A stretch of DNA of 56,974 bases, counting the filler, from Sphacelaria rigidula (lineage: Eukaryota): the NCBI GenBank assembly GCA_964200075.2. It is 6 parts of 6 records of this genome, joined end to end, with 100 filler letters (N's around TTAATTAATTAA, not from the genome) between each part and the next. Parts side by side here need not be neighbours in the genome. Positions count along the whole stretch, not along the records: positions 9,514 to 18,926 come from CAXNAA020008562.1; 5 more parts are not named here. One strand, 5' to 3'. A program made the position numbers and the translations under genes. The notes below the pieces were generated by a model. It saw only the letters and a program-made list of their open reading frames with translations. It made no database searches and was not told the DNA's origin. Shown here piece after piece: positions 1-56,974 of the stretch (the first letter of the stretch is position 1; every line of letters starts with the position of its first letter).

Positions 1-2076
1 AGGTCAGGGAAAGCACGGCTTTTGAGTTGAACCTCATTTTTATTTTCAACCCCATTTTCGAAAATCGGCTGTTTGTTGGCGGTTTTCTCGGCTTGGGGGT
101 CAAAAGGTTGGTCAAACGTCATGAAAGTGTACAATCCGTGGGCCAAAATCTGTTCGCCATAACATCCGGCCTAACCCGAGGTTCCTGAAATAGTTATCTG
201 TAAACTTCTGTGAAATGTATACCGAGAATCTCGAGTATGAGATACAGTAGCAGCCCCGATATAGCGGCATCCTGGATAGCGAAACGCCCGATATCATAGC
301 GGAATGAAGATCTCTCGGCACAATTTTGACCCTGAACAGCGGTAGTTTTCCGCTACAGTATTCAGGGTCAAGCCCTCAATAACGGCATTTTGGGGTGGTT
401 CGCCCCCCCAGTAGCGGCACTCTGCTGTTGTTAGAAGGACCCCTTTGTCACCCTGCTGGGGGATCGGAAAATTGTGGCGCCGCCGTCGTACGCGAAGCTG
501 TCTTTGCATTTTGGTCCACTGTAAAAATACGCAGAGTCGTGTGGCATGGAGGAGGTCGGCCTTTTCCCCCGCAAGGCAAAAGTGGGTTTCCTCGCAGCGG
601 AGGCCGCTACACAGGGACATCAGAGCGTTAATTGAATCATAGCGGAATTTCTTTGGTATTTTAGACGCCTGCGGCGAAACGTCGCAACGGCAGGCGTTGA
701 TGTACCAGGGGGGGGAATATGTTTGATGTACGCATGCGTTGATGCTTCTGGTTTAGCGCTATCAGCTTGTTTTTGTGTGCGTCGAGATCCTTCGATCCTA
801 CATGGTTCGCCAAATATATCACCGCTGCGCGTTACTGTTCCGACACTATAATAGTAGTGGACGGAAATCGGAACGCTTCCACGCGAATGCAGAACACAAC
901 AACAACTAAATAACTGCCGCAAAGTGATCATTTTGAGTTGAATGCCAACGCAATGGCAATTACACGATCATACATCTCAGCAGAACACACACTACCAGTT
1001 ATTGTAGCGCCCAGGGGAAGAGATTTGGTGAAAATGTGTTGTTTTCTATACCAGGAAGAGGCATTTTCCTCAATAACGGCCCAAGAATACCGCTATTAGG
1101 TCCCCAATAGCGGCACTTTTGCCGTTATTCGGGAATAATAGCGGTACTGCCCTGCATGCATAGCGGCAGTTTCTTTGCGTGGCACTATATGCCGCTATAT
1201 CGGGGTCGCTACTGTACCTCTAATAATAATACTGTCAAACAAAACTCATTCGATACTCGTAAGAAGAACAGGTTGTGGGTCGGTGATCGAGCATGAAGGA
1301 GATTCAAGGACGTCGCATCACCCGCGACGGCGCCATGCCTACCAAGTTTCCCGACGAGGCGTTGTAACTCTATCCTCGTCTGTCCATTGTTGGCGAGGTG
1401 CCAAATGGTCCCTGAGTCCCTGAGGAGAGAAATAGTATAGCGGCACGCCGTTTTCTCATTGGCCAAGAAACTGCGCCCTCTCTATTATAGTCGTGGACCT
1501 TAACATATACTGTACTGCAGTATAGAGGTATCTCAAACTCGAGGTTCAGGACACATTGAACTGTTGTTGTGAATCACTGTGAATTGTACCGAGATTCCCA
1601 AAGTTTGACAGCCCCCTAGCAATTAGTCTTCCCATCAAAAGCTGCAAGTCATGTTTACAATAATAGCGGTCGTACGCATCTCAAACTCGATGTTCCCGAT
1701 ATACTTGAGTGTAAATTACTGTGAAATATACCAGGAGCCTCGAGTTTGAGATGCACCTATATTTATTATATTGAACATGGAAATATTTTCGGAAAATAAT
1801 GCAAATGCACTCTTCGGCCGTGAATAGAGAGATTCGGATTTTTTTTTTTGTCATTTCAGAGCGCAAATATCTCAGGATCAGAGTGCAAAATTAAGAAAAA
1901 CACCTAATAATCTAAAAAGAGGTGAGGGGATGTCACATTCCACGGAGGGGGAAAATAATTTTCTCTACACTCTGATCCTGAGACATGTTTTGCACTCTTG
2001 AATAACATGAAAACGTTTTCCGAAACTCTCCAATGTGTTGCCTCGCTCGTCCTTGAAACAGTCCATCCGCGTAAGT

Positions 2077-2475
2077 CAACAGCCGATCATTGAGATTGCT
2101 GAGGCTTTTCATTAAAGATGACAACCCGGAGGATTAAACTCTTCGTATCCACGACATATGTTTCCATTCCTTCACCAACTGGTGGCTATTGACAACTGCT
2201 ACACGCCCAACAAATTTGAATTTCGATAACCGAAATGCTGGGGTTCTAAAAGAACAACCATTTTTGGGGAATTTAGGTGATCCGATCGAATCGCCGAAAT
2301 TCTCCGGAATTGGTTGTTTACCTAGGACTCCAGCATTTCGATAACCGAACTCACATTTTGTACGACGTGTTGTACTTGTCAATAGCTACCAGTAGGTCAC
2401 GGAATGGAACCATACTCCTTTAGATTCTCCTCCCCAATGAAAAGCTCCGTCCTCAATTTCGATTATCGGCTGTTA
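2077..2475. mobile_element. Fold-back (palindromic) MITE, ~400 bp
   Basis: Arms CAGCCGATCATTGAGATTG...TTCCATTCCTTCACC...GCTATTGACAA and TTGTCAATAGCTACC...GGAATGGAA...CTCAATTTCGATTATCGGCTG, centre ~2283; a related copy lies at ~47025-47380. Confidence 0.8.
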
Positions 2476-2735
2476 TTTGTAAAACCCCGTGTTTATACCG
2501 AAAAATCTCCCCCTCCGCTCATTCTCGTACAAGAACTGCTCTTATTTGTCAGAATCCTCTGTACTAAACATGAAATTCTCAAATTGCGGGTGGATTCGTT
2601 TTGAGGATTTGCGAGGCCACACACATCACGGTCGTAGAGGGCAATTTGATTTTTGCTTTGAAAAAATGTCGATGCTGAACCGTCACAGTAGCCAGCCCAT
2701 TCGATGTCTTCATGGCTTACCTGCCGGCCGGGATT

Positions 2736-2984
2736 GACTAATGCCGAGATAGCCCCCCCACAAAAAGTGCACGGGAGACTGTCCGACAAACCGGCTGCGA
2801 TCCCACTATTGGGCTCATTTGCAGCAATGCCGCCCACATGAAAGGCTTGTAGCAGTCCGGGATCAGCTATAACGCCCCAATAAGTCGCGTCGTGGAACAC
2901 GAAACCAGCTCTAACGGCATTTATGATCATCGCCTCCGTGCACATTTTTGGCCGGTTTGGGGGGGGGCTATCTCGGCAGCAGTC
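2736..2984. mobile_element. MITE with TIRs
   Basis: GACTAATGCCGAGATAGCCCCCCC ... GGGGGGGCTATCTCGGCAGCAGTC. Confidence 0.75.
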
Positions 2985-3330
2985 GATTGAAATCCGCTTC
3001 GTCTCGGCGGCGGTTTGTTGCATTTAGAAAGATGGGCCTCCTGCTTCTCGCCGTTTTCTCGATGGCGGACTACTGCTGCATGTGTTCACAGGTGGAGAAC
3101 GGTCCAGGTCCATAGCGCGATGACGAGACCCCTGCTGACTTTGTTATTTTTACCGTCGCCTTTATAACACACTTGCCGTTCCCAGGACAAGAGCCCATGA
3201 CTCAGGGAATCAATATATCCCCTCCCCGGTACCGGCCTCGCTCTTTGTTGTCAATCATCGTAGGGAAGGCGCATTAGTGTACTATTCGGCGATGTCCACG
3301 CCTTCTCGTGTGTTGATCAGCGCATGTATT

Positions 3331-4228
3331 GTAGTCAGCGTCAGAAGTTTTCAGAAGTCGTAGTTATTGTAGTTAAAAAAACAATTCTCGAGTAATATTC
3401 TTCATTACTGCTTGAAGGTGCTAGCGCCGGTAGATTTAGGAGAAAGCGTAGGCCGCGCTCAAACTGCAGTGGCCAAGTTGGTGTTTTTTGGGCGATACGG
3501 ACTACATACCCCGTTTATCAGGAGGGTGTTATTGGCCGTTTTTTGTCCAACAAGAAAATATTTCCGGCTCTTTCTCAACGAAATGGTGAATATCCAGACA
3601 AATGAATACATATACAATTCTTCACAATAGCGATTGAGATCGTGTTTCCCTCCTATACTGCACAGACGTCAGTCAAGCATTATCTGCGGATGACCTTTTT
3701 TTGTTTTTTGTCGCATAACATTTTCCATGGGCACTCCAAAGTGCCAGCGTCGATAGTTTCGGCAAAATAAGTAGATCGTGCTCAAATCACAATGCCCACG
3801 TTGGTGTTGTGGGGGCAATACGGAGTAAAGACCCCGTTTATCAGGAGGATGTTATTGACCGTGAATGATCCAAGAAACATAGTTTTCCGGCTTTAGCGCA
3901 GTGAATATGTGGAATTAAAAAATATATCATTTTTGAGTCTTCACTTATATAATCGGGATCGAGTCGGTCCATCGAAAATACCCAAAAGCTAGAACCTGGG
4001 GTCGCATTTCCGCAGGGCCCCCGAAGATCGGTCAAGCCCGTGAGTCACTCAATACTGATCGCCGATGTTTTTTCTTTCAATATTTGTCAAGAAGATAAAA
4101 ACATCTCCAGATGCACATTTTCTGGCATCCAACAGTCACTGTGATGAGCGGTGGCAAGCGAAACAAATTTTGAAAATCTTCGAGCAACTAAGAAATGAAG
4201 AATTTTGCATACTTCTGACGCTGACTGC
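3331..4228. mobile_element. Non-autonomous TIR DNA transposon (~900 bp)
   Basis: Ends GTAGTCAGCGTCAGAAGT ... ACTTCTGACGCTGACTGC; internal duplicated motif CCCCGTTTATCAGGAGG; a homologous copy lies at 35961-37008. Confidence 0.85.
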
Positions 4229-4627
4229 TGTATCTCTCATGTGATCATCAAATGATTTCCCTCATCGTATCGCACGGTACTGTGCGTACGTTACCGTATT
4301 TTGTTTTTGCACACTTCCATCCGGTCTCCTTGTGTATCGGTAGTGTTCATACTCAGACGCACACCATGTAGTGTAGTGCGGCTACAGCATGTAGCACCAA
4401 AATTTCATGTATTGAACCGATACAAGAACATGAGGTGAAACGCTGACATCGGGCTCGTGTAATACTGGCAGTCATTTTTCAAGTATCTTTATTTTAGCCC
4501 ATCTTCTACTTTTTGAATACAGTGTATACCTGTATAGTCCTTCCCTCCTTGTGACGGTTGTGTTTTTTTCCAACGGTTTTCATCTGTCCCGTTCATAATC
4601 GTGCGGAGGAGCGACGTAACCAGAATG

Positions 4628-4930
4628 AACAATGTTTTAGTGGGATTGAGAGTAGAGGATACAATTGAGAGTAAAAAAGCGGTCAATTAGTGAATGAATC
4701 GTTTCAGTACCGAAATGCGCCTTCACGAGACCCGGTAGGTTTTCTGTAGTCCTCGTAGCTTGCCACTGAGGCTCTTGATATCCCTGAGTAGGATACCAAC
4801 GTGTAGCTGTAAGCACACGCCAGTGATGAAGACAAGGAAAAGCACGCACGGAATGAAAAGTTGGCTGAGTTGAAGCGAATGATCAAAGCCACTCTCAGTC
4901 AGCGCTCTACTCTCAATATCACAATATGCT
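4628..4930. mobile_element. ~300-bp MITE (GATTGAGAGTAGAG...CTCTACTCTCAAT)
   Basis: Inverted ends; colinear copy at 55988-56285. Confidence 0.8.
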
Positions 4931-5414
4931 TCATAATAATGCTGCTGTCAATGAGCAACCCATGGTCTTTGCACTTACCCCCGTGAGCCGTACTCACCTC
5001 CGCTCGACTCTGTCCACAATGATCAGACCGTCACCGGCAACCTTGGGTGCAGCAGCAGCACGCCCTACTTGAGGCTCTTCGTGCAAGGAGGAGTAACAGC
5101 TATGGGCAACGCGTTGGAGACACCGACGGCCGAGGACACGGTAACCCTTGCCGCGGTCGCCCCGGCTTCAGCTATTGGAGTGAGCCTTGTTCCTCCTCCC
5201 GCCTGCAGCGGCTCACCTGATGACGACGACGAAGGGGTTGTTTCTGCCCCTTGCTCCACCGCCGTCGCTACTGCTGCTTCTGCTGCTGATCCTCTGATGA
5301 TGCATCTCCAGCTTTGTCGATGGACCCTCCCGCCATCACCTCGGCATCTCCATGGGCAGACTCCCCCCCCTCCCCACCCCCCCCCCGAGGGTTGGCGTCG
5401 GTTGGCAGCGACGC

Positions 5415-5876
5415 TGTAAAACACGCCACTCACTGCGTAAGCTAGACAACCAGGTTACCGATTTTTTCGTTTGCGGTGACCGCGATGGCTGTCGAGCTAG
5501 ATCATAACGTGCGCGATGGAGAGCCTGAACTCCGCGCGAAGGGATGATCATACTACGCAGTGTTTTAATGGTGAGACACCCATGAGGCAGCGGACGACGT
5601 AGCTGCATCTGGAAGTGTCGATACCAGAAAACGAAGCAACTCATTCGAGGCTGCCATCCAAGTGGGAAATCTGCAGTACCCTCTCAGGCAACAATCTGAG
5701 CAGGATGCAGCTCACCTTGCATGCGACTCGCCGAACACATGACGGCGCTGCGCGCTTGGTGATTGCAAGCCTGGTCCGGCGAAAACCCGGCGTGTTGCGT
5801 CCCGGCTTTGTAGGGACGCGAGGTCAGTGGTCTTACAACAACGTCACGGAAGATCATGAGTACACCCCTCCCCCCG
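5415..5876. mobile_element. Dispersed repeat terminating in GATCATGAGTACACCCC
   Basis: Reverse-complement homolog at 10274-10740; translations in matching frames align (IPENEATHSRLPSK vs IPENEATHCRLPSK). The same terminal motif occurs at ~52907 and ~54819. Confidence 0.75.
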
Positions 5877-6421
5877 GGCATCGAGAGCTGATCAAGCATC
5901 GACGAACGGCGAGGTGACCACAACAATGGAGGTGTGAGGAGCAGGTGGTGCGGCTGTCGTTCAGTTTCTCCGAGTGCCAGTAAGAAGTGGCTGAAACAGT
6001 CGCCGCAGGCCCTCGTACCGTCGTGAAGATGGCGGATAAGGTGAGGCTTTCTTGTTTGGTAGCGTTTTGGGCCTTTTTGGTTGTTCGGCGGTGCTACTGC
6101 CGTATCGTTGAGGTCGCTTAAGATTCTTCGTGTCCGCACCTGATAAATGAACTTCGCTCAGTCACTGTGACTAGTCCCTCTTTTTCCCTGTATCCACACG
6201 CCCTCCGCCGTCATGTTTAGTTGGCTTGTGCGTCCAGAGTACTTGACTCACACAGTTACGTGTCTGAGATCCAATATTTTTGTGTGTTTCGCACTTATCA
6301 TCATTGATGCCAACTCCAAAGCGATAGCTACATGGGCAGCTAGCCCTCTTCATGGGGAAACTGCCATCAAGCCGTGTCGCGTGTTGTCTAAGACGTAGTC
6401 CCGTGCGTGCTGATATCCACT

Positions 6422-6510
6422 GCCGTCGTACCCCAGTGGTGTAATGGTACAACTGAAATTCATTAGGGTCGGGAGAATGCGAGTCCGGTTTCCGGTAGAT
6501 GCATTCAGGT
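6422..6510 (+). mobile_element. Degenerate tRNA-like/SINE head of a second family
   Basis: A-box-like TGGTGTAATGG and a degenerate B box GAGTCCGGTTTCC; no complete cloverleaf. Confidence 0.45.
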
Positions 6511-7018
6511 TTTTCCTGACTAGTATCTGACTTCCATAGTGGAAAACGTGAGGACGTGGGTAGCAAGTATCGTTCATGTCACGGAGGTCGACGCGAGGCA
6601 GAAGTACTGATTCACGCCGCGACATCAAATTGTAAGGCGTGTACCGGGGGAGGTATGGGTTGGTCCGGGGTTGAAGGAGTGACGGGAAAAAAAATGAAGA
6701 AAAGTGTCAGGTCCTTGTTGCTGTAGGCGCTGTGTTTGATCCCGATGTGCAGGACCTTGCTACTGATTTATGAGGTATAGATGCCATGAGGCTAGTGTCT
6801 GATGGCCGTGGTGGGCGCAATGAAACTGCATGATTCATGACACGGGCATAGGCGGGTGGTACGCACGTTTCGACAAAACACTCTCTCCACGCCTAACAAA
6901 CGCTGTGTCATGAACAACCACCCGCTCCCCTCTCCTCCGCCTTGTTGCCCTCTTCCTTGGCCCTCCCCCCGTCGCCCCCCTGGCGATAAAAAAGGCCGCC
7001 GACAAGAACAGAATCAGG

Positions 7019-7216
7019 TCGTGGAAGTGATAGCCGTCCTTGACAAGGGCAGGCACCTTCCTTGGCGTCTGTGCCTCGCTGCTGCAGTACACGAGAGCTG
7101 CGAGAGCTGTAGATGACTCGTGGAAGTGATAGCCGTCCTCGACAAGGGCAGGCACCTTCCTGGGCGTCTGTGCCTCGCTGCTGCGATGCGCGAGAGCTGC
7201 GAGAGCTGTGGATGGC
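7019..7216. repeat. 99-bp direct tandem duplication (2 copies)
   Basis: TCGTGGAAGTGATAGCCGTCCT...GAGAGCTGCGAGAGCTGT occurs at 7019 and 7118 with few substitutions. Confidence 0.9.
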
Positions 7217-7549
7217 AACCGAGGACGTACTTGGCGCACAGCTCTCCCCGAAGATATGGAAAGCGATATCAGGGGTCTTTACATCCGCAACCGCTATCTC
7301 GCGGGTCAAGACTGGAACAAGGTGATCTGGAGGCGCCGGGATGACTGCCCCAGGGTGCTGTGCTCCCTGTACGGGTGTCGTTCCGAGCTGCTGCCGATGC
7401 CGAGTGCCGTCTTGCTGGTGACCCCTAGTTGCTAGCTGCTATCGTGTGAATATTCAGTAGATGGACGAACTTGCGCACTACTTGCACGTGGCTGATGGCC
7501 AGGCATGGGATGTGGTGTGTGCGCGGTATAGATATTTAATATGTATCTG

Positions 7550-9413
7550 TGTATGTTGGGAGAAATAGCACTAGATGCACATACATAGACAGGCAGGCAA
7601 AAGTAGTGTTCATACTAGATTTTCACCGGGGGTATGATAGGGGAAGTCAACCGAGATAAATGTATATACTTCAGTCGAGGGATAGGAAGGTGTGTTCAGA
7701 CAAGTAGCACTAGATGCACATACATATACAGGCAGGCAAAAGTAGTGTTTATAGTAGGTGTTCACCGGGGGTATGATAGAGGAAGTCAACCGAGTTAAAT
7801 GTATATACTGCAGTCGAGGAATAGGAAGGTGTGTTCAGACAAATAGCACTAGATGCACGCATACATAGACAGGCAGGCAAAAGTAGTGTTTATACTAGAT
7901 GTTCATCCGAGGTAAAGGGGAAGCCAACCGAGTTGAGTGTATATACTGCAGTCGAGGAATAGGAAGATGTGTTCAGATAAATAGCATTAGATGCACATAC
8001 ATAGACAGGCAGGCAAAAGTAGTGTTTATAGTAGGTTTTCCCCAGAGGTATGATAGGGGAAGTCAACCGAGTTAAGTGTATATACTGCAGTCGAGGAATA
8101 GGAGTGTGTGTTCAGATCAAAAGCATTAGATGCATATGCATAGACAGGCAGGCAAAAGTAGTGTTCATACTAGATTCTCACCGGGGGTATGATAGAGGAA
8201 GTCAACCGAGTCAAGTGTATATACTGCAGTCGAGGAATAGGAAGGTGTGTCCAGACATTTAGCATTAGATGCACATACATATACAGGCAGTCGAAAGTAG
8301 TGTTTATAGTAGGTTTTCCCCAGGGGTATGATCGGGGAAGTCAACCGAGTTAAATGTGTATACTGCGGTCAAGCAATAGGAAGGTGTGTTCAGACAAATA
8401 GCACTAGATGCACGCATACATAGACAGGCAGGCAAAAGTAGTGTTTATACTAGATGTTCATCCGAGGTGTAGGGGAAGCCAACCGAGTTAAGTGTATATA
8501 CTGCAGTCGAGGAATAGGAATGTGTGTTCAGACAAATAGCATTAGATGCACGCATACATAGACAGGCAGGCAAAAGTAGTGTTCATACTAGATGTTCATC
8601 CGAGGTGAAGGGGAAGCCAACCGAGTTAAGTGTATATACTGCAGTCGAGGAATAGGAAGGTGTGTTCAAGAAATAGCACTAGATGCATGCATACATAGAC
8701 AGGCAGGCAAAAGTAGTGTTTATAGTAGGTTTTCACCAGGGGTATAGGGGAAGCCAACCGAGTTAAGTGTATATACTGCAGTCGAGGAATAGGAGTGTGT
8801 GTTCAGATAAAAAGCATCAACCGAGTTAAGTGTATATACTGCAGTCGAGGAATAGGAGTGTGTGTTCAGATCAAAAGCATTAGATGCATATGCATAGACA
8901 GGCAGGCACAAGTAGTGTTCATACTAGATTCTCACCGGGGGTATGATAGGGGAAGTCAACCGAGTTAAAGGTATATACTGCAGTCGAGGAATAGGAAGGT
9001 GTGTTGAGATAAATAGCATTAGATGCAGGCATACATATACAGACAGGCAAAAGTAGTGTTCATACTAGATGTTCACCAAGGGTATGATAGAGGAAGTCAA
9101 CCGAGTTAAATGTATATACTGCAGTCGAGAAATAGGAGGATGTGTTCAGACAAATAGCACTAGATGTACGCATACATAGACAGGCAGGCAAAAGTAGTGT
9201 TTATACTAGATGTTCATCCGAGGTGTAGGGGAAGCCAACTCAGATAAATGTATATACTGCAGTCGAGGAATAGGAAGGTGTGTTCAGACAAATAGCACTA
9301 GATGCACATACATAGACAGGCAGGCAAAAGTAGTGTTTATAGTAGGTTTTCCCCAGAGGTATGATAGGGGAAGTCAACCGAGTTGAGTGTATATACTGCA
9401 GTCGAGGAATAGG
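7550..9413. repeat. ~138-bp tandem satellite, ~14 units, running into the contig end
   Basis: Unit AAATAGCACTAGATGCACATACATAGACAGGCAGGCAAAAGTAGTGTT...GGAAGTCAACCGAGTTAAGTGTATATACTGCAGTCGAGGAATAGGAAGGTGTGTTCAGAC recurs at about 7563, 7702, 7841, 7979, 8119, 8257, 8396, 8534, 8672, 8810 (shortened), 8873, 9011, 9152 and 9290. Confidence 0.97.
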
Positions 9414-9513
9414 NNNNNNNNNNNNNNNNNNNNNNNNNNNNNNNNNNNNNNNNNNNNTTAATTAATTAANNNNNNNNNNNNNNNNNNNNNNNNNNNNNNN
9501 NNNNNNNNNNNNN
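9414..9513. other. Artificial contig linker (N44-TTAATTAATTAA-N44)
   Basis: Identical 100-bp spacer with stops in all six frames; repeated five times in the window. Confidence 0.97.
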
Positions 9514-10047
9514 TACTACTCTTTTGTTTCCGGCTTGCTTTTTTTGACCATTGACCACGCATCCCTTTCGAGACGGAGCTCGGGGGGGAGGCGGGGGGGG
9601 GAAGAACGGGAAGCTCGTCAAAACAAATTGAAACATCCTGGTGACAGCCAACAACACCAAAAACAAAAGGTCTAAATAAATCTCCGATCATTTCAACGAA
9701 TCGCTGTATTCCTGGGAGAACATCACTAGGCAAGATTGAGTAAAAAGACATACTCGTAGCGAATAAGAAACGAGTTGGACTAGAGAGGGGCGGTAGAACG
9801 CACCCGAACGTGGCGGGTGATGACTGCTCAGCAGCGACGTCCATTGCCATCTGCCACAGAGGCAGCAGGTACTACAGTGCTGCTTGATCAGCTCAGCAGC
9901 TACCCTTTACATGTTTAGAGCGATCAAAGGCATCACAGAACAATTGAAGCGGGGGAAGGAGGCCAGGCAACCCCACAGAATACCGAACGCAGGGGCTTGG
10001 GCTTTGGGGCATGTACCCGTGCCGCTCATGTTGGCATCTTCACTCAC

Positions 10048-13000
10048 TTGTACGATACGAACAAGTAGAGGACGGTGTTGACCAGCAGAAACCCCCACAC
10101 CACCAAAAACACTATCCACTCCAGCCCTCCTGTGCTCCCCTCCCGTTCCTCAAACATCCAGCTGCGATGGTGTTCGTTGTTTTTCACCAAAAATATCGGT
10201 AAGCACGCGAAAAAGGAGCCACCAGAAGATGAGCAAAGTTGGACAGGGTGGAAACACAACTGTGGGAAAACGGGGGGAGGGATGTATTCATGATCTTGCA
10301 AGTCTTGTCGCATGACCCCTGACCTCGCACCCCGAGAGAACGGAGCACGTCGGGTTTTCGACGAATATGGTTTGCAATCCATCACAAAGCGCGAAGTGCT
10401 GTGGTGTGTTCGGCGAGTCGCATGAAGAGTGAGCTGCATCCTGCGCAAGATTGTTCGGCCGGAAGCCAACTGATTATCTTGCATTTGGATGGCAGCCTAC
10501 AGTGAGTTGCTTCATTTTCTGGTATCGCCACTTCCAGAGACAGCCACGGCTTACACACTGCCTCATTGGTGTCTCGCCATTCGAACACGACGTGGTGTAA
10601 GCATCCCCTTTCGGCGAGATTGAGGTTCCTCCACTCCGCACAATGTGATCTAGCTCGACCACCATCATGGTTACCGCAATGAAAGGTATGCGCCAAAAAA
10701 AAAACGGCAACGTCGTCGCCTTGCTCACGCAATGAGTGACATCTTTTACAGCATTGCCAAGCGACGCCAACCTCATTACGGGGTACCAGGACGGGGGGCG
10801 TCGGTGGGGGGACAAAAGATATGAAGAGATCGACGAGAGCTCCACATCTCCCATTAGATCAGATTTTATGTGTGACGGTATTTGTTTAACGACTGACAGC
10901 ATGCGCTTCGAACAACTAACCGCACGTCTTCGACAATATCTACAGTACGTGTAAAAACACGCAGGAGCTGGTCACATTCAGTCGCCCGTTCCCGATACTG
11001 CTCCGACCACTAGTTCCGAGGCAAACTTCTGCAAAAAAAAGAAAGAAAAAGAAACAACGAGAGAACGCACTTGGAGTAGATGACGGATATTCCCTTCGCC
11101 AGCAAGACCGGCAGGAATACCACTCCCGAGTGGAGGTAAATGTTGAACACCACCGTGTAGAGAGCCATGCTGACTCAGGAGAAAATCAATGCGGCGCGGC
11201 GGATGGGGGGGGGGGGGGGGGAGAGAAGAAAGGAGAGCGTTGAATATTGTTGAAGAAATCCATCAATTGGACAAGAAGACCATATTCTCGTGCGAGGAGG
11301 GAAACGTCGACCCGCGTCTTCAACGGACGAGGCGCGAAGAACTCGACTTGACATTAAATCGGAACGACACCAAATACCAAATATCAAGTGGCCACACGAC
11401 CTTCTGTGTGCACGTGCACGTGCATGTCCATGGACGTGTCACGCTCAAGTGTGTGTGTGTGTTCTACTCCACTATCCGCATGTCTTCGGCTGTTGCACAG
11501 ACGAGCTCCGGCCCTGTCCTAGCACATTGTTCTGCACAAAAGAAGTGCGGTGGAAACGGAAAATCCTAATCCAACAGGTCGCCATTTCATCATATAATTC
11601 ACCTCCTGTTTTGACCTAACCGATTCGGATTCTTCTCCTCCGCCGCACCCTATCCGATTGAAATAACAATTTGCGAAAACAGAGCTTACCGAGACGCGCG
11701 CACATTAACACAGACACACACCATCCTTCATTTTTTTGATCGCGAAAACAGTATGAACTTACAATATGCGACCACGCTCCTGCTTGAAGTAGGACTCCCG
11801 TCCCGTCAGACTGGAAAGAACAGTCGTCGCCGACGCCGCATACCAACGCCTTGTTTTGCCGAGAGACGAGGGGAAAAAAGGGCGTGTTTACACGGGTTAA
11901 AAAAGACAACAAAACGCAAAAATATCACAGTACATCAGAGTAGGACGTAACGACCCTTGAGCAAAATCCCGCCGCACTCTGCACTCTGCACTCTGCACGC
12001 CTGTAAGGAACGGTCGCCTTCAACGTGAAAAGATGTCACAAGGACACAAAAACTGTACATTTTTCAACGAATAAAAAACGCCTCCAACAACACCAACAAC
12101 AGCAACACCAGCAACAGCAGAAAGTTGTGTGGAGCTGGATTAAAAAGCTGTGATCGGGGATCAAAAGGGGCATCCCGGGGAAATCTCAAGTTGGTGCTGT
12201 AGAGCTGAGGGCAGAGACTGTCAAGGCATTCATGGCGGTCCGCGGAGACGACAGAAGCACCAACAAAAAAAATTAAAGATGAAGGACGAGAAAATTCGCA
12301 TCACCTCCTCTGCGCGTAGAACTCCAGCAAGGATGGGGGCACGCACGTTACGGCATCGGCGACAGCGCACGAGCGCGCATCGTACGCCCTCTGGCGCAGC
12401 AGCACCAGCATCCCGTCGTCAGGTGATACGTCCAGCAAACTGGTACAAGAAGAAAGTGGCAGTAACACAGCTAATCCGTCAGTTCGGGCACGGAAAAGGG
12501 GAGCGGATCGAGCGAGGCGGGTACACAGGCGTAGAGTATTGTGGCACTACATACTGCTGTAAGTTACGACGGTAGACCTTCACCCCAACGGTGAAATCTC
12601 AGTCACATTCCACGCGTATTCTGCCCTGTCCCTTTCCGTACCTGCTGTCAAGACACGACATACAGTGTAGTGCAGACGAAAATGTGATTAGGTCTCAACC
12701 TGGAGAGGCTCGGAAAATCTCCTGCGGCGATTGTTGGCCGGGTGACCCAACACAAGTAAAAAAAATGTGAATCAACATGCAACATTCCGACCGCTGGCCG
12801 GTGTGGTGGTTATTCCTACAAAAGCTTCAAGAGGTTCATGACAGGGGAGGGTGACGTGAGAACCACTACATGAAAGGGATGAATCATCACCTGTCTTGTC
12901 ATGGAATCTTCTGTTCACATATGACCGTGTATTGTTCGTGAGACTTTTCCTGGAGTCCCCCCCCTCCTCTCCCCCCTCCCCCGTCGAGACTAGACAAAAC

Positions 13001-16000
13001 AAAAATCCGCGTCATATATCGCGGCAACGAAAACGCCGCCGAGTAGAAGCCCAAATGAATGAGGCACAGAACCCCCGAGGGTTGCTCGTGTCGAGCAAGC
13101 AAATTCCGGCCACGACATGGTGCAACCGACGAGTTCACGTTCGACCTCGGGAATAAAGATCAAAACAGACGTCCTCGCTTGCCCTCACTCTGACAAGAAT
13201 CAAACAGATCAATACGGGACATGTCTACACACATACAAGTACGTACACTACATAACTCACATCGTGGTGGCAAGACTACCCGCCGACTTCGAGAACATAT
13301 ACAGCGCCGGTGGCTGCGCCCCTTCTCCGATGGGAGGCATGGCACCCCTCCCATCCTCCACGAGGCAGGCGTACTTGAACATGACCGACGTGCCTCGGGC
13401 GGTAGTCTGTGCCGCATAGAACGACTCACCAACGCAGTCCCACACTTGCGCGTCTACGTTTGATTCAAAGATAAAAATTGGGGAAGCGGTAGCGACGGGG
13501 GGCGCGGGAAGGGGGTTGCTGGGAATGACATCAAACACAGAAAGGATAAAACAAAATAAATGAATGATGAAATAACGATGGCTCTGTTGTTCAAAATAAA
13601 AAAGGGACTTTCGTCGCTTCTTTTCGGGTTGTAGACGTCGCCAGCCCCCCCCACGTGAATCCGGCAAACGCCTCGACATTCCAGGATCTCGTACAGAGAT
13701 GCCTTCCTCCACCACTCGCTGCGTTCCTCGGTTTCCTGCTGCTCCTCCCTCGCCCTGTGGGTGCCCCCATCATCTTGCTGATCACCTCATTTCGTGATAG
13801 CACACAGGTACCTACTCAGCTACAAATTAGGCTGGTGTTTATATCACGAATATTTTCCTCGTCTCAACACCTCAAACAACAAAAGAAGGGAAAAAAACTC
13901 ACACTCTAGAGCTTGAGACGCTGACAGGAAAGAGCCGAATTGCGACATCGGTCGGACGGGGCAAGTGCATGCGGCCGTTTCCTTCTCCGACATGAGCAGG
14001 TGAAACATGCGCAGCACGTCGTCCAGCCCATTCTCCAGGTGCCCGGTATCGGCGTCCAGAATGTACACCGCCTCAGGTTCAGCCGCCTGACGGAACGAGA
14101 TCACCGCAGTGGATGATGATCAAGCGTTGTGTGTCGCAGAGGCCAGGCCGGCATATTAGTAACAGTACCAGTGTTGGATATACGCCGGCTTCAGAAGGGG
14201 GGGGGGGGGGAAATCTCCGCGATTGAGAACATCTGAGAGCCATTACCAGCAGAGAGAGGCGACAGCTGAAGATGACAATATTGTGTACACTGACTGTGCG
14301 TGCCAATTTCCGCCTGTAAAGACTCTGCATCATCACGTCCCGTGCCGTACGCATGTCGCGTGAAGGCAGTCAAGAATGGGAAAGACGAAACGAACACACG
14401 GGAATAGCGGTACACCGCGGAACACACGCCTACCCCTCCCACATACATCATCCATTTCGTTCCATTGTCATTGCATACGGACATGCCTCTCATGCACGTG
14501 CACTTCCACATCTCACCTCCCCCCGCGTGATCTTCGCCGGGAGAATTTCCTCGAAGAACATAACCAGACTGTTGCGCTTCCCCTGAGGAAGTGACTGACC
14601 CTGCCAATCAGAGCAACATCGTGCACAAAATATCCACAAATTACAGTCGGGTGGGTGAAATATCAGTCGAGATATTCCGCGTGGGGGAAAAGGGGCATCG
14701 GGAGAGGCGAGTCTCCATACCCAACTCTACGATGATCTCTAGTGCATTTTTCACGTTTCGCATCCCCCCCTCACCTCGTCGAGAACTGTACCCAGCTGAG
14801 TAAACAAGCTCGGGAAGGGTGCGTGTACGGCACCAATGGCGATATACGCACTCGGCGGACCTATTTTAAGAGGTAGTAGCCTGCAAGAAGCTCGGGTCCG
14901 ATTTCACGTTTCAAAACCTCACGGACAGCCGGCCGCACAATCGCCTGCCCTTCTGTCGTGTTCCAATGGTGGTTTGCTAGCCTTTGAGGTGATAATAAAA
15001 AGTTACACCACTCTGGACCACAACACAAAAACTAGTTTCGCTCATCAACGAGGGTTTTGGGGATGCGCGGTGGCGCTGCCGGATGCTGGACCCTGCACCC
15101 ACACCTGAACTGATTCAACATTGTGGAGCGGTTTCGTCTTTGACCACTTCCTGCCCCCGATTATTTCGTGTGTTATCCACGATGAGACGAGAGTGCTGGA
15201 GCCTCGCTTTGCACGTGAACACTATTCCAGACTTGCAACACCATGGGTAGCTTCGGCCAGATGAGAGTAAGCAAAATAGGCACTTGGAATCATTTCATCA
15301 ACGCGGTCAGAATTGTTAATTTTGGACAACGTTCCCATGAAGAACTCTTGAAGGTTTTGAGCTTTGCCAATTGCACGTCGTTACGTTGCATTTTCTTGGT
15401 GAAACAAAGCAATTTAAGGCTCGAGGTTTTTACACGTCCGACAGCTAACGAGCTGCCCACACTAAAACTTTACCCTTTGATGGTTCACTGATCCGGATCA
15501 TGAGATGGGTAATATGATCCCTTCTTCCATACTCGTTCCCAACAGCGCTGAACTCCAACCACGCGGAGTAGCGCAAAGGTAGCATACTGATCTTTCAGAC
15601 TCCGCTGTCACGCACTGTGTGATCTCGGTGAACGGATCTGACAGTTCCCTTCCAGTACTTATTTTTGGTGGCTCATGAGCTGCGCGACGTGTGCAAGTGT
15701 TGTAATTTGCACTAATCTTGATTTTTCAAAGTGTTTGAGCTCCAGGAGAAACATGTTTGGTGACCGACTTGCCGAGTCGTGGAGCTCCGTTGCGTCCTGT
15801 TCGCGCTAATGGAGTCTTCACCGTTGTGACATCGTGCGCCACGTACGAGTATTCATTATATAGTTGATAGCTATTTTTCACAACTTACCGAGACGCTGTT
15901 TTGGAATTGTTACGGGGACATGGAAAAGGGTTGGGAACAGGAAAGAGACAAAATATGTAACAGATGATGCGTAAGTTCTTCACCTTGACGTAAATATCGA

Positions 16001-16477
16001 ACGGAACCTGACTCTTGGGTATGACGCCCGACTCCCTCATGCACCCGAATTCTCCATAGGAATCTTGAGACTGTCCGGCCTCGCTTTTCTCCTCGCCTTT
16101 GCTACCGGATTCATTGACGGGCAGCAGCCGTCGCAGCTCCTGGTCACCACGAATAGAACCCCACGCCACAAAATCGACATACATGAACGAAAGAGTCGAC
16201 GGATTTGTGACTGTGCATCTTTTAATCGGGGGGTGGGAGGGAGGGGGGGGGAGGGGCTGCGGGGGAAATATTGTTGGTGTGCTGGTCTACGGAAGAACGA
16301 AGCAGTCCGTCTATTGTTGTTTTGCTCTCATCCCGTAACACACAAAAAATCCATCAAAGTGGCGAAGCGGGCGAAGAGTAACCGATCTTGTTGAGTCAAA
16401 AGAAACACCTGCCAACCTCGTCGCTCCCGAGCGAGGGCCGAGTACTGTAAAGGCGCGTGTGGTCGTCAACCACGAGG
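10048..16477 (-). CDS. Chitin-synthase-like processive GT2 glycosyltransferase, partial spliced gene (9 reconstructed exons; both ends incomplete)
   Basis: Exons on the minus strand: 16477-16417, 16139-15984, 14600-14517, 14086-13903, 13453-13261, 12439-12305, 11849-11763, 11169-11071, 10161-10048. All have AG/GT boundaries and matching phases; 1113 nt with no stops. Joined translation: LVVDDHTRLY...YGEFGCMRESGVIPKSQVPFDIYVK-GQSLPQGKRNSLVMFFEEIL...EAVYILDADTG...SASQALE-Y-AQVWDCVGESFYAAQTTARGTSVMFKYACL...TI-LLDVSPDDGMLVLLRQ...ADAVTCVPPSLLEFYAQR-R-RWYAAS, then two hydrophobic segments (MALYTVVFNIYLHSGVVFLPVLLA; WIVFLVVWGFLLVNTVLYLFVSY). The order DD, GKRxS, DADT, QxxEY, (E)D, QRRRW, TMs is the chitin synthase signature. 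Confidence 0.88.
10274..10740. mobile_element. Copy of the same repeat, inside an intron of the chitin-synthase-like gene
   Basis: Starts GGGGGGAGGGATGTATTCATGATC; homologous to the reverse complement of 5415-5876. Confidence 0.75.
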
Positions 16478-17440
16478 CTATTTCGAAGGAAATCTCCCGA
16501 TCAACCACAACGGCAGCGCAGCGAAAATTCAGGTTGTCAGGCTATACTACTATTACTATACTATTCAAGTACACTTTTCACGATACTACTGCTTTGGCCT
16601 TGCTACGTAGCAGAAAACAGGATGCTGATCCACGACGTACATGTGTACGCCAAGGATCGGATCGGATACCTGCAGACGTGCTTGGAAGCGGCAAACAGCA
16701 GAATAATTCAAGCTGCCGAGTCGTCGAACTTGACGTACATTAAGCAACACACGTACACGAAGGAGGACGTGGACGCGTTGATGGTATTTCCTTTCGTGAT
16801 AAAGGACAACGTCCACAACCTCATGCTCAAAAGGGACGAGCATCTTGTTGCGCCAACCGAAGTCGATGCCGAGTTTGACCTGCACAAAAGTTTTGGAGAG
16901 ACAACAGGACCCGTCCTCCGACATAGCACAGCTTGGCGATGGACCTGGCACTGATCCAGCCATCGTTGTGCTTCATAAACCGTGTTTCTGTATTCATGCT
17001 GCGGGCGTGGATGGACTGAAGGAAGGGGCGAGCGCTCAGCGATCGAATTATTGCAGCGATGCCCCTCAAATACAACAAAGGGAGAGGTTAAAATAGTTCA
17101 TGAGCGTTTGGGGGTACAGCTATCAGTGATGGTGGTGGATGGTGAGTGCAACTTCGCTATGCAGTGAAAACACTGCAGCACCACGTAAAGTAAAGAGGAA
17201 AATGTATAAATGTGGCGAAGTGTGTCGAGCACAGGGCGTCGCCATCTGCATTAATTTGAGGTACACTTCATCCAGGGGAATCTCCGAACCGATTCGATGT
17301 AGCATGTGGGTTGCAGGCTCAGGTCGTCTCCATTCCCCAACTTTTTTCACGTATCTTTTCCGCCGGTGGTTTTGTTCCTTGGGTTTTGTTTTCATGCTCA
17401 TCTCGCGCTCCCTGCTGTATTCGTAGCAGATCTGTTCTCA

Positions 17441-17649
17441 GGCCGTTTCTTCCGGTTCGTATTTTGTTTGGCTCGTATTTCCCACTTTCAGGACATTTGA
17501 CAAGGTTTTTGACCTCCTAACAGAGAAAATCGCTGCCACACGTCTTGGACACTTTGTATCACCCCACCGTTTGGGGGTCAAAAACCTTGTCATATGCCCC
17601 AAAAGTGGAAAATACGAGCCAAACAAAATACGAACCGGAAGAAACGGCC
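17441..17649. mobile_element. MITE with ~75-bp TIRs
   Basis: GGCCGTTTCTTCCGGTTCGTATTTTGTTTGGCTCGTATTT...GACAAGGTTTTTGACC / GGTCAAAAACCTTGTC...AAATACGAGCCAAACAAAATACGAACCGGAAGAAACGGCC. Confidence 0.88.
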
Positions 17650-17808
17650 CCATGCTCGACAATCGATCTCTAGGTAATTGTTCCCTTGTTTTTTTTTAGG
17701 CAGGGGGTCGTTTCTCGTCATTGGACACGAGTTCCTCGGCATCGCGAATGCAACGAGTCAACAGATTATACGTGAACTCCTCCATAATGCATACGAGATA
17801 CCATAGAT

Positions 17809-17940
17809 GCCGGTCGCCCCGGTGGCTCAGTTGGTAACCTCGCAAGCTTCCGACAGTTGGTAGTGGGTTCAAATCTCGGAGCGATCTGGGATTTCTCCTC
17901 GCACCATGTCCAACGGTGGGGAGCGACCATGTGATGGGTA
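17809..17940 (+). mobile_element. 5' part of the tRNA-derived SINE
   Basis: GCCGGTCGCCCCGGTGGCTCAGTTGG...GGGTTCAAATCTCGGAGCGATCTGGGATT; similarity stops where an inverted-repeat element (~17940-18147) begins. Confidence 0.8.
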
Positions 17941-18507
17941 TTCACGCCGCTTCTTTTGGATTGAAAAAAGTCTGAGAAAAGTCGTTTTGGTCACTCTTCA
18001 GAGACTTTTTTCAGAACGCGACCTGATACGGTCATTTTTCATTTCAAAAGCCTCTGGAAATTGGCCACAATTTGCAGACAGAGGGATCTTGCCAAATCTC
18101 TCCGCGAAAAGCCATCGATTCGCGTAGTCTTTTCTCAGTCTGCGAATTGTCGTTCCATCACACATTCCTCGCACACCGCACCCGTAATGGTACAGTCAGT
18201 GCAAAAGTAGTTGCCCATGTTTTATGTACAGTATAGTGCCAAAAGCATAGCTGCTATAGCACTCCGTGCATCCTTTTCATGACCGTAGAACCAGGGGCAG
18301 ACAGTGCAGTGTTTTATTGCCCGCAGCGTTGCTATCGTGAAATAGCACGATGACGCCCCTGCTGGCTGTGTTGATTATGCTCGTATCGTTTGATGCTCGT
18401 CGTGCCCGCCACCGATCGCGGACTCTGTAGTATTCTGCGTACTCAGACGGTTGCTACCGCACTACTGACTGTCACGTTATTTTTCTTGTGTGCGGAATGG
18501 CACAAAC

Positions 18508-18622
18508 CGTCTGCTGCACACATTGCGCCGCTTGCGACACGACTACTACTGTACCAAGCGGCGATCGGCTGAAGTAAAGGTTGATGCGCTCATCACTTCG
18601 ATCCCCACTATACCAGTAGCTA
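18508..18622 (-). CDS. Tentative upstream exon of the chitin-synthase-like gene
   Basis: cacag|TAGCTAC...CAGACG|gtttgt gives SYWYSGDRSDERINLYFSRSPLGTVVVVSQAAQCVQQT. A hydrophobic segment (LVVVIICILYLCHLR, ~18735-18790) lies further upstream in the same frame. This loosely resembles the post-TM 'W...ER...LF' segment before the catalytic domain of chitin synthases. The linking exon(s) to 16477 were not resolved. Confidence 0.4.
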
Positions 18623-18926
18623 CTGTGCATGTGCGTGTGTGCGTCTGTGTGTTTGTGTCTACGTGTGTGTTGCCATCCCATCCATGCTGTATCTTGACAG
18701 GATTTATCACGTGTTGGTTCACCACAGGCTCGCCGCAGGTGGCACAAGTACAAAATGCAAATGATGACCACTACTAGCGTAGCACGCAGGCTAGATGATG
18801 ACCTCGGGTGTACAAATCCCCAGGATTCTTTCAAGGATCGGACGATTGATGATTCGTCTGGAAATTACTTGGTTCAAGTATGATGAGTCGATTCGCGACG
18901 AATCAATCCCTAGGCTATATTTCAGC

Positions 18927-19026
18927 NNNNNNNNNNNNNNNNNNNNNNNNNNNNNNNNNNNNNNNNNNNNTTAATTAATTAANNNNNNNNNNNNNNNNNN
19001 NNNNNNNNNNNNNNNNNNNNNNNNNN
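18927..19026. other. Artificial contig linker
   Basis: N44-TTAATTAATTAA-N44. Confidence 0.97.
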
Positions 19027-19586
19027 AAGCCTTATGACACTTATGCCGGAAGTTGTATCTACACAATATTTAGACTACAGTGTCGAGTGTACATATCATC
19101 TGGCGCAGCGGCCGGAGGTATAGGCATGAAGGCCACTGGACACCGCTATCATACGATCCATCCCGTCACTCGTCACATAATAATGCCGATCGCCCGTATT
19201 GCGCAACGAGCTCTTCGAAAATTCGAGAAAATAATCTTGTTTTTTAGTTTTGTCGAAAAACCGACCGAGAAGTGCTCGGTTACGTTTTTTTTCGTTTAAA
19301 AAAAAAAAAAACGACCGAAACCGACCGACTTTTTCGAAAAAACCCGAAAAACCGACCGAGCCATTTTCAGCTTTGGTTCACAACATTGGTCCCAGATCAT
19401 AAAATGGGAATTCGAACGGCAACACGGCGATAAGCGGCGATGCTGCAGACACCACACACCTGGCAAAACACTCATCATGTTGCCAGAATATGTTCTGTCT
19501 GGATAATGAATGCTTCGGGCGTGAATAAGGCGGGGTTTTCATGTGCGGAAATAATAATAATAACAATAATAATAATAATAATAATA

Positions 19587-20002
19587 TGGAGAAGTGCCTT
19601 GTTGGAGCTCTTACATCATTTTACGTCCCAAAAGAGAGCTAGGCGGAGTTTGGCACCTTGGAATAACTTGCTCTACTAGTTGAGGCGGTTCCAGGACACC
19701 TTCCCGTTTTCCGGTGGGCGCAGTTCATATTGTGGCCAAACAAGAATATTTGTCCAAGAACGGTAAAAAACAGACAAATCTAGACAAAAAACGCCATTTT
19801 TCTCTGGACTCGACTGTTTTTTACCGTTCTTGGACAAATATGCTTGTTTGGCCAGAAAATAAAAACTGCGCCCACCGGAAAACGGGAAGATGTCCTGGAA
19901 TCGCCTCAACTAGTAGAGCAAGTCATTCCAAAGTGTCAAACTCCGCCCAGCTCTTGGGGGGGGCGTAAAAAGACGTAAAAGCTCCGAAAAGGCACTTTTC
20001 CA
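19587..20002. mobile_element. Fold-back MITE, ~415 bp, next to an (AAT)n microsatellite at ~19549-19586
   Basis: Near-continuous inverted symmetry, e.g. TTGCTCTACTAGTTGAGGCG.TTCCAGGACA.CTTCCCGTTTTCCGGTGGGCGCAGTT and its reverse complement at ~19864-19922. Confidence 0.88.
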
Positions 20003-20149
20003 GATTTTATTTTCATCTGTTAAGACGAGCGGCCTCATCACTTGAAAAAACATCATTATTGTAGAAAACGACCGATGGTTGGTTGCTGCGACACCCCCCC
20101 CCCCTGAAGAAATAATTGCCAAAAAATCTCTCTTGCGAAAGTGATTTTG

Positions 20150-20790
20150 TGACACCTCGAACGGGAACATAAAACGTCCCGTTGACAGGGGCTTAACCAA
20201 AGGCTTGGCAGACAAGCCAACACAATCAAACGTGAACCTGAGGATCGCATTGCCGTCATAAAACAATGCACACCCCGTCATCCATTGCTGCTCCTTAGCT
20301 GAGCATGCTGTGGGTGACCTTGTTCGAATCGGTTCAGAATTCAGTGATAAATGATGACTTGCGTGAGACGCGCGCACAGCACACGCTCACAAAACGCCAA
20401 CAACGGCACGCTTTCGGCTGCAATTCGACACGCACGCGGCCGCCTCTCATCCAATACTGAACGGATTTCCGTCAAACAAAGACTGTCGTGTGCAGATGAT
20501 TAAGAGCTAGCGCTTAAGTTAATGCGCGTGAGTGGTGGGTGTCTGTACGTGGGTTTTCGTGGCTCGGTGTGTCGACGCTGTGTTACCTTGTTGCGTCTTG
20601 TCTGCAGCAGTACAGAGATATCGAACTATCGGCCACTTCCAGGACCGCCGCATTTTGGTGCCTGTGTGGAGATCTGGGCTTCGATCTGGACAAAACTGCT
20701 TGTCGATAAGACTCACCACTAGACGTTGTGGGGGTAATCACTCCTCCAAAAGTGACCTTTTGAACAGTGATAATCACTTCCGATAAGACT
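20150..20790. mobile_element. Dispersed repeat; reverse copy at ~54110-54735
   Basis: AATGCGCGTGAGTGGTGGGT...TTGTTGCGTCTTGTCTGCAGCA...CACTTCCAG.ACCGCCGCATTT matches the reverse complement of 54130-54375; the flanks are also colinear. Confidence 0.75.
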
Positions 20791-20951
20791 CCGCCTGATC
20801 AACGTGACATTTTTTGGTCACCGCCGACCTCAAGCCACAAAACCAGAAAAACGAAACCAGCCGGGACGGAAAATATTATATCTTGAATATCAAGACGATA
20901 CTTGCGCGTGGTTCATGTGAATGAGAGAGGTAACATTGCTTCCTTGCTTCT

Positions 20952-23665
20952 TTATCTCGCCTGTATCGCCTCCTCCAGGCTACGCTGCAGCGATGGGGGC
21001 CGGACACGATCACCAAGTAAGCATCCGGCTGTCGTCGCCATCATCATCGATGACGTCGAAGAGTCCCAGCTGTCGCCAAGAGAACCTTCGCCCCCGCCGC
21101 CTCCTCTGCCTCGCTTCCTATCGATATTGCCGTTTCGGAAGTCCCTCTCACTGTTGAATACCTGCGGCCTCGCGTGTTCCCCACCATGCCACGTGGCCGT
21201 CAATGCCAAGTGCCCGCGTCTCCTGGCCACCATTGAGTTCCTCTCACCTCTCGCGCCTCCGCCGCCGTGTACATCGATTACTTTTGCCGTGTATGAACAG
21301 CGACGACTGTCGTCGAGAACGGCTGCCGTCGGAGTAGATCCACGCTGTTGCTTTTGCCATCTGGACTGTCTCCCGCGGTGGGTATCAGAGGCAGAGTCGC
21401 AGTCCTTGCCGCCGGCGGTGGCACCCGTGGCGCCGACAACACTTCCAGCCGACGGTGACGGGGACGTGGCAAAATGCTCGGATCTCCTCCGCCGCGGCCG
21501 CCCACTTTCGCGATCATCGCCTCTCCCTCTCTCGCTACTCCACCTGCGCCTCTCGCTCTCGCCATTACCACCGACACTATCAACACCACCATCACCACCG
21601 CCGCTGTCGCCGCTGCAGTCTATGGCACCGCTCCTCTCGAATCCACGCCGTGATTTCACGTTTTTCCCCGATCGGTCTCGTCCTTTTCCTTCTAGTCTAT
21701 ACGGTAGATCGAGACTACGGTTGTTGACGCCACGTGTAGATTCCACGCGCGCGAGAATTCGGTCGGTTACGTCGCGAGTCGGCGTGGATCTACTGCTGGG
21801 GTACGGGCGCACCGGGAATCCTGATGGCGGATCTGTTGAGGCCGAGGACGTGGGGTCGTTTGGCCGCCAGGGATGTTCGACCGTGGGCTTAGTTGAAGAC
21901 GAATGTTCACCGGTGTTGCTGGGTTGGCGTTGACCACATGACTGGGGGCGTACCGAGGCATCGACGGCTGCACACCGCCGAACAAAGGCCGGAGAGTGGT
22001 GAAAAAGCGCAAGTAAAGTGAAGCGAGCGTACATGAAGGCATGGGGGGGTGGGGGTGGAGAATAGGGCATATGACTTGTGAAGCCGGACATTCGCGTTTG
22101 CACCGAACAGCGAACTTTTTTGCATCACAACGCCGAGCACGACGTGCGACAGAACTATATCCTTGAAACAAAAGGGCAAAACTACCTTACCATGTACTCT
22201 ACAGCGAGGAACAAACTTTGCGTACGATGCATCCAATAAGATATGCTCGACACATTTCTTACCACAGTACACTGCACCAGTGTAAGGGAAGAAGAGGGTA
22301 GTACGTGCTCACCGCGGGAGGCAGTCGTGACAGCAGCTGCGCCCATGAACCCTATCAGTCTTCGCTGGCCCTGCCGCTCCAGTAGCGCTCGCGTAATGGC
22401 ATCGAATGGCTCCGACAGGACGTCAACCCTGCGGTGAAAAGAGGTCACAAGACGTTCGATGGTGGGGTGCCGCGCGACTTTCAGCGACAGTAAATCGTCC
22501 ATTATCCATACGCTGTCTCTTTGCCTTTGCTATCATGGCTAGAGCTGCAGCATTCTAATTCTCTACCTCATCACCGGAAATACTGGTCCGTAACGTGTGC
22601 ACGCACGTGCGTTACATGCTTAACAATGCCTCCCGTGCGAGAGCGCGCCGGTCTCTCCGCCACTTGTGAACACCACCCCTACCCCTTGGACAATGTACAA
22701 TTGTACCCACGAGAAACGAAAACTCACCCGTCTAAAACGACCAGGGCATCACCAGGATGAACTGACCCATGCCGCGCGGCTTGCCCATCTGGCGTGACAC
22801 GGAAAACTCTGCAGCCCAACCGCCGCCCCTCCTTCCCCCGCCCAACCGCCTGCCCCTCTTCTCCCCGCCTCCGCCCGTCGCTGCCCCCGACGCCTGTCGA
22901 CTCGACCACAACAGCTTCGAGCTCTAGCCCTAGAGATCCAGGCTCAAAGGCCACCAAGGTACAGGCCACGGGAGGAGGCGGCGGCGGCGGGGCGGCGCGT
23001 TGGCACCCGTCCCGATGCGCTGAGATGGCAGGATTATCGTCAACATTACCCTGGAGAGGAGTAGGGGGGTTGTGCGTTCTGCCGTCGGCGCCACCGCCTC
23101 CATCGCGCGGGTGCTGGGTTTCATCGCCGCCGTTTCGGCTGTGGTAACGGTAGTGGTCCTTGTGATGATGTTCGTGTCCGGTGGTGGTCGTTGCTGACGG
23201 CTGTGGTGACGCGGGCGAAACCCGGCGGGGATCCTCGCGGGAGATGTCAACTTCCTGGTTGCGGAGGGGGGGCGGTGGCGGAGGGGGGTACACCGTCGCT
23301 GCCGCCGTCGCTGCTGCACCTCGACCGACACAGGTATCGTCAAGAGGTTGACCGGCTGAGAAAGCCACGGTGTCGCCTGGCTCCGGTAGCACTGACTGAG
23401 GAAAGCTGCTCTGCGAATCCGTCGCCCGTGGTAATCGCGCTTTGTCTTCCGACGTCAGCACGTGACTTGCCGATCCCCAGTACTTGGTGGTGTCGCTGAT
23501 GGCAGCGGCGGCGGCGGCGGTAGTGGCTGTCGGCGACGGAGTCGCCGTTGTGTCTGTGCTGGAAGACGAGAGTGACTTCGACGATGATGAGATCGAGTAT
23601 GATATACTCGTGTACGCTGTTGCGTTGGACTTATCGCGCAAAGGTGGGCGTGGTGCACGGTCCAT
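20952..23665 (-). CDS. PDZ-domain protein with long disordered low-complexity regions (3 exons, ~689 aa)
   Basis: Exons 23665-22728 (ATG start, in-frame stop upstream), 22428-22313 and 21967-20952, with GT-AG introns and matching phases (2, 1). The PDZ-like core spans intron 1: VAFEPGSLGLELEA...GCRVFRVTPDGQAARHGSVHPGDALVVLDG-VDVLSEPFDAITRALLERQGQRRLIGF. The 3' end is either TAA at 20952 or continues through a possible CAG|GCGAG donor. Confidence 0.8.
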
Positions 23666-26600
23666 CGAAGTGAAGGCCCACACGACGTCACGAATTTTTC
23701 AGGAAGCTCGGCCCTGCTCTGCCCTGCCAACTGTGTTTGCGCCGTCAAAGACGGGCGACGGAAGGGTGAGCGAGTGACTATCGTTGGTGCCGAGATGCCG
23801 ACGTTTCTGAGCACATGTTCAGCTGACTACGAGTATAGCATGCTATACGGCAGTGTGGTCAGTACGTGATGTACTGTATTGACCCGGAATTTTTCAAACC
23901 GTTACACTCTCGAAATGGGCAATGTTTAATTAGGTTAAGACGTTGCCTCCTGTCGGATGTCTGCCCTACTTCCACCTGCAGCATCTATGAGGGGCTACGG
24001 GACGAAGAAGAACCGCTGCGAAGCATCGGCCCATGAAGCACTACGTACCCTGCTGTATGGTCTTTCAAGCTATTGGTGTCCTGTTTCATGCATACCGTCA
24101 ACTAGTGTAATAGCTAGATGGATGCTTCAAAATTCAAACTGACTGTTTGCTTTTCAAGATTGTTTGTGGTATCATCAGATTCAAATTTTGTGCCATAAAT
24201 ACCCTCCGCTCACTCATCCTCACCGGTATGCTGCAACTATTAGTGAACACAAGAATTGGTGAGTGCATATGACTTACAAGGATCGAACGGGGAGGAGTAT
24301 GTCGCCTGTCTCGTTGCCTCTTCCGAACGCAGCCGCGACGGTGCCCCCCCAAAACCGCTGCATTGCCCGGAGGAGAAAAGTACCGCCGTTTGTATAGATC
24401 ATTGCAATACTGAAGCCATTTCGGAACACATGTTTAATCCGACCGTTAGAAATCAGAAAGGTCACGGCAGCTGGGCAGCAGCACCCCTGCTTCCCTCGAA
24501 CTTGGGGAGGTGTACGGACGCACGGTGAATGCTAGATACCGCGTACCCATCAGACCTGGTGAAGTCAGACGAATACACCAAGGGAAGGCCAGCCATCACC
24601 CCACTCTCCGGGATAACCACGAATCACGAAAACATACTGCCCTGGTGCATGGGCCCTCGCAACTCTGCCGTTCACCTGTGCGGCGACTGCGATACAGAGT
24701 ACAGTTGCTATACGGAGCACAGATAAGCATTGATCAGCGATACAGATAGACGTGCGGACGGAGCCCAAAACCCAAAAAGAACAGTGCAGGGACCACCCTA
24801 TCGATCATCTAGATCATGGCTTGGGCAGTGTCGAGTCCTCAAAAGTATGGGACAGGCAGCAAATGGGCAAAGTCGCCGACTCGCAAGCCACAGGGCCAGC
24901 CGGAGTCCTCTGAAAACCAACGACCCCCCGGAGGAGAGCTGGTTTACGGTAGCCCCTTTTCCAGCAATGCTAGCGGTGCGACTGGAGGGGAGATAAGATC
25001 GAGGAGCATGGACATGGACGCTGAGACTGTATCTCATGTGAGTTTGTTGTGCTGGTGTTACTTGCGTGCCGTGCGTCCACCGTATGAAACGACGCTCTCA
25101 TGAGTTCGCACGTAAGCGAAGTCCAACTTTCTTTCAATTCGTGAACTCGATGTTCTACTGTACCGTTCTGTGCACCATATATATGCAGGTGGGCGGCGAG
25201 AAGCTTCGTATCAAGTGGTGAACCCCGTCTGTTATGTTTGTTGCCTCTCCAGTTGAAAAGAACGTGAAGCTTAGGGCTGTTTGCGACTCCGAGTCGTATC
25301 GGGATTTGTGTACCTAATGCAAAGTAACAAGCATCGGCACGACTCTGAGTTGCGCTTTCCATCTTTCATAGCTTAAGTGGGTGTGCATATGCGTGCAATG
25401 GGTATTCTTGTACAGACCTGGTTTTGTTCTGCGCGCCAAAAACTTGACATTCATTATTTGTATTGAAAAACTGAAAAACTCGAGTTTCAAAAAGCCGACT
25501 ACAGGCAGTACAGTACAGTATAAACAACACGTGTTCTGCATGAGCACTACAGCTTTTGTGCTATTTTATTGTGCAGTTGATCACCTGGTCCAATCTTGCT
25601 ACTCTTCCTTGCACTGAGGACGTTCACATGTCTGCCCCGAGCCGAACTCCGAAAAGTTGATCATGACACCGGGTTGGAAAAAAAATGGCGATACGACTGT
25701 CTCTACCGAAAAGCTAAAAGCTCAGTTGACGACAGTTGCAGTTTGGATATTGTTCTATACGCTATGTGGCTAGAGCACGCTGTCTGTCCGCACCATCCCA
25801 TACTGTAATGGCATGATGTGTTTTTCCGTTTGGTCGGCAGAGTTCCTTTCAGAACAAAATCATTGACTCACAGTTCGCGCTGTTACAGTGCAGTAGCCCC
25901 GACTTGTGTCCGAGTAGTGCCCTTTATTTGTCTTCCCTCCCTCAGTCACTCCTATGCCGGACTCGGGAGTATGAGGCCAGAATTGACTGCTCTGTACTGT
26001 GTGAACTGCACGCGGTACTGTTACAATATGGACATGGTGTAAGCTGCAGCGTACTGTTCACCTGACACGACAGCAGCAGAGGGCAGTACTCGCGCCTGTC
26101 TGAACTGCGTTGTACACATGTACGTAGACGCCAACACTGACTGTGCTGTGTCGCACATACAGCACGCATGTCCAGTCCGTGAACAATTCACGCTCGCGCT
26201 GGTGAACAGTTCCCACAGTTTTCGATGTCTGGTGTTTCTGGGTGAGCCTGCTACTGTAACTGTATATATACATCCTGAACGGGCCTGACTCGTACAGCAG
26301 TATTAGGACTGATCCTTCTTGTGCACAGCATGTCCCTCGTGGTGCATGTTTCGAAGAGGGTGCGGGAGAGAGAACGCAGCTGGCGCAGGGGAGGGTCCGA
26401 TTGATACCTTGCTTCACATCACTCTGCCGTCCTGTGCTGTTGTTCTCTGCAACGGCGTTATCTGTATATGCCACCGTAGACGATATACTTCGAGAACGGT
26501 GGAGAGAATCCTCGCGCTAACATTACAGGGAACACCTAATTGGACTCCCTCGAGGGCTGAGCCCTGCCTCGTCTGTGTATTTTCAGCTGACAGCCCCGTG

Positions 26601-27929
26601 GCATTATATATTGGGAGGTCATCGGGGGTCAGGGGTGTTCTCGAGCGCAGTTGGATAGTACTGTAGCGTTTCGCGAATATCCAATTGGGACGCCAAGGAG
26701 CGCAAGAGTTCTCACCCTTCACGATTGACTTGTCGTGACCAAAATCAGAAATACGGCCAGACAGCGAAGTAGTCCACCTGTGGTTCACATGTAGAGGAAC
26801 AAAGTGACCATTTTGATAGCTATGATTGATCAGGATGGTCACTCCGCTCCTCTCGGGCCTCGTTCCTGGCTTACAATTTCCCGTGGGAAACTTCCAAACA
26901 CACATGGTTGACTGAGCTTTTCGGTTGTTCTGCGAACAGGCTCCCACCGTACAGATGTTCGCGTTTGGACTACAGATGTTCATGTTTGATTATTCTTGAT
27001 ATGATCGTGAACAACAAAAATTGGAACTTTTGTGGGGCTGACAGTCACGTGTGCTCCTCGCGTGCGCAAAACGCGTTTTCGTTGAAATCGGCGCCACGGG
27101 CGCCGCTTATTGTTCCACGAAGGCCACAGTCTGCCTCAGGAACGTATGTACCGCCCTTGCCCGAAGGTTCTTGGTATGCGTTGGATTGGGGTTAGTGTTG
27201 GGGGTAGCGATACTTGTAGAATTGTGTCAACCATCAATATTTGTAGCCCAACAACGGTAAACTAGCCTCGTCAAAAAACACCCCCTTAGGCCCCTCAAAA
27301 CCCTCGCATGTCCCTGAACTATCAGCCTGCGAAACTGTTCCGAGGTGAGGCTCGCTGTCGAAGGGTTAACCTTAACCCTTCGACAGCGACCCCCCCCGCA
27401 GGTGGACTGAGTTGGACTATGCCACATTTGGGGTTTAGAACTGTTTTTTTCTCGCTACACGAATCGCCTTTTTCATGAAATGTGGACATTTGTCATCTAT
27501 ATACATGAAAAAAAAGTCCCGGATAACCCCTGTGACCAGCTTTTGACCCTGCAGTCAAATGCGTGCAGAGTCGGCATGTATGTGTGTTGTATATAATCAC
27601 TGGAAACAACGGCAGGGACAGTATGCGTGTGTCATCGCTTTCCACTGAATAGAATCTGCTGCATGCTACTTATGCCCCCGCCCATAGTAGTGCTCAACAA
27701 CAACACTGTGAAAATATGCTGGCAGCACATGAGGGGTCAGGCAGGCGGCGTAGACCACGAGCAGAATACAAGACAAGTTATTTGCACCCATGTAAGTTAT
27801 GGTTGGTTTTCCACGACCAAAAGGAATTGTGGGGGTAGACAGCGAATGCGTCCAATGTAGTCCACCCGAACCGGAAGAACGTGCTCATTTTGACGACAGT
27901 GATTGGTCAGAATTGGCATCCCGCGCCGG

Positions 27930-28170
27930 ACCTGAGGAAATGTACGTGAACAATGGTTGGTACTATGGAGATGTCACCAACCCTAACGCTAACCTAACGC
28001 AAACCCCGACCAAGGCATACCGAGAACCCTCGGGCGAAGGGGGTGCGAAGTGATCCTAAGGCAAAGAACGTGCTTCCAGAGCTCAAATCGACGCCTTTCA
28101 GCCGATTTAGGACCAAAACACGTTCTGGACGAGCTGGGTCTACTGCTCACCACTGCTCATCTGCCCTAGA
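27930..28170. repeat. Abundant dispersed repeat with CCCTAA-like motifs
   Basis: CCCTAACGCTAA...CCCCGACCAAGG.ATACCGAGAACCCTCGGGC.AAGGGG; copies at ~27050-27200 (-), 49878-50020 (+), 50170-50290 (-), 51160-51330 (-) and 53720-53960 (-). Confidence 0.8.
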
Positions 28171-28439
28171 CCATGAATTTTCTCAGAACTTTCTCCACTC
28201 CGCAAATCAAGTGAAATCGAGTACCAACCATTGTTGCCGTACATTTCGTAAGGTCTACTGCCTCCCCGGCCTCGTGCACGGCTCATAATTTTCCCCGGGA
28301 GACTTCCGAACACACATGGTTGACTTGGTGAGCTTTTCGGCTCTTCTGCGGACGCATCCCCCCCCCCCCCCCCCAGCCCCCACCCCCCCCGGCAGGGCGG
28401 GCCCACGGGCACAATAGCAATGCCAGGCCAAAAAGAAAA

Positions 28440-28539
28440 NNNNNNNNNNNNNNNNNNNNNNNNNNNNNNNNNNNNNNNNNNNNTTAATTAATTAANNNNN
28501 NNNNNNNNNNNNNNNNNNNNNNNNNNNNNNNNNNNNNNN
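28440..28539. other. Artificial contig linker
   Basis: N44-TTAATTAATTAA-N44. Confidence 0.97.
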
Positions 28540-28611
28540 AGGGAAAGAAGGGGGGGGCGAAAGGCAAGAAAACGCCCCAGCCACGTGGCCGCGCAAAAAG
28601 CGCAAGCACCC

Positions 28612-28645
<34 letters not shown>

Positions 28646-28739
28646 AGGAACATTGTTGTCGTCCGGATTGTCGAATGACTTTGTTTCCCCACCCTACATA
28701 AAACACAATCATTATCACCACGACCCATACGTTGTTGTA

Positions 28740-31700
28740 GGAACGTGTTACTGGGAACGATCGACTTGACCAGCTACTCCGACGATGCTAGAGTACTATC
28801 CTTGGGAGCACACTTCCGTGGACCTAACACTTGATACGCCCGTGTCTCCATCGTTCAAAAACTCGAAGAAGTGCGCCGGAGGCATTAGTCGTTGTGCTAT
28901 CCATAGTATTTTTGTGTCATGTCGGGGTTGGGATAAGCATGATGGTCCGGGAGCGCAGGTAGATAATTCAATCACATCGCACATGCTCGCCAGCTTCAGA
29001 GTGTTCCGCACTACCCACGGGTTCTTGATCAAATGTTTACATTATAAAAATAGTGGCCACTCATGTGCATTAGTGCTGTACACCACTTTTGACTTCAGTC
29101 CGGAGAAATTCGTTCGACTCAGTGAACACGTGTCTCAACATGTCAATTTGTCAAAATATCAACAGAGAAGGACAGAAGAGCCGGAAAAATAAGCTTGGGT
29201 AATGAAAATCGGCAATAAACCAACGCATGGTTTCGCCTTCCTACATACAGCTGCAGTCCTATGATTGGACGCCGACCGAGACTTCGGATATACATCCTGG
29301 TTACAAATTACTCGTGACAATGAAAGTGACATCAACTCATCAACGTGTGCCCAATACTACGAACGTACACTTGCTGTCGGGTGGAACGATACTCGGTTGG
29401 GAAACGATGGGGAAACCTCTCCATACTTGTGATTGATTCCAAAACGTCAATATGACCTGGCTACTTTGACAGGGATTACGATGGTACATCGACATACTCC
29501 GGCGTACGTACCAGAGCTTTCGTGACATCCTTTGTTGTCCGCACGAGCGTCTCTTGCCCTCTCCTGCCGTCGTCCGCGCCCCGCAGCGTCGGTGAATTCG
29601 TGACCTCCAACTGTTCTACACCGGACGCCTCTCCTGAATCTCCACTAGCGACTACCTCCACTACCGCTCCGATTGAGGGTGACAACCGTCTGGCGAAGCT
29701 CACCCTACCATCAAGATTCGGATGCAGGATTCCCAAGCCTCTACCGTGAACAAATTCCGCCAGGAACCGTTCGAGAGAGCCAGCCCACGACGGCACTGTA
29801 GCTCTGCCCGGGATGTCGAGGAGGGGAACACCCTTCCTCGCGGAAAAATGGGCAAGTGCGAAGTGGAGTAAACAACAGGCAACGAACCGCTTGGGTGAAC
29901 CAGTGTGGATTGCATTTTTTCAAATGAAAATGCCAGCTGCAATGAGTGGCTCACTCTCCTCTCCAGTAGGTGCAATACGATCGGCAGACCATATAGCATC
30001 ACGTCGGGGTTAAAACATGTCATTTTGTCCATTTGGATTGGGCTGCGGTGGACACTAGTAGTGCCGGTAATGAAAACGCTACCTTACCCGTGTACTGCCA
30101 AGCCAAGCAATCAGCGCAACTATATGTCACTGTGCGGCAGCAAAGACGGTCACTTTCATGGCGAGCACGACAGCGCTTTGCAGCTCTCTTCAGATGTTCC
30201 AACTACAGTCTGTCTTATCATCCTGAGGCGTGAGACCGCACACGTACCGCATATTCCGAGATTTCGACACGTTTCGCGCATAATCACAATCCCTGCCCTC
30301 TACCTGCCCTCCCCCAGATAATCCGACGTACCTCCGACGAATCAGCATCCAGAACTCGCGCGCGTGCGTCCATAAAAGTGGCGAAGTCTCCCCACTAGCC
30401 TCATCCCCAATTCCATGCGGGGCGCGGATAGCGTAAGGGAAGGCGAGAGGGCAGGCGAGACTTGAGTTAAGTAAATACGAGATAGCAAGGCGAGCTGTTT
30501 CTCGTCCACCGACTACTGCAGTCGATGGGCCGGTTCAGGGCAGGCGACTTGACGTCAATGACCCGCTTTGCGGACCTCAACTGCTCGTCACAAAAAACAA
30601 ACGTGACATGGTGAAGGACAGTCGAGTATCTTTCAACTCCGGGAAATCTCACTCGAAGGAGTGTGCCCGACGGTGGGAAGTCCATTCCTGCACGCCCTGA
30701 GATGCGTTAACGCATGCCACCAACTGAATCCAGCAAGTATGCCTCCCTTTGAGGGTTGTCGTGAAAATCCTTGGACAAAGAATCAAGATCAGAAAAAATC
30801 ACCTGCCACCCAAAGAAAGCAGTTCCTCGGGAACCCGGTAGGGTGTGAAAAATAGGTTGTTCGCCATCAGTGGCCTTATAAGCCTGCCAAGACAGGGGTT
30901 TGCCGGACACCTGTGCAACAATCAAGATACGTCACACGCCCAAAGCAACGGAAACGTATTACCGGCAATAATACAGATACGGAGCGGCGGTACAGATGAT
31001 TGGGTGTCAGCATGTTGCAGCCTCTGTAACTGAAAATCAGCTGAAAATGTGGGATTCGTTCGTGGTGGCTAGACCACTTCGACAATTGAATAATAGTTCA
31101 CAGACACCAACATCTGCCTGCCACAATGAGCTCTCGCTCAACGCTCTTCTTAATCAACTTTGTTGTGAGTACAGAGCGAGTGCAACGTGGTCCGAATTAC
31201 AGTACAAAGAGTCATGTCAATTTCATGCCCGCGAAACATGTGGAAAGTGTATGTCGCCCATTCTCCGCTGGAGAACCACTGCCTAGAGCTGCTCTCTCGT
31301 ATAGTGCGCCTAGTAGTACTGTACGGGCTCTCAAAACGAACAGCTTCAAGGGAGGATTGCACACACCTTGCCAACTCCACCGCGTAGCTATGAGCTACTT
31401 CGGCCCATTCGCGCGGGACACAAGAAGACGAGCGCTTGGACGTGCTTCGTGAGCCAAGTATTTCGTACTCATGTATTGTATACCACAAAACCACATAAAC
31501 ACGACAGTATTTGCGGAAAAAATGCATATTCTACTTTCATCAGAGGTCGGCCCTCTGACAGTCAAACAGACACTCTACCCGAGGAATTACTTGTGTGGCT
31601 CCGAAATATTCCTTTTGCGATAACCAAAATGTCTGTTTGCTCAATCGAAGACTGACGAGAGCAGCAAGGGTCATCATGTGCCAATCTGAACTAGGATTAC

Positions 31701-34700
31701 CATTTTGTAAAAAGTACCGACCATTTACTCATCTCGCGACCGACCCGTACTCTACCATGTCATTATCGAGAGTAGACTAAGGAAGCAAAGACAGGACGTG
31801 CTTCTGCGCAGTCATCGCTCGAGTCCGTTCTTCGTAGGAAATGGCACTGTAACGGACGGATCAACATGGCACGGAAAAAAAAGTGGCACCCGATCCTATC
31901 GCGATCAGAGTGAATGAGTACAATGACTGGCAACAGAATGGGACCACTATGGAAGCTCATGTTCCGAGACAAGCTGTAGCGGTGAGTAGGTTAAAGCAGT
32001 GCTGTCCCGTTGCGATCTGTCCTCGACGAATGCACCATGGACACATAGTCGCTTCTCACCTCAGAAAGCCCCGTTGCCGACAGGGAAATCCCGAACACAT
32101 TCTCCCTAAATATGTGCTTCTCCTCTTCCGTAACCTCATCGCCTAGATACCGCCAGAACGTACTCGACAACCACATGTAAAAGAGCTGTGAAAGCTCCAG
32201 TCCTTCGGGAATAACCAACCGGACCTGCGACCAGCCATTCGTGAGGACATGCACATTGATCCAAGTATTACTACAAGATTGGTACTGTGATGGGTGATGA
32301 TGGTACATCTTTAGCATGCGCTTCTTCCTCCAGTTTCGGAGTATGATCAATGCCCTACGGAAGCCGCCTGGTTTCACTCAGGGTTACCCTGGCGCCCACC
32401 GCGGGTGGTCAGACATCACATCGTGGCTTTTGGGGGGGGGATGGAGGGAAGAATCCCAAACGTCTCTCGCGGCGGGCCAGTCTGGCAAGTTTACGCTGTC
32501 TCCCACTTTTCACGACAAGCAGGTTTCCTGGGCTTTTGCTGCTTCATGTTGGACAAAACAAAATCCATCAGCCTGAAGAAATAAACGTCACATGCAAGGC
32601 CTGGGCTTTTTTCAACTAGGTACGCCATGCTTCGTTTCATTTCAATCTTTCAGCGTTCATCCAACAGCAGCAACCCGCGTGATCCTCGAAATATGTCTGA
32701 AAGGATAGCGACGACCATGGCTCTTTTTCGTTGTACACAAAAACACAAACTACTTACGTGTGATTTTTTTCAGCCGAAGGTTCACTCAAACGAAACAACG
32801 CGAACTGCATATACTCTTCGTATCGTATGTATCGGTGGCGGTCCTGAAAATGTCACCATCCGCGTAAGGCGCGAGCTACTCGCTCTGTGCCTCAATAACC
32901 ACGCAAACCACGATCAGCGAAGGACATGAGCTGCTTGCTCTGTGCTCACGTCCGAGCAAGTATCGTCGGTGGTCAGAATTGCATCAATTCCCTTGATCGA
33001 CACTGCCATTTGGAATGATATCATCGGGTGATCTTCAACGCCGATACGGTAACCCCTACACCTTAGCCGAGCAGATCATCATTGTTCAAGTCCTTCTAGT
33101 GGAGAGGAGCAGCATCACCCCCAATGACAGCATACCGTGTACACTACTTGTCCTTGAATACCTGACTCGTCTTCATGTGCTTTTTTCTCCACATATTTCC
33201 GGTAATCGATCTAGGGAGTTATCTGAGGCATCTCGCGCGCAATGGGTTCAAAAGCCTTTCATGGTTTCGCAAGTCTTGTCCGAAATAGGGGGCCCGTTTG
33301 GAACACAACGCCCGACACCGTGAGCTACAACAAAAGAAAAAATGAAGGACAAACCAAAAACAGGTCCTGACTTGGTGTCCGTGAGAGGCGCTTGCTGCAA
33401 CATTTCACCAAGCCGGCCATTTCCTTCACAGATTTCGCCATCACGTCAGTTGGTCTCAACGCGAGTCGCACGGGGTGATTCCGGCACAGCTTGGGGGGTG
33501 CTGTCGGGGGGGGGGGGTGAGGATCGGTGCAACCATAGCAAGCGAGATCCGGGCTGACAAGTGGTGGACATATTATCGTACCGCAGCTTTCGGGGAGTCC
33601 CACCTAGCGTGGACATGGGCAACGACAAACAGTAGAAGGATGCGCGGATATATAACCACGGTAGCAACCAATACAGCCTCGGCTATTCTGTACTTTAGCC
33701 CGAGTTACATGCACAAAAAGTGAAGCGACCCGGTCGTCGTGAAACAAGGAAGCAACAATTCGCACATGCATAGTAGATGGAGCTGAATAGAGTACGGTGG
33801 TGCTCAGCCTCGAAGCATACTACTGTATGTATAGGTTGACCTACTGTCAAGTCAACTAGTGGGGTGAGGGGTGTAGGGGAGCCAAGATAACATAAAGCTC
33901 AACAAGACCCACTATAGGAGAGACCGTGTCACTGAGATCCACAGTTCCCCTCCAAAATGTACTCCATCTCCAAGATATTGGAAAGAGTCATGACCGCACT
34001 CTTTCACAGCTAGCATCAACTAGTTGAAGCACCATAATCTCGCGAAAAGACAAGTACTCATACCTCGTTAAACTCTTCAATGTAACAGATAGCGCAGCGG
34101 CGATACATACCTCTCTAGATGTTGGTTGAGTCCACATCCTCGCCCAACCTTCCAGTGGGGGCACGTCTTCATGGTCCGTGGTGAGTGTTCGAACCTGATA
34201 GGTGCCGTGTGTCCATACAAACCCGTCCTGTGCTGCCAGCACCTCTTGCGCGTGCATCGTGAGAGCCCACACACTCAACGGCAAATTCGCATCCTGCGCG
34301 TGGGAAAAACGGATTGTTTCACACGGAACGAGATACCCACCCAAACCTGGCAGGCCGTGCTTCTCCAGGAACCGGCATCCGAGCACAACACATATCTCCC
34401 ACGTATCGCATATTGCACGGAAACAATCGGGACTCGCTCGCTCTGACCAAAATAGTCAACATCTCGAATTATTGCCTATCAACTGCCAGGGTTTTAGCGA
34501 ACGTCACATCTCAACGTATGTAGGACCTCCGCCACAACTGACCTCTGGGTAGCAAGCCTCATGTAAGGACATGAGTGTTGTTCGAAGGCTGTTGGTGTTC
34601 CCCCTGGCCACCACGTGAATGTGGAGGTCTATACTGGCTGGCATTGCTGCCCACGGGATGTCGATGTCCTGGCAGACATCCGTCGGCCACTTCGGTCGAA

Positions 34701-35280
34701 AAGTAAATGCCTTCTGTTCGCGGAGAAAAGGTCGACGGGCGAGAAGTTCGACAGCCAATGGTAGTGTATGAGGAGAGAAAGGAACAAGCCACGCACACAG
34801 TGAACCAGCCCACTAACTGCAAAGTCCATGAACATTAATCATGGCTGTGAAGTGATTTTGTAAGAATGCACCGAATTGAAGATCCTGAAATCCTTCTCGC
34901 CAAGACGGTTAATCCTTTCGGAACGGTGCCCTCCCATCCTGGGGCAGCACGCCTCATCATGCGCGGCTCCACGAGAAAGCACGAATGTTGGCAAAAGCAG
35001 TACCACAAGTAAGGGTTGCAGAACAAGACAACATGCGAATAGACCAAAAAAACCCAGAAGCCAAACCTGGCCACCCAATCGTAGCGCCACTGAAAACTCC
35101 GCCTTCTCTTGATCGTCAGGTTTGAGGCCGTCACGTCACATAAGACACTAAGTGCCACCGCTCTTCCCACAAGACACGCGGAACCATCAACCTTAGAAAT
35201 CCGCCCGGCTGGCGTGCAACAATTCAAGTCGCGTCTCCTCTTTTGGACTGTTTTGGTGTCAAGGTCTTGCAATGCTCTGA
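28740..35280 (-). pseudogene. Decayed coding-like tract of unknown product
   Basis: About 6.5 kb with almost none of the repeat families seen elsewhere. Minus-strand ORFs are broken by isolated stops but can continue in the same frame (e.g. 34758-34504 and 34386-33988). No motif was recognised. Confidence 0.35.
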
Positions 35281-35288
35281 GAACATTC

Positions 35289-35458
35289 CACACCCTGGAC
35301 AATATATGGTCAATAGATGCAATAGAAGAGAAGTGTACCGAATAAAGCATAGGCCTATTGCAACTATTACCGGCCGACAATAGTCGCAATAGGACTATAC
35401 TTTATGCAGTCCGTTTCTTGTCTATTGCAACTATTGACCATATATTGTCCAAGGTGTG
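35289..35458. mobile_element. 170-bp hairpin MITE with perfect 8-bp target-site duplication (hAT-like)
   Basis: GAACATTC|CACACCCTGGACAATATATGGTCAATAG...CTATTGACCATATATTGTCCAAGGTGTG|GAACATTC; the TSD copies are at 35281-35288 and 35459-35466. Confidence 0.9.
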
Positions 35459-35469
35459 GAACATTCCAA

Positions 35470-35950
35470 GGGTAGGTCGAGTAGAGTATGTACTTATAAG
35501 TACTCGGGTAAAATACTTCAAGTATAGACTCTACTCGACGTTTTTGTAGGTCGAGTGCGGCCTCAAATACTCTACTGGAATTTCGAGTAGGTCGAGTACG
35601 GCCTCAAATACTTTACTCAACTTTTGAGTAGGTTGAGTATGGTCTCAAATACTCTACTCAATTTTTGAGTAGGTTGAGGATGGTCTCAAATATTGAGTAA
35701 GCACTCTCAGTAATACCTCGGTACTTCCTCTACCCGAGTTTGAGTGTCTTGCGTACGGAATTGAATATTGAAGTTGAAGTTAGAGGTTTTCGGTACATCG
35801 GATCCGGCCTCAGATACTTTACTCAAATTTTGAGTACGTCGAGTACGGTCTTCAATACTCTACAAAAATTTTGAGTACGTCGAGTACGGCCTCCAATACT
35901 CTACTCAAATATTGAGTAAGCACTCGCAGGAATACTTGAGTAAAGTATTG
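35470..35950. repeat. 41-bp minisatellite with internal TACTC/GAGTA dyads
   Basis: TACTCTACTCAA.TTTTGAGTAGGTCGAGTACGGCCTCAAA repeats at ~35568, 35609, 35650 and again at ~35815-35910. Confidence 0.85.
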
Positions 35951-35960
35951 AAGACCTATA

Positions 35961-37008
35961 GTAGTCAGCATCAGAAGTCTTCAAGGGTCGGACAAACAAT
36001 GATTTGTCACGAAATTACTTGGTTCTAGGCTTTATTTCAGCGTTGCAACCCAGTTACACGGAGCCCAGACACGTGGAATGGTGCAAAAGTTGCATGGACA
36101 CCCCTTGGACCAGCGACCAACTTTTTTCTCCCTTTTGGGCAATCGGGCCGAAGAAATCATGAATTTGGTGATTTTGAGTCGTGATGATTTGTCCTAACCG
36201 TGGGAGTTTTCAAAATTCGTAGTCGGTGTATTTTTCGAGTTTTTGTGGAGTACTATTCTTCACTACTACTTGACAATGCTAGTGCCGGTAGATTGAGAGA
36301 GAAAGCGTAGGCCGCGCTCAAACTGCAGTGCTCAAGTTGTTGTTTTGGGAGCGATACGGACTTGATACTCCGTTTATCAGGAGGGTGTTAATGGTCGTTT
36401 TTGGTCCAATATAAGCGGTTTTCCCGCTCCTTGACGACGAAACGGTAAATATTCAGATAGATGAATACGTGTAAAATCCTTCACAATAACGATCAAGGTC
36501 GTGCTTCCCTCCTATACTGCACAGACCTGCCTAGCATTTTCTGCGGATGATCTCTTTTCGGGGGGTTTTCGCGAAACGTTTTCCATGAGCACTCGAAAGT
36601 GCTTGCGTCGATAGTTTTGGCAAAATAAGCAAACCGTGCTCAAATCATAATCGCCCAAGTTGGTGTTGTGAGGGCGATACCAGGTAAAGACCCCGTTTAT
36701 CAGGAGGGTGTTAATGACCGTAAATGGTCCAAGAAAGATAGTTTTCCTGCTTTAGCGCAGTGACTTAGTGGAATTTCGAAAAAACAATCATTTTGAGTCT
36801 TCACTTAGATGATCCGGATCGAGTCGGTCCACCAAAAATACCGAAACAACTTTTCTTTCAATACTTGTCAAGGGGATTAAAATATCTCCGGATGCCCATT
36901 TTTTTTTTTCTAACAGTCACGGTGACGAGCGGTGGCAAGCAAAACAATTTTGGACAATCTTTGAGAAACTCAGAAATTATGGATTCTGCATATTTCGGAC
37001 ACTGACTC
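35961..37008. mobile_element. Second copy of the GTAGTCAGCRTCAGAAGT TIR element family
   Basis: Same left end and long colinear similarity to 3400-4228. Its first ~240 bp also match fragments at ~18830-18926 and ~40790-40990. Confidence 0.85.
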
Positions 37009-37951
37009 CTGTACCCTTGGAACATTCCCACACACAAAAATATTCTGAATTTACCCCGACTTTCTCTACGTCTGACTCCCGAAGCGAGTAGAAATGCTAT
37101 CGACATCTCATTCCGGGACTGATAGAATGTCTTGGCCGAAACACTATGTTGTATGTAAGGTCGAGCTTGCACGCGGGGCGATCTAGGTGCAAACATCGCC
37201 ACGCGGAGCTCACCTTTTTTGAGTTGGGACTTGAAATTGTGACACCAAATGGCATTTTTTGGTTTTTGATGGTGAAGCCAACTCGCGTAAGAATGCACCT
37301 TTGGCGGGACTTTCGTGCGGACCGAAGGTACTCGCAAGATGCAGTATTTTATACGCTGGCTACGCCAGTACCCAACCCTACAAATCCCCTGCATCTTGGC
37401 CCGCTCAGCTCCTTGTCGGTTGATGAGATAAAGGGTGAACATCTTCAATAATGTATATATATTGTTCACAAAGGTTTTTCCTCGCGACTTCTCAACGGTA
37501 GAACCCGTAAGTGCTACGAGCTGGCCCAGCCCAGAAACGGATTTAACGTGGCAGAGCAATATCTCATCACCGGAAACGAATTGGGCCGTGATCCGTAGAT
37601 CGTATTAATCGTCTTATCAAGGGGAAGGTGCCCATCTACTCAAAAGTTTCGGCCCATATTCTCTCGTTGATTAAACCCCATGTCTAGTCACTGCTATGTC
37701 TAAGGGAGATAGCGCCAATACTAAAATCTCTGTGAAACTCTCGATTTATGCATTTAACTGATGGCGACGAAAATTGGTTTGGAGAACCGCAAAAGAGTGC
37801 CGAATAGGAAAAAAAAATGTTTTTTTTTTTTCCATAGATGTCAAGGCGTTCTCGTGAAGAAATGGGCTTCACCATACTAACACGCTCTCAACCATTCAAA
37901 AAATGAATGAAAAATAATCTAGTCCACTGAGTTTTGTTAATTATGCCCTGG

Positions 37952-38051
37952 NNNNNNNNNNNNNNNNNNNNNNNNNNNNNNNNNNNNNNNNNNNNTTAAT
38001 TAATTAANNNNNNNNNNNNNNNNNNNNNNNNNNNNNNNNNNNNNNNNNNNN
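37952..38051. other. Artificial contig linker
   Basis: N44-TTAATTAATTAA-N44. Confidence 0.97.
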
Positions 38052-38601
38052 CCCCCCCCGCCCCCGCCGGAGTTTTTTTTTTTTTTTCTTCCCCCCCCAC
38101 GCGCCACGCACGTTTTATTTTTTTCCCCCCCCCCCCCCCCCCCCCCCGCGCATTTCTTTTATCGCCTTCCCTTTCACTCCCCTCCATTATATAGTGTAGG
38201 AAAACGCTTCCTTCCATCATATCGGAGTGCAAATATCTCAGCATCAGAGCGCACAATGGTGAAAAAACATCAAATTGCAAAAACGTCGGAGGGATACCAC
38301 ATTTGACGGTGGGGGAAATAATTGTTCGTTAGACTCTGATCCAGGGATATTTGTACCCTGGAGTAGCAAAAAAAGCGTTTTCCGAAACTGTCTATTTTGT
38401 CTCCCGAGTACTGTGTTCTGTCTTTCCCGTACTGACAGTTCCGTTTATCGAGCTCGCTTGATTCCGTGCTTTGACATACTTACCTTCACCACATTCGTAT
38501 TCCGTGACCATCGCTGGATTCATACCGAAGCAGTTCATGTTAACGCGCAGTAATCAACCATTCGAGGGACTCATCGGTGCCCAACTGAACTCACTCGGTT
38601 A

Positions 38602-39060
38602 GACACACTTTTATGGCGACGAATCTCGATTTGTAGAAGTATGAGGATTTCAGCCCGTCTTCAGGCGATTTTCTCCCCTGGATTGGTTTTTCGGACCCCA
38701 GTCCGTTCGGCAATGTTTTTTGGCCAACTGTGAGCAAAAAAGTTCAATTCTCCGATTATCTGTGCAATGACTTTCGATACATCACATTTCTGCCCAAATC
38801 GGGACGCTCCGGCATCTCCCCCGATTTTTTGAAAAAACCGGGGGAGATGCCGGAGTGTCCCGATTTGGGCAAATAGGTGGTAAACCAAAAGTCAACGTCC
38901 AGAGAAACGGAGAATTGATCTGGCTTGTTCACAGCTAGGCGAAAAACACTGCCCAACGGACTGAGGTCCGAAAAATCAATGCACGGGAGAAAATCGCCTG
39001 AAGACGGGCTGAAATCCTTACGTTTGTACAAATCGAGATTCGTTGCCATCAAGGTGGGTC
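38602..39060. mobile_element. Fold-back MITE, ~460 bp, in an HSP60 intron
   Basis: Arms ATGGCGACGAATCTCGATTTGTA...GGATTTCAGCCCGTCTTCAGGCGATTTTCTCCC and its reverse complement; central hairpin GCCCAAATCGGGAC.CTCCGGCATCTCCCC/GGGGAGATGCCGGAG.GTCCCGATTTGGGC. Confidence 0.88.
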
Positions 39061-39146
39061 CTAGTCCAAATATGATGACACATAACAATAACAACAGCGA
39101 CAACAATAGTAGCGACGACAACAACAACAATAGGGACACGAGTCAC

Positions 39147-42100
39147 CTGTTGGCAGAGATGGTGCCCACTTGCGCCACTTCCTCTTTGGTGGAGATGGGC
39201 TTACTGATCTCCGACAGTACCGTCACCACGTGATCCGTGGCCAGCTTGATGCCCTTGCGAAGGTCCATCGGGTTCATACCGGCTGCCACCGCCTACAGCA
39301 CATCCCCAATTCAGGTCAAGGACGTCCAAAACAGTAGAGCGGAAAATGGGAAACACTTGAATAAGCAGTGTGTGTGAGAGAGGGACGAACCAAAAGTGTT
39401 CCCTCATCCTGGACATACAATGACTTGGTTCTTGTGAACAACATGCCCCTCGCGCTGCGCAACATGCGGTACGAATAGGGTCCATTCCCCAGTCCTGCCA
39501 GGAGAGAGAGTCTTCCTGCCCTGCGAAAGCTAGGTCATGGACGATGCTTGGGGCATGAAAGTACGGATCATAGCACGACACAAAGCACCTCTTGCTCCTG
39601 AACACATCTCACAGCCCCTGTCAACTCTCTGGCATGAGGGTGTTTTTTACGGGTGACTCTCAGCAGCGGCCGCGATAAGCGGTTCCCCCAGAGGAGAATA
39701 TACCTGTTGATGAGAGTTGCTGAACGACCGTAGTATCGGGACAAATGAAGGATCACGCTTTTCACCACCCCTTGATATACAAAATACGCTTGCAGTCAAC
39801 GGACGCGATGAAGCATGAACCTCTTGGCGGCGAGAGTAGGTCATCTGTTGACCCGGCATCAGTCACTTGAAAATATTAGCTCCCGAAGGGTTAAACATCC
39901 CGTTAACCCTTAGACCGCGAGGTTAGTCTTGTGTTGAATCGGCATCAATTTCAAATGAAAAAAAGTATGAATGATCCAGAAGGACCAATCTCGCGGTCCA
40001 AGGGTTGACCCTTTGACCGCGAGGGTAGGTCACCTGCTGAATCGGCATCAATTTCATTTGAAAAAAGTGTGCGTGATCCAGATGGACTACCCGCATCGCG
40101 ATCCAAGGTTCAACCCTCCCGTAAAAAGATAAAAATGTTCGGCGCAATCCTGCCCCAAGACTGACCTTGCACCCTTCGCGGAAGATGGCCCGTGTCAATA
40201 CCGTCGCCGTGGTCGTCCCGTCTCCCGCAACGTCGTTCGTCTTCGAAGCAACCTGCCATGACAACAATTACACCGGACCGTGAAAATGACACGCGTTACG
40301 GGAAGAACATGGTGTCATCAATACGAGAAAGTGATGCTTGGGGAAACTCACCTCGACCCTGTCACAACGATGGTAGGTCACCAGTGGAATCTGTATCAAT
40401 TTCACTCGAAAAAAGTTAATGTGATCCAGATAGACTACCCGCATCGCGGTGTGGGACACGGTAAGGATGAATCATCACGACTACGAATGACCAAATCCAC
40501 GATTTCTTCTGCCTGATTGCCCAAAAGGGAGAAAAAAGTTGACCGCTGGTTCAAGGGGTATCCACGCAACTTTTGCGCCATTNNNNNNNNNNGATTGATT
40601 TGTACGATTCGAATCAATTATACCAAAGCCAAGTAATTTCCAGATGAATCATTATTTGTCCGACCCTTGAAGGGTTAACGCGTCTAAGCACGTATTCCGG
40701 CTGGAACGTGCCGGACAGGAGCTGCCAAGTCGATTTTTTTGAAAGGTGGCTATTTCTCCAGAAGATGAACAGTACGGTTTGGGCACATTCACGGTTATGA
40801 CAAATAATGATTCGTCAGGAAATTCCTTGGTTCTAGTATCATAAGTTGACTCGCGATGAATAAATCCTCATGACTCATTTCAGCGTTATAACCCACGTAC
40901 ACGCAGCCCAGACACGTGGAATGGCAATCAGGCAGAAGAAATCGTGAATTTGGTGATTTTGAGTCGTGATGATTTGTCCTAACCGTGGACACATTTGATT
41001 ATACTGGTTGATTGTCGCACATTAGCTCATCCGCTACTAGTCCACCCGTGGTCATCAGATGGACATACGTACCTGAGGTATATACAGAAATAGACAAAGG
41101 TTCAGATGTTTCATCGCCGGTTTGAATCATTAAATCTACGACTTTTGAGGCCTGATCGCTCGGAAAATATTATAAAAGTGGACTGCTGTCCACGAAGGTC
41201 TGTACGCAATTTTTGCGCCATTCCACGTGCCTGGGGTACGCGTGGCTTGGGTGCAACGCTCGAATCGAAGTAAAAGGATTGATTCGTACGGTACGGATCA
41301 ATCACACTGAAATCAAGTAATTTCCAGACGAATCGTTCGTTCATCCAACACTTGATTTACAGACGGCATCTGGGACGTACGTATGTTCTTTCGTATTTCT
41401 CAAGTCATTTTCTATTACACCAAGGCCACATCTTATCAAGACCAAGAGAAGCGGGACAAATGGGCAAGTGTCCAAAAGTAGCATGTTGATTGACCGCTGG
41501 GCGAGTCTATGGTTGCGGCGACCGATCAACATGTTGTTTTTGGCTGCTTCTTCCTTTTCCCGCTTTTTTTTCTTTGGTCTCGACAAGATACGGTCTAGAC
41601 GCTTGACACTTGAAGCTTGATTCTCATGAAAAAGATGCGGTTGCTGGGAAGGTTGCCAAGGATTCCAACCAATCGAGGAGGCTGTATGACTGTTTTTCGC
41701 TGCCAACCTGTACCCGCCATGGAAGAGACGCCTGCTGTACCCTATTTATCTTGTCCGTAAATGCTCGAGACGTCTACAACGCGCTGGGTAGTTTGGGCAT
41801 CGCGTTGGAAATACTGTATGGTGTGGAGCACGGACCGAGCTAACCGGTATGTGGCGGCATGATAAATCTGCGCGTGGGCCTCATGTATCATCAAGCACCT
41901 TCACTCTACGACAGGTAGTTTGCAACGCAGTTGACGAGCCAGGACACCAAAATAACTACTAAAATGGGAGAGGACTCTCAAATGCAGTGTTCATCCACAC
42001 AAAATACGTGGCAGCGGGGTCGGAGAAGCCGGAGCGCTTCACCTCTGTGCTAAATCCGCACGCTCTGCGTCAAGCGCCGTAGGGAGAAAATATGGAAACA

Positions 42101-43813
42101 GGGGCCAAACGAGGTAGATCATGATCCGGACCGTTACTCTAGTGAGTAGTATATAAGTAGCTCATAACGTGTCCGGTGTGTGCAATTTTTGTGGTATATT
42201 ACTGTAAGTTGGGTAAATATACACCTATTTGGGGAGGGGGGGCAATGGGTGTGGGGGCTAACCTTGAGTACTCCTGTCAAAGTTTGGATCACCTGTCGCA
42301 CGAGTTGCGCGCCCATGTTCTGGAACTTGTTCTTGAACTCGATGCTCTTGGCTACGGTCACCCCGTCCTTAGTGATGCGGGGCACTCCGTAGGACTGATC
42401 CAAAATGGCGCTCCGCCCCTTCGGCCCCAATGTCACCTGAAGAGAGTGTGTTTGTAGTTTTGATTCGAAGACATGCGGACGGGTTCGCAAGCCACGGTAC
42501 GAGGCGATACAGGGTAACATCGCACGGGGCGGGACCACGGCATCATTGCAAGAGCAAAAAATAAAAAGAAGGGAGCAAACTACGCGCCAACTGACGAGGT
42601 CGTTGACCCGACTCCTGTTTGTGGGCGGCTGATTTTTTGGTGCCGAAACGATGTTGCCAAGTGGGGCGTTTCTGGCAGCATACAGGTAGGGAGACAGAGA
42701 TTCAGCAAAGATAAAAACCACCCGGAGGTTATGATAGCCGTAGTCCAGCTCGTGTTGGACTGTGGCGTAACCCATTGCCAGCAAAAATGGCGTAGCTTGA
42801 CAGTCCAGCACAGCGATATCGATAGCGCCTCCCGTGGCCGCAGATCCCATCTGCCCCGCTGACTACATTTTCCAGCACATGGAGCACGGTAGCGTGCTAC
42901 AGTACGGTGGAGGTTCTGGCAGCCAAGCAACACATTTCCGTCGTACCCGAAAGATACCACAGCAGCTGGCGTGCCTCACAACCTCAAGTCAGGACTGTCA
43001 ACGTAGTGGCACTATGCAGTTTCACAATCCGTTGGCATTTCCTCGCGTAACCGGATTGTGGAGGCCTGTCCGTCTACGCGCAGGTTGGGGGAAGTTCACC
43101 CAAAGATATCCACGAGTCAGTGGAGTACAGACAATAAGTACAAAATACAGTCGAGTACAACCGTACGGTGGGTGGGTTCTGCGGGTACCAGACGAAACAC
43201 GTCCTCCACACGACAGACAACAATATCAAACGCCACGGTAGCGCTTGACCATTGCCCTGCCTTGATGACACTAATATCTCTTAGATCCATGATTCACCTG
43301 CACAGCATCTGCAAGCTTGTCGACACCCTGCAGCATGAGCTCTCTGCCCTCCACACCAAATTTGACATCTTTGCCAGTTGCCAGCGTGCGCCTAGCGCCC
43401 ACGGCTGCCTGCGCAGCAGTAGTAGCGCGCTTCGCCACACCAGCACTGGCTCTTCTCATGTACATGTTTCCACTGTGAAATATAATCGCTGATGTTGTAC
43501 AGAAGAAGAGGCAATCAGGCAACTGCAAAAAGTGCCTGTACAGCTGGCGGTCACTTCTTGGGTTGGACGGTGCTACTGGGGCTATCACGCTGAGTTCTCG
43601 AAAGAAACTTGACTCGTTTCTTTTTTTACTGTCGCGGGTCAGAGAATCAATATCTAGCCCCCGCAGTCAAGGGAAAATGACAAAGGGACAGGTTGGGTGT
43701 ATAGAACATGACAACGTAGCGATTCGGTTTGATTCGTCGTGATCTAGGGGTTTGGATTTTGGATACCCCGCTCTTCGAATTGGTTGAACAGCAACGGCTA
43801 AACGCGACGCCAT
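39147..43813 (-). CDS. HSP60: Mitochondrial chaperonin 60 (HSP60/cpn60), 5' part; the rest is beyond the contig end
   Basis: Exons 43813-43767 (tentative leader [16 protein letters not shown]), 43472-43298 (…[30 protein letters not shown]), 42436-42293 ([48 protein letters not shown]), 40252-40166 ([29 protein letters not shown]) and 39292-39147 ([23 protein letters not shown]...VGTISAN). Canonical GroEL motifs, GT-AG introns, consistent phases, and an Arg/Ala-rich presequence. Confidence 0.96.
39903..40120. repeat. Tandem ~105-bp TIR-bounded units (AACCCTT.GACCGCGAGG...CTCGCGGTCCAAGGGTT) in an HSP60 intron
   Basis: Two adjacent copies here; further copies at ~40355-40450, ~50985-51083 (reverse) and ~56365-56460 (reverse). 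Confidence 0.75.
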
Positions 43814-44452
43814 GGCTAAAAAAATCCTATGGGTGTACGAGATCGGTAGTTGACCTTTACAGGTAACACTATACCCGCTTCCTTGAAGTTAGACCGGTTT
43901 GTATTTTGCCAACGACTGTGTTGCGAGGTTGGCGATAGAGCTGTCATGGCGCGCAAGCCACCCTGGGATCCAACTGCGCACCGCACCTGCAGACGCGGTC
44001 CGCTAATGAGGAACACGAAATTGAGCCAAGCCCCGCTAAGGTCCAAGTCGTGGGAACGTTTGATGCAGGGGTTGGAATATAGCATTCAACTGAACCTTGT
44101 TTCTAGAGCTAACTTCCTTGTGTTCCTGAACAAGCAAGGATAGGGCTAGCACAGCAGTATTACCGTCTGTAGTGAAGTACAACTGGAGTGCATGTGTCCT
44201 TGATTACCGGCCACGGTCTGCTGGCTCGAGGTTTCACCGACTTCGAATATTTATACAACCAGCACCTACGTCTTATCCCCCTCCCTCCCGCCCCCGCCCC
44301 CCCAATCGCGGGGTTGGCAATAGAAGGACGAGCTATCTTTGAATCCTCAATCATGTTCGTTAGCGGGATTTCTCTAACGAACAAATTACACCCTCTCTCT
44401 GTCCTTGCAGTAGCATCGGTCTGGATTTCGCGAACTACTTGTGGGCACTTAC

Positions 44453-44815
44453 ACCGGTCGCTCCGGTGGCTTAGTTGGTAACCTCGACACCGTTTGACGG
44501 TTGAGTCGTGGGTTCGAATCTCGGGAGCGATCTGGGATTTTCTCTCGCACAATGCCCAACAATGGAGATCGACTATATCGTGGGAACGTGCAATCCGACT
44601 TGATGGTCGACGAGGGAAAGGGACTGCTGAACCGGTCTCGCGATGAAAAAAATATAAAGGCAAGCACAGCAGAAGGAATGTGGAGTACCACAACAAACAA
44701 AAAAGAAGAACTCCTGTGTTGGCCATCCTCCTGTGTGACCGCGGCTGGTACGCCCATATATATATACCGAAATGTGTAGACCGGCGTCCAGAATAGATGG
44801 GACAACAACAACACA
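44453..44815 (+). mobile_element. tRNA-derived SINE (~360 bp)
   Basis: Head CCGGTCGCTCCGGTGGCTTAGTTGG (A box) ... GGGTTCGAATC (B box), non-tRNA body, (ACA)n tail; homologs at 17809, 45908 (reverse) and 50354. Confidence 0.85.
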
Positions 44816-45549
44816 CTTACTATACACCCTCCCGTCGCGAGGTCGCTGACAGCCATCCGAGCGACCATGGTGTGCATTATGTGTCCCCCATTCTGCTCGA
44901 GTTATCGCCGGATTGCTAGATTCGCCGACTCTAACAAATCTAAATCCCGCCGCGAGATGGGCAAAAGCCGGACGAATGACAATCGAAGTCAACATTGCAC
45001 CCACATTTTGCTCGGAGCAGCATCGTCTTGCATTACCAAGTCTAACAGTACACCCCCATCGCGCGGTCGGCGACAGAGGACGAGCAACCGCCAACCTGCG
45101 AATCCAACGGTGCAGTCAGTAGCACCCGCTCTTTGCTCAAGGTAGCACAGGTTTGGACTCTGCGGACCCGAACCTGAAACCTCTTCGCGACTTCGGCAAC
45201 ATTCGGGCGAGCGAACTCGGATGCAACATCATCATTCTGTGCTCGAAACAGCACCGGTTTGATGTTCATACACTGCCGCCTCGCCAGTTTTGTCTAACCG
45301 ATACACCGTGGATTCAGATAGAGCGGAGTAGAGGCTCGAAACCGGACAGATATCACCTCTTTCTCCCAGGAAGAGGAATCTGAGGATGTTAGCAGCATAG
45401 AAGAATTATTTGACGAAGGGAACGTGGTGCGTGAGTGCTGATCCAACTCGCAATGCCAAACTATCAGGAATGAATGGGGAGGGAAGGGGGGGACTGGTTG
45501 ATCCCTTGGAGACCACGGACTCGTCGCGAAGGAGGAAAGGGACTGAAGG

Positions 45550-45908
45550 TGTTGTGTGTGTTGTGTTGTCATCCCATCTATTCTGGACGCCGGTCTACAC
45601 CTTTCGGTATATGTGGACGCATCAGCCGGGGTCACACAGGAGGAAGGTCAACACGGGAGTTTTTCAGTGTTTGTTTTAGTTCTCCACCTTCCTTCTGCGG
45701 TGCTTGCCTTTCTTTTTATCGCGAGAGGGGTTCAGCAGTCCCTTTCTCTTGTCGACCGTCAAGTCGACTTATGTGTACCCACGACATAGTCGCTCTCCAC
45801 TGCTGGGCATTGTGTAAGAAAAAATCCTAGATCGCTCCGAGATTTGAATCCACCACGCAACCGTCGGAAGGGTTCGAGGTTACCAACTGAGCCACCGGGG
45901 CGACCGGC
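45550..45908 (-). mobile_element. tRNA-derived SINE, full-length reverse copy
   Basis: Reverse complement reads GCCGGTCGCCCCGGTGGCTCAGTTGG...GGATTCAAATC...GTGTAGACCGGCGTCCAGAATAGATGGGATGACAACACAACAC. Confidence 0.85.
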
Positions 45909-47024
45909 ATAAGGTATGACGAAAAAATGTGAGTGAACATCCAGAGTGTAAAACAAATAAATGTAGAGTAAAATCAAGTAGACAGAGCCAAGTTAACCCT
46001 TTTGAAACCCTCCCCTCCTGTCCCCGGGCCAAACGCCTCATTATAAGAAGCCCTGACAAGGAGGAAAAGATGGAAGCAGAGAAGGCCGACGGCAATCAAT
46101 TCATAATGAAAGACCGAAGAAGAATCCCGTAGAATACGCGGCGGGTGCATAGGGATGCTACGGTAGAGGTGCACAAATATTTTCTGAGGCTAGAATTGTT
46201 AGGAGCCCTTCATCTCGTGCCAAACACGAGTTATGAAATATGTGAGAGTACGCCAGGATTACTATTCCAATATGCTAGGGATGACCGGAGTAAATTTGCA
46301 AACGGGGGTGCCCTGATCCATATTCTTGTGCATCTAGAATCTTTAGGGGCTCCTGAACCAGACAAGATTTCGCGCAAAAAGTGCACCCCTACCGTAGCAT
46401 TACTCTGCAGGAAAAATGTCCTCCCTGGAGAAGTCGGGTGAGGTTTATCCAATAATACCACGCAACGGATGAAGTGTCCCCAATTGTATCCATCGACAAT
46501 AATCAGCGAAAGCACTATGAAACATTCCTTTAAAAAAATAGCAGTGGGTTCCAGGATCTGGTACGGCAAATCGGTAAATAGGAAACCTTCTTTTAGTTTC
46601 ACTTGTCACTCGCACGGGTCTGAAAAATACGCATTCCGTGAATGTTGTTGCGTAAAAGCTGTGAACCATCAACCATATCTTGCTCAAAAACCGTCAATTG
46701 CAAATGATTAATTTTCGATTGTGAGTTCCAAAAGGGTTAATCGAATGGGGGAGTATAGTCCACTCTTCGATGCCATGCGTGTGGCGAAACCTTGAGAGTC
46801 TTTTCAGCTATTTCCAGCATGGAGCTCTGTCGAGCTCCTTCTTCAGCGCTCAGCCCTGAGCACACTGAGTGCTCCGAACGCTTCTATTCTCTAAAAATGC
46901 TAGTAAAAATGGACTATGACCGCCTGGCCGTGGAGACCTGGGTGCTGCCGCGCCCGAGCAATTCATCTGATTAACACTAGCCAGGTAGAGCCGAAGGTTG
47001 CGGGCCCAGAGATACTGTCTTTTT

Positions 47025-47380
47025 AAGAGCCGATCATCGAAATTGAGGATGGAGCTCTTCATTGAGGATGAGAACCCGGAGGATTAAAATCTTCGTATCC
47101 ACACCAAATCTTCACAAAATGGTTCCATTCCTTCACCTACTGGTAGCTACTGACAAGTACTACACGTCGTCATACAAATTTGGATGTTGATAACAAAAAT
47201 ATTGGGGTCCTACGTGAAAAACCAATATCGGAGAATTTCAGCGATCCGCTCGGAGCACTTAAACTCCCCCCCAAAAAATCCTCACCTAGGACCTCAACAT
47301 TTCGGTTATCGACATCCAAATTTGTATAATCTGTAGTGCCTGCCAAAAACTACCCGTTGGTGAAGGCATGGAACCATTTT
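47025..47380. mobile_element. Related copy of the 2077-2475 fold-back MITE
   Basis: Shares GAGCCGATCATCGAAATTGAGG...CCCGGAGGATTAAA.TCTTCGTATCCAC...TTCCATTCCTTCACC.ACTGGT and internal inverted symmetry. Confidence 0.75.
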
Positions 47381-47463
47381 TAGTTCGAATACGAGCTGGG
47401 CCAGCCTAGAGGCTGCATGAACGTTTGCAGGCGGATGCGCCGGCCAATATTTGGAGTTAGACC

Positions 47464-47563
47464 NNNNNNNNNNNNNNNNNNNNNNNNNNNNNNNNNNNNN
47501 NNNNNNNTTAATTAATTAANNNNNNNNNNNNNNNNNNNNNNNNNNNNNNNNNNNNNNNNNNNN
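47464..47563. other. Artificial contig linker
   Basis: N44-TTAATTAATTAA-N44. Confidence 0.97.
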
Positions 47564-48164
47564 AGGCTGGTTAGAACAGACACAGTGGAAAAATCCACAA
47601 GCAAAATAACCCTTGATTTGTACTGAAAATAAAGTACTAAACCCTGTCGAACCGTCGAAAGATACATGAGGTGCGTATGGTTTTTGTATGCGGGAATCTT
47701 GGCAGTTGACTTGCTTTTTTTTTTGGCGTAAGAGTGGTGTAGTTGGTCGGTCCATTTTCCAGGTATGTAGTGCCCAAAGTCAGGCCCCAATCACCCCCAC
47801 CACAGTACAATGGTAAAGTACTGACAACATTGCAATACAGACGGTGTAATAATACAGGCTGGTTCACGCTTATCGCCCAAAAATGTGTCATTAGCAAATG
47901 CCTTTCGCAATACCTACCCCAATAGTCGCACACATTATATCATACCCGACCGCCATGGACAGCTGAAGAGCATGGCATAGCCGGATTTGTGTGTAAGGCC
48001 ATAGTGGTGCCGCTGAGGGCGAAAAGGTACATCGACCAATCAGCGCCCGTCAAACTGTTCCGAGATCAAAATTACGGATTCCAAGCCCAATTTTCACCCA
48101 ATCTCCACATGCTTCAAATCGTAGTGACCGTCATCGGCTCGGGAATTCAACAAAAAAAACAAGG

Positions 48165-48580
48165 GCAGGTCGAGTAGAGTATACTCATACTCAGTGTTTT
48201 CGAAGAGTCATTTGTACTCAAATTTTGGCTAGAGTATTTTCAAGGTCGTACTCAATCTACTCAAAATTCGAGTAGAGTGTTTAGATCATACTCAAGTGAT
48301 ACTCTACACTCAGGTGTTACTGAGATTGCTTACTCAAAATTTGATTAGAGTATTTGAAGTCGTACTAGATTTACTCAAAATTTGGGTAGAGTATTTGAAG
48401 TCGTACTCGATCGACTCAAAATTTGAGTAGAGTATTTGAGGCCATACTCAACCTACTCAAAACTCTGATTATTTGACATCATACTCAATGTACTCAAACT
48501 TTGATCAGAGTATTTTCGATCCTACTCAATCTGCTCGAACTTTGAGCAGAGTATTTGCGGTCATATCCAATCTACCCGAA
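48165..48580. repeat. Same 41-bp minisatellite family, reverse orientation
   Basis: Repeated GAGTAGAGTATTTGA.G.C.TACTC.A..TACTCAAAATTT units. Confidence 0.85.
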
Positions 48581-48787
48581 AATAAAGGTCCAATATTTTC
48601 ACTGTCGGCTACACAATAAAGTATACTCTCCAGACACCGAAACGCCAAAGCAAAAACATCCCAAAGCTTGTAGAAAAAACTGGATATGATGGGAAGAGAT
48701 GGCCGTCTACCCTCACACGCGAAACACTCCCGCCGACAAGAAGGCTCGCAGGGATTGGTTGGATGGGAAGTCTGCAGGATCCGCTAC

Positions 48788-48989
48788 CTTCGCGGGTAGC
48801 TCTGCTTGTCCGCTCTCCACTCTTGGTTGAGGACACTGGGGCGGCCACTGGTGCAGCAGCCGCCGCCGTAGCAGACACAGATACAAACGGTTCGACAGAA
48901 ACGTCGACCGTTGCAGACATGGATACAGACGTTTCGGCAGAAACGTCGACCGTAGACTCTGTGCTACCGCCTTTCACGAAGCCGAAAGT
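48788..48989 (-). CDS. Possible isolated internal exon (S/T/A/V-rich, with a 14-aa tandem repeat)
   Basis: cttcag|ACTTTC...CGCGAAG|gtagcg gives TFGFVKGGSTESTVDVSAETSVSMSATVDVSVEPFVSVSATAAAAAPVAAP...; no partner exons were found. Confidence 0.3.
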
Positions 48990-49118
48990 CTGAAGGCGGC
49001 TGATGTTGCAGACCGGTGTGTTTCGCAGCAAGTGGCTATGGTGTGTGGAGTGTGTGAAGTGTGATGGGCGGCGGGGTGGTGGGCAGTGGGGTGATGGGCG
49101 GTGGCATGATGTGCTGTT

Positions 49119-49154
<36 letters not shown>

Positions 49155-49664
49155 ACCCCCCACACAACACAACAACCAAACANNNNNNNNNNGTTGCCCC
49201 CCCCCCCCCCCCGATGAAAAAATGAGACAATATATCGACTATATCAATATCCGTTATTGATATTGATACGTCTCGACAAATATCGGCTTGGGAAGCGGCG
49301 ATACCGATACGCCGTATCGACCGATATTATCGAAATCGTATCGAGTATCGATATCCGATTTTCAACACTGCACCATAGGCTGCTCTCGACGATGAGTGTA
49401 CTTTTGGAAACTTGAAAGCTTTTCATGCGTGCGTACCCTCTTCCACTTCCACCTGTGAAACGAGATGGCGGTTTGCTGCATCTACTGGAAACGGTTCAGG
49501 GCCATGTCCACATTCCACATAACATCACACCGTGTCCTATTTAGCAGCGCAAGGGCCGCAACACCCCATGTTCCAGCTCTCACTGTCACCGAGAAGATCA
49601 AAATCGTATCCGCATGCATTCCAGTCATTGTGCTTGCAGTCTACAATAGAGGTCCCACTTACTA

Positions 49665-49746
49665 GAGTCATCTCAAACTCGAGGTTCCTGCTATATTTCA
49701 CAGTAATTTACAAGTATACCGGGAACCTCGAGTTTGAGATACCTCC
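49665..49746. mobile_element. ~80-bp mini-MITE (ATCTCAAACTCGAGG...CCTCGAGTTTGAGAT)
   Basis: Inverted termini; copies at ~176-245, ~1526-1600 and ~1677-1757. Confidence 0.75.
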
Positions 49747-50353
49747 ACCAATCTACTTATCTGGTGTATTTACTTTCCATCGCGGAAATGGAAACGAATA
49801 AATCCACGGGGGACAAGTCATGCACGTTTCCACACCAAGAACAAAGTAAGAGATGTTTTCAAAGTGCATACGGAATATCCCTAACCCCGACGAAGCCATT
49901 CAAGAACCCTCGGGCAAAAGGGGTGCAGGGTTCGCTCGAGGCAACGGGTGCATTGGCAGGCCTCAAATCGGCACCTGCCTCCCCGCTTCATACAAGAACA
50001 CGGTCTGGGCAAAGCTGAAGTAGTAGCATTTGGGACTGTCAGCCCTTCCAAGAATCCAAATACCGGTGTTCAGCTCAGTAGAGAGTACCACTTGATAGTT
50101 ACTTGATTCTAGCGTGGACAAAGCTCCCAAGAATTCGCATTTTTCATGGATGCTGTGCTCTTAGCATGCTTGCCCACAACGCGTTTTTGTCTAAATCGGC
50201 GCCTGGGGCGCCGATTTAAGGTCGGGCAACGCACACTTTGCCTTTGAAACACTTTGAACCCCTCTTGCCCGAGGGTTCTCGATATGCCTTCATTGTGGTG
50301 GACAAAAATCCCAAATATCCGGTAAACTCGTTCAGGTTATGATCGAGCCAACA

Positions 50354-50760
50354 ACCGGTCGCCCCGACGGCTCAGCCAGTAACCCCGAAACCTTCTGAGG
50401 GTTGGGTTGTGGGTTCGAATTTCGGTGAAGTCACACCATCCGGGATTTTATCTCCCACCATGCCCAATAGTGGAGGGTAACCATGCTGTGGGTACGAGTA
50501 CGAAAACATCGATTTCTCGATCGACCGAGGGAAAAGAACCGCTGAACTCCTCTCGCGAGTGACAATTATTAAGCCAAGCGCCGTCACAATAACGCGCCGG
50601 GCAGCAAAGTCTCAGTACCGTCCTTGCACTTGTACGAAACACAACGACGCAATTTGGTTCTATGTCATGTTGTGTGTTCTCAACTCATCTGTTCTGGACG
50701 CCAGTCTACATATTTCGGTGTATGTGAGCACATCAGCCGGGATCACACAAGAGCAAAGGC
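50354..50760 (+). mobile_element. Diverged SINE copy, with an inverted tail fragment at ~50665-50750
   Basis: CCGGTCGCCCCGACGGCTCAG...GGGTTCGAATTTCGG; the downstream TTCTGGACGCCAGTCTACATATTTCGGT matches the reverse strand of the SINE tail. Confidence 0.7.
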
Positions 50761-53700
50761 CAAGAAACGAAGTTTTTACTTGTTTTTTTATTTTTTATTA
50801 CAGAGGTATAGACACTCGGGTACTTTACTCGAGTATTCCGAAGTACATACTCTACTCGACCTGCCCTTTAGCTTTTTGCAGTCTAAAATCAAGTACTCGT
50901 ACTCATGCTGACAACCATGAATATACGCCCAAAGCTTTAGGTCTGCTTGCTTCGGCAGTACACCTGAAGAAATGTCCTTATCCCTTAGACCGGGAGAGTA
51001 GTCTTTCTGGACCATGCATGCTTTTTTTCACTCGAAATTGATGCCGATTCAACAGAAGACTAACCTCGCGGTCGAAGGGTTCAACGATGATTGGTACTCG
51101 ATCTGACTTGATATCAGTCTGAAGAAACTTCTGATAAACTTCATGGTTTGGGGCAGGTGCTCGCAGGTGAGCAGTAGACTCCCGTCCAGAACGTGTTTTG
51201 ATCCAAAATCGGCGCCTGCGGCGTCGATTTGAGCTCTCTGGCAACGCACACTTTGTCTAGAAAACACGCTGCACCCCCACTTACCCGAGGGTTTGCGGTA
51301 TTCCTTGATCGGGGTTAGGGTTAGGGCGTGTCTTGGCACTTTTTTTTCGATCGAAAAATTGGGGCGGTGGAATCGATTTGAGCAGAATTTTCCCGTTTTC
51401 GATGCAGTCGGGTCCACAAAGATTTTCAAGCTTTCGATCGAAAAAAAACAGTGAAATTCGTGAAACGGTACATGGTCACTCGTGTACACGATAGCCCCTC
51501 CTCCAAACCAGCCCCCAAGACTGTCACGAAGAGAATGGTCACACAACGCATAATAGCTGATCTCAGACTGGATGACGCGCCTCCGATAGGCGACAGTGGC
51601 GAAAACTATCCCGACCGTGGGGTTCCCAGCTGCTCGGTGTCCCGGCTTTCATGTTGATTTGCATATAGATTCTGGCTCCTCAAAACCAGTCAATTTCTTG
51701 CGCGGAGGGCTACCGCGGCATCACTCATACGTAACTTATACAACAGTGCACTGATGAGAACCGATAAATACTATGACCGAAAAGAGTGCCAAAATGACAC
51801 GGATAGTTTCGGCACATCGTCAAAGATATGGGGACGCCCGCAACGGTTATTCGTACTTTAGTTGAAATTCAAACTACCGCTTTATAACATATACGGAGAC
51901 CACGTGAAACATGGAATGATGGTACGCTGCTGGGTAGGGTGCCGCATAACACACGCGTGCCTTTGTGGATGGGTACTGTATCATACATCTGATGGCTCAT
52001 GAATTCGTGACTTGCATCCCACGAGGTGTTCAGCAAATGAGGACACATTGTGACTCGGGCCACGAAAGCCATTCGTAAAATGTGAGGTAAAGGTTGGCTC
52101 CGTGTTACGACAGTACCCCGATTCAAACCAGTTTAAGCTAGCGTTGTGGAGAGAATCACTTGGAGACAGCAGCGGTTCCACGTCCTATATTATCAAAAAT
52201 GACTTGAGTTCAGACTGAAAGACTCTGATGTATACGAGTTAGAGTCGAGCGATGAGGTGAAGTTTCCTGAGAATCCGGGGTACACGGGGGTGCACCCCAC
52301 CCTCACTACCTTGAGCAGACTACAACGGCAGAGCAACACTTGTCCGCATGGAAGAGAGCGAATGAAAGAGACGTGTCCGTGCGTTCAGTGTTTGAAACTT
52401 CGTGTTTTATGTGCCATGATGCTACAGTACTGTACCATGACACTTTGCGTCCAGTGTTCGAAACTTCAGTGTCGATAAGGGTCGCGTCATCACACCACGA
52501 CACTGACACTTTGCTGCTTGCTGGTATCCATTTCATACATGCTATCTCCCTTCCATTTTTTGTTGTTGTTGTGTTCCGCGACCGTGCGCACACGGATACT
52601 CGCGGGTGCACGGGAATCACGTTTCGAAAGAACGTGATTGGAGGCAGAAATTACGGCGAACTTGATAATTGGAAATGAAGAGACTATTGCATATTATTAG
52701 ATTCAAGTCTTGCAATCGTCGCCTGTTTTTCTACTTCCATGAAACAGATTCGCAACAATCAGTTTTCTAGAGCTCGGAAATGGCTCGTCTAACCATTGAC
52801 CAGTTGAATGGTCACGCGTAGCGCACTCATTAACCACTTAAATGGTACATAATGGTTTCGGTCATCGAGCGGCGCAGCCGCGAGCCAAGAAGCTTCTCTC
52901 CAGCAGAGGGTGTACTCATGATCATGCATGCCATAGTCCAGAGGGGGGGAACGCTGGAGGCGCCGTGCCGGAGGCACATTTGTACGCGAATTGGCTTTCT
53001 TCACTTGAGCTGAAAATACGTCAATTTTGGGCCAATTTCAAGGGCTGTATGTAGCATACGTAGCCGGTAACGGCCTATAAAGCCGGTAACGGTAAAAAAT
53101 TGTTCGAAATCATTATCCAATTTTTTCATGTTACTGTTACCATTATTACCATTATAATGATGATGGCCAGTTATAACTGGCACCATTTCCGAGCTCTACA
53201 GTTTTCACTTTGTTCCATGCAGCACTGGAATGCGCCACGTGCCGGGCCAGCCGAAAAAACCGCATTCCTTCCGATAACGATAACTTTTGTCAGTTAAACC
53301 CTGATGTAAGAATGTCGATGTGAAGTGCACACCAACCTTCTCATTGCTGAGGCACGCGCTGTCGCTGAAAAAAACAAGAAAGTGTACTACATAATAGATG
53401 ACTCTGACGATGACAACACATAATGGACTCAACGAGAGAACCAGATTGTAGCAAGAAAAAGTATCAATCTGGACCCGAACTCGTGACCTTTCATCATAGT
53501 GGAAGTTTCAAGTCTGTTGTACGAGGTTGACAGCAGGGTGCGTGCCACAACAACAAAAGTCGAATGCCTCTCCCAATTTGAGGACTTTTGAGCCGAAATT
53601 AGACGAGGAACTTCTCCGCGCAAATTGAGAAATGCTAACCTTACTACCGAGCGTCGCGTCAGAACAGTTTCACGGGCTGATGACAGTCCAGGGACACCCG

Positions 53701-55987
53701 TGGGGTATTAGGGGGCGATGGAGGTGGTTTGGGGGGCAGGTGAGCAGTGGTGAGCAGTAGACCCAGCTCGTCCAGAACGTGTTTTGGTCCAAAATCGGCT
53801 CAAAGGCGTCGATATGAGCTCTAGCAACGCAAACTTTGCTTGAGAAACACTTCGCATCCCCCTTGCCCGAGGGTTCTCGGTATCCCTTGGTCGGGGTTAG
53901 GATTAGCGTTAGGGCTGGCATCATCTCCGTAGTTCCAACCATTGTCTAGGTACATTTCTTTAGGGCTCCTCCTGTTCACAGAACAGATGAGAAGCTCACC
54001 AATCAACTATGTGTGCTTGAAATTTCCCCACGAAAAATTATCTCCTCCAGAAAATTATCAAGCCAGGAACGAGACTCGAGAGGAGCGGAGTGACCGTTCT
54101 GACCGGTCACAGGGCCCTTCTTATCCAAGAGGATTATATCCCCTTTCGACAGGGGATTGATCCCATAGCGACCAGTCCTGAGTCCTATCGAGAAGCAACT
54201 TTGTACCGATGAGACCCCAGATCTGCACGCAGATTCAGAAATGCGGCGGGTCTGGAAGTGGTCGTCAGTCCAAGGTCTGTGTAGTGCTGCAGACAAGATG
54301 CAACAAGGCAACACCGCACCTACATACCCAGCCCCGAAAAAACACGCACAGCCACCCACCACTCACGCGCATTAGTTTACTGCTAGCCCTTGCTAACCTA
54401 CCCACGGCAGTCTCTGACGAATATCCGTCCTGTATTGGACGGATGGCGGCCGCGTACGTGTCAAAAACAATCGAAAACGTGTCGTTGCTGACCGTTTTGT
54501 AAGCGTGTGCTGTACGCGCTTCTCACACAAATCATCATTTCTCAACGAATTCTGAACAGATTTGAGCAAGGTCACGCACAACGTGCACAGCTGATGAGCA
54601 GTTACGGCTGGAGCAGGGTACTATTGGTTTGCGAGGCCATCAAGTTCCTCAGGTTCAGCTCTGATTGTGTTGAGTTGTGTGGTCAGCCTTTGCCTGTGCC
54701 CCCGTCAACGGGACCTTTATGTTCCCCTTCGAGGTGCACAGAAATCCCCTTTTCAACAGGGGATTTCAGGAAGGGCTTTTGCGCTTCCTAAAATTCCCTC
54801 AGAAAAGAGGATTTTATGGGGGGGTGTACTCATGATCATGCTTGCCATAGTCATCAGACCATTGACCTCGATTTTACGGGGGTGGGGGGGGAATCGCAGT
54901 GACCAATCAGCGGTCGTTTCCCTAGAACGGGATAATCTCCTTCGTTAAAAAGGGCCCTCAGAGCTATCACAATGCTCACTTTGTTCCCCTACAGGTGGAT
55001 TACAGGTGAACTACAGTACTTCGCTGTCTAGCGGTATTTCTCATTCTGGTATTGAGAAATCAACGACAAATAACATGCGCAAGAACACCATGCTTCGTGA
55101 GTCTGCTCGTCGTCTTTGCCGCCTATACCTCTTTTGTTACCAGCATACCTTCACACTGTAGTGTTATGTGGAGCACTATGCAGAGACACCAGCAGCATGC
55201 AGTAGACTGTTGGTGAAGAGCGAAGACAAACAACACACATACTGACTCCGCACGCCATAGACTGCAGGGTCAAAACCGATCAGGGGTTCTCCGATACTTG
55301 AAAAAAAAATAGGTGCCCAACATCCACACGTTTATGAAGAGGGCGTTGTGTGTAGCGAGAAAAGAACTGTTCTGAACCCCACTGTAGCATGGTCCATCTC
55401 AGTCTACCTACGGGGGGGTCGCTGTCGAGGGAAGTAGCAAGAATTCAAGACTTCATTTTTGTCATCGAGTTATGAATTTTGTTTTTGCCCACAAAATTTC
55501 AATTTCAAATCCCTGTAAGCTTCTTTTTTTTTTTCCTTCGCTGCTTCCATTATTTGCACACCCTGGACAACACATTACACTGTAAAAAAATGTACTGCGT
55601 ACGGTAGGTGATATTTCGTCCATTGCCGTAGACACAATCGTCGATGCTGTACGCAGCACACTTTGTGGCAATGTAATCTCTTGTCCAGGGTACGCTATTT
55701 TCTGCGCATTGATGACAACATCTGGTCAAATTACAGCTCCAAACGAGTGTTCCATTTTTGTTTTGTCACGGGTATGTCTACCCTGTGACCACGACTGGAT
55801 GCCTGGGGGGGGGGGAGGATCAGTTGAAGTACGACTATCAATCAATCAAATATTAAGATGTTGAAATGAAGCATGGCAGAGATGTTCAACCGCCACTCGG
55901 AATTCTTGGCTGGCCCAGCTCGTACTGTACCTACCTTTCTGTCGATGTTCAGACCTTCATTTCTGTCGAACGCACCTGATCACCGCT

Positions 55988-56285
55988 AACAATGTTTTCG
56001 TGAGATTGAGGGTAGAGGATGCGTTCGAGAGTGAAAGACGGTCAATTAGTGAACGAATCATTTCAGTTCCGGAATGATCCTCCACAAGGCCCGCTATTCT
56101 TTCTGTAGTTTGCCACTGAGGCGCATGGTATCACTGAGTAGGATATCGACGTGTGACAGTAAGCACACGGCAGTGATGGAGGCAAAGAAGAGCACACACG
56201 GAACGAAAAATTGGCCAAGTTCAAGCGAGTGATCGAAGGCACTCTCAAATAACGCCCTACTCTCAACCTCGCGAAAACGCTCACT
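55988..56285. mobile_element. Second copy of the ~300-bp MITE
   Basis: Colinear with 4628-4930 (GGTCAATTAGTGAA.GAATC...GCCACTGAGGC...CAGTGATG.AG.CAA.GAA.AGCAC.CACGGAA.GAAAA). Confidence 0.8.
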
Positions 56286-56974
56286 GTCTACGCTATTATC
56301 GCTCATGATGACGTGGTAAGAGAAGATGAAGAAAACACTCATTGTATGTTTTTAACCCTGAATACCGCGAGGGTAGTCCATCTGGACCATGCATACTTTT
56401 CTCAAGTAAAATCAGTGCCATAGGAACAATTGACCTGCCCTCGCCGTCCAAGGGTTTGAGGACACAGTTTCAAGACCGGCACATTTGCCTCGTCTATCTA
56501 TCTGACCGCCTGTGAAGATCATCTGGGTTAATCACTTATTTTCACCTCATAGTGATGCAGATTCAACCAATTACCTACCCTGGCGGTTAAAGGGTTGAGT
56601 ATGACCGAGTAGTGACGTCGAGAAAACTCGTTGGGCAGCACGCCCGTGTATGGAGCGTGGAACTTTAACTAGAACATGCACCCTGCAAATGTGGGCCCTG
56701 CTTGATTCCGTGCTTTTTTTTTTTGCCGCTCCGATGACTCTTACTCGAGTCATACGATTTATCATTTTCCCCGAATAAATCGTTGCACTCAATTCATACG
56801 CGTTCCTCGGAATAATTTTGGAAGTAGTGCGGACGACTTGGAGTCGCACGCGTCAGACTTCGACTGGTCCGACGTGTGCGAGGGGAAATGGCGGCACCAT
56901 AGCCACCCCCCCCCCCCCCAACCAGCCTACCAGGCTAGATGGGGAGATGCCCGCCCTCAACGCCAAGCACGGCC

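Follow-up and report, generated by a model that had tools for sequence, protein, structure and literature searches.

The closest described counterparts of the protein encoded at this locus are the division-2/metazoan-type chitin synthases (PF03142), which have the same fold and align with it without gaps from motif 7 to QRRRW. As structural references we used P. sojae Chs1, C. albicans Chs2, and S. cerevisiae Chs1, whose structures have been solved. According to the report on Phytophthora sojae Chs1 (PsChs1; PMC9556331), activity is abolished in the D496A and P454A mutants, strongly reduced in D496N, and lowered by ~95% in E495A. Class I hyaluronan synthases and cellulose synthases, likewise processive GT2 enzymes, share its general architecture: the GT-A domain, interfacial helices, the membrane channel, and a Q(Q/R)xRW motif. 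They differ from it in retaining a pair of acids at the catalytic motif (GDDR and TED). The bacterial mannuronan (alginate) synthase Alg8 offers a functional analogy only: it is a GT2 polymerase whose anionic product is also made by brown algae, and PMC11468063 states that brown-algal GT2 genes have no homology to Alg8 and that no mannuronan synthase candidate has been validated.

For brown algae themselves, a full-text and supplement literature search yielded no account of a host family resembling chitin synthases. The one chitin synthase it returned from a brown-algal genome is the EsV-1-type phaeovirus enzyme ("ESV class") inserted in that of Ectocarpus, which PMC5122149 describes as viral, transcriptionally silent, and probably not functional. 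Chitin goes unmentioned in the text and three supplements of a 2024 survey of brown-algal wall genes. To our knowledge, chitin production is not known from brown algae, and the synthases of several of their wall polymers, above all that of the alginate backbone, have not been assigned.

The window analyzed here, a 56,974-nucleotide stretch of Sphacelaria rigidula DNA with linkers included, joins six contigs, and the gene occupies part of the second (9514-18926; 9413 nt), on its minus strand. Its spliced product matches the S. rigidula NCBI protein P0001, and the locus is part of a real, spliced nuclear brown-algal gene. The features are listed below in the direction of the gene.

18927-19026: second linker, an N run at the second contig boundary
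15984..16251, minus strand: upstream coding exon, corresponding to Ectocarpus residues ~80-147, ending ...PFDIYVK and absent from P0001
14517..14600, minus strand: GKRNS exon, in which GKRNS (14582-14568) is the counterpart of motif 3 (KASKL) in the PsChs1 alignment
13903..14086, minus strand: DxD exon, with LDADTG (14059-14042) and the start of SQALEY (motif 5); profile match E 4.4e-22
13261..13453, minus strand: gate-lock exon, with TARGTSVMFK (13403-13374); joints 13453|13903 and 12439|13261
12305..12439, minus strand: SPDD exon, LLDVSPDDGMLVLLRQR, with SPDD (12426-12415) as the counterpart of EDR; profile match E 8.8e-19
11850..12304, minus strand: intron splitting QRR|RW, 455 nt, GT..AG; joint 11848|12304 (cut +1) in 4/4 runs
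11763..11849, minus strand: QRRRW-completing exon, starting (R)RWYAASATTVLSSLTGRESYFKQERGRI; placed by joints and tblastn
11071..11169, minus strand: exon opening the membrane part, ...ALYTVVFNIYLHSGVVFLPVLLAKGI...; joints 11169|11763 and 10161|11071; profile match E 1.7e-7
10062..10161, minus strand: next exon, a transmembrane helix, LEWIVFLVVWGFLLVNTVLYL; 3' limit approximate; joint 10161|11071; tblastn 10208-10062
9414..9513, unstranded: artificial linker at the contig boundary, N44 + TTAATTAATTAA + N44, reading LIN*

The contig ends truncate the gene. The upstream exon has an approximate 5' limit (16251-16256) and 89 open codons; it is covered by tblastn (16217-15984), a profile match (E 2.3e-7), the joint 14600|15984, and contig pieces at 15983-16140 in four runs, with a loose end at 16251. 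The GKRNS exon is bounded by the joints 14600|15984 and 14086|14517 with AG/GT splice sites, the SPDD exon ends ...EFYAQRR before a GT donor, and reading through the 10062..10161 exon meets a stop after 39 codons. The family profile search found no match to profile positions 453-640 anywhere in the window, and the N-terminal CCCNE and C-terminal WGTR exons lie off the contig, being missing from the window because the 9413-nt contig ends. Rfam matches on the contig are confined to sub-threshold miRNA-like hits, which fall on both strands of a palindrome.

Each of four runs contains one contig of 5.3-6.1 kb that skips seven GT..AG introns, and the exon pieces of these contigs show 0 differences. 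The four runs come from a single study and their RNA type is presumed, none of the eight runs listed being recorded as RNA; the case rests on the intron-skipping contigs. The reading frame of the joined exons contains no stop, and its translation agrees with P0001 at 255/255 residues. The initial annotation had named an additional or alternative exon with a canonical ED(R) motif as one of two observations that would overturn it, and none was found: the SPDD exon is joined directly to its neighbors in 4/4 runs, ED[RFYTWL] is absent from every minus-strand frame of the contig, and the SPDD-region part of the family profile has a single matching stretch in the window. A hidden canonical EDR exon is thus rejected for this contig. 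The gene is also set apart from the EsV-1-type copy, which is described as silent and viral, by its at least eight exons and spliced contigs. The traits of an EsV-1-like insert (viral context, lack of introns, silence) are not those found here, where seven GT..AG introns are removed in four runs; two scans of viral contigs revealed no relative, which is weak evidence.

Family membership was judged against Pfam PF03142 and against the nine motifs by which Chen et al. 2022 define chitin synthases. P0001 scores 14.3 bits (E 0.017) with Pfam Chitin_synth_2 (PF03142), below the 27-bit gathering threshold, and no Pfam family reaches E ≤ 0.01 with either of the full-length orthologues, P0003 and P0005. 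Motifs 3 and 4 (KASKL and DxD/DVGT) are represented by GKRNS and LDADTG, aligned to PsChs1 and CaChs2. Motif 5 (QxFEY) is present as SQALEY, split by an intron (13918..13452) and reading QxL(E/D)(Y/F/Q) in orthologues, and motif 8 as QRRRW once the 455-nt intron is removed. For motifs 1 and 2 (TMYNE and DGR, the uridine-binding tub), the orthologues have CCCNE and LD(P/S)R, the motif-2 region in the window reading ...FMYVDF...; for motif 9 (the SWG/WGTR loop), EWGTR(D/E)V is found in all six orthologues that reach it, among P0003-P0007, P0049, and P0050. GKRxS, DxD, QxxEY, and QRRRW are held in common with canonical chitin synthases, as are NE and WGTR in the orthologues. DAD, QxL(E/D)x, GKR(N/S)S, and QRRRW occur in every sequence covering them, and the full-length orthologues retain CCCNE and EWGTR.

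The AlphaFold model of the Ectocarpus orthologue P0004 (pLDDT 65.1, pTM 0.71), which was used instead of the window's partial protein, has the fold of a chitin synthase, with its GT-A domain, interfacial helices, and channel. Foldseek places chitin synthases in all 19 of the matches listed among ranks 1-20 (E 4.8e-15 to 1.8e-12, TMq 0.51-0.60). The other processive GT2 enzymes follow with lower TM scores (0.33-0.37) than the chitin synthases, namely hyaluronan synthases (1e-10, TMq 0.33-0.37) and then cellulose synthases (1e-6). Within the family-2 glycosyltransferases, the protein descends from the chitin-synthase branch and is specific to its lineage.

Motif 7 (EDR), which comprises the donor-positioning Glu and the general-base Asp, is altered. 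As the initial annotation had it, positions 12415..12426 encode SPDD (reverse complement TCA CCT GAC GAC), with Pro in place of Glu, within the peptide LLDVSPDDGMLVLLRQ of the stop-to-stop frame 12301-12546(-). Three alignment methods agree on the register against GEDR, in which Ser corresponds to Gly, Pro to Glu, the first Asp to the base, and the second Asp to Arg. These were MAFFT with canonical chitin synthases; a profile, itself including two canonical sequences, against the solved chitin synthases; and an hhalign profile-profile comparison of brown-alga-only with canonical sequences (probability 98.9%, E 2.9e-17, 348 columns). From motif 7 to QRRRW, the MAFFT alignment with the division-2/metazoan-type sequences P0028 and P0040 is gapless. 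The spacing is 34 residues, close to the figure of about 33 given earlier, and the QRRRW that had been called intact is so after splicing (12312..11843) but in no single frame of the window, where it is split as QRR|RW. The fragments P0018, P0019, P0021, P0030, and P0042 show the same break after QRR; P0016 reads through.

Counts over the 12 brown-alga-type sequences have to be read with their non-independence in mind, as several are from Ectocarpus species, and P0007 and P0050 share a single source species. Position 1 of motif 7 is Ser in 11 and Cys in one, and position 2 is Pro in place of Glu in 12/12. At position 3, that of the canonical base, five sequences have Ser, five Asn, one Cys, and Sphacelaria alone has Asp. 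Position 4 is Glu in ten and Asp in two, so that an acid stands one residue past the canonical base in 12/12; this acid is invariant in the family and falls one residue later than the third acidic residue (the general base) of the processive GT2 signature (D, DxD, ED/TED, Q(Q/R)xRW) in every aligned canonical sequence. The proposal that the catalytic Asp is retained while its neighbors are remodeled holds for Sphacelaria but not for the other brown-alga-type sequences (Ser, Asn, or Cys in 11/12).

Motif 6 (VLPGA), with the signature gate-lock Pro, is altered as well. The TARGTSVMFK of the initial annotation lies at 13403-13374(-), where chitin synthases have CSPGCFSLFR; three alignment methods agree in placing Arg at the Pro position, and RG is found in 12/12 brown-algal sequences. 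Set against chitin synthases, the brown-algal family thus has P-x-(D/E) for EDR and Arg for the gate-lock Pro; it also carries an insert of ~15-20 residues (LVEDGR..GEGA.PP) after the gate-lock strand, and its orthologues bear a very long disordered tail.

The Ectocarpus and Ascophyllum orthologues are 61-63% identical to the Sphacelaria protein and keep the remodeling, as do the fragments. The comparison of orthologues that had been proposed as a check therefore shows the SPDD/TARG-type changes to be conserved across three brown-algal orders, so that the second refuting condition of the annotation, a lack of constraint at these sites, is not borne out. P0003 and P0005 share 70% identity over the core (17 gap columns) and 44% over the tail (604 gap columns); the tails add ~900-1200 low-complexity residues with repeated GIRAAWG..SQDD units. 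What the three orders hold in common is a conserved GT2 of chitin-synthase fold with a rebuilt catalytic cave.

The closest relatives outside the brown algae form a clade that retains ED, matched by hhalign at 100% probability (E 1e-50) over 471 columns spanning the N-terminal NE motif to WGTR. ED is kept in 6/7 of these sequences (P0010, P0011, P0014, P0017, P0022, P0032), P0025 having QD; in the fragment P0030, SEDTG is retained and the sequence breaks off behind QRR, as it does in the brown-algal exon fragments. Like the brown-algal family, the clade has Pro-less gate-lock strands of the TA.GMSVM(Y/F)(R/K)Y type and GQRRRWY. It differs in the residues after ED (an aromatic one or Gln, then Gly), in having Val, Ile, or Met rather than Arg at the gate-lock position, and in length, its proteins having 417-702 residues and no long tail. 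Since Pro is found at the gate-lock position in 0/8 of these nearest relatives, its loss predates the brown algae, and that loss alone need not mean inactivity. In a language-model look-up, P0010 adjoins chitin-synthase clusters with a score of 0.96, which we treat as a lead only.

The residues that touch the reacting sugars are exactly those that were swapped and then held fixed, and the protein probably does not make ordinary chitin. The initial annotation had offered altered specificity or a pseudo-enzyme as explanations, and these are also the two leading ones here. We tentatively prefer the former, as an enzyme with a shifted base that makes a non-chitin glycan. Two elements flanking the reaction center were remodeled and became fixed in brown algae, with Glu replaced by Pro and the gate-lock Pro by Arg. 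A new acid (Asp or Glu) stands one position past the canonical base, and the canonical Asp became dispensable. Sphacelaria, with both acids in SPDD, looks like an intermediate of a shift of the base. The protein would still bind a nucleotide sugar and form a membrane channel, with transfer catalyzed via the relocated or an otherwise non-canonical base. Its product would therefore not be ordinary chitin, and could be another glycan or a chitin-like chain arising from a different acceptor geometry. If active, the protein would be a processive GT2 that lacks the donor-positioning Glu and whose general base has shifted by one residue, and it would point to an unrecognized glycan.

Several points weigh against an active variant. 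Each of the brown-algal substitutions should cripple a chitin synthase, to judge by analogy, because PsChs1 mutants lose activity as described in PMC9556331. A conserved acid that alternates between Asp and Glu would also be an atypical base where geometry is critical. The S-P-x-(D/E) pattern is compatible with a capping box at a helix N terminus as well, and in both AlphaFold models, which are of moderate quality (pLDDT 65.1 and 73.3; ~56-80 near motif 7), a helix begins at the Pro of motif 7 and leaves the Ser outside; the +1 acid may for these reasons be structural rather than catalytic.

These points bring in the second explanation, a non-catalytic pseudo-glycosyltransferase in which binding and the channel are kept and the general base and donor-positioning Glu are lost. 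We regard it as possible, if doubtful. Such a protein could serve in sensing, scaffolding, translocation, or regulation of a partner, perhaps via the long disordered C-terminal tail of the orthologues, and would amount to a conserved pseudo-synthase with a channel. The replacement of the canonical base by Ser, Asn, or Cys in 11/12 sequences and of Glu by Pro in 12/12 speaks for it, as do the D496N, E495A, and P454A phenotypes in PMC9556331. Consistent with it, too, are the low-complexity tails of ~900-1200 residues in the orthologues and the place of the interchanging Asp/Glu as third helix residue in the models, where an acid can be purely structural. However, all other donor- and acceptor-contact motifs are kept across three orders, which is more typical of an active enzyme; an invariant acid adjoins the lost base; and the gate-lock Pro is already gone from the ED-retaining sister clade (0/8).

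An ordinary chitin or chito-oligosaccharide synthase with drifted motifs, converting UDP-GlcNAc to beta-1,4-GlcNAc chains, would account for the fold, for the presence of 7/9 chitin-synthase motifs, for the Asp that Sphacelaria retains at the base position, and for the P0010 look-up. We consider it unlikely on the sequence, as Pro replaces the Glu responsible for positioning the GlcNAc donor in 12/12, Arg replaces the signature Pro stacking on the second GlcNAc in 12/12, and the base is missing in 11/12. Furthermore, the literature search gave the silent viral Ectocarpus copy alone and no host gene (PMC5122149), and the 2024 wall-gene survey is silent on chitin.

Returning to a non-chitin product, a chitin-synthase chassis re-tooled for an anionic sugar, as a uronic-acid donor or chain, would be a more specific proposal, and one we think quite improbable. 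Replacement of Glu by Pro would remove a negative charge at the donor-sugar site, and that of Pro by Arg would add a positive charge at the channel mouth. If true, the protein would be a candidate brown-algal matrix synthase, for example for mannuronan (the alginate backbone) or a glucuronan-type polymer.

A decaying pseudogene, or a wrong exon model with a missed canonical EDR exon, is scarcely credible: the database model is partial, with the CCCNE and WGTR exons outside the window, and Pfam scores fall below threshold, but the contig ends explain the missing exons, the frame is open across seven spliced exons with spliced contigs in 4/4 runs, the minus-strand frames of the contig hold no ED[RFYTWL], a single stretch of the window matches that part of the family profile, and the same altered motifs recur in Ectocarpus, Ascophyllum, and the fragments, so that decay is rejected and the exon is not misread. 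Finally, a metagenome scan yielded four distant loci with 27-44% identity, two of which reach motif 7 and carry canonical GEDR (L001) and TED (L002).

Sequence and structure comparison identifies the chitin-synthase-like gene on the minus strand of the second piece of the window (9514-18926) as a chitin-synthase-derived GT2 of brown algae, in which the catalytic cave is rebuilt and conserved. The six pieces of the 56,974-nt window (9413, 9413, 9413, 9412, 9412 and 9411 nt, in descending order) are not one genome stretch. Reading features across the five joins is invalid, and genes nearby are cut by assembly, not biology. The initial annotation had read SPDD in place of the catalytic GEDR motif and TARGTSVMFK in place of the usual acceptor-site motif. 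Both readings are confirmed, the reverse complement of 12415-12426 being TCA CCT GAC GAC. An intact QRRRW is absent from every single reading frame of the window; it arises by splicing of QRR (exon end 12305) to RW (exon start 11849), which places it 34 residues from SPDD. A query with one exon retrieves P0001, deposited at NCBI as 'unnamed protein product, partial [Sphacelaria rigidula]' with 256 residues.

Features of the gene and of the joins
12415-12426, minus strand: SPDD, catalytic-motif counterpart
13403-13374, minus strand: TARGTSVMFK, gate-lock counterpart
10161/11071, 11169/11763, 11849/12305, 12439/13261, 13453/13903, 14086/14517, 14600/15984, minus strand: intron junctions in the spliced contigs of four runs
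15984-~16251, minus strand: upstream exon lacking in P0001, joined at 14600/15984 in the spliced contigs
9414-9513, 18927-19026, 28440-28539, 37952-38051, 47464-47563, no strand: linkers, N44-TTAATTAATTAA-N44, translating as LIN*

Four runs of one study, whose RNA status is the tool's guess, contain about 1/6 of the region's sampled words. Each yields a single long contig (5.3-6.1 kb) from which seven GT..AG introns are missing, with exon pieces showing 0 differences from the window; the tool's '+1' adjustment was applied to three cuts, after which every splice site is AG/GT. Removal of seven canonical introns in a row is the hallmark of spliced mRNA. Contig depth is unusable as a measure of expression. 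Read in frame, the joined exons contain no stop and are identical to P0001 at 255/255 residues. The first residue of P0001 alone differs (Q, read one residue into the intron, versus the spliced K-G junction at 14600-14603), because the deposited model misses the upstream exon; the annotation is short on its 5' side, and the contig end is not the cause. An orthologue profile search of the window finds no match for the N-terminal exon(s) or for any exon past ~10062, since the contig ends. An alternative exon supplying a canonical EDR, raised in the initial annotation, is rejected for this contig. The Ectocarpus-orthologue profile finds the catalytic-motif region in exactly one stretch of the window (12304-12546, E = 8.8e-19; next best E = 11), and none of the contig's three minus-strand frames contains an ED[RFYTWL] tripeptide.

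The register of both motifs was correctly assigned at the outset, as MAFFT, a profile aligned to solved structures (which includes two canonical sequences) and hhalign (with a query free of canonical sequences) all agree. LLD-V-S-P-D-D-G-MLVLL lies against (Y/F)D-Q-G-E-D-R-W-LCTLL, and TT-A-R-G-T-S-V-M-F-K against LC-S-P-G-C-F-S-L-F-R; from the catalytic motif to QRRRW the alignment is gap-free against division-2/metazoan-type sequences. At motif 7, Sphacelaria thus has Ser for Gly, Pro for the donor-positioning Glu, the first Asp at the general-base position and a second Asp for Arg. Arg replaces Pro at the gate-lock position.

In sequence, the protein only weakly resembles the curated families. 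In Pfam, P0001 reaches 25.4 bits with Glyco_trans_2_3 and 14.3 bits with Chitin_synth_2, both under the 27-bit threshold; for the full-length Ectocarpus proteins there is no Pfam match at E<=0.01, and a scan of 1.84 billion representative proteins returns only 43 matches at E<=0.001. Profile and model comparisons nonetheless point to the chitin synthases. Seven brown-alga sequences align with four canonical chitin synthases over 348 columns (hhalign, probability 98.9%, E = 2.9e-17). The AlphaFold model of the Ectocarpus fasciculatus orthologue P0004 (pLDDT 65.1, pTM 0.71; GT core mostly 80-93) retrieves chitin synthases from C. albicans, P. sojae and S. cerevisiae at Foldseek ranks 1-20 (E = 4.8e-15 to 1.8e-12, TMq 0.51-0.60), followed by hyaluronan synthases (~1e-10, TMq 0.33-0.37) and then cellulose synthases (~1e-6).

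The named orthologues, from Ectocarpus sp. CCAP 1310/34, E. fasciculatus, Ectocarpus sp. 12, Ascophyllum nodosum (Fucales) and Hapterophycus canaliculatus (motif 6 only), are 61-63% identical to the Sphacelaria protein over 256 residues. Unnamed proteins and single-exon fragments were added to them, and the 12 brown-alga-type sequences that cover the catalytic motif are not independent, with several Ectocarpus species and two sequences from one species. The first motif position is S in 11 and C in one, and the second is P in 12/12. The canonical base position holds S (5), N (5), C (1) or D (1), and the residue that follows is always acidic (E 10, D 2). Arg-Gly occupies the gate-lock in 12/12. 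DAD(T/S)G, Qx L(E/D)x, GKR(N/S)S and QRRRW are present in every sequence that covers them, and CCCNE and EWGTR(D/E)V are intact in the longer orthologues. Two distant full-length orthologues are 70% identical over the core (17 gap columns), versus 44% in aligned columns of the C-terminal tail (604 gap columns). The altered sites are therefore under constraint, which rules out decay. The proposal that the Asp is retained while its neighbours are remodelled holds in Sphacelaria but fails elsewhere, with S, N or C at the base position in 11/12; the retained Asp is particular to Sphacelaria and does not characterise the family.

The full-length Ectocarpus-type proteins P0003, P0005, P0006 and P0007 carry ~900-1200 extra low-complexity residues after ~640, in which the unit ...RR(P)..G.(T)LAGIRAAWG(T/S)S(M/L)GGSQDD(I/M).CP.P... 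repeats three to four times. The Sphacelaria tail lies outside the contig.

Outside brown algae, the nearest relatives are a set of seven unnamed proteins that share 23-34% identity with P0001 and align with the brown-alga sequences over 471 columns (hhalign, probability 100%, E = 1e-50). ED is kept in 6/7 (S/A/V/C/N-E-D-F/Y/Q-G) and QD is found in one. Gate-lock Pro occurs in 0/8 when the fragment P0026 is included, the residue being V, I or M. An unnamed 52-residue fragment, P0030, shares 50-54% identity with the motif exon, reads LLDNSEDTG with ED kept, and ends after QRR as do the exon fragments from brown algae; its source may be a sister lineage in which the ancestral state persists. Metagenome loci L001-L004 are distant GT2 relatives (27-44% identity), all with FYAQRRRW. 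The Pro-x-acid variant is absent from the two that cover the motif region, L001 (canonical MGEDRWLCTLL) and L002 (bacterial-type TEDYDL); the L003 and L004 alignments stop short of it. From sequence comparison, we infer as the simplest history an ancestor with ED that already lacked the gate-lock Pro. On the brown-alga stem, Glu would have changed to Pro, a new acid would have appeared at +1 and V/I would have become Arg; the old Asp would have been lost later. SPDD of Sphacelaria, with both acids, fits the intermediate step.

In P. sojae Chs1, as described in PMC9556331, the general base is the EDR Asp (D496A kills activity and D496N strongly lowers it), and the Glu positions the donor (E495A loses ~95% and was the mutant with which UDP-GlcNAc was trapped). 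The channel gate is Pro454, which also stacks on the second sugar, and P454A kills activity; motif roles in chitin synthases are summarised in PMC12653383. Judged by these mutants, the brown-alga protein is incompatible with a standard chitin synthase. We tentatively favor an enzyme that is still active, whose base would be relocated or unconventional and whose sugar or acceptor geometry would differ. Three observations speak for this prediction: every motif that binds donor, metal or acceptor is conserved, as is the membrane part; the acid beside the lost base is invariant; and the replacement looks stepwise. A pseudo-enzyme is a somewhat less probable but serious candidate, to which the Chs1 mutational data (PMC9556331) and the D/E interchange at the +1 acid point. 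A further point in its favor comes from the AlphaFold models: in both, Ser stays just outside the helix, which begins at Pro (S303 and helix 304-314 in P0004; S160 and helix 161-170 in P0001, pLDDT 73.3, pTM 0.74). In these models S-P-x-(D/E) looks like a helix N-capping box, in which the acid would be structural. The initial interpretation is thus partly supported: altered specificity and a pseudo-enzyme are both live, without the retained Asp as a family trait. Continued synthesis of chitin is improbable in light of the same mutants. Boldest, and a long shot, is that the Glu-to-Pro and Pro-to-Arg charge swap would adapt the chassis to a polymer of uronic acids, the alginate backbone for example. 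An artefact or decay is scarcely credible given the spliced contigs and conserved sites.

The sole chitin synthase of a brown-alga genome that our literature search found described is the integrated phaeovirus EsV-1 copy, reported in PMC5122149 as silent and probably non-functional. Unlike that viral, silent copy, the Sphacelaria gene is intron-rich and seen as spliced contigs; two scans of viral contigs gave no viral relatives, which is weak evidence. Chitin is not mentioned in the available text or three supplements of a 2024 survey of brown-alga wall genes, where mannuronan synthase is an unidentified GT2 and bacterial Alg8 has no homologue among the brown-alga GT2s (PMC11468063). The candidate mannuronan synthase in a 2021 review is an actinobacterial-type GT2 (PMC8307928). 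Full-text literature searches found no prior description of a brown-alga chitin-synthase-like family. The gene models have already been released as unnamed proteins; the novelty lies in recognising the conserved variant, not in the sequence.

Two segments show very high summed contig depth in the four runs, ~5,000-54,000 versus ~20-250 on exons.

High-depth segments and their copies
10142-10769 and 17678-17991, no strand: high-depth segments, in introns or upstream of the gene
5471-5876, 45776-45910, 44454-44573 and 50355-50425, no strand: copies at 77-85% identity on other window contigs

These are probably dispersed repeats (transposon fragments), transcribed or carried in many transcripts. 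Depth is similarly high at 9514-9827, which has no second copy in the window. Finally, 17460-17630 forms an imperfect palindrome that agrees with its reverse complement at 75% across 175 columns. Its miRNA-precursor matches, on both strands, are sub-threshold (MIR2630, 36 bits against 144; mir-223, 29.5 against 57), and it is most likely an inverted-repeat element rather than a curated miRNA.

Follow-up and report, generated by a model that had tools for sequence, protein, structure and literature searches.

A divergent, intron-split chitin-synthase-like gene seen in part on a contig of the brown alga Sphacelaria rigidula

Descriptions of the walls of brown algae name alginate, fucans and cellulose, and chitin is not, to our knowledge, a described wall polymer of these algae. 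A chitin-synthase-like gene is of interest here because brown algae are not known to make chitin, although its counterpart in Ectocarpus has been called a chitin synthase in databases for a long time. We looked at one such locus in Sphacelaria rigidula (GCA_964200075.2). The window, by which we mean the whole stretch of DNA that was analysed (56,974 nt), consists of six pieces of about 9.4 kb each with N spacers between them. The gene is on the minus strand of piece 2, a single contig of 9413 nt (window positions 9514-18926).

We found eight exons between 10048 and 16139, separated by seven introns that are all GT..AG on the minus strand (CT..AC on the plus strand). The exons sum to 1052 nt and give 350 codons without a stop in one frame, while the other two frames have 5 and 8 stops. 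The exons, numbered from the 5' side of the part on the contig, and the one further exon that had been presumed are as follows.

15984..16139, minus strand: exon 1 of the contig part, 156 nt, phase 0; encodes a stretch ending in the conserved PFDIYVK
14517..14600, minus strand: exon 2, 84 nt, GKRNS motif; joints 14085>14516 and 14599>15983; family HMM E 2.9e-5
13903..14086, minus strand: exon 3, 184 nt, DADT (the DxD motif) and QALE; joints 13453>13903 and 14085>14516; family HMM E 3.1e-18
13261..13453, minus strand: exon 4, 193 nt, completes QALEY; G-x4-(F/Y)(K/R) loop and LVEDG; joints 12439>13261 and 13453>13903; family HMM E 6.3e-7
12305..12439, minus strand: exon 5, 135 nt, LLDVSPDDG (catalytic-base position, by motif alignment), TCVP and the QRR of QRRRW; joints 11848>12304 (cut +1) and 12439>13261; family HMM E 1.6e-11
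11763..11849, minus strand: exon 6, 87 nt, the RW of QRRRW and the interface helix; joints 11169>11763 and 11848>12304; family HMM E 0.009
11071..11169, minus strand: exon 7, 99 nt, first hydrophobic, transmembrane-like segment; joints 10161>11071 and 11169>11763; tblastn E 3e-5
10048..10161, minus strand: exon 8, 114 nt, second hydrophobic segment, ending at a GTGAGT donor; joint 10161>11071
16399..16477, minus strand: presumed 5'-most 'DD' exon, probably intron sequence; acceptor AATAG, donor GTTGGC, frame stays open

A preliminary description of this DNA had joined nine exons through eight junctions, and eight of the exons and seven of the junctions are present in spliced, RNA-like contigs. 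Each of the runs X1, X2 and X3 has one spliced contig of 5.3–5.5 kb (depth 164, 208 and 246) with the joints 10161>11071, 11169>11763, 11848>12304, 12439>13261, 13453>13903, 14085>14516 and 14599>15983. The three runs come from one study and no run is recorded as RNA; their RNA nature is presumed, and we used them because their contigs are spliced, which bears the presumption out. None of the seven joints is present in the contigs of the DNA-like run X5, which continue unbroken through the introns. The split gene is real, spliced and transcribed.

For the first exon the family HMM gave E 0.022 and tblastn of Ectocarpales orthologs E 1e-8 to 6e-4. It has a CAG acceptor and a GTGAAG donor, and a piece of the transcript contig covers it (15983-16140) in X1–X3, up to the joint 14599>15983. 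The intron that follows exon 3 begins with the donor GTGAGT and splits the codon of the next Y. QALEY and QRRRW are each divided by an intron in our exon model (after QALE and after QRR), as had been described. Between exons 1 and 2, an open in-frame stretch (about 14778-14870) resembled a further exon. We rejected it, as the joint 14599>15983 skips it and VK-Gxxxx-GKR is contiguous in all relatives.

The ninth exon is a different matter. No exon coordinates had been given for it, and the only nine-exon path that we could rebuild adds 16399-16477 with the frame open and has 376 codons rather than the 371 originally counted; the eight transcript-backed exons have 350. The bin 16422-16735 has a depth of 0 in X2 and X3 and of 2.96 in X1, which is exactly the yield of an unspliced 296-nt contig (depth 6.78) that spans 16263-16558. 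For X2, the 21.8 seen in the bin 16108-16421 is accounted for by 33 nt of exon 15984-16139 alone. The family HMM and the N-terminal HMM both failed to match 16399-16477, and its donor, GTTGGC, differs from those of the eight exons, all of which are GTG or GTA. Because this stretch lacks transcript-contig depth, is spanned by an unspliced contig of low depth and is missed by two profile searches, it is probably intronic. At the other end of the part on the contig, the lower bound that had been given, 10048, is the last exon base before the GTGAGT donor.

Since exon 8 ends at that donor, the gene continues beyond 9514, where the contig stops. The gene in fact runs off both ends and only its internal part is on the contig, so it is not intact here, contrary to what had been thought. 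Beyond the contig are encoded the nucleotide-binding part at the N terminus and the channel and WGTR region at the C terminus, which for that reason are known from orthologs only. A search of the whole window with tblastn, the family HMM and the N-terminal HMM gave no match to the N-terminal exons (CCCNE / LSTFR in the orthologs), the best score being E 1.1 in an unrelated piece; the 5' exons are thus probably off the contig. The transcript contigs extend 115–231 nt further 5' of exon 1 and more than 4 kb beyond exon 8; we looked for a full-length Sphacelaria protein from these transcripts and found none. On the contig itself, an Rfam scan gave no matches and the three ORFs upstream of the gene gave no Pfam families.

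Part of the gene was already public, so it is not hidden or new as first supposed. NCBI has a partial 256-aa model for Sphacelaria rigidula (P0001) that spans six of the eight exons. Exon 2 is included in it and exon 3 is 100% identical to it, while exon 8 is absent. The transcript-backed exon model lengthens this 256-aa fragment to 350 aa. Orthologs that are 61–63% identical are found in Ectocarpus spp., Ascophyllum, Hapterophycus and two eukprot proteomes, and Phaeothamnion has one at 44%. Both NCBI and UniRef give one member of the cluster the name 'chitin synthase 1, chs-1 [Ectocarpus siliculosus]'. This protein (CBN76686.1, adjoining Esi_0000_0460) and the other brown algal orthologs have the same motif order as the Sphacelaria gene and are orthologous to it; the orthologs of other Ectocarpus species are 62–63% identical to P0001, and CBN76686.1 is in the same 90%-identity cluster, not itself aligned. 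The chs-1 family has WGTR further on, and its full-length models end in a low-complexity C-terminal tail of some 1000 residues or more. We found no characterised member of these brown algal orthologs in the literature searched.

In the Pfam check that had been suggested, P0001 scored 14.3 bits for Chitin_synth_2 and 25.4 bits for Glyco_trans_2_3, both below the cut-off of 27. Translations of six single exons, one of them out of frame, had no Pfam families; such exons are too short for the filters. NCBIfam found no families in P0001, and the orthologs P0049, P0072, P0073 and P0075 had no Pfam chitin-synthase match at E<=0.1. In the wider clade, two of the seven members scanned just pass the chitin-synthase cut-off (P0007 with 30.8 and P0013 with 28.7; the others were P0006, P0010, P0018, P0021 and P0059). 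Domain-based censuses would miss the gene, as it is below the Pfam cut-offs.

A single-sequence search of the PDB reached only E 0.34 at best. The family profile has six matches in the PDB at E<=0.01 and all six are chitin synthases (CaChs2 5.5e-10, PsChs1 1.8e-9). These matches align through QxxEY, ED, QRRRW and WGT(R/K), and there is no hyaluronan synthase among them. Against 5.8 billion proteins the family profile has 39 matches, and beyond the algal relatives all of the named ones are fungal chitin synthases. In the ESM Atlas, the best 10 family-bearing clusters are all (10/10) of chitin-synthase families.

The predicted fold of the ortholog is nearest to chitin synthases. For the model of the ortholog P0072 (pLDDT 67.6, pTM 0.72), Foldseek gave chitin synthases at all listed ranks 1–20 (E 8.8e-15 to 5e-12, TMq 0.50–0.60). 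The best of these fold matches were Phytophthora sojae Chs1 (7wjm), Candida albicans Chs2 (7stl) and S. cerevisiae Chs1 (8k3q and related), which share the GT-A domain and transmembrane region, at an identity of 13–16% to the ortholog model and 14–21% to the window fragment. They differ from our protein in that it does not pass the Pfam chitin-synthase models, belongs to a separate clade on a long stem and has P for the E of ED. Class I hyaluronan synthases (Xenopus HAS1 8smm, Chlorella virus HAS 7sp6) have the same processive GT2 architecture, but were weaker than chitin synthases against the full-length ortholog, with E values starting at 5e-10 and a TMq of 0.36 against 0.59; cellulose synthases were at 5e-7 or weaker. 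For the model of the 256-aa product (pLDDT 71.7) there were 33 structural matches at E<=1e-3, and those listed were all chitin or hyaluronan synthases, with the best cellulose synthase at 1.8e-3. Chitin and hyaluronan synthases tie for this catalytic fragment, with a hyaluronan synthase at rank 1 (E 3.2e-8). Across both searches the matches listed at E<=1e-3 are all processive GT2 enzymes, except for one archaeal mannosyltransferase (rank 47 in the P0072 search). Neither fold nor profile puts the protein closer to hyaluronan synthases than to chitin synthases. Rhizobial NodC, a chito-oligosaccharide synthase, is of the same GT2 superfamily and has QRRRW, but it is bacterial, has 426 aa and is on a very long branch far from the ochrophyte clade.

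The motifs come in the order GKRxS, DxD (DADT), QxxEY, an acidic base position (PDDG) and QRRRW, and two hydrophobic helices come next. In the residue numbers of our model, DADT is at 91, QALEY at 138, the DD of PDDG at 213-214 and QRRRW at 249. Hydropathy windows are above 1.6 at residues 279-294 (exon 7) and reach 2.43 at residues 322-332 (exon 8). This is the arrangement of a processive GT2 enzyme, a GT-A domain with DxD and Q(R/Q)xRW and then transmembrane helices, which continue to residue 618 in the ortholog model. It also has the ordered chitin-synthase motifs (DxD, QxxEY, the (E)D base and QRRRW), with the E of ED replaced by P. The family profile aligns these motifs with QNFEY/QHFEY, AEDR and QRRRW/QRKRW of solved chitin synthases, and the orthologs have EWGTR, VWGTR or LWGTR aligned with SWGTK. 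The DD that had been placed before the other motifs is on the probably intronic 16399-16477. The (E)D of that description was probably LVEDG, which is conserved only among brown algal orthologs; the catalytic-base position is PDDG by the family alignment. From the motifs, the profile matches to PDB entries and the modelled fold, the protein is best classed as a divergent processive GT2 enzyme of the CHS/HAS type, which bears out the original assignment to chitin-synthase-type GT2.

The canonical E of ED is P in all seven of the brown algal orthologs compared, and only Sphacelaria keeps the canonical Asp after it; the other six have N or S and then E, so that PDDG in Sphacelaria corresponds to PNEG or PSEG in Ectocarpales and Ascophyllum. 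Such a loss of canonical ED in 6/7 orthologs (as PNE or PSE), the weak family-profile scores and the fact that the gene is visible here only as a fragment could indicate a catalytically dead or regulatory relic that has kept the fold, or a transcribed pseudogene copy. We think this improbable. The 350 spliced codons have no stops and the transcript contigs are deep (164–246). In alignment A3, QRRRW is present in 16/16 rows that span it (P0078 stops before it), and the first Asp of DxD (D40 in P0001) is present in 17/17, with the environmental row P0013 having N at the second position. Sphacelaria itself still has the canonical base Asp, and in the other orthologs Glu follows one residue later. 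The tree described next is species-like and its branches within brown algae are short, as expected under purifying selection.

To place the family we used a maximum-likelihood (ML) tree of 37 rows and 500 columns with NodC as the outgroup; the sampling did not include diatom and oomycete chitin synthases, hyaluronan synthases or the EsV-1 protein. A 14-row ochrophyte clade of brown algae, Phaeothamnion and Aureococcus has a support of 100/100. The window protein is within the brown algal orthologs (100/100) with Phaeothamnion as their sister (100/99), which mirrors the organismal relationships. The clade is on a stem of 1.66, outside the animal, fungal and two viral chitin synthases sampled, and the tree does not place it inside an established chitin-synthase division. 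Vertical descent within ochrophyte algae fits this tree, as does the original suggestion of inheritance within stramenopile algae.

The other origin that had been suggested is domestication from a phaeovirus, that is, from a chitin synthase of the EsV-1 type. EsV-1 does have a chs gene, and a silent integrated copy is in the Ectocarpus genome according to the available part of one paper (PMC5122149), and this too is a chitin-synthase-type gene in a brown algal genome, there as silent viral DNA. By that description, the EsV-1 gene is canonical, Pfam-detectable, silent and of the ESV class, which the same partial source places inside fungal division 2 (PMC5122149); the gene here, compared with it by description, is intron-rich and expressed and belongs to another clade. 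Seven spliceosomal introns and expression do not suit a viral origin, and Phaeothamnion and Aureococcus have relatives in species-like order. A family-profile scan of viral contigs gave 39 pattern matches and none of them (0/39) were relatives. With a canonical query, two viral chitin synthases were found that score well in Pfam (280 bits, and 38 plus 29 bits); both group with fungal ones, apart from the ochrophyte clade, in a tree that does not contain the EsV-1 protein. Specific kinship with viral (ESV-class) chitin synthases was thus absent among the viral sequences sampled, a set that excludes EsV-1. We now consider a viral origin very improbable.

We also considered that the contig might come from a contaminant such as a fungus, an oomycete or an epiphytic animal, given that it is short (9413 nt) and the assembly is fragmented. 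However, the closest relatives are brown algal, at 61–63% identity, and the placement is as expected for an early-branching brown alga. Two repeat families of the contig are also present in three further pieces of the window (5 blastn matches). One dispersed repeat on the contig is the following.

10271..10772, no strand assigned: dispersed repeat, within the contig's last intron; 513 nt align with window 5390-5876 at 73% identity

In addition, DNA-like runs labelled with the same organism contain 36–87% of the contig's sampled words. Contamination is hardly credible given these observations, as the preliminary description had also argued from shared repeats. Its view of an intron-rich, transcribed host gene stands, with the spliced contigs and a brown algal contig whose repeats are in three other pieces.

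We came to the reading, which we hold with somewhat better than even confidence, that the contig has the internal 350-codon part of a nuclear Sphacelaria rigidula gene, an ortholog of Ectocarpus chs-1, that descended vertically and encodes a CHS/HAS-branch GT2 enzyme with UDP-GlcNAc as its likeliest donor. In such an enzyme, the cytosolic GT-A domain would bind the nucleotide sugar and a metal via DADT, and the Asp of PDDG would take the proton from the hydroxyl of the acceptor at its non-reducing end. Stacking of the acceptor sugar would be on the Trp of QRRRW, where a transmembrane channel opens. This channel would be made of the helices of exons 7–8 and others encoded outside the contig, and the beta-linked chain would be pushed out through it as it grows. 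UDP-GlcNAc is favoured because both of the nearest solved families, chitin and hyaluronan synthases, use it; the product would then be chitin, chito-oligosaccharides or another GlcNAc-containing polymer. A GlcNAc-containing product is our best guess by analogy with these families.

The same architecture could also serve for a product without GlcNAc in the brown-algal/Phaeothamnion subclade, such as mannuronan (the backbone of alginate), a glucan or a mixed hyaluronan-like chain. The product may differ from chitin because the clade is on a long stem outside the animal and fungal chitin synthases sampled. The scores below the Pfam chitin-synthase cut-offs, the remodelled catalytic-base motif of the brown algal orthologs and the hyaluronan synthase as the top structural match of the 256-aa fragment point the same way. 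In the available part of one paper (PMC11468063), mannuronan synthase is without functional validation and 'putatively belongs to' GT2, brown algae have no Alg8 homolog, and their remaining GT2 members 'may include putative mannuronan synthases'. On the other hand, all of the profile matches to solved structures are chitin synthases, and cellulose synthases and other solved GT2 folds are far weaker than chitin and hyaluronan synthases, which both use UDP-GlcNAc. The wider clade also includes Aureococcus. We know of no report that Aureococcus makes alginate. On balance we find a non-GlcNAc product rather unlikely. Its most radical form, that the brown-algal/Phaeothamnion subclade (P-[DNS]-[DE]-G) no longer makes chitin and could be the long-sought brown algal mannuronan synthase, is a long shot. 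Less radically, the subclade may make a polymer or oligomer with GlcNAc that has never been reported for brown algae.

We searched for literature on the brown algal chs-1 clade or on chitin in brown algae and found none, with subscription papers and supplements largely outside the search. In two large brown-algal surveys, 'chitin' does not occur once in the main text. The gene, itself already partly in databases, is a new member of an uncharacterised ochrophyte clade. Polymerases of this chitin-synthase type are spliced, well expressed and conserved across Sphacelariales, Ectocarpales and Fucales, and sister ochrophytes have them as well. An active enzyme would mean that current wall models lack a polymer or oligomer which brown algae make, be it chitin, a signalling chito-oligosaccharide or something new. 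The Ectocarpus ortholog is genetically tractable. As a minor observation, the summed depth of the repeat at 10271..10772 is very high in all runs.

The split gene is transcribed and spliced. Reading the minus strand of the second piece in three frames, we found GKRNS, DADT, QALE and QRR/RW on short open stretches, in the order that a preliminary description had given for an intron-split chitin-synthase-like gene at 10048-16477. The DADT exon matches a 256-aa NCBI entry, "unnamed protein product, partial [Sphacelaria rigidula]", at 100% identity. In each of three RNA-like public runs (X1-X3, all of one study and taken as RNA by guess, not by record), one contig of 5.3-5.5 kb with a depth of 164-246 lies on the gene in pieces. 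These contigs join 10161 to 11071, 11169 to 11763, 11848 to 12304, 12439 to 13261, 13453 to 13903, 14085 to 14516 and 14599 to 15983, and the skipped parts all end in CT..AC on the plus strand, as GT..AG introns of a minus-strand gene would. None of the seven joints is in any contig of the DNA-like run X5, whose contigs cross the introns unbroken.

Exons of the gene, from transcript joints resolved to GT..AG
15984-16139, minus strand, exon
14517-14600, minus strand, exon
13903-14086, minus strand, exon
13261-13453, minus strand, exon
12305-12439, minus strand, exon
11763-11849, minus strand, exon
11071-11169, minus strand, exon
10048-10161, minus strand, exon

Joined, the eight exons are 1052 nt long and one frame stays open for 350 codons (the other two have 5 and 8 stops); the public 256-aa protein minus its first residue is an exact substring of the translation. 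Introns separate QALE from Y and QRR from RW, just as had been claimed for QALEY and QRRRW. A GTGAGT donor at 10047 closes the last exon on the contig, which accounts for the lower bound of 10048 in the preliminary description. Eight of its nine exons and seven of its eight junctions are borne out by the transcript contigs; the exon that is not is 16399-16477. The introns have long stretches of G (C on the gene strand) at 11205-11227, 14193 and 16226-16260, where many contigs of all sequencing runs break or have loose ends.

Adding 16399-16477 gives the sole nine-exon path that we could rebuild. It supplies the "DD" and leaves the frame open at 376 codons, not the 371 reported earlier without exon coordinates. 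This stretch is not covered by the transcript contigs: bin 16422-16735 has a depth of 0 in X2 and X3, and its depth of 2.96 in X1 is the exact yield of one 296-nt contig (depth 6.78) that is unspliced, runs from 16263 to 16558 and spans both proposed splice sites. The depth of 21.8 in the neighbouring bin 16108-16421 in X2 comes from 33 nt of exon 15984-16139 alone. The transcript contigs do have 115-231 nt of extra 5' sequence. Both the family HMM and an HMM of brown algal N-termini missed 16399-16477, and its donor, GTTGGC, differs from the other eight, all of which are GTG or GTA. By eye, it resembles the "...SF(V/I)LD...(S/T)DE" that orthologs have right before the next exon. We regard this exon as unconfirmed and probably intronic, and not disproved.

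N-terminal exons of the orthologs (CCCNE / LSTFR region) were not found anywhere in the window with tblastn or the N-terminal HMM, and the transcript contigs reach >4 kb past exon 10048-10161, so the gene overruns its contig at both ends. It had been called intact, which can hold only for the part present, in which no defect is seen. Upstream of the gene there are two overlapping open frames of 128-167 aa, at 16451-16954 (plus strand) and 16589-16972 (minus strand), in which Pfam found no family. They are covered only by low-depth RNA-like contigs (depth 2-3.5) and could be intronic or the remains of a decayed element. Two orthologs also gave a weak tblastn match to 19034-19165 on the minus strand with the segment after WGTRD (E 0.54 and 2.4); the match has a stop, is in a different piece on the wrong side for collinearity and is probably chance.

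By single-sequence tests, the protein is only marginally recognisable. A match to the Pfam Chitin_synth_2 profile had been proposed as a check, and it scored 14.3 bits, with Glyco_trans_2_3 at 25.4 bits; both are under the cut-off of 27. NCBIfam gave nothing for this protein, and phmmer against the PDB gave one chitin synthase at E 0.34. At E<=1e-3, an exhaustive phmmer search of 1.84 billion representatives found no more than 43 relatives, and many of these are single-exon fragments. Their clusters name several Ectocarpus species, Ascophyllum and Aureococcus ("chitin synthase"), and include CBN76686.1, "chitin synthase 1, chs-1 [Ectocarpus siliculosus]", which is on a 3.7-Mb scaffold. Further searches added Hapterophycus, two eukprot proteomes and Phaeothamnion.

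We aligned 17 sequences into a family profile. Against the PDB it matched six sequences at E<=0.01, all chitin synthases, which align with it through QxxEY, ED, QRRRW and the C-terminal WGT(R/K), and against 5.8 billion proteins the named matches beyond the algal relatives were all fungal chitin synthases. For the Ectocarpus fasciculatus ortholog, which shares 62% identity with the window protein, an AlphaFold model had a pLDDT of 67.6 and a pTM of 0.72. With Foldseek, this model matched chitin synthases at all listed ranks from 1 to 20 (E 8.8e-15 to 5e-12, TMq 0.50-0.60), then hyaluronan synthases at 5e-10 and cellulose synthases at 5e-7 or weaker. The model of the window's 256-aa product (pLDDT 71.7) matched chitin and hyaluronan synthases about equally: it had 33 matches at E<=1e-3, every one listed was a chitin or hyaluronan synthase with Xenopus HAS1 first, and cellulose synthase was far weaker. 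In a protein-language-model atlas, the ten best family-bearing matches were to chitin-synthase clusters only. The motifs, the profile matches in the PDB and the predicted fold support a chitin-synthase-like GT2 enzyme, the class that the preliminary description had named.

The family alignment has GKRxS, D(A/G)D(T/S), QxxEY and QRRRW, with (D)SxxWGTR in the members that are long enough. LVEDG, whose conservation is confined to the brown algal orthologs, is most likely the "(E)D" of the earlier motif order. The AEDR of solved chitin synthases aligns with LLDVSPDDG of Sphacelaria. At this position, P replaces E in all seven brown algal orthologs; Sphacelaria keeps the Asp, and the other six have N or S and then E. 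ED is kept in Phaeothamnion and in seven of eight more distant members, the eighth having QD. In the later-branching brown algae, either the base may have slid by one residue or the chemistry may have changed. This motif difference is the strongest ground for caution as to what the enzyme makes.

The gene product carries processive GT2 motifs followed by two hydrophobic helices, and the models show a predicted fold like that of chitin and hyaluronan synthases. By comparison with solved relatives, the cytosolic GT-A domain would bind a nucleotide sugar and a metal at DADT, the Asp of PDDG would act as base on the acceptor hydroxyl and the Trp of QRRRW would hold the acceptor at the channel entrance. 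The helices of exons 11071-11169 and 10048-10161, along with others encoded off the contig, would form the channel through which the growing chain would be extruded. Our best guess for the donor is UDP-GlcNAc, because both of the nearest families use it. Full-length ortholog models end in low-complexity tails of at least about 1000 residues, and a transcript of 5.3-5.5 kb points to a similarly long tail in Sphacelaria. In four full-length brown algal orthologs (P0050, P0071, P0073 and P0074) the tails contain repeats of units such as "GIRAAWG.S.G.SQDD" along with stretches rich in G, R and S; the annotation of Ectocarpus siliculosus makes the tail a separate gene, Esi_0000_0460.

For the descent of the gene, we made a maximum likelihood tree (37 rows, 500 columns) with NodC as its root. 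It includes the window protein and 13 other members of its clade, together with chitin synthases that are animal (4), fungal or unnamed (16) and viral (2). All 14 sequences from algae and the environment fall into a single clade (support 100/100) on a stem of 1.66. Within it, the window protein and five brown algal orthologs group at 100/100, with the window protein basal among them and Phaeothamnion as their sister (100/99). Outside this group lie Aureococcus, the environmental sequences and a second protein from Ascophyllum. Since the branching order follows the organisms, the simple reading is vertical descent in ochrophytes. This agrees with the stramenopile inheritance suggested earlier, in a tree that is without the EsV-1 protein, diatom or oomycete chitin synthases and hyaluronan synthase and has four rows on long branches.

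Domestication from a virus had been the other suggestion. The family profile, run over viral contigs, gave 39 pattern matches and 0 relatives. Canonical chitin synthases as queries brought up two viral genes, which are both strong in Pfam and each group with a different fungal chitin-synthase class in the tree. A viral source is not supported by these results. The two genes are canonical chitin synthases on AT-rich, giant-virus-like contigs: 508-2349 of L001, an 84 kb IMG/VR contig (Chitin_synth_2, 280 bits), and 457-2481 of L002 (Chitin_synth_1, 38 bits, and Chitin_synth_2, 29 bits). A published study puts the EsV-1 gene in a class within fungal division 2 and describes the copy integrated in Ectocarpus as silent (PMC5122149).

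The gene adds a Sphacelaria member to an uncharacterised, database-annotated ochrophyte clade of chitin-synthase-like GT2 enzymes. It had been described as hidden, when a partial public Sphacelaria model exists and the Ectocarpus ortholog is named chs-1 in NCBI and UniRef; the observation was largely right and its novelty overstated. Brown algae are not known to contain chitin, and the gene is of moderate interest for what its product may be in such a lineage. Searches of the full-text literature, subscription papers and supplements excepted, turned up no account of a chitin synthase encoded by a brown algal host. Neither a CAZyme survey (PMC11468063) nor the Phaeoexplorer preprint uses the word "chitin" in its main text (0 occurrences each). 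A passage of the survey has the remaining brown algal GT2 genes matching no known activity and possibly including an unidentified mannuronan synthase (PMC11468063). A passage of another paper reports that WGA, the staining of which is not specific, stained spots on kelp tissue itself (PMC8944128).

The contig comes from the brown algal host, as had been argued from its repeats. We rejected a contaminant origin on the shared repeat families, the brown algal closest proteins and the basal position among brown algal orthologs in the gene tree. Two repeat families of the gene's contig recur in three other window pieces: an intronic repeat at 10271-10772 has a 513-nt match with 5390-5876, and a SINE-like dispersed repeat of ~135 nt at 17807-17940 has copies at 44454-44584, 45776-45910 and 50355-50494 (pieces 5 and 6), which are 71-85% identical. 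The region at 17807-17940 has very high summed depth in all runs. High-copy repeats flank the gene and are also inside its last intron on the contig. The summed depth of 9514-9827, 10142-10769 and 17364-18926 in the DNA-like run is thousands of times the single-copy level (~64), so these are high-copy repeats. Rather than one locus, the window joins six pieces of 9411-9413 nt that resemble contigs sorted by length from a fragmented assembly, with paired 44-N spacers at 9414-9513, 18927-19026, 28440-28539, 37952-38051 and 47464-47563 and further 10-N gaps at 40583-40592 and 49183-49192.
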